From: an uncultured Chloroflexia bacterium
Lineage (GTDB): Bacteria > Chloroflexota > Dehalococcoidia > UBA2979
Direction of reading: 5' to 3'
Assembly (NCBI GenBank): GCA_963728205.1
Contig: CAVSIV010000003.1
Coordinates: 1 to 24,645 of the forward strand
Length of the DNA: 24,645 nucleotides
This document shows positions 1 to 24,645 of this stretch, one piece after another (positions within the stretch are counted from its first letter, which is position 1; each line of letters begins with the position of its first letter). The position numbers and the translations under genes are program-made. The notes under the pieces are model-generated. The model searched no databases. It was given only the letters and a program-made list of their open reading frames with translations, and was not told the DNA's origin.

Positions 1-117
1 GACGCCGTCGTGGCGCGCTTCGAGCGCGACTACTCGTGGGAGGTCGAACAGCGGCACGAGGCGCTCGACCGCGTGCTCCAGCCGCTGCGGCCCGTGCCCG
101 CCGAGCGCGCCGCCTGA
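1..117 (+). CDS. 3' end of a CDS truncated by the window edge, function unknown
   Basis: Frame 1 reads DAVVARFERDYSWEVEQRHEALDRVLQPLRPVPAERAA* with GC3-rich codons; TGA at 115-117. Confidence 0.6.
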   Translation, partial: DAVVARFERDYSWEVEQRHEALDRVLQPLRPVPAERAA

Positions 118-122
118 GCCGC

Positions 123-413
123 GTGCGCCGCCTTCTGCGCGACCGCGTGCGCCCGCGCGACCGCGAGCCGTTGCGCCCCCGCCGCGGGGGCGGCGGGGGC
201 CCGGCCGCGCTGCGCGCCGCCTCCCTCTTCGCGCTCGCAGCGCCGCTTGCCGTGGTGCTCGCGCTCTCCGCGCCCGCGCCCGCGCCCGCGCCCGCCGCGA
301 GCGGCGTGCGCTGGTTCTGCGGCGCCCCGCCCTCCTCCACCGCGGCCGGGCCGCGGCCGACGCCGCCGCCCCTCGCGACGCCTCTCGCCACCACGAAGCC
401 GCTCACGCGCTGA
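123..413 (+). CDS. Small hypothetical protein with a hydrophobic segment and Pro/Thr-rich tail
   Basis: GTG at 123 just after the upstream stop; hydrophobic stretch AASLFALAAPLAVVLALSA followed by PAPAPA. Could be spurious. Confidence 0.35.
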   Translation: MRRLLRDRVRPRDREPLRPRRGGGGGPAALRAASLFALAAPLAVVLALSAPAPAPAPAASGVRWFCGAPPSSTAAGPRPTPPPLATPLATTKPLTR

Positions 414-577
414 GAGCGTCATTCCCGCACGGCCTGGGCCTCCGGCCGCCCACGCGCGCCGCATCGCAGCGAATCTTCACGTTATTGCGATGCTCGGCCC
501 GCGATCGCTGCGGGATCGCGCATGCCGTCACGCCTAGGCTTGCGCGCGCATCCCGCGCGCCCGCCGGGGAGGGAACC

Positions 578-1993
578 ATGCGCCGACAGATCGCTCGCAG
601 CCTCGCCGTGCTCGCGGCCGCCGCGTCGCTCGTCGCGCTCGGCCTCACCGGCCCCGCGCCCGTCCGCGCGGCGTCGCCGGGCCAGATCGACGGCACGCTG
701 CCCTCGCACGGCGGCGTCGCGGCCGTCACCTGGGGCGGCGGCACTGTCGACGCGCTTGCCTCGGCCGCGTCGCTGCAGGGCTGCGACCTGGCGTCGGCGT
801 GGGTGTTCGTCGGGGGGAATGCCATCGGAGACGTGGTCGGCGCGCCGGCGTTCGTGAACGCCGGCTTCCTCGCGCAGTTCCCCGGCGGCGACATCACCGC
901 GAATACGATCCTCGTCGTGGTGTGCGCGGCGCCGGCGGCGAGCGCGCCCGGCGCGGTGGCGCTCGCGCCGGCCCTCGGGGGCCAGACGTTCGACCGGCCC
1001 GTCGAGCTGGTCGCGTACCCGGGCAACCGCTGGCTCGTCGTGCAGCAGGACGGCGCGATCCTGCTCGTAAACCACGACGGGGGCGGACAGAGCACGTTCC
1101 TCGACCTCACCGGCCGGGTGCGCCGCTCCGGGAACGAGGAGGGGCTGCTCAGCGCCGCCCTTGACCCGGCGTTCGCCTCGAACGGATACGTCTGGATCTA
1201 CTACTCGGTGGCGAGTGGCGACCGCCGCCAGCGGCTCGCGCGCTTCACGGTGCAGGGCGACGTCGCCGACACGGCGAGCGAGCTCGCGGTGCTCGAGCAG
1301 GCCGAGCCATACAGCAACCACAACGGCGGCGCGATCCGCTTCGGGCCCGACGGCATGCTCTACCTCGGCATCGGCGACGGCGGCTCGGGCGGCGACCCGC
1401 AGGGGAACGGCCAGAACACCGACACGCTCCTCGGCTCGATCATCCGCATCGACGTCCGCAACGCGAGTGCCTCCGCGCCGTACGTCGTGCCGTCGAACAA
1501 CCCGTTCGTGGGGAGGTCGGGCGCCGACGAAATCTGGGCCTACGGCCTGCGCAACCCGTGGCGGATGGCCTTCGACCCGCAGACCGGCAAGCTGTGGGCG
1601 GGCGACGTCGGCCAGGACGCATGGGAGGAGATCGACGTCATCACCAGCGGTGCGAACTACGGGTGGAACCGCCTCGAGGGCACGCACTGCTACCAGTCGG
1701 GCTGCTCGTCCTCGGGGACGACGCTGCCGGTGGCGGAGTACTCGCACGCGGACGGCTGCTCGGTCATCGGCGGCGTGGTCGCGCACAACGCATCGGTGCC
1801 CGCGGTGAACGGCGACTACCTTTACAGCGACGAGTGCAGCGGGCACCTCTGGGCGATTGACGCGTCCGCGCCGGGCACGCCGGTGGAGGTCGGCCAGCTC
1901 GACGGCAACCCCACGTCGTTCGCGACCGACGCCGCGGGGCACGTCTACGTCGTGCAGTTCGGCGGGCCGGTGATGCAGGTGGTGAGCAAGTAG
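578..1993 (+). CDS. Secreted glucose/sorbosone dehydrogenase (GSDH, PQQ-dependent sugar dehydrogenase family) beta-propeller with an extra N-terminal two-Cys domain
   Basis: SD GGGGAGGG before ATG 578; signal peptide MRRQIARSLAVLAAAASLVALG...VRA; family motifs EEGLL, NHNGGAIRFGPDGMLY, GDGG, GLRNPWR, DVGQ..WEEID, GANYGW. Confidence 0.9.
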   Translation: MRRQIARSLAVLAAAASLVALGLTGPAPVRAASPGQIDGTLPSHGGVAAVTWGGGTVDALASAASLQGCDLASAWVFVGGNAIGDVVGAPAFVNAGFLAQFPGGDITANTILVVVCAAPAASAPGAVALAPALGGQTFDRPVELVAYPGNRWLVVQQDGAILLVNHDGGGQSTFLDLTGRVRRSGNEEGLLSAALDPAFASNGYVWIYYSVASGDRRQRLARFTVQGDVADTASELAVLEQAEPYSNHNGGAIRFGPDGMLYLGIGDGGSGGDPQGNGQNTDTLLGSIIRIDVRNASASAPYVVPSNNPFVGRSGADEIWAYGLRNPWRMAFDPQTGKLWAGDVGQDAWEEIDVITSGANYGWNRLEGTHCYQSGCSSSGTTLPVAEYSHADGCSVIGGVVAHNASVPAVNGDYLYSDECSGHLWAIDASAPGTPVEVGQLDGNPTSFATDAAGHVYVVQFGGPVMQVVSK

Positions 1994-2138
1994 CGGGCGC
2001 GCGCGACGGCGTCGACGGCCGCGATGGATATGACGGAGCGCGATATCGTCCGTCGCCGCGTTTGAGCGCACGGCGGTCGATGGGGTATCAACAGGGGGCC
2101 ACCGGCGGGGGAAGCAGTCGGCGGCACGCCGCCGTGAG

Positions 2139-3074
2139 ATGGTGCCCGTGCACGTCCCCTCGCCGCGCGCGCAGCGGCTGATCGCCGCGCTCGCCGTGCT
2201 CACGCTCGTCTCCGCCGTCGCGCGCAGCGCGCGGGGCCACGCCGTGCTCGCCGCCGTGGACGCGAGCGCGACGCCGGTCGCGGCCGTCGCGACCCTCACG
2301 ACCCTCACGACCCCCACGACCCCCACGGCCCCCACGGCCCCCACGGCCACCGTCGCACCGACCCTCGCGCCGATGCCGGTCGCGACGCCGTGGGGCACCG
2401 GCGGGCTCGACCTCCGCCTCGTCGACAAGGACCACGCGCTTCCGCCCGACGACGTGCCGCAGGATCTCGTCGCGCTCGCCGACGCCCGCGTTGCGCCCGG
2501 CTACGCGCCGGTGGAGCTGCGCGCCGGCGCGGCCGACGCGCTGGAGCGGCTGCTGCGGGCCGCGTCGGATGCGGGCATCGAGCTGCGCGCGCGCTCCGGC
2601 TACCGCTCGTACGCGACGCAGCAGGTGACGTTCGAATACTGGGTCGGCGTGTACGGCGAGACGCAGGCGCGACGGGAGAGCGCCGAGGCGGGGCACAGCG
2701 AGCACCAGCTCGGCACGGCCGTCGACCTCACGAGCGCGTCGGTCGCGTGGGACCTCACGCAGGACTTCGGCGAGACGCCGGAGGGGCAATGGCTTGCCGC
2801 GCGCGTCGCCGACTTCGGGTTCGCCCTCTCCTACCCGGCCGGCGCCGAGGCCGTCACCGGCTACGAATACGAGCCGTGGCACATCCGGTACCTCGGCCGG
2901 CGCGACGCTGCGGGCTGGCGGCTGACGGGGCTGCCGCTGGAGACCTACCTGGAGCGGGCGCACGCGCCGCTCGTGCCCCCGGCGACCTCGACGCCCACCC
3001 CGACGCCGACGCCCACCCCGACCCCGACGCCGACCTCAGCGACGCCGGCCCCGGCCGCGGGCGAGACCCTGTGA
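2139..3074 (+). CDS. D-alanyl-D-alanine carboxypeptidase, peptidase M15B (VanY/LdcB-like), exported, with Thr/Pro-rich linkers
   Basis: SGYRS, Zn motif SEHQLGTAVD (SxHxxGxAxD) and EPWH; N-terminal hydrophobic segment; PT-repeat tail. Start approximate. Confidence 0.9.
   Translation: MVPVHVPSPRAQRLIAALAVLTLVSAVARSARGHAVLAAVDASATPVAAVATLTTLTTPTTPTAPTAPTATVAPTLAPMPVATPWGTGGLDLRLVDKDHALPPDDVPQDLVALADARVAPGYAPVELRAGAADALERLLRAASDAGIELRARSGYRSYATQQVTFEYWVGVYGETQARRESAEAGHSEHQLGTAVDLTSASVAWDLTQDFGETPEGQWLAARVADFGFALSYPAGAEAVTGYEYEPWHIRYLGRRDAAGWRLTGLPLETYLERAHAPLVPPATSTPTPTPTPTPTPTPTSATPAPAAGETL
2289..2351 (+). repeat. In-frame 9-bp tandem repeat (7 degenerate copies of ACG(A/G)CCC(T/C)C) encoding a Thr/Pro linker
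   Basis: gcgaccctc acgaccctc acgaccccc acgaccccc acggccccc acggccccc acggccacc. Confidence 0.8.
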
Positions 3075-4299
3075 TGCGCGCGCGCGGCCTCCGCGCCGCC
3101 GCCGTCGCTGCCGCGATGGTGGCGCTCGTCGCGCTGCTCGCGCACGTCGCCGCCACCCCGGCCCGCGCGGCCGATGGGCCGCTCGCGACCGGCAGCGTCG
3201 CCGTCGTCAGCGCGGACGGCGACTGCCTGCGACTGCGCGCCGCGCCCGGGCTCGCCGCTACCGAGTTGAGCTGCCTGCCGCAGGGGGCGCGCGTCGACGT
3301 GCTCGACGGCACCGTCACCCAGGACGGCTACCGCTGGCAGCACGTCGCGTTCGGCGCACTCAGCGGCTGGGCCGCTGATACCTACCTCATCCCCGAGAGC
3401 GCGCTCCCGCCGCCGCCGACGCCAATCCCGGGAGACGGCACCGTGCAGCTCTTCGTGCCGGCGCCCGCCGGCACCGAGTGGCAGATCGCGGCGGGCTACA
3501 ACACCGCGACGCACTCGGCGGCCGACGGCGGCGACCCGTACGCGATCGACATCGTCCGTACCGACGCCGCGACCGCAGGGACGCCCGTGCTGGCCCCGCT
3601 CGACGGCACGGTCGCGTGGCTGGACCCCGATTGCCTGGAGCTCACCGATCGCGCCGGCATGCGCGTCCTCCTCTGCCACTTCTTCCACGACCCCGGGGTG
3701 CACGACGGCCTCCCGGTCGCGCGCGGGCAGCGCCTCGGGACCGTCGCGCCGGCGGGACAGGCGGGGAACAACGGGCTCGCGCACATCCACGTGGCGGTGC
3801 ACTACGACCACGTGAACGGCGGCGTCACGGTGCCCCTCGCGGGCGCGTATGCGATGGAAGGGACGGCGCTGCCGGCGGTGACCACCTTCAACGCGTACGC
3901 CGGCACGACGTTCCGTTCGACGAACGTCCCGCCGGGCGCGACGCAGCCCGTCGTCGAGGGCACGACCGCGCCCACGCCGGCCCCCACTTCCGCCGCGACC
4001 CCCGTGACGACGCCCACGCCGGCGCCCCGACCCCCACGCCGCCTCCGCCGCCGTCGCTGAGCCAGCCGCTGCCGCCGAGCGGCTTCGCCGGCGTCGTCTT
4101 TAGCGGCGGGACGAACGAGCAGCTGGTCGCCGCCGCCGGGTGCCCGGCCGCAGAGCTGGCGTTCTGGACGTTCGACCAGGGCGAGATGGTCACGTACCTG
4201 CCGGGCACGACCGTCGCCATCGTGAACGCACGGTGGGACGCGCTCTTCGCCGCCGGCATCCCGGACCACACGATCCTGATCGGGCGCTGCGGCAGCTGA
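3074..4299 (+). CDS. Secreted SH3 + M23 metallopeptidase with a C-terminal two-Cys domain; apparent -1 frameshift near 4025-4030 (as sequenced it stops at 4060)
   Basis: ATG overlaps the previous stop (TGATG); signal peptide ending ARA; SH3b-like CLRLRAAPG...W..V....SGW; M23-like H...YAID and HIH. After the TP linker the coding-like reading continues in the 3478..4299 frame (TPTPPPPPSLSQPLPPSGFAGVVF...GRCGS*). Confidence 0.8.
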
Positions 4300-4372
4300 A
4301 TCCCGCCCCCAAGGTCACATCTTTTCGGACGCGCCCGGGAGGGCAATCCGCGCCTCCGCCTCCCTGTTGGAG

Positions 4373-4386
4373 GTGACCAAAGTCCC
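4373..4386 (+). promoter_or_regulatory. Putative DosR/NarL-type response-regulator box GTGACCAAAGTCCC
   Basis: Close to the mycobacterial DosR core GGGACTAAAGTCCC; related copies at 4449-4462, 5302-5315, 5325-5338 and (reverse strand) 4305-4318. Confidence 0.5.
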
Positions 4387-4548
4387 GGGCGAGCTGCCGT
4401 TTCCACCACGGTCGTCGTGATTATTCGCGACGTTTGGACCCGCCGGTCGTGACCTACGTCCGTGGGTGCGTCCCGGGACGCTCCCTAGTCTTTCAAACGT
4501 GGTTGGTACGTGTGCTCACAATCACAAGTGAAACGGGAGGAACCGAAA

Positions 4549-5103
4549 GTGTCCAGCATCAAGAGGTACATCTGGATCGCCGCCGTGCTCGCCGGAGTCA
4601 TCTTCGTCGCCACGGGTGCGGTCATGCTCGTCCAGGGCGCGAACGCGAAGGCGGCCGTGAAGGACGGACTGGTTCAGGAGAACGTGACGATCGGCGCCGA
4701 CGCGGCGCTGTTCGGCCAGCAGAGCGGCGTTCTCGTCGACAGCGCGGCCACGGCCAAGCTGCAGGCGGACATCATCCACTTCCACAGCCTCGCCGGCGAA
4801 GACAAGCAGGTTGTGGACGGCAAGATCGTGGGCGGCACGCCGTACTCCGGCATGAAGCGTGACGACCCGGCGCGAGCGACGTACCTCGACGGTGTCACGC
4901 TCCGCTCGTCCCTGATGCTTGCCTACATGGGCTTCAAGGTTGGCGACCTGGTCATGGGCCTCGGCGCCGCCTTCATCCTCATCGGCGTCAGCACGGCTGG
5001 CCTGCTGGCCCCGGCGCTCTACTGGGCACCGCGCCCGGCGACGGAGGCCGAGGCTGAGACCGCAAAGGCGGCGCGCCAGGCTCTGGCCACCACCGAAGGT
5101 TAA
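4549..5103 (+). CDS. Conserved two-TM membrane protein of unknown function
   Basis: SD GGGAGG at 4535-4540, GTG at 4549; N-terminal TM (IWIAAVLAGVIFVATGAVML) and C-terminal TM; segment YSGMKRDDPARATYLDGVTLRSSL resembles, from recall, an actinobacterial family often labelled 'aromatic ring-opening dioxygenase LigA'. Confidence 0.8.
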   Translation: MSSIKRYIWIAAVLAGVIFVATGAVMLVQGANAKAAVKDGLVQENVTIGADAALFGQQSGVLVDSAATAKLQADIIHFHSLAGEDKQVVDGKIVGGTPYSGMKRDDPARATYLDGVTLRSSLMLAYMGFKVGDLVMGLGAAFILIGVSTAGLLAPALYWAPRPATEAEAETAKAARQALATTEG

Positions 5104-5185
5104 GGAGCACACCACGGAGCCGGCGCGCCGACAGCGCGTCGGCCCCGTGCTTCCGGCGGTCCCAGACCGCAGGCACAGCACCGTG

Positions 5186-5216
5186 GAGGAGCCCGCCGCA
5201 AGGCGGGCTTCTCTCT
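5186..5216 (+). terminator. Likely intrinsic terminator
   Basis: AGCCCGCC-GCAA-GGCGGGCT hairpin (GNRA loop, 5190-5209) followed by TCTCTCT, downstream of the stop at 5103. Confidence 0.65.
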
Positions 5217-5301
5217 GGCCGCGGAAGGGCGGCGGAGGGACGGCGGGCCGGGCTGACCACCGGCCGGCGGCGGCGCGGGGCGCGCGCCCTCGCCACGTTG
5301 C

Positions 5302-5338
5302 CCGACCGTCGTCCCCGGGCACGCGTGACCTTCGACCG
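5302..5338 (+). promoter_or_regulatory. Tandem DosR/NarL-like boxes upstream of the usp gene
   Basis: CCGACCGTCGTCCC (5302-5315) and GTGACCTTCGACCG (5325-5338), ~95 bp upstream of the ATG. Confidence 0.4.
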
Positions 5339-5432
5339 GACCGTCCGGGGGTGCCGCGCGCTACACATGAGAGAGCGCGCAGGCACGCGTCGGCGCGACC
5401 GAATCGTCCGGCGTGCGTCGGGAGGTCCCCAC

Positions 5433-5975
5433 ATGTACGAGCGCATCCTTGTCGCCTTCGACGGCTCGCGGCCGTCGCGGCGCGCGCTCGACGAGGCCAT
5501 CGGGCTTGCCCGCGATCAGAACGCGCAGCTGCGCATCGTGCACGTCGTCGCAGCCACCGGTGGGTTCGTCGCCGGGGGCATGGGCACCGCCCGCTACGCC
5601 GACGCCCCGACCGCGTCGTGGGGGGATGCGCGCGCCCTGGTCCGCGAGGCCGAGGAGCGCGCCCGCGCGCAATCCGTTGCGACCGAGAGCGCGCTGATCG
5701 AGGCGCGCGACCGCATCGGCGCGACGGTGATCGCGGACGCGGTCGAATGGTCCGCCGATCTGATCGTGGTCGGCACGCACGGCCGGACGGGGCTGCGCTC
5801 GCTGCTCGCCGGGAGTATCGCCGAGAGCGTCGTGCGTGCCTCGCCGGTAGCCGTGCTGCTCGTGCGGCTCGCGGCCGAGGATCGGCCGCGCCGGCCGCGC
5901 GGCGGCAAGCGCGTGCGCATCGGCCCCGTCATCCGCGACGTGGCGACTGTGCCGGCGCAGACGCCCTCGATCTAG
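5433..5975 (+). CDS. Universal stress protein (Usp family)
   Basis: SD GGGAGG; MYERILVAFDGS..S.RAL; ADLIVVGTHGRTG....LAGSIAESVVR (GxxGx9GS ATP-binding motif). Confidence 0.93.
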   Translation: MYERILVAFDGSRPSRRALDEAIGLARDQNAQLRIVHVVAATGGFVAGGMGTARYADAPTASWGDARALVREAEERARAQSVATESALIEARDRIGATVIADAVEWSADLIVVGTHGRTGLRSLLAGSIAESVVRASPVAVLLVRLAAEDRPRRPRGGKRVRIGPVIRDVATVPAQTPSI

Positions 5976-6092
5976 CAGCGCTGCCTGCCGCCACGCGGCA
6001 ACCGCCGCCCGCCACCCCCACCCGTCGTCCGCCGTTCCGGCCCACCGCCGCGCGCCGAGCGCTATGCTCCCGCGCGCCGAAGGAGGTGACGC

Positions 6093-6863
6093 ATGGCAGG
6101 ACTGGAAGGCCGGGTCGCGCTGGTGACCGGCGGCGGCCGGGGCATCGGTCGGGCGATCTGCCTGCGCCTCGCGCGCGATGGCGCCGACGTCGCGGTGAAC
6201 TACCGCGGCAGCGAGGCGGCCGCCCGCGCCGTCGTCGGCGAGATCGAGGCGATGGGCCGCCGCGCGCGCGCCTATCGTGCCGACGTCGCCGACGCCGCGG
6301 CGTGCGATGCGATGGTCGAGCAGGCGCTCGCGGACTTCGGCGGGATCGACATCCTCGTGCACAACGCGGGCATCGGCAGCAGCGGCATCGGCCGCCCGAC
6401 GATCACCGAGGCGACGCCGGAGCAGGTCGACCTGTTGATGGGCGCGAACCTGCTCGGCCCCCTGCACCTGTGCCGCGTGCTCGTGCCGCACATGCGCGAG
6501 GCGCAGCGCAGCGACGTCGTGATGATCTCGTCCGTGGCCGCCCAGACGATGGGCGCGCGCATGGGCGTCTACAGCATCACCAAGGCGGGCGTCGAGGCGC
6601 TCGCGTACACGCTGGCGAAGGAAGAGCGCGCGCACGGCATGCATGTCAACGTCGTCGCGCCCGGCCTGGTCGAGACCGACATGGGCCGCAACCTGATCCG
6701 CCAGCTGCCGGGGCCGGACGACATGCGCGAGCGCGACGCCACGTCGCCGTTCGGCTTCGTCTGCCAGCCCGAGGACATCGCGGCCGCGGTGGCGTTCCTG
6801 GTCTCGGACGAAGCCCGTTACGTGACGAACCAGCGCATCACCGTGAACGGCGGCGGCTTCTAG
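6093..6863 (+). CDS. Classical short-chain dehydrogenase/reductase (FabG-like)
   Basis: SD AGGAGG; TGGGRGIG, HNAG, catalytic YSITK, PG.V.T; candidate -10 TATGCT at 6063-6068. Confidence 0.93.
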   Translation: MAGLEGRVALVTGGGRGIGRAICLRLARDGADVAVNYRGSEAAARAVVGEIEAMGRRARAYRADVADAAACDAMVEQALADFGGIDILVHNAGIGSSGIGRPTITEATPEQVDLLMGANLLGPLHLCRVLVPHMREAQRSDVVMISSVAAQTMGARMGVYSITKAGVEALAYTLAKEERAHGMHVNVVAPGLVETDMGRNLIRQLPGPDDMRERDATSPFGFVCQPEDIAAAVAFLVSDEARYVTNQRITVNGGGF

Positions 6864-6917
6864 GCGGCCGCGGCGCTGCCCGCGAGCGGCGCGCGGCGCG
6901 CAGCGCGCGCTCCGCGG

Positions 6918-7085
6918 CTAGCCGCCGCCGGCCGGGCGGGGTGCCCGCTTGCCCGCGCGCAGGCGGCGCTGGTCGCCGACGGTTTCGACGGCCGCTGCGC
7001 GGCCGCCCACGTCCAGCTGGTCGCCGTGGACCACGCAGGTCTTCGCGCTCCCCATGAGGATGCGGCCGCAGCGAGGACAGTTCAC
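6918..7085 (-). CDS. 55-aa Zn-ribbon-like microprotein (CxxC-x10-CxxH)
   Basis: SD-like GGAAGG before GTG at 7085; MNCPRCGRILMGSAKTCVVHGDQLDVGG...; co-directional with and downstream of the RRM gene. Confidence 0.6.
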   Translation of the reverse strand: MNCPRCGRILMGSAKTCVVHGDQLDVGGRAAAVETVGDQRRLRAGKRAPRPAGGG

Positions 7086-7212
7086 GAACGCCACCTTCCG
7101 TCCCGGGAGCCCGCGTCGCACGGCCCCGGAACATCGAGAGCCCGGCCGCACGGCCGGGCTCTCGGGTGTTGTGCTGCGAGGCGAAGGCGCGCCGCGTCTT
7201 CGCCGGGCCGGG

Positions 7213-7536
7213 CTAGCGCCGGTTGTACCCGCCGCCGCCGCCGCCGTAGCCGCCGCCGCCACCACCGCCGAAGCCGCGGCCGCCACCGGCCTCACGGGGC
7301 TTCGCCTCGTTGACGTTCAGCGCCCGCCCGCCGAAGTCCTTGCCGTTGAGCGCCGAGATCGCCTTCGCGGCGTCGGCGGACGACATCTCGACGAACCCGA
7401 AGCCGCGCGGGCGGCCGGTCTCACGGTCCGTCGGCAGCGCGACGGACATCACTTCGCCATATGCGGCGAAGAGCTCCTGGACAGCCCCCTCCGAAGCATC
7501 GAACGGGAGGTTGCCTACATAGATCTTCTGGGCCAA
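7213..7536 (-). CDS. RNA-binding protein (single RRM domain plus Gly-rich tail), cold-inducible Rbp type
   Basis: TTG start after AGGAGTGAAGG; RNP2 IYVGNL, RNP1 RGFGFVEM, LNVNEAKPR, GGGGY tail. Confidence 0.95.
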   Translation of the reverse strand: MAQKIYVGNLPFDASEGAVQELFAAYGEVMSVALPTDRETGRPRGFGFVEMSSADAAKAISALNGKDFGGRALNVNEAKPREAGGGRGFGGGGGGGYGGGGGGYNRR

Positions 7537-7687
7537 GGTGAACCTTCACTCCTCGTCGGCAAGCGCCAACAGACTGACCGGGCCCCGTGCGGGACTCGGT
7601 TCGCGTGGGTCTCAGGCGCGACGTGGAAGCTTGGTGGTGCCACCAGGAGGCGGGCTGAGGGACACGCCGAGTTCGACGTGCCTCATT

Positions 7688-7697
7688 GAGCGTAGCA
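7688..7697 (-). promoter_or_regulatory. Extended -10 promoter (TGcTACGCT) for the RRM gene
   Basis: TGCTACGCTC on the - strand ~150 nt upstream of the start; the same 10-mer lies upstream of the helicase (8780-8789). Confidence 0.55.
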
Positions 7698-7715
7698 CGA
7701 GGCGACCGCTGCGGG

Positions 7716-7886
7716 TCAGCGCGGCTTGCCCGCGGCCGCGGCGCGCCACGCGGCGCGGCGGTCGGTGTCCAGGAAATCGCGCTCGGCGCCGCAGCGCTTG
7801 CACACCGCAGCCGTCGCTTCACGCGCCGGCGCGCCGAGCATCCAGTGGTGCGCGCACGCGTCGACAATCGGGTCGGGGTCCGCCAT
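7716..7886 (-). CDS. 56-aa metal-binding microprotein (CxHHW...CxxC), absent from the ORF track
   Basis: GAGG SD and ATG at 7886; MADPDPIVDACAHHWMLGAPAREATAAVCKRCGAERDFLDTDRRAAWRAAAAGKPR*; high GC3. Confidence 0.75.
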   Translation of the reverse strand: MADPDPIVDACAHHWMLGAPAREATAAVCKRCGAERDFLDTDRRAAWRAAAAGKPR

Positions 7887-8148
7887 GGCTGCCTCGCTCT
7901 GCCCGGCGCCGCCGCGCGCGAACGCGCACGTCGCTCACGCCCGGCACACCCACGGTACGCCCTCGGCTCGCCGTGGTCTGCCCGTCGCCGCGCCCGGCGA
8001 GCGCCGCCCCGGCCGATCCGGGAGGTGCTACCGTGAGCGCACCGTGTGCCGCGTGCACCCGCACGCGCCCCGCGCCTCCGCCTCCCTCGTCCCGGGTGAG
8101 CACGGCGCGCTGCCCGCACTCGCGAACTTGCTGGAGGCACACGCCACC

Positions 8149-8514
8149 ATGACCTCATCGGGCACCCACGCATCGGGGTCGATGCGCTTCCAGCTACACG
8201 AGGTCCTCTCGGGCATGCTCGCCTCGATCTCGGCGAATTCGTTCACCGACGACCCCGCCCGGCTCGCCGCGATGTTCGAATCGCTCTCCGGCCAGTTCGC
8301 GCTCTTCGCCCCGTTCCAGTCGGGCGTCGACGCCGACGCGGTGGACGCGGCACTGCAGAAGCTCGCACAGCAGCACGTCATCGAGCACGGCGACGGCGGG
8401 TACACGGTGACCGCGGAGGGCCTCGCGCACTGCGTCAGCAGCAAGCGCACGCTCTTCAACCAGGGCGACCGCGAGCAGCTCGAAGCCGCCGCGGTCGTCT
8501 TCGACACGCTCTAG
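8149..8514 (+). CDS. Hypothetical protein, possible winged-helix-like C-terminal half
   Basis: SD GGAGG and ATG at 8149; coding-like codon usage; helix plus hairpin pattern VDAALQKLAQQHVIEHGDGGYTVTAEG. Confidence 0.75.
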   Translation: MTSSGTHASGSMRFQLHEVLSGMLASISANSFTDDPARLAAMFESLSGQFALFAPFQSGVDADAVDAALQKLAQQHVIEHGDGGYTVTAEGLAHCVSSKRTLFNQGDREQLEAAAVVFDTL

Positions 8515-8547
8515 GCCGGGGCGGGCGGCGTGCGCGGAGGTCGCGAG

Positions 8548-8730
8548 ATGGACGTGGGGGCGATGGTGCGCCGGCTGATCGGGCGGTTGCGCCCGCCGCC
8601 GCGGGGACCCCGCGGTCCGCGGCCGCGCGGCCGCGGCGAGAGCACCGAGCAGCGGGCGGCGCGTCGGTACTGGGACGAGCAGGTCGCCGACGATCACGCG
8701 CGCCGTGGCGTGAACGACAAGCACGCCTAG
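8548..8730 (+). CDS. Small basic hypothetical protein (60 aa)
   Basis: SD GGAGG at 8536-8540 before ATG 8548; MDVGAMVRRLIGRLRPPP...RRYWDEQVADDH. Confidence 0.5.
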   Translation: MDVGAMVRRLIGRLRPPPRGPRGPRPRGRGESTEQRAARRYWDEQVADDHARRGVNDKHA

Positions 8731-8779
8731 CGTCTCGCGCGGGTCGGGGGTTGCCCGACCAGCGCCTGCCGGCGGCGCA

Positions 8780-8789
8780 TGCTACGCTC
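8780..8789 (+). promoter_or_regulatory. Extended -10 promoter (TGcTACGCT) for the helicase, implying a ~255-nt 5'UTR
   Basis: TGCTACGCTC, identical to the element upstream of the RRM gene. Confidence 0.55.
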
Positions 8790-9048
8790 GCAACACCGCC
8801 GGCGGGTTCAGCCCGTGTGGCGCGTCCCCTCAGACCCTCTTCTCGCCACGACCTGACGAACCTCGTGAGCCCGGAAGAGCGCCGCGAACCTCTGCGGACG
8901 GGAACGCCCGTCTCACGCGGCTCATTCTGAGCGGCTCATCGGCACGGAGCCCGCAGGCTGGCGGCTCCACCGTGCTGATCGTCACCCGTCGCCGCGGCGG
9001 CGACACCCTTCCGCCGCGCCCGCCAGCCCCAATCGGAGCGCGTTCCGC

Positions 9049-10485
9049 GTGTCATCCACGGCCGTCCCGGCCTCGTACCCCTCCCAGGAGGATCGCCCCG
9101 CCATCGCCCGCCGCCGCCCGGCATCATCCGCACCGGTGCCGGCGGCCGCCCCCGCCGCCCCGGCCGCCACGGCCGGCTTCCAGGCGCTTGGCCTGCCCGC
9201 CGACCTCGATGCCGTCCTGCAGCGCCTGGGCCTCACCACCCCCACGCCAATCCAGGCACTCACCATCGGCGACGCGCTCGCCGGCCGCGACGTCTGCGGC
9301 AAGGCGCAGACGGGCTCGGGGAAGACGCTCGCGTTCGGCCTGCCGCTGATCGCGCGCACCACGACCGCGCGCCGGCGCCGCCCGCGCGCGCTGGTCCTCG
9401 TGCCGACACGCGAGCTCGCGAACCAGGTCGCCGAAGCCCTCACGCCCTTCGCCGCCGAGCGCGGCCTCTGGCTCAGCACCGTCTACGGCGGGGTCTCGAT
9501 GGTTCGCCAGGTGCGCGCGCTGCAGGCAGGCGTCGACGTCGTGATCGCGACCCCCGGCCGCCTCAACGACCTGCTGGAGCAGGGCGAGCTCTCCGTCGCC
9601 GACGTCGAGTTCGTCGTCCTCGACGAGGCCAATCAGATGTCCGACATGGGCTTCCTGCCGCAGGTCCAGCGCATCCTCGACCGGGTCGAGGGCCAGCCGC
9701 AGACGCTGCTGTTCTCCGCGACGCTCGACGGCGCAATCGGCACGCTCGTGCGCCGCTACCAGCACGACCCGGTGCACCACGCGGTCGCGGCGGCGGTCGA
9801 GTCGACCGACGCCATGGACCAGCGGTTCATCGGCGTCCTGCCGGCGGAGCGCATCGCCGTCACCGCCGCGATCTGCGCGGCGGCCGAGCGGTCGCTCGTC
9901 TTCGTGAGCACGACGCGCGGTGCGGATCGGCTCGCCGAGCACCTCGAGCGCACGGGGCTGCGCTGCGCCGCGATCCACGGTCGGCTCGCGCAGAACCGGC
10001 GTGAGCGCGTGCTCGCGTCGTTCGCCAGCGGCGCGACGCCCGTGCTGATCGCGACGAACGTCGCGGCGCGCGGCATCCACGTCGACGGCGTCGACGTGGT
10101 CGTGCACTACGACCCGCCCGAGGACGCGAAGGTCTACCTCCACCGCTCGGGCCGCACGGCGCGCGCGGGCGACCGCGGACTCGTCGTCACCCTGGCGCAG
10201 CCCGAGCACGAGCGTGACATCACGCGCCTCATCCAGGAGGTCGGCATCGACCACGACATCGTGCGCATGCGCCCGGACGACGAGCGCCTCGCCGACCTCG
10301 CGGCCTGGGAGCCGCCGGCGTCGACGGCGGGGCCGGTCAGCGGGACGTACAGCGTGCGCAAGCAGAACCGCGGCGGCGGTGGCGGCAACGGCGCGCGACG
10401 CGGGGCGCCCCCCGTGGCGCGCCCCGCGTCGCCGCGCTCGCGCACGCCTGCCGGTCGCGCCCGCCGGCGCGACGCGCGCTGGTAG
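9049..10485 (+). CDS. DEAD-box family RNA helicase (RhlE/CshA-like); motif II reads DEAN
   Basis: Q motif PTPIQ, AQTGSGKT, PTRELA, GG, TPGRL, DEAN, SAT, ATNVAARGIH, HRSGRTAR; basic C-terminal tail. Start uncertain. Confidence 0.93.
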   Translation: MSSTAVPASYPSQEDRPAIARRRPASSAPVPAAAPAAPAATAGFQALGLPADLDAVLQRLGLTTPTPIQALTIGDALAGRDVCGKAQTGSGKTLAFGLPLIARTTTARRRRPRALVLVPTRELANQVAEALTPFAAERGLWLSTVYGGVSMVRQVRALQAGVDVVIATPGRLNDLLEQGELSVADVEFVVLDEANQMSDMGFLPQVQRILDRVEGQPQTLLFSATLDGAIGTLVRRYQHDPVHHAVAAAVESTDAMDQRFIGVLPAERIAVTAAICAAAERSLVFVSTTRGADRLAEHLERTGLRCAAIHGRLAQNRRERVLASFASGATPVLIATNVAARGIHVDGVDVVVHYDPPEDAKVYLHRSGRTARAGDRGLVVTLAQPEHERDITRLIQEVGIDHDIVRMRPDDERLADLAAWEPPASTAGPVSGTYSVRKQNRGGGGGNGARRGAPPVARPASPRSRTPAGRARRRDARW

Positions 10486-10505
10486 GACACTCCGCGCGTG
10501 GCGAG

Positions 10506-10526
10506 CGGAGGGCGTCCCGCCCTCCG
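10506..10526 (+). terminator. GC-rich hairpin after the helicase stop
   Basis: CGGAGGGCG-TCC-CGCCCTCCG, perfect 9-bp stem; no U-tract. Confidence 0.4.
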
Positions 10527-10664
10527 ACTCAGCCGGCCTCTCCGACTCAGCCGGCCCCTCCGACTCAGCCGGCCCCCTCCGACTCAGCCGGCCCCCTCCG
10601 ACTCAGCCGGCCTCTCCGACTCAGCCGGCCCCCTCCGACTCAGCCGGCCCCCCCGACTCAGCCG
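10524..10664. repeat. Intergenic tandem repeat (VNTR): 8 copies of CCGACTCAGCCG(G)-C-run, 18-19 bp units
   Basis: Units start at 10524, 10542, 10560, 10579, 10598, 10616, 10635 and 10653 (last one partial); the 12-mer CCGACTCAGCCG is invariant. Confidence 0.95.
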
Positions 10665-10680
10665 TCCCCAGCGCGGCGTT

Positions 10681-10709
10681 TTGACCCTGCCGCCCGCGGA
10701 CGCCACAAT
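10681..10709 (+). promoter_or_regulatory. Sigma70-type promoter for the YHYH gene
   Basis: TTGACC-17 bp-CACAAT, 42 bp upstream of GTG 10752. Confidence 0.6.
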
Positions 10710-10751
10710 CCCGCGCATGCGCTCGACCGCACGCACGCAACCGGGACGCGC

Positions 10752-11951
10752 GTGACAGGGCGCGCACGCCTCGCCGTGCTCACGCTCGCCGCGCTGGCCG
10801 CGCTCGCCGCCGCCGCGTGCGGCGCGACGGGTGCCGGCCCTGCGCCGTCCGTCACCCCGTCTCGGTCGGCTGCCAACACGCACACACAGGGGTCCGGCAC
10901 CGCGGTCGCGTCGGGACGCGCGCAGCCCAGGTCGACCACCGCCGCCGCGCCCGGCGTTTCCTCTTCAACCGCCTCGCGACCGACCCCCACCGCGACCGCC
11001 GCGCCGGCCGAGACGCCGGTCGGTACGCCGCGATCCACCGCCGCCACGGTTGCGCCCTCCTCGCCGTCCCCCGCACCCGCCGCCGCGAGCACACCCCGCC
11101 CCACCGCGACCGCCGCCGCCGCGTCCGCCAACGACTGGACCGACGCCGTCGATCCCACCCGCATCCCCGTCGGCGACGGCAGGGTGTCGAGCACGCCGCG
11201 CGTCGGCTACGTCGACTCCTGCACGACCACCTTCCGCGGCGGCGGAGCCGAGCACGCCGGCGCCTGGCTCGACGCCGCCGCCGGCACCTGGAACCTCGAG
11301 ACGAAGATCTCCGTGGCCGGCGAGCGCTACTGGTCGAACGCCACGTTCAACGCCCACGTGCAGGGCGCAACCCGTGTGATCACGAGCGTTGACCTGCCCG
11401 TCGGGGTGCCGACGGGCACGTTCCCGATCGCGCGTTCCGACCCGGCCTTCCAGTTCGACCGCAACCCGAATGCCATCGCCACGCAGTCGGTCACCTACCA
11501 GCTGCCGGCGAACCCGGTCGCCGCAGCCTCGCCCTCGTGCACCGGTCTCGGCCCAATCGGGATCACCACCGACGGCGTCTTCCTCTACAACGCGCTGGAC
11601 GACGGCGGCCGCGACGCCGGTGCGCACGAGGTCCAGGACAGCTGCCAGGGCCACCCCGACGGCCGCGAGCGATACCACTACCACTCGATCTCGGGGTGCC
11701 TGGAGTCGCCGCAGCCGGGGACATCGATGCTCGTCGGCTACGCCCTGGACGGCTACGGCATCTACGCGGAGTGGAACGCCGCGGGTCACCTGCCGACGAA
11801 CGCGGACCTCGACGCCTGCCACGGTCGCACCAGCACCATCACGTGGGACGGCGCGCCGCGTTCCATCTACCACTACGACGTGACGCTCGAGTACCCGTAC
11901 ACGGTCGGCTGCTACCACGGCGCGCCGATCCCGGCGAACGGCCCGCGTTAG
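10752..11951 (+). CDS. YHYH-domain lipoprotein with a long Ser/Thr/Pro linker
   Basis: Lipobox-like LAAAAC-G; GPIGITTDGV, DSCQGHP...YHYH, VGYALDGYGIY, DLDACHG, YHY....YPY. Confidence 0.88.
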   Translation: MTGRARLAVLTLAALAALAAAACGATGAGPAPSVTPSRSAANTHTQGSGTAVASGRAQPRSTTAAAPGVSSSTASRPTPTATAAPAETPVGTPRSTAATVAPSSPSPAPAAASTPRPTATAAAASANDWTDAVDPTRIPVGDGRVSSTPRVGYVDSCTTTFRGGGAEHAGAWLDAAAGTWNLETKISVAGERYWSNATFNAHVQGATRVITSVDLPVGVPTGTFPIARSDPAFQFDRNPNAIATQSVTYQLPANPVAAASPSCTGLGPIGITTDGVFLYNALDDGGRDAGAHEVQDSCQGHPDGRERYHYHSISGCLESPQPGTSMLVGYALDGYGIYAEWNAAGHLPTNADLDACHGRTSTITWDGAPRSIYHYDVTLEYPYTVGCYHGAPIPANGPR

Positions 11952-12006
11952 CGGGCCGAGGAGCGCGCGCCACCCCGTGCCGGTGCCCGCCGCTGCCCGC
12001 CACGCC

Positions 12007-12777
12007 TCAGACGATGCCGCGGTTCCCGTGCAATCCGCCGTCCACCGCCAGGATCGCGCCCGTCGTGAACGACGACGCGTCGCTCGCGAAATAGAGCGCC
12101 GCACCCACCACCTCATCGGGCCGCCCGCCGCGCCCGAGCGGGATCGTCTGCCGGGCGCGCGCGTTGAACCCCTCGAGGTCCCACGCCTTCGACACGTCGG
12201 TGAGGAACGGGCCCGCCATGATGCAGTTCACCCGCACCTTCGGCCCGTACGCGACCGCGAACGAGCGCGTGAGGTTGTTCAGGCCCGCCTTCGCCGCGCC
12301 GTAGGGCTCGGCGCCGGGCGATGGGCTGACCGATGCCGTGCTCGACACGTTGATGATGCTGCCGCCATCGCCGGCCGCCATGCGCGCCCCCACCAGCGCC
12401 GACAGGCGGAACGGCCCCTTCAGGTTCACGCCGACGACCTTGTCGAACAGGTCCTCCGTGACCGCGTCGAGCGACGGGTAGAGCGGCGACATTCCGGCGT
12501 TGTTCACGAGCACGTCGAGCCGCCCGAACTCGTCGTAGGCGGCATCAACGAGCCCGTCGAGCTCGTCCCAGTGGCCGACGTGGCACGCGTACGGAAACGC
12601 GCGACGGCCGAGCGCGCGGATCTCGCCGGCGGCGCGCTCGCACGACTCGAGGTTGCGGCTCGCGACAACGACGTCGGCGCCGTTCTCCGCGAACGCGAGC
12701 GCCATCGCGTACCCGAGCCCGCGGCTGCCCCCCGTCACGAGCGCAACCTTGCCCGACAGGTCCACCGTCATCGCCAC
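12007..12777 (-). CDS. Short-chain dehydrogenase/reductase
   Basis: SD GAGGAG; TGGSRGLG, NNAG, YGAAK, VDGG. Confidence 0.93.
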   Translation of the reverse strand: MAMTVDLSGKVALVTGGSRGLGYAMALAFAENGADVVVASRNLESCERAAGEIRALGRRAFPYACHVGHWDELDGLVDAAYDEFGRLDVLVNNAGMSPLYPSLDAVTEDLFDKVVGVNLKGPFRLSALVGARMAAGDGGSIINVSSTASVSPSPGAEPYGAAKAGLNNLTRSFAVAYGPKVRVNCIMAGPFLTDVSKAWDLEGFNARARQTIPLGRGGRPDEVVGAALYFASDASSFTTGAILAVDGGLHGNRGIV

Positions 12778-12882
12778 CGCGCGTGCTCCTCTCGCCGCCG
12801 CCTGCGCGCGGGGCGTCGGGAAGATAGCCCGGCACCCACGTCAGTCACCATGCCCCGCGCCGTGCGGGCACGACCTCACCCA

Positions 12883-12971
12883 AAGCGGCGGCAGACATGC
12901 CGCCGACAGGACGCGGACGCAGTCCGCGGCTGCCGCCGCTCGCCGCGTCGGCGGCATGTCTGCCGCCGCTT
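12883..12971. repeat. REP-doublet/MITE-like inverted repeat, copy 1
   Basis: Perfect 25-bp inverted arms AAGCGGCGGCAGACATGCCGCCGAC (12883-12907 / 12947-12971) around 39 bp; each arm is itself a hairpin. Confidence 0.85.
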
Positions 12972-13001
12972 CGACGCTCCGATGAGCGCTGGGCTCAGTC
13001 G

Positions 13002-14468
13002 TCAGGCGAGCGGCGCCGGCCGCGCCCCCGCCGTGAAGCGCCGGTGCACCGTGCCGTCGCCGTCGAGGCGGTAGAGGCTGAACTCGATGTGGTGGCCGCC
13101 GTCGGGCAACGGATCCACGCGCACCGCACCGAAGTTGTTGCGCGGCTCGATGCCCTCGCGCACGGCCACGCAGCGCGCCTCGCCCCAGTTCACGAGCCGC
13201 GTCCCGACGCGGTTCGCCACCGCGTGCGCAACACCGCCCGGCGCCGACAGCGAGCTGCTCGTCCACTGGTGGAAGACGCCGCCGGTCACCCGGTCGCGCA
13301 CGCGGAATGCGGCCCCGGCGTGCACGTCCCCGGAGAGGACGATCACCTGGCGTCCGTGCGCCGCCTGTTGCCACCGACCCAGCAGGGCGATCGTCCAGTC
13401 ACGCTCGGCACGAAAGGGGTCGGCCTCCCAGCGGTCGCGGATGTCGGAGCCGTGCCCGCCGGGCACCCACTGCAGCACGCGCACGGCGTGCGGCGAGAAG
13501 TGGATCAGCGGGATCGAGGCGACGATGAACAGCGTCGGCGTGCCACGCCGCGTCGCCTCCTGCGTGAACGCCTCGAGCGCGTCGCGCTGCGCGCACCCCA
13601 GCACCACGCGCTCCTTCCAGGAGCGGATGCCGCGGAGGTCGAGCACGAAGAAGCCGGCGTCGCCGTGCCAGAAGTCGTATGCATAGGGCGGGTCGCCGTC
13701 GAAGGAGCCGCGCGCGGCGTGCGGCCACTGGTACTCGCGGTAGACGCGCGTCGCCGCGCAGAACATCCGGCGCTCGTCCTCGCGCGTGTGCAGCCGCGAG
13801 CCCCACGAGTTCATGATGTCGTGGTCGTCCCACGTCATGACCGACGGGAACGCTTCGAGCAGCGCTCGAAACCCGCTCTCGTTGAAGTAGCCGCGGTAGA
13901 GGTGCCGGTACGCGTCGACGAATTCCTCGACGGTCGGCGGCGCGCCCTCGCTGCGCGCGCGTGACCAGTCGCGCACGCTCGCACCGTCCACGCCGTCCGA
14001 GTAGACCTGGTCGCCCAGCAGCACGAGGAACTCCGCCGCGCGGTCCGACAGAATGCGTCGCATCGGCCCGTAGATGCCGGCGCGGTCGTGCTTCTCCACG
14101 CGCCCGCCGGCCGCGGGCGCGAACGGCTGGTGGCATGACGCGAACCCGAACGTGAACGCCGCGGGCGCGTCGGGCGCGGCCGCGAAGCGACCGGGCAGGC
14201 GCTGCTCGCCGACCTCCACGGTGAACCGCGCGCGCGGCGCGGCGCTCGCGAGGGAGACGTCGACGAACGCGACGCCGTCGTGCGCGGGGTCGGGCGTCGC
14301 CTCCGCCTGCGCGGCCGCGCCGCCGTCGCGCTCGTCGACGCAGAGCCGCACCGGGACGCGGGCGACGCCCGGGCTGCGCAGCCAGACGCGCACCGCGCGG
14401 TCGGTGACCGCGCCCAGACACGCCCAGTGGTCGAGCAGGCCATCGGGGAACTCGAGCCTGAGAGGCAT
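13002..14468 (-). CDS. PhoD-like (alkaline phosphatase D family) metallophosphatase
   Basis: SD GGGAG before ATG 14468; LGAVT....RVW, FASC, LLGDQVYSD, WDDHD, LD.R, D.W, LSGDVH. Confidence 0.85.
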   Translation of the reverse strand: MPLRLEFPDGLLDHWACLGAVTDRAVRVWLRSPGVARVPVRLCVDERDGGAAAQAEATPDPAHDGVAFVDVSLASAAPRARFTVEVGEQRLPGRFAAAPDAPAAFTFGFASCHQPFAPAAGGRVEKHDRAGIYGPMRRILSDRAAEFLVLLGDQVYSDGVDGASVRDWSRARSEGAPPTVEEFVDAYRHLYRGYFNESGFRALLEAFPSVMTWDDHDIMNSWGSRLHTREDERRMFCAATRVYREYQWPHAARGSFDGDPPYAYDFWHGDAGFFVLDLRGIRSWKERVVLGCAQRDALEAFTQEATRRGTPTLFIVASIPLIHFSPHAVRVLQWVPGGHGSDIRDRWEADPFRAERDWTIALLGRWQQAAHGRQVIVLSGDVHAGAAFRVRDRVTGGVFHQWTSSSLSAPGGVAHAVANRVGTRLVNWGEARCVAVREGIEPRNNFGAVRVDPLPDGGHHIEFSLYRLDGDGTVHRRFTAGARPAPLA

Positions 14469-14609
14469 GACCAACTCCCGACGCGCTGCACAGCCGCCCG
14501 TCGTGGCCAGGCGGCCCGCAGGGGTGGGGGGGCGCAACGATCGTACCCGGCGGCGTCTCCGCGGCCGGAGCGCGGTCATCGCCACGTGCCGGGAGGCGTC
14601 GCCCGGTCG

Positions 14610-15704
14610 CTAGCCGTACCGGTTCCACGCGAGCGAAAGACCGACCGCCGCCGTCGCGAGCAGGGCGCCCAGCGCGACGAACGCGAAGCTCAGCTCGACG
14701 TGCTCGTGTTGCAGTGTGACCTCGGAGGGGAGGTGGTGGAAGACGTCGACCAGCTCGCTCGCGTCCTGTGCGCGGTGGTACGTGCCGCCGGTGGCGTCCG
14801 CGATGCCCTGCAGCGTCTGCTCGTCGATCAGCAGCGCCGACCGCCCCCCGCCGCCGAAGTTGCCGCCGCCGAAGTTGCCGCCGCCGAAGCCGAAGCTCCG
14901 ACCGCCGCCGGCGAAGCGGCCGCCGAAGACGTCGCCCCCCAGCTGCTGCTGGGAGCACGCGAGCGGCGCGCCCTCCGTCGTCCCGAAACCGATCGTGTAG
15001 ATGCGCACGCGGCGCGCGGCCGCCTGCTGCGCGGCCACCAGCGGGTCGACGCCCTGCGTCGTCGCGCCGTCCGTGAGCAGCACGACAATGTCGGGCTGGT
15101 AGCCGCCGGCCGCCGCCCCGGCCGCGGGCGTCGCGACGTCGAGTCCGGTTCGCGGGACGCCCGGGTTCACCGCCGCGATGGCGTCGACCGCACGCAGCTC
15201 CGCCGTCCCGACGGCCGTACCGCGCCCCGTGGTGAAGCCATCGATCGCGGCGACGAGCGCCTCGCGGTCGGTCGTCGGCGGCACCACCAGCTGCGCGATG
15301 CCCGAGAACGCCACGATGCCGATGCGCGTCCCGGCCGGCTGGTTCCGCACGAAGGTGCGCGCGACGTCCTGCGCGACCGCCAGCCGGTTCGGCGGCACGT
15401 CCGTGGAGCACATCGACAGCGACACGTCGAGCGCGAGGATCACCGTCGTGCGGCTGGTCGGCACGACCACCGACGCCTGCGGCCGCGCGGCGGCGACCGC
15501 GAGGCTCAGGAGCGCGGCGAGGAACAGCGCGAACGGCAGCCGCCGCCGCCAGCGCGACTGCGCCGGCAGCGCCTCGCGGATCAGCGCGAGGCTCGCGTAG
15601 CGCACCGCGAAGCGCCGGCGCCGGCGGCGCAGCAGGAGGTACGCGCCGAGCACGAGGGGCGCCACGAGCAGGAGGAAGAGCGCGGAGGGCCAGGCGAAGG
15701 TCAT
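14610..15704 (-). CDS. BatA-like membrane-anchored VWA domain protein with a Gly/Phe-rich insert
   Basis: MTFAWPSALFLLL N-terminal TMs, LARP-like motif, MIDAS DVSLSM, LLTDG, C-terminal TM. Confidence 0.9.
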   Translation of the reverse strand: MTFAWPSALFLLLVAPLVLGAYLLLRRRRRRFAVRYASLALIREALPAQSRWRRRLPFALFLAALLSLAVAAARPQASVVVPTSRTTVILALDVSLSMCSTDVPPNRLAVAQDVARTFVRNQPAGTRIGIVAFSGIAQLVVPPTTDREALVAAIDGFTTGRGTAVGTAELRAVDAIAAVNPGVPRTGLDVATPAAGAAAGGYQPDIVVLLTDGATTQGVDPLVAAQQAAARRVRIYTIGFGTTEGAPLACSQQQLGGDVFGGRFAGGGRSFGFGGGNFGGGNFGGGGRSALLIDEQTLQGIADATGGTYHRAQDASELVDVFHHLPSEVTLQHEHVELSFAFVALGALLATAAVGLSLAWNRYG

Positions 15705-15706
15705 GG

Positions 15707-16708
15707 CTAGGGGACCCTCCCGAACCAGCGCATCGTGAGACCCGCACCGACGACCAGCAGCAGCATGGCCACGACCGCGACGAGCGGCGTCGCCTCCAGC
15801 TCTTCCCCGCGCACGGCGAGCTGCAGATCGATCCTGCCGTACACCTGCTTGAGCTTCGCCGCGTCCTCTGCCCGGAAGTACGTGCCGCCCGTGGTGTCGG
15901 CGATCTTCGACAGCAGCGGCTCGTTCAGCGCCGTCGCGACCTGGTAGCCCTGGATGTCGAGCGTCGCGCCGTCGGGGCTGCCGAGCCCGATCGGGAAGAC
16001 GCGCACGCCGGCGTTGGCCGCGACCTGCGCGACACCGAGCGGGTCGACGCGCGACGTGTCCTCGCCGTCGGAGAGCAGCACGATCACCGCCGACCCGTAG
16101 TAGCCGATGTTCGTCGAAGCCGGGTCGGGCGCGGCCGTCGCCGTGGCCGTCCCGCTCGCGAGCGCAATCGGGTGGCCGGCGATCGCGCCGAGCGACGAGA
16201 ACATGCCCTCGCTCAGCGAGGTCCCGCCCTGCGGCTCGATGCGGTCGATGGCCGCGAGCACATCGCCCTGGTCGTTCGTCGGCTGCTGCAGCACGAACGC
16301 GCTGTCGCTGAAGGCGACCACGCCGATGCGCACCGACGACGGCTGATCGCGCACGAAGGCGTCGGCGGCCTGCTTCGCCGCCGCCATGCGCGTGGGCGCG
16401 AGATCGGTCGCCTCCATGCTCGTCGAGACGTCGAACGCGAGGATCACGGTGCCCTCGCGGTGGGGGAGGGCGACGACGACGGTGGGGCGTGCGAGCGCGG
16501 CGAGCATCAGCGCGAGCGCGGCGAGGAAGAGCGCGGGCGCCAGGTGACGGCGCCAGGCGGCACGCCGGCCACCGCCGCCGTCGGTGACGCGCAGCGGCCC
16601 GAGCGCGGGCGCGGCCGCGGCGCGCCGCCGCATCAGCCAGACGTAGCCGGCGGCCAGCACGGGCACGAGCAGCAGCGAGAGCAGCATCGCCGGCCACGTG
16701 AACGACAT
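15707..16708 (-). CDS. BatA-like membrane-anchored VWA domain protein
   Basis: MSFTWPAMLLSLL, ALARP, MIDAS DVSTSM, LLSDGE, C-terminal TM; ATG overlaps the DUF58 stop. Confidence 0.92.
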   Translation of the reverse strand: MSFTWPAMLLSLLLVPVLAAGYVWLMRRRAAAAPALGPLRVTDGGGGRRAAWRRHLAPALFLAALALMLAALARPTVVVALPHREGTVILAFDVSTSMEATDLAPTRMAAAKQAADAFVRDQPSSVRIGVVAFSDSAFVLQQPTNDQGDVLAAIDRIEPQGGTSLSEGMFSSLGAIAGHPIALASGTATATAAPDPASTNIGYYGSAVIVLLSDGEDTSRVDPLGVAQVAANAGVRVFPIGLGSPDGATLDIQGYQVATALNEPLLSKIADTTGGTYFRAEDAAKLKQVYGRIDLQLAVRGEELEATPLVAVVAMLLLVVGAGLTMRWFGRVP

Positions 16709-17572
16709 CAGCGGATCCGTCGTTTCCGCTGGCCGGCCATGCGCACGAGCGCCGCGACGAGGTCGTCCTCGGTGGAGAGGTCGAACGGGTCGACGCCGGC
16801 GCGGCGCAGGCTCGCATCGAGCTGCGCCTCGCGCGCGCCGGCCAGCTCCGCGAGCCGGGCGCGCAGCCGCGGGTCGCTCGCGTCGACGAGCAGCTGCTCG
16901 CCGGTCTCGGAGTCCTCGAGCACGATCAGACCGGCGTCGGGCAGCTCGACCTCCCGCGGATCCCACAGCCGGATCGCCACCACGTCATGCCGCCGGCTCA
17001 GCATCGGCATCAGCCGCTCCCAGCCGGGCTCGCTCATGAAGTCGGAGACGACGAAGACCAGCGAGCGTCGCTTGATCGTGTTCAGCGCGACCTGCAGCAG
17101 ACCCGCCAGGTCGGTCGGGCCGTCGCTCGCCGGCGCGGGGCGCATCAGGTCGCGCGCGAGGCGCAGCACCTGGATGCGCCCGCCGCGCGGCGGGATCGTG
17201 CGCTCCACCGCGTTGTTGTAGAGGATCGCGCCCACGCGGTTGCCGCGACGCGTGAGCAGCCGCGCCAGCGCGGTCACCACGTCGGTCAGCACCCGCGCCT
17301 TCGGGCGGTCCTCCGGGCCGAACGCCATCGACGGCGAGCGGTCGAGCAGCATCCACGCCGTGAGCTCGCGGTCCTCGCGGTACTCGCGTACGTACGGCGT
17401 GTCCATGCGCGCCGTCACGTTCCAGTCGATGTGCCGCGCGTCGTCCTCGGGCTGGTACTCGCGTATGTCGGCGAGATCGACGCCCGCACCGTAGAAGAGC
17501 GTGCGGTAGTCGCCCTGCAGCAGGCCGTCGAGCCGCCGCAGCACCTGCCAGTCGAGGCGGTGCAGGATCTGC

Positions 17573-18622
<1,050 letters not shown>

Positions 18623-18652
18623 GGCGCGCTCCTGCTCGCTGTCGTGGCTGGG

Positions 18653-19519
18653 TTAGCGGGGCGGCCCGGCGGCGCCGCCGCCGGCGGCGTTCAGCGGGAC
18701 CGCGAAGCCGATGCCGCTGAACGAGCCCTGGTCGCTCGGGTTGGCGAGGGCCGTGACGATGCCGATCACGCGCCCCTTCGCGTCCAGCAGCGGCCCCCCG
18801 GAGTTGCCCGGGTTGACCGCCGCGTCGAACTGGATGAGGCCGGTGAGGTTGGTGCCTCCGCCCGGGCGCGGCACCGTGCGGTCGAGCCCGGAGATCACGC
18901 CGGCGCTGAGCGACGCCGCGAGGCCCAGCGGGTTGCCGACGGCGAACGTCGCGTCCCCAATCTGCAGCCCGCCCGACCCGGCGAGCACTGCCGGCACGAT
19001 CACCGACGGGCCCGTGGCCGGGCGCAGCACGGCGAGGTCCTGCTCGGGCTGCTGGCTGACCACGGTGGCAGCCGACTCGGTGCCGTCGGCGAAGGTGACG
19101 GTGATGGCGCGGGCGCCGTCGACGACGTGGTTCGCCGTGAGGATCGATCCGTCGGCGTTCACGATCACGCCGCTGCCGACACCATGTCCGTCGGCGCGCT
19201 GCTCGTTGCCGGTGGTGCTGATGTAGACGAGCGACGGGAGGATCGTCTTGAACGCCTGCACCGACGCGGGCGGCGTGGCGGTGGTCGAGGCGATCGCGGA
19301 GGCGACGGCGGCGTTGATGTCGCCGGCGCGCGCGGGCGGGGCGGCGTCGAGGTGGAGGGTGGTGAAGAGGACGAGGCCCACGAGGGAGCCGAGCAGGCCC
19401 AGCGCAAGCGGGCCGAGCGAGCGCCAGCGGACCGGGGACGCGCGGCGCGTGCGTCGGCGTCGACCGCAGCGTCGGCGGGCGGCGAGCGGCGGGGCGTCAC
19501 CGGTGCACCGTCGCGGCAC
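18653..19519 (-). CDS. Membrane-anchored trypsin-like serine protease (S1C/HtrA-type, no PDZ domain); start uncertain
   Basis: One TM, then GSG, catalytic TANH, DLAVL, IQFDAAVNPGNSGGPL; ends right after the protease domain. Confidence 0.9.
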   Translation of the reverse strand: MPRRCTGDAPPLAARRRCGRRRRTRRASPVRWRSLGPLALGLLGSLVGLVLFTTLHLDAAPPARAGDINAAVASAIASTTATPPASVQAFKTILPSLVYISTTGNEQRADGHGVGSGVIVNADGSILTANHVVDGARAITVTFADGTESAATVVSQQPEQDLAVLRPATGPSVIVPAVLAGSGGLQIGDATFAVGNPLGLAASLSAGVISGLDRTVPRPGGGTNLTGLIQFDAAVNPGNSGGPLLDAKGRVIGIVTALANPSDQGSFSGIGFAVPLNAAGGGAAGPPR

Positions 19520-19682
19520 GCCGAGCGGACATGGCGGCCCGCCCGTCGGCGAGACGGGCGAGCCGGTCGCGGTGCCGGGGAGAGCACGGCAGCGATCGTG
19601 ACACGCGGAACTCCGGCTGTGGGCCGCACGACGTGACGGGCCACCATGATACGGGCGGCGTGTCAGGTTCCCATAAAGATGA

Positions 19683-19700
19683 GCCCGCCTTCGGGCGGGC
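19683..19700. terminator. Stable hairpin, probable terminator of the kinase gene
   Basis: GCCCGCC-TTCG-GGCGGGC; on the - strand it is followed by TCATCTTAT. Confidence 0.5.
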
Positions 19701-19787
19701 CCCCTAGCGGTCGAGTGGTGGAGTCGCGGTAGGCTCCCGCCGCTTCATCTCCTCCGACCGGCGCTCCGTCTCGGCGAGTTCCCGCCC

Positions 19788-20498
19788 TCAGTCTCGGACG
19801 ACGGGCACTCGAACGTGGACGCTCGTGCCGCTCGCGGGTGCCGAATCAATCGTCAGTCTGCCGCCGAGGCCAAGCACGCGCTCACGCAGATTCGCGAGAC
19901 CGAACGACCCGTCGGACGTGACCAGCTGGTCGAAACCGACACCATCGTCCTCGACGCACAGCTCGACGCCATCGCCAGTCGACGAGAGCACGAAGGACGC
20001 GTTGACCGCGCCGGCGTGTCGCCTCACGTTCGAGACCAGCTCCTTCGCGATGAGGAACAGCTCGCGAGACAGCGTGCCGGGCAGCGCTTCCATCGACCCG
20101 ATCTCCGCCCGCCAGCGCGGGAGACCGGCACGGGGCTCGAGCAGCGACCGCACGCGCGCTGGCAAGACGTTCTGTTCGCCATCCGCCTGCGGGTCGCGAA
20201 GATAGCCCATGTAAGCGCGCAGATCGCTGATCACGGCCTTCAGTTCCGCGATCGCGCGATCGAGCGCCTGTGCCTTGGAAATCCTCGGGTCGAAGCGGGC
20301 CGCCTGCAGGTCAAGCCCGACGGCATACACGGACTGGATGAGGTCGTCGTGGATGTCGCCGGCGATGCGCTGGCGTTCGCGGTCTCGTTCAATCCGGCCG
20401 AGCTCCTGTTGCGCCGACTTGACCATGTCAGAGACGTGCATCACGTCCGGTGATGCTCCGCGCACAGTCTGCAACATACGCGCCTCCCGGCTGGTCAT
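19788..20498 (-). CDS. Orphan cytoplasmic NarX/DosS-type histidine kinase (HisKA_3 + HATPase_c) without a recognisable sensor domain
   Basis: ERQRIAGDIHDDLIQ H-box, E..SNVRRHA N-box, DDGVGF, FGL.NLRER, GT.V. Confidence 0.88.
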   Translation of the reverse strand: MTSREARMLQTVRGASPDVMHVSDMVKSAQQELGRIERDRERQRIAGDIHDDLIQSVYAVGLDLQAARFDPRISKAQALDRAIAELKAVISDLRAYMGYLRDPQADGEQNVLPARVRSLLEPRAGLPRWRAEIGSMEALPGTLSRELFLIAKELVSNVRRHAGAVNASFVLSSTGDGVELCVEDDGVGFDQLVTSDGSFGLANLRERVLGLGGRLTIDSAPASGTSVHVRVPVVRD

Positions 20499-20561
20499 AC
20501 GACCGCCCGTATCGCGCCGGGTGCCTCAAGCAACCGGACGCCTGCGACGATGGCGGCTGAT

Positions 20562-20590
20562 CCGTCACGCCTCCGTTACGCCCCCGTCAC
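20562..20590. promoter_or_regulatory. Three direct repeats with 11-bp period, OmpR/PhoB-type box candidate
   Basis: CCGTCAC gcct CCGTTAC gccc CCGTCAC, 63 bp upstream of the kinase ATG. Confidence 0.45.
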
Positions 20591-20981
20591 CACCGAGGCG
20601 CCACACCGCGGCCCAGGAGCGTCCGTGCTCGTGATCGTGGCCGCCGGTCGCTCTCGTCACGACTGCCACGCGCGCGGGGTCGCGCCGCCGCCCAACACCG
20701 TCGGCGTGCCATCACCGAAGCAGGTCGGTGAAGACGTCGCGCATCGCGGCGGCCGGAGGAGCGCCACCATCGGTCGCTCGCGCCGGAGACGCGGACGTCG
20801 ACAGGGCGGCCGGGTTCCATCGGCCCGAGCGAGCGGAGCGCGTGCGTGATGGTGTTGCGGAAAGCGTCGTGGCCCGTCCACGCGTGATGCAGACCGGCGG
20901 GGCCAGCTCAGAACGCGAGCAGCAGGGCAGCGCGTCGCCAGCTCGTGGGCCGCTCACCGCAGCACGACCCCGCGCGGTCGA

Positions 20982-21932
20982 TCAGTCGAACCGCTCGCCC
21001 ACGTAGCGGTCGGCGCGGATGGCCGCGGTCGCGCCGTCTCCCGCGGCGGTGACGGCCTGCTTCGCGGCCTCCGCCCGCAGGTCGCCGGCGACGAAGAGGC
21101 CCGGCGGCCCCGCCTCCATCCAGCGGTTGACCCGGGCGTGGCCGCCGGCGTCCAGGTCGACGATGCCCCGCAGCAGCTGCGAGTTCGGGCTCTGCCCGAT
21201 GAACACGAAGACGCCGGCGACCTCCAGCGTGCGCTCTTCGTGCGTGCGCACGTCGCTCAGCCGAAGCGACTCGACGCGTTCGCGTCCCCGGATCTCCACG
21301 ACGACCGTGTTCCAGACGAATTCGATCCGCGGGTGCGCGAACGCTCGCTCCTGCAGCAGCCGCGAGGCCCGCAGCGCGTCGCGGCGGTGGATCACGATCA
21401 CGCGCGTGGCGAAGCGCGTCGTGAAGAGGGCCTCGTCGAGCGCGGAGTCGCCGCCACCCACCACGGCCACCGTCTCGCCCTTGAAGAACGCCGCGTCGCA
21501 GGTCGCGCAATACGAGACGCCATGGCCGGTGAGCTCGCGCTCGCCCGGCACGCCGAGCCGGTTCGGCTCCGCGCCGGCGCTCACGATCACCGCGCGGGCC
21601 CGCTCGCGGCTGCCGTCCGCGGTCGAAAGCAGCCATCCGTCGCCGGACGGCTCGAGCCCAACCACGCGGTCGTAGCGCGTCTCCACGCCGAACGCCTCCG
21701 CCTGCCGGCGCATCGCATCGCCGAGCGTGAACCCGTCGACGCCCTCGGGGAAGCCGGGGTAGTTCTCGACGCTCGCGGCGGTCGCGATCTGCCCGCCGAT
21801 CACGCCGCCCTCCCACAGCACGGTGCGGCGGCGCGCCCGGCCCGCGTACACCGCCGCCGCCAGGCCGGCCGGCCCGGCGCCGACGATCGCGATGTCGAGC
21901 GTCTCGACGGTCTCGTCCCGCTCAGCACTCAT
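20982..21932 (-). CDS. trxB: Thioredoxin-disulfide reductase
   Basis: GAGPAG, GGQ...VENYPG, redox GVSYCATCD, GGGDSALDEA, HRRD, AGD, A.GDG. Confidence 0.93.
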   Translation of the reverse strand: MSAERDETVETLDIAIVGAGPAGLAAAVYAGRARRRTVLWEGGVIGGQIATAASVENYPGFPEGVDGFTLGDAMRRQAEAFGVETRYDRVVGLEPSGDGWLLSTADGSRERARAVIVSAGAEPNRLGVPGERELTGHGVSYCATCDAAFFKGETVAVVGGGDSALDEALFTTRFATRVIVIHRRDALRASRLLQERAFAHPRIEFVWNTVVVEIRGRERVESLRLSDVRTHEERTLEVAGVFVFIGQSPNSQLLRGIVDLDAGGHARVNRWMEAGPPGLFVAGDLRAEAAKQAVTAAGDGATAAIRADRYVGERFD

Positions 21933-22045
21933 CGGCACACCCACCCCTGTCCGCCCCGGCAACCGTCGCTCCGTCCGGTTCCCCGCTCTCGGCCACGGCC
22001 GCGACGCGGCCGCCGGGTGTCGCCATCCGGCGGGAACCGCGAGCG

Positions 22046-23401
22046 TCATGCGATCCAGACGGTCTTCACGTTCACGAACTCGAGCATCCCGTACCGGGAC
22101 AGCTCCCGGCCGTAGCCCGACTGCTTGACGCCCCCGAACGGGAGGCGAGGGTCGCTCTTGACGATGCCGTTCACCGCGACGTGCCCGGCCTCGATGCGCG
22201 GGGCGAGCTCCTTCGCGCGGTCGGGCGCGGTCCACAGGCTCGCGCCGAGGCCATAACGCGAGGCGTTGGCGAGCGCGACGGCCTCGTCCGCTCCGTCGAC
22301 GCGGGCGACCGCGGCCACCGGCCCGAACGTCTCTTCGTCGAACGCCGCCATCCCCGGGCGGCAGTCGGCGAGGAGCGTCGGCGCGTAGAACCAGCCCGGC
22401 CGGTCGAGCGGATGCCCGCCGGTGACGAGCCGCGCTCCCGCGCCGATCGAACGCTCGACCTGGTCGTGGAGAGTCGCGCGGAGGTCCTCGCGGGCGAGTG
22501 GTCCAATCTCGCAGCCGGGCTCCAGGGGGTCGCCCACCGCGCGCGCCGCCATCCGCGCGCCCATCGCCTCGACGAACCGGTCGTACAGCGGCGCGACGAC
22601 GATGAAGCGCTTCGCGGCGATGCAGCTCTGGCCGGCGTTCATCGTGCGCGCGCTCACCGCGGCCGCCACGGCGCCGTCGAGGTCCGCGTCCTCGAGCACG
22701 ATGAACGGGTCGGACCCGCCCAGCTCGAGCACCGTGGTCTTCACCTCCGAGCCGGCGATCGCCGCGACGGCGGCGCCGGCGCGGCCGGAGCCGGTGAGGG
22801 TGACCGCCGCGATGCGCGGGTCGCGGATCACCGGCTCCGCGCGCTCCGCGGAGATCAGGAGCGACGTGAACACGCCTTCGGGCATGCCGGCGCGAGCGAA
22901 CACCTCCTCGATGCCTAGCGCGCAGCCCGGGACGTTCGGCGCGTGTTTGAGCACGCCGACGTTGCCGGCCATCAGCGCGGGCGCGGCGAACCGGAAGACC
23001 TGCCAGAAGGGGAAGTTCCACGGCATGATCGCGAGGACGGGCCCGATCGGGTCGAAGCGGACGAAGCTCTCACCGGCATCGGTCGCGACCGGCTCGGGTG
23101 CGAGGAACGCGGCGGCCTGGTCGGCCATGTACTCGCAGGTCCAGGCGCACTTCTCGACCTCGCTTCGCGCCTCGGCCAGGGGCTTGCCCATCTCCTCGGT
23201 CATCAGCCGCGCGTGCGCCTCGGCGTCCTCGCGGAGCACGCCCGCCGCCGCGCGCATCAGCTCGGCACGGCGCTCGAGGGGGGTCGTGCGCCAGCTCACA
23301 TATGCCTCGGCCGCGCGCTGCAACCGCGCCTCCACCTCCGCCGGGGCGTGCTCGTCATAGGTACGGACCACCGCTCCGGTCGCCGGGTTGATGACCTGCA
23401 T
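22046..23401 (-). CDS. NAD(P)-dependent succinate-semialdehyde dehydrogenase-like aldehyde dehydrogenase (Sad/GabD1 type)
   Basis: SD GGAGGAGG; IMPWNFPFWQVFRF, LKHA, TGS, LELGGSDP, catalytic NAGQSCIAAKR, EETFGP, PFGGVKQSGYGREL. Confidence 0.92.
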   Translation of the reverse strand: MQVINPATGAVVRTYDEHAPAEVEARLQRAAEAYVSWRTTPLERRAELMRAAAGVLREDAEAHARLMTEEMGKPLAEARSEVEKCAWTCEYMADQAAAFLAPEPVATDAGESFVRFDPIGPVLAIMPWNFPFWQVFRFAAPALMAGNVGVLKHAPNVPGCALGIEEVFARAGMPEGVFTSLLISAERAEPVIRDPRIAAVTLTGSGRAGAAVAAIAGSEVKTTVLELGGSDPFIVLEDADLDGAVAAAVSARTMNAGQSCIAAKRFIVVAPLYDRFVEAMGARMAARAVGDPLEPGCEIGPLAREDLRATLHDQVERSIGAGARLVTGGHPLDRPGWFYAPTLLADCRPGMAAFDEETFGPVAAVARVDGADEAVALANASRYGLGASLWTAPDRAKELAPRIEAGHVAVNGIVKSDPRLPFGGVKQSGYGRELSRYGMLEFVNVKTVWIA

Positions 23402-23578
23402 GCCGCACCTCCTCCGTGTCTCGGCGCGTGTCCGCCAATCGTGCTCGCCCGTTCAACCCACCGTCTCAGGCTAGAATCCGGGCCGAGCACCACCGATGTG
23501 GGCGAACGTCCCGCGGCAGCCGCCGTCTGCGGGGCCGGGCGCAGGACGTTCGGCATTCCAGTCGTGAACCTCTGTTCG

Positions 23579-23655
23579 CAGCGGCGGCAGACATGCCGCT
23601 GACAGACCGCGCCCTCACGGCCACTCTGGCGTCTGCGGCATATCTGCCGCCGCTG
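23579..23655. repeat. REP-doublet/MITE-like inverted repeat, copy 2
   Basis: CAGCGGCGGCAGACATGCCGCTGAC (23579-23603) and GTCTGCGGCATATCTGCCGCCGCTG (23631-23655), 2 mismatches, 27-bp spacer; arms match copy 1. Confidence 0.85.
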
Positions 23656-23701
23656 GACGTGGGACGACGGTCCAACGCGGCCGCCGGCCGGCTGGCGCAG
23701 A

Positions 23702-24645
23702 TCAGAGCGCCGGTGGGAACTCGGTGCGGACGGGCACGGCCACCAGCGTCGGGCCGGGGATCGCCAGCGCGCGGCGCAACGCGGGCAGCAGGTCCTCCGC
23801 GCGCTCGACGCCGAAGCCCGGGATGCCGAACGCGGCGGCGAGCGCGACGAAGTCGGGGTTCCCGAAGTCCACGCCGAACGTGCGCCCGAAGCGCCGCCGC
23901 TGGTTGAGGTCGATCACGCCCAGCCGCTCGTCGACGAGCACCACCGCGACCAGCGCGGTCCCCAGGCGCTTCGCCGTCTCCAGCTCCTGGACGTTCATCA
24001 TGAAGCCGCCGTCGCCGGAGACCGCGACCACGCGCGGCGCGGCGCCCTCACCGAGCGCCAGGCGCGCGCCGATCGCGCCCGGGAGCGCGATCCCCATCGA
24101 CGCCAGCCCGTTCGCGATCACGACCGTGTTCGGGCGCGCCGCGGGGAATCGCGTCGCGATCCAGAGCTTGTGCACGCCGACGTCGCTGATCAGGACGTCG
24201 GCCTCGCCCATCGCCGCGCGCAGGTCGTGCACGACGCGGGCGGGGTGGAGCGGGAAGGCGTCGTTGACGGCCGCCTCCGCGGCCTCGACCGCGTACGGCT
24301 CGCGGTACGCCTGCGCGTCGGTGCTCGCGCGCCAGCCGTCGAGCGCCGAGGCCAGCGCATCGAGGCTGTCGCGGATCTCGCCGACCAGCTCGACCGCCGG
24401 CAGGTAGTCGCGGTCGACCGGTGCGGCCCGGCTGTCGACGTGGACGATGCGGGCATGGCCGTCGCCGTTCCAGTACGCGGGCGACCACTCGATGAGGTCG
24501 TAGCCGACGGCCAGCACGACGTCGGCGTTCGCCAGCGGGCCGCCCACGTCCGCGCGGCGCAGGCCCTGCGGCGGCAGGCTCAGCGCATCGGCGTCGTCGA
24601 TCACCCCCTTCCCCATGAACGTCGGCACCACCGGGATGCGCAGCT
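23702..24645 (-). CDS. Thiamine pyrophosphate enzyme, acetolactate synthase-like (2-oxoglutarate decarboxylase-like clade); 5' end outside the window
   Basis: TFMGKG, VGYDLIE..P..WN, ISDVG.HK.WIA, NGLASMGIALPGAI, TPP motif GDGGFMMNVQELET, NPDF. Confidence 0.88.
   Translation of the reverse strand, partial: LRIPVVPTFMGKGVIDDADALSLPPQGLRRADVGGPLANADVVLAVGYDLIEWSPAYWNGDGHARIVHVDSRAAPVDRDYLPAVELVGEIRDSLDALASALDGWRASTDAQAYREPYAVEAAEAAVNDAFPLHPARVVHDLRAAMGEADVLISDVGVHKLWIATRFPAARPNTVVIANGLASMGIALPGAIGARLALGEGAAPRVVAVSGDGGFMMNVQELETAKRLGTALVAVVLVDERLGVIDLNQRRRFGRTFGVDFGNPDFVALAAAFGIPGFGVERAEDLLPALRRALAIPGPTLVAVPVRTEFPPAL

Follow-up and report, generated by a model that had tools for sequence, protein, structure and literature searches.

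A small domain stands in place of lipid and membrane-tail anchors in exported proteins of Chloroflexota

A small domain of exported Chloroflexota proteins occupies, in homologous proteins, the place of a lipobox or of a sortase-like tail, an exchange from which we infer its function. Since relatives of its hosts have a lipid or membrane-tail anchor where these have the domain, surface tethering is its most likely role, and we regard it as probably a portable, non-covalent cell-envelope tether for the secreted proteins of these Chloroflexota. Two copies lie in the window, the whole analysed stretch of 24,645 nucleotides from an uncultured Chloroflexia bacterium.

Two domain copies in the window

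The first copy belongs to a GSDH-family gene (PQQ glucose/sorbosone dehydrogenase-like; 578..1993, on the forward strand, as are all features below), whose exported 471-aa product matches PF07995 (E 7e-47) and, short of the cut-off, TIGR03606 (E 3e-25). From N- to C-terminus the protein comprises a signal peptide, the candidate anchoring domain, a short linker and the catalytic part. Reading of the sequence places a signal-peptide-like N-terminus with an A-x-A type site at its end in 578..670, where a rule-based scan found no lipobox cysteine; domain copy 1, of subtype A (Cys33 and a C-terminal Cys80), spans 686..925, and the catalytic region 962..1990. A gene for a VanY-like D,D-carboxypeptidase follows (2139..3074; PF02557, E 5e-38), the product of which has a hydrophobic N-terminus, a Pro/Thr tail and no domain copy. 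Its stop overlaps the start, at 3074, of an SH3_3 and Peptidase_M23 gene, whose 5' part (3074..4060) encodes an exported protein with signal peptide, SH3 domain (about 3227-3388; E 4e-5), M23 domain (about 3566-3808; E 3e-5) and Pro/Thr linker, neither of the two matches reaching its cut-off. These matches and that to PF07995 bear out the hosts named in the preliminary description. Domain copy 2 (4057..4299; E 1e-22), with two cysteines of which the first is shifted, forms the C-terminus of the SH3-M23 protein and is followed by Gly-Ser and the stop.

Examination of the reading frames shows a change of frame within the C-rich Pro/Thr linker, at 4021..4060: the frame that opens at 3074 ends at the stop at 4060, and copy 2 is encoded in the frame 3379-4299. 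The best two orthologues from the same genus (59% and 57% identity) hold SH3, M23, linker and domain in a single open frame, so the frameshift is probably an assembly error. A paralogue in L021 is likewise divided between frames.

The segments at 698-925 and 4069-4290, aligned by eye in the preliminary description, are present with the translations it quoted, and their similarity proved significant. Local alignment of the two copies gave a score of 81, a value reached by none of 10,000 shuffles (mean 28, maximum 65), and BLASTP returned E 1e-6 with 38% identity across 72 aa. The pattern read from this alignment holds except that the first cysteine of one copy stands a few alignment columns away from that of the other; likewise the domain is real, but it measures about 78 aa, not about 75, and starts some four residues earlier than 698, near 686. 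The described Pro/Ala/Thr linkers are there, the one in the GSDH protein being just about 12 residues long and Ala/Pro-rich. Column 49 is Tyr in 82% of the family; copy 1 has Asp there.

The AlphaFold model of copy 1 (mean pLDDT 96.5) has the order β-α-β-β-α-β, with four strands, and a structural search with the predicted fold returned no clear match. Two alternative cysteine pairs co-vary in the family, and cysteine is absent from 36 of 351 non-redundant copies and from 10 of the 23 in this genome. The proposed disulfide stabilisation thus applies to subtypes and not to the domain in general; the disulfide appears from the alignments to be optional, with two alternative pairs and a Cys-free subtype.

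Family, distribution and hosts

That the domain belongs to no named family, as had been suspected, is upheld by searches of Pfam, NCBIfam and PDB sequences with four alignments, none of which recovered a family. Copies 1 and 2, the 23 genome copies and the divergent tiers are all without a Pfam match, SLH (PF00395) included. Two apparent relatives, the designed protein 4hhu (E 2.5e-4) and Kelch repeats (summed matches to a 17-residue hairpin), were rejected as chance. We found no description of the domain in open-access full text, and a classic GWN pair had no match among plasmids and phages.

The genome has 23 clear copies, or about 42 with the divergent tier, and the domain occurs in 88 of the 99 genomes of the family. 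It is a member of a wider unnamed 'GWN…W..Y.PG' superfamily, which is also present in genomes without murG. Because this homologous, divergent tier extends through class and phylum, the label 'lineage-specific' is right only for the narrow family. The superfamily also resembles Thermoplasmatota clusters of the Atlas; a protein search returned only 14 matches, so the putative archaeal link derives from the Atlas. Among related and hence non-independent genomes, the divergent tier was found in 19 of 145 without a murG match versus 60 of 106 with one, a tally that takes in a single murG-positive, domain-negative entry from an unpublished genome (G321), on which nothing else rests. Co-loss of the domain with peptidoglycan is ruled out by one genus, g9, which has murG in 7 of 8 genomes but the domain in 1 of 8; the domain can therefore be dispensed with, and its presence does not follow that of the wall.

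Inspection of the hosts supports the modular view taken in the preliminary description, of a domain placed at either terminus of exported proteins and joined to unrelated partners. A signal-peptide-like start was recognised by eye and by rule in 22 of the 23 clear hosts here (two via an upstream frame), L016 being the sole one without a visible signal peptide; homologues are thus not mostly cytoplasmic, the finding that had been named as speaking against the idea. Each of these 23 hosts has one copy. The partners include wall enzymes (M23, S11, SH3), proteases, AMIN-like domains, and Ig and cadherin-like repeats; adhesin-like and Ig-fold proteins are served as much as the enzymes of the preliminary description.

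Exchange with lipobox and membrane-tail anchors

Three protein sets show the domain and other anchors alternating in the same slot of orthologues and paralogues. The 74 distinct GSDH homologues are mostly lipoproteins that lack the domain: a lipobox alone is present in 61 and the domain alone in 8, the two never occur together, 3 are of other kinds and 2 are truncated (signal-peptide and lipobox calls being rule-based throughout). The tree of this set requires five changes, two of them forced by starred branches, and its members recruited different domain subtypes. Domain and lipobox compete here for the same N-terminal slot, so a single recombination would remove the lipobox whatever the domain does. 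The second set, 41 proteins that share a small Ig-like module, comprises 31 with a sortase-like membrane tail (hydrophobic-plus-basic; 29 called by rule and 2 by eye), 7 with the domain, none with both and 3 that are cut off; two such paralogues in this genome, 60% identical, differ in that one is tailed and the other domain-bearing. In the third set, made up of 30 distinct proteins related to a 605-aa Ig-rich surface protein, 14 end in the domain, 6 in a tail and none in both, the remainder being 8 with neither, 1 cut off and 1 with a divergent copy seen by eye.

The wider counts run the same way. None of the genome's 10 tail-bearing proteins is among its 37 domain ORFs, no C-terminal TM helix or LPxTG was found in 357 database carriers, and a lipobox was called in 5 of these 357, compared with 93 of 375 as an approximate background for the genome. 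The exceptions, mainly of the divergent tier, are a protein with a tandem pair and an LPNTG-TM tail (L130), the lipoprotein-like subtilisin P0341 and P0023, and L018, in which the lipobox is ambiguous. In the families tested the domain and the lipid or membrane-tail anchors exclude one another, which is the behaviour of an anchor. Lipobox and sortase-type anchors are covalent or membrane anchors defined by short motifs, whereas the domain is folded, soluble and TM-free.

Proposed role and alternatives

To judge from their N-termini, hosts would be exported by Sec and cleaved by signal peptidase I. The domain is then predicted to fold autonomously as an alpha/beta unit, closed in two of the three subtypes by a disulfide that the co-variation suggests. 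A conserved surface, probably the G-G loop with the Y-x-x-G-A-P-x-F-V-N motif, would bind a repeated envelope ligand, and the enzyme or adhesin, attached by a flexible Pro/Thr/Ala linker, would thereby stay at the surface, as sister proteins do by a lipobox or sortase-like tail. As ligand, a wall or S-layer glycan is about as likely as the S-layer protein itself; peptidoglycan alone is unlikely for the whole superfamily. Codon bias gave no sign of an abundant S-layer carrier (rank 3198 of 3377), but it is weak in this genome, which makes the test a poor one.

Portable modules of this kind have precedents. SLH, which binds pyruvylated secondary cell wall polymer, consists of three tandem short helical repeats, an architecture that differs from the single domain per clear host and its four-stranded model. 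SLH (PF00395) and CWB2 (PF04122) domains resemble ours in being portable, in standing at either terminus of numerous exported enzymes and surface proteins within a single monoderm lineage, and in being joined by low-complexity linkers (PMC4973711, PMC6081394). Our domain, however, has no sequence match to them, is present in one copy or two where they have three, is predicted to adopt a mixed alpha/beta fold in which the disulfide is optional, and belongs to a superfamily also found in murG-less genomes. Neither copy, nor any of the 23 genome copies, matches PF04122; the CWB2 fold is not among the structural matches listed for the models; and SLH and CWB2 were each found in none of five family genomes. 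In Tepidiformales, a new class of S-layer protein has been reported with 'many novel' anchoring domains common to other surface proteins (bioRxiv 10.1101/2024.05.28.596244); the available portions of that main text do not describe the present domain.

Other roles must be weighed against tethering. An unlikely one is that of a substrate- or host-binding module of the carbohydrate-binding type, by which released enzymes and adhesins would be sent to external polymers or hosts and not to the cell's own envelope; conserved aromatics (W/Y16, W/Y39, Y49, F56, F61), hydrolase-like and giant cadherin-like partners, and a lipobox loss that fits a released enzyme all accord with it. Somewhat less probable still is oligomerisation or docking, in which single copies would pair in trans and tandem ones maybe in cis, building complexes of secreted proteins that need no envelope ligand, in the manner of a dockerin or an RCK_C-like dimer. 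The top 150 cluster representatives, 105 with two copies (median linker 22 aa) and one with three, are in keeping with such pairing, as are proteins with five copies, and RCK_C/TrkA_C subdomains, which dimerise, are among the best, though weak, structural matches of both models. RCK_C domains are cytoplasmic and regulate K+ transport; the scores are insufficient for homology, no domain copy matches PF02080, and the genome's five TrkA_C matches above cut-off lie elsewhere. NCBIfam NF041520, which we take to be the 'flexitail' dockerin-like domain of Chloroflexota, is similarly a module common to secreted proteins of the same phylum, but the domain has no NCBIfam or Pfam match (23 copies and host proteins scanned) and its consensus lacks Asp-rich calcium loops.

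We hold it very improbable that the domain serves as a signal for secretion or processing, or as an intramolecular chaperone, removed or used in export like PEP-CTERM or the T9SS C-terminal domain. In 110 of the 150 representatives 20 aa or fewer do separate the end of the last copy from the C-terminus, but 13 of the 23 copies here are not C-terminal, since the domain may also directly follow the signal peptide or stand between other domains; it lacks the strict C-terminal motif, TM helix and basic tail of C-terminal sorting signals (LPxTG, PEP-CTERM type), and no dedicated processing gene is evident in two carrier clusters examined. An inert unit for spacing or stabilisation is just as improbable, and so is a redox-active two-Cys switch: the cysteine pairs are nearly always complete, but they are of two kinds and one subtype is Cys-free, CxxC is absent, near-invariant G, A, P and N positions suggest a constrained site, and the repeated recruitment of the domain by unrelated proteins points to a function.

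There is essentially no description of how exported proteins are retained at the surface of monoderm Chloroflexota, especially of Dehalococcoidia, whether or not these have peptidoglycan. The anchor-swap test is new here; near-identical natural pairs that differ just in their anchor exist. A broader reading, which we offer as a speculation more apt to fail than to hold, is of a superfamily of peptidoglycan-independent tethers in Chloroflexota and some archaea (Thermoplasmatota), with an exported RCK_C-like fold, that would clip enzymes and giant adhesins onto an S-layer lattice or glycan. Protein complexes have been seen on either face of the S-layer of Tepidiforma (PMC10284905); if the reading is true, such a tether could account for those complexes, and could explain surface display in Dehalococcoidia that lost peptidoglycan. 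Should the ligand not be peptidoglycan, it would represent a new class of envelope receptor, possibly common to archaea. One small domain, borne by as many as dozens of exported proteins in a genome, would mark the lineage's surface proteome, with its wall enzymes and giant adhesins.

Two copies in the window and their relatives in the genome

The preliminary description had translated 698-925 and 4069-4290 correctly, and the resemblance it had drawn by eye between these segments is genuine: none of 10,000 shuffles reached their alignment score of 81, and BLASTP aligned copy 1 with copy 2 at an E value of 1e-6 and 38% identity. In the GSDH protein, copy 1 follows the signal peptide; in the SH3-M23 protein, the order is SH3, M23, a Pro/Thr linker and then copy 2, one frame off. 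Because the two best same-genus orthologues carry the whole SH3-M23-linker-domain arrangement in a single frame, and because the second M23 carrier of this genome (4.1 Mb, ~72% G+C) is likewise divided between frames, the break is more likely an assembly error than the mark of a pseudogene. Carriers that appear to be broken by frameshifts lie at L021:2174-3440, L013:2175-3068 and L108:884-4299, which suggests that indel errors are frequent in this assembly.

A VanY-like D,D-carboxypeptidase gene (2139-3074) is translationally coupled to the SH3-M23 gene, and the two look like a wall-remodelling pair; no further van-type gene was found among the window genes scanned. Elsewhere in the window are an unannotated membrane protein of ~185 aa with two hydrophobic segments and no Pfam match (4510-5103, forward strand; lower G+C on its upstream side, then a GC-rich hairpin at ~5190-5215), a YHYH-domain protein whose start resembles a lipobox and which has a long linker (10752-11951, forward), and a Bat-type operon (14610-19519, reverse) in which genes for a trypsin-like protease, a MoxR AAA ATPase, a DUF58 protein and two BatA-vWA proteins follow one another.

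The suggested module proved to be a family. An HMM iterated to convergence over six frames of this genome found 23 copies, with a clean gap between the weakest (E 7e-13) and the next match (0.011), and the suspicion that it is unnamed was borne out by searches of Pfam, NCBIfam and PDB sequences, which gave no match. Judged by eye, a signal-peptide-like start is present in 22 of 23 hosts (20 in frame, two by way of an upstream frame) and absent from one. Ten copies sit at the C-terminus, and the rest follow a signal peptide or lie between domains. Pfam-named partners comprise GSDH, M23, S11 carboxypeptidase, SH3, two M10 proteases, chagasin I42, AMIN-like and Big_9; roughly half of the partner regions lack annotation. 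As read from sequence, the hosts are exported and the domain is modular.

Alternation with covalent anchors

GSDH homologues gave 110 matches in 76 of the 99 family genomes. The set of 74 distinct proteins combined 30 returned loci, 40 regions sampled along the ranked matches with their N-termini still unseen, further loci from another search, and L103, included with its domain already known. Sixty-one have a lipobox without the domain, eight the domain without a lipobox (one, L212, split across frames) and none both; three are otherwise arranged and two truncated. The GSDH tree requires five changes, two of them forced by well-supported branches, and the domain-bearing proteins differ visibly in domain subtype, indicating that GSDH proteins recruited the domain more than once.

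The same exclusion recurs among small Ig-like proteins, a module family present in 68 of 99 genomes: across all loci obtained (41 distinct proteins), 31 end in a membrane tail, seven carry the domain and none has both, with three cut off. These tails, 29 assigned by rule and two by eye, consist of a PxxTGN-like or similar motif, a hydrophobic helix and a basic end. Two paralogues in this genome are 60% identical, yet one has the tail and the other the domain. Relatives of an Ig-rich protein of 605 aa formed a third set, which overlaps the second (n = 30): 14 have the domain, six the tail, none both and eight neither; two are unclear. As a pattern, the domain is interchangeable with covalent anchors, although competition for position could be part of the cause.

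None of 357 database carriers has a C-terminal TM or LPxTG; a lipobox was called in five, three of which look false, with about half of the carriers N-terminally incomplete or uncalled and a rough genome background of 93/375. A subtilisin carrier and P0023 are probably lipoproteins, and one exception, L130, joins a divergent pair to an LPNTG tail.

Ten proteins of this genome bear the motif-TM-basic tail (L014:8981-9538, reverse; L314:1483-2430, forward; and eight further places), mostly as P-x-x-T-G-N-[AG]-G and once as LPNTG; such a tail is a sorting signal of sortase-like type whose motif is non-standard. About 7 kb from one of the ten lies a gene with a sortase domain (L014:1212-2099), and another protein, P0335, combines a sortase domain with a divergent copy of the domain.

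Distribution and wider superfamily

The domain profile matched 1,653 clusters at 50% identity. Of the 150 best, 105 contain two copies, 110 have their last copy ending no more than 20 aa from the C-terminus and 77 are longer than 1,000 aa; cadherin-like and fibronectin-type families recur often among carriers. With few candidates scored per genome, matches occur in 88 of 99 family genomes (as many as 57 per genome), in 55 of 401 of the class (family f1, 27/27; f23, 14/27; f16, 11/28 and mostly weak) and, each marginally, in 3 of 300 others of the phylum. The seven carriers with taxon names bear those of Dehalococcoidia (three), Chloroflexi/Chloroflexota (three) and Thermoflexus (one), which points to Chloroflexota, and most probably Dehalococcoidia, as the lineage. 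In genus g6 and two other families, giant secreted proteins with open frames up to ~5,800 aa (L068, L069, L072-L074, L078 and L081-L083) end in a tandem domain pair with its own cysteine pair.

A deeper profile revealed a divergent tier, bringing this genome to ~42 copies in 37 ORFs. This tier, without a match in Pfam or NCBIfam, can be aligned to the main family with 98.5% profile probability, and the classic form, GWN-L...V.W.YD...W..Y.PG...L..L..G.GYW (our label, 'GWN'), with 96.8%. Members of the tier, frequently as a C-terminal pair, are found in 79 of 251 genomes of the class and in 25 of 201 of the phylum. A module of this kind is known from archaeal and Dehalococcoides-type surface proteins. 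A tandem pair matched unnamed ESM Atlas clusters at 0.95-0.96, where Thermoplasmatota is the commonest known phylum; this link is a lead that alignment did not confirm.

Possible role at the cell envelope

Tepidiforma is described as having peptidoglycan together with an S-layer, both faces of which bear unexplained complexes, peptidoglycan having been lost in later-branching orders (PMC10284905). The marker murG is present in 90 of 99 family genomes; since genus g9 retains it (7/8) yet nearly lacks the domain, the domain does not track peptidoglycan. The divergent tier occurs in 60 of 106 murG-positive and 19 of 145 murG-negative genomes, a tally to which the unpublished genome G321 contributes a single entry.

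The 605-aa protein was considered as the S-layer protein, a label left unsupported by codon use unlike that of ribosomal proteins. A three-gene run is conserved (L014:8076-11490, reverse; L285:11071-14534, forward) and comprises genes for a large, secreted, Ig-rich protein that terminates in the domain, for a small Ig protein bearing the membrane tail, and for a small protein with the divergent domain at its end. It is a candidate surface-layer operon; the codon test did not support high expression. Small gene pairs interleaved with the surface-protein cluster (L014:355-762, 3424-4138 and 16129-17813) look by eye like toxin-antitoxin modules of PIN/antitoxin type. In genome G020, a Wzz/Wzc-like gene and a polysaccharide pyruvyl transferase (L286:12151-14999, reverse) lie ~18 kb from the large carrier gene, and this single neighbourhood hints at a pyruvylated polymer as a possible ligand.

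SLH and CWB2 were found in none of five carrier genomes, leaving the anchor role vacant there; the domain would work as these do but matches neither family in sequence. Less probably, it might instead bind substrate, dock partners, act as a sorting signal, or be an inert or redox unit. A search of open-access full texts found no description of the domain, although the supplements of the S-layer preprint might hold one. The points we regard as new are its alternation with covalent anchors, its cysteine subtypes, its superfamily link and its independence from peptidoglycan. On balance, we favor a non-covalent envelope tether as the probable function, with envelope binding and a ligand inferred.

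Follow-up and report, generated by a model that had tools for sequence, protein, structure and literature searches.

The rbp gene of the DNA analysed here, a window of 24,645 nucleotides, encodes an RRM protein and is preceded by a conserved 5' UTR that is probably lineage-specific and of a known kind. This leader would lie behind a promoter of a generic cold-shock type, and the long leader of the nearby DEAD-box helicase gene, behind a promoter of the same type, is probably separate and unrelated. An earlier note on this DNA had proposed instead that the two leaders carry one common regulatory RNA element; we confirmed part of what it had observed and found partial support for its interpretation. 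Comparisons were made with a set of 79 rbp loci, among which a single locus, L001, holds a close ortholog of the rbp leader. The genes of the region are the following:

7136-7163, minus strand: terminator-like hairpin after rbp, with arms GAGAGCCCGGC and GCCGGGCTCTC.
7213-7536, minus strand: rbp, encoding an RRM protein of 107 aa that has a glycine-rich tail, TTG start.
7717-7886, minus strand: ORF56, encoding a small CxxC protein, upstream of rbp and in its orientation.
8149-8514, plus strand: ORF121, family unknown.
8530-8730, plus strand: ORF66, between ORF121 and the DEAD-box gene.
9049-10485, plus strand: gene for a DEAD-box-type RNA helicase of 478 aa (Pfam DEAD, E 8.8e-45; Helicase_C, E 4.5e-28).

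The earlier note had described rbp and the DEAD-box gene as divergently oriented. Their orientation is indeed divergent, but they are not direct neighbours, since three small ORFs (ORF56, ORF121 and ORF66) intervene. The rbp product has the form of a bacterial Rbp, with a single N-terminal RRM_1 domain in a small protein, and it scores above the model cutoffs for both Pfam RRM_1 (E 6.2e-21; 74.5 bits vs a cutoff of 20.7) and NCBIfam NF058537 Rbp_regulator (100.6 bits vs a cutoff of 100). Its TTG (UUG) start is conserved in L001, and the arms of the terminator-like hairpin, which gives a partial match to the Rfam terminator hairpin CC0196 (25.8 bits, below the gathering score of 35), are identical to those at L001:7691-7718. 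The helicase combines the DEAD and Helicase_C domains with motifs Q, I, Ia, III and VI, among which we located AQTGSGKT, PTRELA, SAT and HRSGRTARAG; motif II reads DEAN, not DEAD (residues 192-195, positions 9622-9633). Every score against the NCBIfam helicase equivalogs (CshA, DbpA, RhlE and CsdA) fell below cutoff, so that neither a subfamily nor a cold-shock role can be assigned to this protein. Its GTG start at 9049 is supported by a rise in third-position GC at that point, which stays at the non-coding level up to 9048. Third-position GC is 0.91 in ORF56, which matched no Pfam or NCBIfam family and had no homolog in the 79 loci, and 0.93 in ORF121, which matched no Pfam family and gave only a weak NCBIfam match (TIGR02647, E 0.029, below cutoff).

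Putative promoters and leaders were placed as follows, the leader lengths for rbp and the DEAD-box gene assuming a transcription start about 7 nt after the -10 element:

7688-7697, minus strand: extended -10 element TGCTACGCTC of rbp, exact match.
7537-7684, minus strand: rbp 5' UTR, about 147 nt, with its counterpart at L001:7096-7253.
8026-8034, plus strand: third extended -10 element, TGCTACCGT, of ORF121, from a pattern search of the window.
8026-8148, plus strand, including the -10 element: ORF121 leader, about 110 nt.
8780-8789, plus strand: extended -10 element TGCTACGCTC of the DEAD-box gene, exact match, 50 nt past the ORF66 stop codon.
8795-9048, plus strand: DEAD-box leader, about 254 nt, with GGCGCGTCCCCTCAGACCCTCTTCT at 8819-8843 and CGCGAACC at 8883-8890.

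The identical extended -10 element that had been reported for both genes is thus present at both sites, and the predicted leader lengths agree with the earlier estimates of about 145 and 255 nt. The TG one base before a TAnnnT hexamer that marks an extended -10 element is found in TGCTACGCT at 7689-7697 (minus) and 8780-8788 (plus) and in TGCTACCGT; the -10 regions of rbp and the DEAD-box gene are identical over 10 nt, and those of ORF121 and L001 differ at the variable positions. The pattern TGNTANNNT (TGnTAnnnT) has three sites in the whole window and two in L001, and all five read TGCTA and lie in non-coding DNA, upstream of a gene and in its orientation. From TGCTA onward, which stands at the same distance from rbp in both, the window and L001 are similar; sequence further upstream does not align. 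Upstream of rbp genes, TGNTANNNT occurred on the coding strand in 35 of the 79 regions, compared with 11 on the reverse strand and 12.7 +/- 2.9 (maximum 20) in shuffles; among the 42 sites, TGC is found at 22, and the majority of sites fall between -100 and -170. The exact 10-mer TGCTACGCTC was absent from all 79 loci and reads TGCTAACTTC in L001, which argues for a promoter element of general use rather than a signal specific to one regulon. A scan for consensus sigma-70 promoters and terminators found nothing, the scan demanding a -35 element, which these promoters lack. It is therefore plausible that both genes have extended -10 promoters and long leaders. We propose three separate transcription units, namely rbp, ORF121 (perhaps with ORF66) and the helicase gene, each of which would start from a TGCTAnnnT extended -10 promoter with no recognisable -35 element. 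Such a promoter would be an ordinary strong type in this lineage that also occurs at cold-shock genes and at rbp genes of many phyla.

Homology searches demonstrated that the rbp leader is conserved in L001. The L001 leader, used as an nhmmer query, recovered the rbp leader in the window (E 7.7e-8), and the two are 65% identical, compared with 54-58% in the flanks and 59% at synonymous third positions. Identical blocks of up to 21 nt persist, the longest being GCCGACGAGGAGTGAAGGTTC in the Shine-Dalgarno region (part of 7535-7571, minus), and L001 retains the hairpin, CCCTCAG and pyrimidine tract that the earlier note had singled out, as a hairpin-CCCUCAG-CCCCGCCUC module. The leader had no match in the 77 other rbp upstream regions that were usable, and a CCYTCAG...CYTGAG pattern fell in an rbp leader of the 79 loci only in L001, with six other matches elsewhere. 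No Rfam family reached its gathering score anywhere in the window or in the L001 region, and a blastn search of a plasmid collection with the rbp and DEAD-box leaders returned only chance matches (E at least 0.02) inside unrelated genes. Among the rbp upstream regions, 24 of 79 fall into nine lineage-specific similarity groups, and conserved rbp leaders are therefore common. Taken together, the comparison supports the view that the rbp leader is a conserved, partly structured cis-element. The leaders contain more C than G on the transcript; we rejected a C-rich, rut-like Rho-loading tract, since the adjacent coding sequence has the same bias. The pyrimidine tract offers five bases complementary to the Shine-Dalgarno sequence in the rbp leader of the window and four in L001; nothing convincing of this kind was found in the DEAD-box leader.

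The predicted structure of the rbp leader, from the 5' end of the mRNA, consists of the following parts:

7656-7685, minus strand: hairpin P1, at the predicted mRNA 5' end (minimum-free-energy fold).
7610-7661, minus strand: conserved blocks and P2, with CCCTCAGCCC (7661 to 7652) and CCACGTCGCGCCTGAGA (7626 to 7610) invariant in the window/L001 alignment.
7577-7600, minus strand: hairpin P3, whose sequence varies and whose structure is kept.
7571 to 7554, minus strand: hairpin P4, an invariant stem with loop GCUU in the window and UCAG in L001 (RNAalifold, pair counts).
7553 to 7535, minus strand: P5, the GGAG/GAAGG Shine-Dalgarno region paired with the initial bases of the UUG start (RNAalifold, pair counts).

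The 3' arm of P1, CGGCGUG..CCUCA, contains most of CCCUCAG, and its equivalent in L001 has CACA/UGUG instead of CACG/CGUG, with the register shifted by one base. The two invariant internal blocks are 10 and 17 nt long and lie far from both the promoter and the ribosome-binding site. Predicted pairing of CUCAG with CUGAG (P2) showed no covariation; RNAalifold gave as an alternative a helix between the second block and the 5' arm of P1, which contains one G:C-to-A:U change. For this 5' arm two mutually exclusive partners are thus possible, the 3' arm of the same hairpin and the second block, and matching G:C-to-A:U changes occur in both pairings. Within P3, whose 5' foot is overlapped by CGCGAACC (7605 to 7598, minus), all nine pairs form in both sequences (100% paired) and four are changed on both sides. 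Over all helices of the proposed structure, 94.3% of the cells pair, compared with 33-49% after a shift of the 3' partners by 1-3 columns, and five pairs are changed on both sides, a covariation reached by 15 of 500 shuffles and resting on two sequences, since the 79 loci include a single ortholog of the rbp leader. Folding was no better than that of shuffled sequence for the rbp leader (z -1.07), its L001 counterpart (-0.32) or the DEAD-box leader (-0.80); the ORF121 leader had a z of -1.67, with 13 of 200 shuffles folding as well. The rbp leader would accordingly comprise P1, two invariant blocks, a covarying P3, an invariant P4 and a weak P5. The blocks CCCUCAGCCC and CCACGUYGCGCCUGAGA may form a helix together or, alternatively, pair with the P1 5' arm, and P5 would cover the Shine-Dalgarno region as well as the start codon, a rare UUG.

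A series of equilibrium folds across temperature revealed no cold-specific opening of this region. Between 5 and 45 C the unpaired probability of GAAGG went from 0.20 to 0.26 in the window and from 0.48 to 0.64 in L001, so that accessibility of the Shine-Dalgarno sequence and start codon barely changes and, if anything, opens slightly with heat, which argues against a simple equilibrium sensor that opens in the cold. In our proposal the rbp leader would set mRNA stability and translation, and it would be the site of cold-dependent or feedback control of Rbp, as in cspA and the Bacteroides and cyanobacterial rbp genes.

The case for an element common to the rbp and DEAD-box leaders had been built on shared strings, all of which we recovered where they had been placed. 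CCCTCAG occurs at 7655-7661 (minus) and 8827-8833 (plus), CGCGAACC at 7598-7605 (minus) and 8883-8890 (plus), and the longer segments are GGCGTGTCCCTCAGCCCGCCTCCT at 7668 to 7645 (minus) and GGCGCGTCCCCTCAGACCCTCTTCT on the DEAD-box side. The hairpin with a GGCGYGT 3' arm, said to begin each leader, also held up: minimum-free-energy folds put CGGCGUG (rbp) and UGGCGCGU (DEAD-box) in the 3' arms of hairpins at the predicted 5' ends. CCCTCAG and the pyrimidine stretch are likewise present in both leaders, but not in the same structural setting, with CCCUCAG contributing to the 3' arm of the 5'-terminal hairpin of the rbp leader and falling outside the corresponding hairpin of the DEAD-box leader. 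CGCGAACC, although it occurs in both leaders, is not conserved in L001. The earlier note had held that absence from orthologous leaders and occurrence at background frequency would count against the motif; the hairpin, CCCTCAG and pyrimidine tract are kept in L001, but the words themselves are at background frequency (CCCTCAG, 4 vs 2.97 expected; CGCGAACC, 6 vs 3.37 expected), and the joint pattern appears to exceed chance only marginally.

A reading that we consider unlikely is that the rbp, DEAD-box and perhaps ORF121 leaders share a cold-box-like element made of the 5' hairpin, CCCUCAG and the C/U-rich tract; it is similarly doubtful that such an element would be bound by Rbp or another cold-shock factor, or act as a thermosensor, with the genes being co-regulated. 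In its fullest form, to which we give little credence, the three genes would be a small cold-shock regulon and the module at the mRNA 5' end a new cold-box-like site bound by Rbp; that module would, improbably, run from the TGCTAC promoter through a hairpin at the 5' terminus to a C-rich tract, CCCUC(A)G, which a CUGAG further downstream would close. The 10-nt -10 element, a hairpin ending in GGCGYGU, CCCUCAG and the pyrimidine tract do follow one another in the same order in both leaders, the hairpin-CCCUCAG-CCCCGCCUC part is kept in the rbp ortholog, CUCAG can pair with a downstream CUGAG in both leaders, and rbp and DEAD-box genes lie at most 10 kb apart in 4 of the 79 other loci. A collinear chain of shared words spanning 25 nt was matched in only 9 of 300 shuffles and in 6 of 376 genomic controls, in a post hoc test of a pattern already picked by eye. 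There is also a precedent in E. coli, where overproduction of the csdA 5' UTR was reported to derepress csdA and cspA (Fang et al. 1998, as cited in bioRxiv 10.1101/2021.03.08.434349). With an nhmmer model of the rbp leader, positions 8817-8845 of the DEAD-box leader were the best non-self match in the window, but with an E of 4.6-9.8 (0.7-2.8 bits), and the independent L001 query gave this site an E of 49-180, ranking it below a site within a coding sequence. Scored by a covariance model derived from the rbp leaders, the DEAD-box leader obtained 4.5 bits (E 2.4) and came 27th of 89 matches; these profile and covariance-model scores are at background, against the proposed common element. Locally aligned, the two leaders score at best 23, a value that 94 of 500 shuffles reached, and a global MAFFT alignment did not align the shared words. 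No motif common to the rbp, DEAD-box and ORF121 leaders rose above chance (13-75 of 100 shuffles reached its score), and the ORF121 leader was rejected as a third member. In one locus (L036) neither the leader of a DEAD-box homolog nor the rbp leader resembles those of the window, and the DEAD-box leader of the window had no Rfam family; at E<=0.1 the 79 loci yielded nothing similar to it. An RNA motif common to rbp and the helicase gene is thus not supported by comparisons with the DEAD-box leader of the window, the 79 loci containing no close DEAD-box ortholog. The likeness of the leaders is no better than chance, which points to an ordinary cold-shock-style gene layout and not to a new shared RNA motif, and the helicase gene would have a long leader of its own whose likeness to that of rbp, beyond promoter type, is at chance level. 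The 10-nt identity of the -10 regions and the unusual word chain leave a weak shared signal unexplained.

Two further readings concern the rbp leader and the promoters themselves. Conservation of the leader might reflect only housekeeping signals, namely the promoter, the ribosome-binding site and a 5' hairpin with a stabilising role, with no switch, sensing or feedback. This is possible, if rather improbable: the Shine-Dalgarno region is the longest conserved block, folding energies do not exceed those of shuffles, no temperature effect is predicted, and the extended -10 element is generic, the second one in L001 driving an amidohydrolase gene with a short leader. The two internal blocks, however, are invariant while synonymous sites are near saturation, the structure of P3 survives four double changes, and long leaders are general for rbp genes, with a regulatory contribution described for Bacteroides (PMC13370968). 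It is very improbable that the TGCTAC elements are not promoters at all, with rbp cotranscribed with ORF56, the helicase gene with ORF121-ORF66, and the leaders being intercistronic spacers. ORF56 and ORF66 do end 20-50 nt before the -10 elements on the same strands, and the sigma-70 scan with its required -35 element found no promoter, but L001 has no ORF56 homolog and carries rbp in a divergent intergenic region with TGCTAACTT at the same distance; moreover, each of the five TGCTA sites precedes a gene of the same orientation, and the element is enriched upstream of rbp genes in general. We therefore favour, as the probable reading, a lineage-specific rbp leader behind a generic promoter.

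The layout resembles that of the E. coli cold-shock genes. It has been previously reported that cspA, cspB, cspG and cspI combine a TGn motif with 5' UTRs of 145-161 nt and that TGn is also present at csdA (bioRxiv 10.1101/2021.03.08.434349; see also the title of Phadtare & Severinov 2005, via PMC2613000). As in cspA/B/G/I and csdA/deaD, we see extended -10 elements (TGn), long leaders (predicted at about 147 nt for rbp and 254 nt for the DEAD-box gene, against 145-161 nt for the csp genes) and the pairing of an RNA chaperone with a DEAD-box helicase. Unlike in E. coli, the chaperone is an RRM protein and not a cold-shock-domain protein; unlike the E. coli "cold box", a shared element was not detected between the two leaders, and no Rfam family matched. 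Autoregulation has been proposed for the Chlorobi-RRM RNA motif. Like that motif (Rfam RF01697; Weinberg et al. 2010, PMC2864571), the rbp leader would be a candidate cis-regulatory RNA in the 5' UTR of an RRM-protein gene within one lineage, but RF01697 had no match in the window at its gathering score and none at E<=10 in 7100-9300 or L001:6900-7800, and the lineage is a different one, the label of the nearest relative being Chloroflexota. Also comparable are rbpA, rbpB and rbpC of Bacteroides thetaiotaomicron, for which 5' UTRs of 122-155 nt, cold induction and feedback partly through the 5' UTR are described (PMC13370968), and rbpA1 of Anabaena, whose 5' UTR has a role at low temperature according to the title of Ehira et al. 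2005 (via PMC4152365). The window likewise has an RRM-protein gene with a long 5' UTR; sequence similarity to these leaders was not found, and a like function would be by analogy.

Bacterial RRM proteins are described as emerging cold-shock chaperones, with long 5' UTRs suspected to be thermosensors or feedback sites (PMC13370968). To these the window contributes an rbp leader, conserved and in part covarying, that comes from an uncultured lineage of high GC content and lies outside all Rfam families. Among the loci fetched, an extended -10 element followed by a leader of 100-170 nt recurs upstream of rbp genes in many phyla. If the improbable regulon reading were true, a lineage without the E. 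coli-type system would have joint feedback control over its RRM chaperone and RNA helicase. If the rbp leader does regulate its gene, its five short elements and UUG start would make it a compact test case.

The features of the region, within a window of 73.8% G+C, are these:

7213-7536, minus strand: RRM (rbp) gene, 107 aa, TTG start, Pfam RRM_1 match
7600 to 7577, minus strand: P3, a predicted helix of the rbp leader, 9 pairs, 4 with double changes
7717-7886, minus strand: ORF56, between the rbp and helicase genes
8026-8034, plus strand: extended -10 element of ORF121, TGCTACCGT, upstream of ORF121
8149-8514, plus strand: ORF121, between the rbp and helicase genes
8530-8730, plus strand: ORF66, between the rbp and helicase genes
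9049-10485, plus strand: helicase gene, Pfam DEAD and Helicase_C matches

The RRM protein matches NCBIfam NF058537 'Rbp_regulator' (100.6 bits, cutoff 100). The earlier note had treated rbp and the DEAD-box gene as a divergent pair; their orientation is indeed divergent, but they do not adjoin, since ORF56, ORF121 and ORF66 lie between them. These three ORFs have coding-like third-position GC (0.90-0.93) and no family match in Pfam or NCBIfam; ORF121 has a weak match to TIGR02647, below cutoff (E 0.029). Small ORFs of unknown family around rbp include ORF121, ORF56 and a ~56-aa ORF downstream of rbp at about 6918-7088(-), and the CxxC pairs in ORF56 and in this downstream ORF recall small zinc-ribbon proteins. 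Because third-codon-position GC goes up only at GTG 9049, we read 8731-9048 as non-coding. Motif II of the helicase is DEAN, not DEAD (9622-9633), motifs Q, I, Ia, III (SAT) and VI are present, and no NCBIfam helicase equivalog matched it at cutoff. Elsewhere, the MoxR-type AAA ATPase, DUF58 protein and BatA/VWA protein in series at 14610-18622(-) form an ordinary Bat-like operon.

Scanning genome contigs with the RRM protein as query yielded 79 loci from many phyla, of which only one, L001 from a MAG labelled Chloroflexota, is close (78% amino-acid identity). Its rbp neighbours, an acyl-CoA dehydrogenase gene and a small divergent ORF, differ from those in the window. The alignment of the two leaders starts at TGCTA, which L001 keeps from the rbp extended -10 element (TGCTAACTT), and DNA 5' of it is unalignable. 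Retained in L001 are the 5' hairpin, CCCTCAGCCC with the CCGCCTC pyrimidine tract, CCACGT(C/T)GCGCCTGAGA, a hairpin of variable sequence, TGTTGGC-loop-GCCGACG, the 21-nt block GCCGACGAGGAGTGAAGGTTC and the TTG start codon; CGCGAACC is not. Identity is 65% in the leader versus 54-58% in flanking DNA aligned likewise and 59% at synonymous third positions, and the L001 leader as sole nhmmer query found the window rbp leader at E 7.7e-8. Neither nhmmer nor the covariance model matched the rbp leader to any other rbp locus. A terminator-like hairpin also lies 3' of rbp (7136-7163 in the window, L001:7691-7718), with identical 11-nt arms (GAGAGCCCGGC/GCCGGGCTCTC) and differing loops; the entire unit from promoter through terminator is conserved despite different neighbour genes. 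In L001:1-200, tandem copies of a ~20-nt unit (ggaaccggaagcctgaacgg and variants) stretch from the contig end to an amidohydrolase gene's promoter.

In the two-leader alignment, the proposed helices (P1 to P5) are 94.3% paired, a figure that drops to 33-49% if the 3' partners are displaced by 1-3 columns. Both bases have changed in five of the pairs; 15 of 500 column shuffles give at least as many. P1 is a separate 5'-terminal hairpin in each sequence (CACG/CGUG in the window, CACA/UGUG in L001), its register against the invariant CCCUCA shifted by one base. P2, a CUCAG/CUGAG helix for which covariation was not found between window and L001, is able to close the region between two invariant blocks; P4 has an invariant stem with a differing loop, and in P5 the opening bases of the UUG start codon pair with the Shine-Dalgarno region. 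RNAalifold offers an alternative in which the 5' arm of P1 pairs with the second invariant block, a 17-nt stretch whose one substitution (C to U) is matched by a G-to-A change in the P1 arm. The match suggests two mutually exclusive folds; with two sequences, it is no more than a lead. Predicted accessibility of the Shine-Dalgarno region and start codon was almost unchanged over a temperature series of folds, and folding energy was not better than that of shuffled sequence in either the rbp (z -1.07) or the DEAD-box leader (z -0.80).

It had been proposed that the rbp and DEAD-box leaders share an RNA element. Every string quoted for it lies where the earlier note had placed it, and by minimum-free-energy folding both leaders have, at their predicted 5' ends, a hairpin whose 3' arm contains CGGCGUG in the RRM leader and UGGCGCGU in the DEAD-box leader. 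Tested against chance, the likeness is weak: CCCTCAG occurs 4 times (2.97 expected) and CGCGAACC 6 times (3.37 expected), and the best local alignment (score 23), which falls outside the quoted motif, was equalled or exceeded in 94/500 dinucleotide shuffles and 75/462 random genomic segments. The only unusual result among these tests was a chain of words (10+7+8 nt) that the leaders share in collinear order, reached by 9/300 shuffles and 6/376 genomic controls, and tested post hoc on a pattern already picked by eye.

With a profile of the two rbp leaders, the best non-self nhmmer match in the window was 8817-8845 (E 9.8, or 4.6 with the 5' half; 0.7-2.8 bits); when the query was L001 alone, and so free of window sequence, the DEAD-box site fell to E 180 (49 with the 5' half) and was outranked by a site within a coding region. 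The covariance model built from rbp leaders, run with filters off, scored 8815-8922 at 4.5 bits (E 2.4, rank 27 of 89). As queries, the DEAD-box and ORF121 leaders had no match at E<=50 to one another or to the rbp leader, and an exhaustive search for an ungapped motif in all three leaders gave a best score that 13-75 of 100 shuffles and 51-87 of 100 random genomic triples also attained. In the rbp leader, CCCUCAG forms the 3' arm of the terminal hairpin; its counterpart in the DEAD-box leader falls 3' of the hairpin, with a partner ~95 nt downstream. Because none of the 79 loci holds a close DEAD-box ortholog (the nearest, L036, has 49% identity and an unrelated leader), the comparison with relatives that the earlier note had called for covers rbp alone. 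Taken together, nhmmer, the covariance model, local alignment and the three-leader search do not support a common motif, which we regard as improbable. In 4/79 loci (L036, L071, L016 and L057), rbp has a DEAD-box helicase gene no more than 10 kb away; in L071 (Nitrospira) that gene is directly 3' of rbp on the same strand, and the L036 helicase gene has TGCTAGCTT ~180 nt 5' of its ATG.

What the genes have in common is a promoter element. The extended -10 TGNTANNNT has three sites in the window (5' of rbp, ORF121 and the helicase gene) and two in L001 (5' of rbp and 34 nt 5' of the amidohydrolase gene); the exact 10-mer of the window's -10 region is not kept in L001. All five sites are TGCTA, and each is in non-coding DNA 5' of a gene whose orientation it shares, which points to a generic promoter type of the lineage and not a regulon mark.

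It has been reported in a preprint (bioRxiv 10.1101/2021.03.08.434349) that TGn motifs occur at cspA/B/G/I and csdA of E. coli, that 5' UTRs are 145-161 nt in csp genes and much longer in csdA, and that csdA 5' UTR overproduction reportedly derepresses csdA and cspA. Bacteroides rbp genes, as described in PMC13370968, have 5' UTRs of 122-155 nt, cold induction and feedback partly through the UTR. The promoter and leader architecture at rbp and the helicase gene is of an already known kind. Chlorobi-RRM (RF01697) is listed as a cis-regulatory candidate by Weinberg et al. 2010 (PMC2864571); its model matched neither the window nor the L001 leader region. In Rfam, no family reached its gathering score anywhere in the window, and at E<=10 the stretch 7100-9300 had no relevant match.

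Upstream of rbp, we surveyed 79 usable regions of 250 nt (78 loci plus the window; L017, at a contig end, was dropped), with start codons assigned automatically and uncertain in a few loci. TGNTANNNT occurs on the coding strand in 35/79 regions and on the reverse strand in 11; shuffles give 12.7 +/- 2.9 (maximum 20). The counts are not fully independent, as related loci share sites. The sites are mostly TGCTA (22 of 42 are TGC) and lie mostly at -100 to -170, so that rbp leaders would be long. Nine lineage-specific similarity groups take in 24/79 regions. A box, CGATCAGGTGACAGGA with variants, is common to the rbp leaders of five Steroidobacteraceae and Gammaproteobacteria MAGs (L002, L003, L004, L006 and L008), another lineage-specific rbp leader element.

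Within the known promoter and leader architecture, the rbp leader is a new, lineage-specific member, undescribed in Rfam. Given the upstream enrichment and the nine similarity groups, rbp genes are generally marked by an extended -10 promoter and by a long leader with lineage-specific conservation, and by analogy this leader may act in stability control, translation control or feedback.
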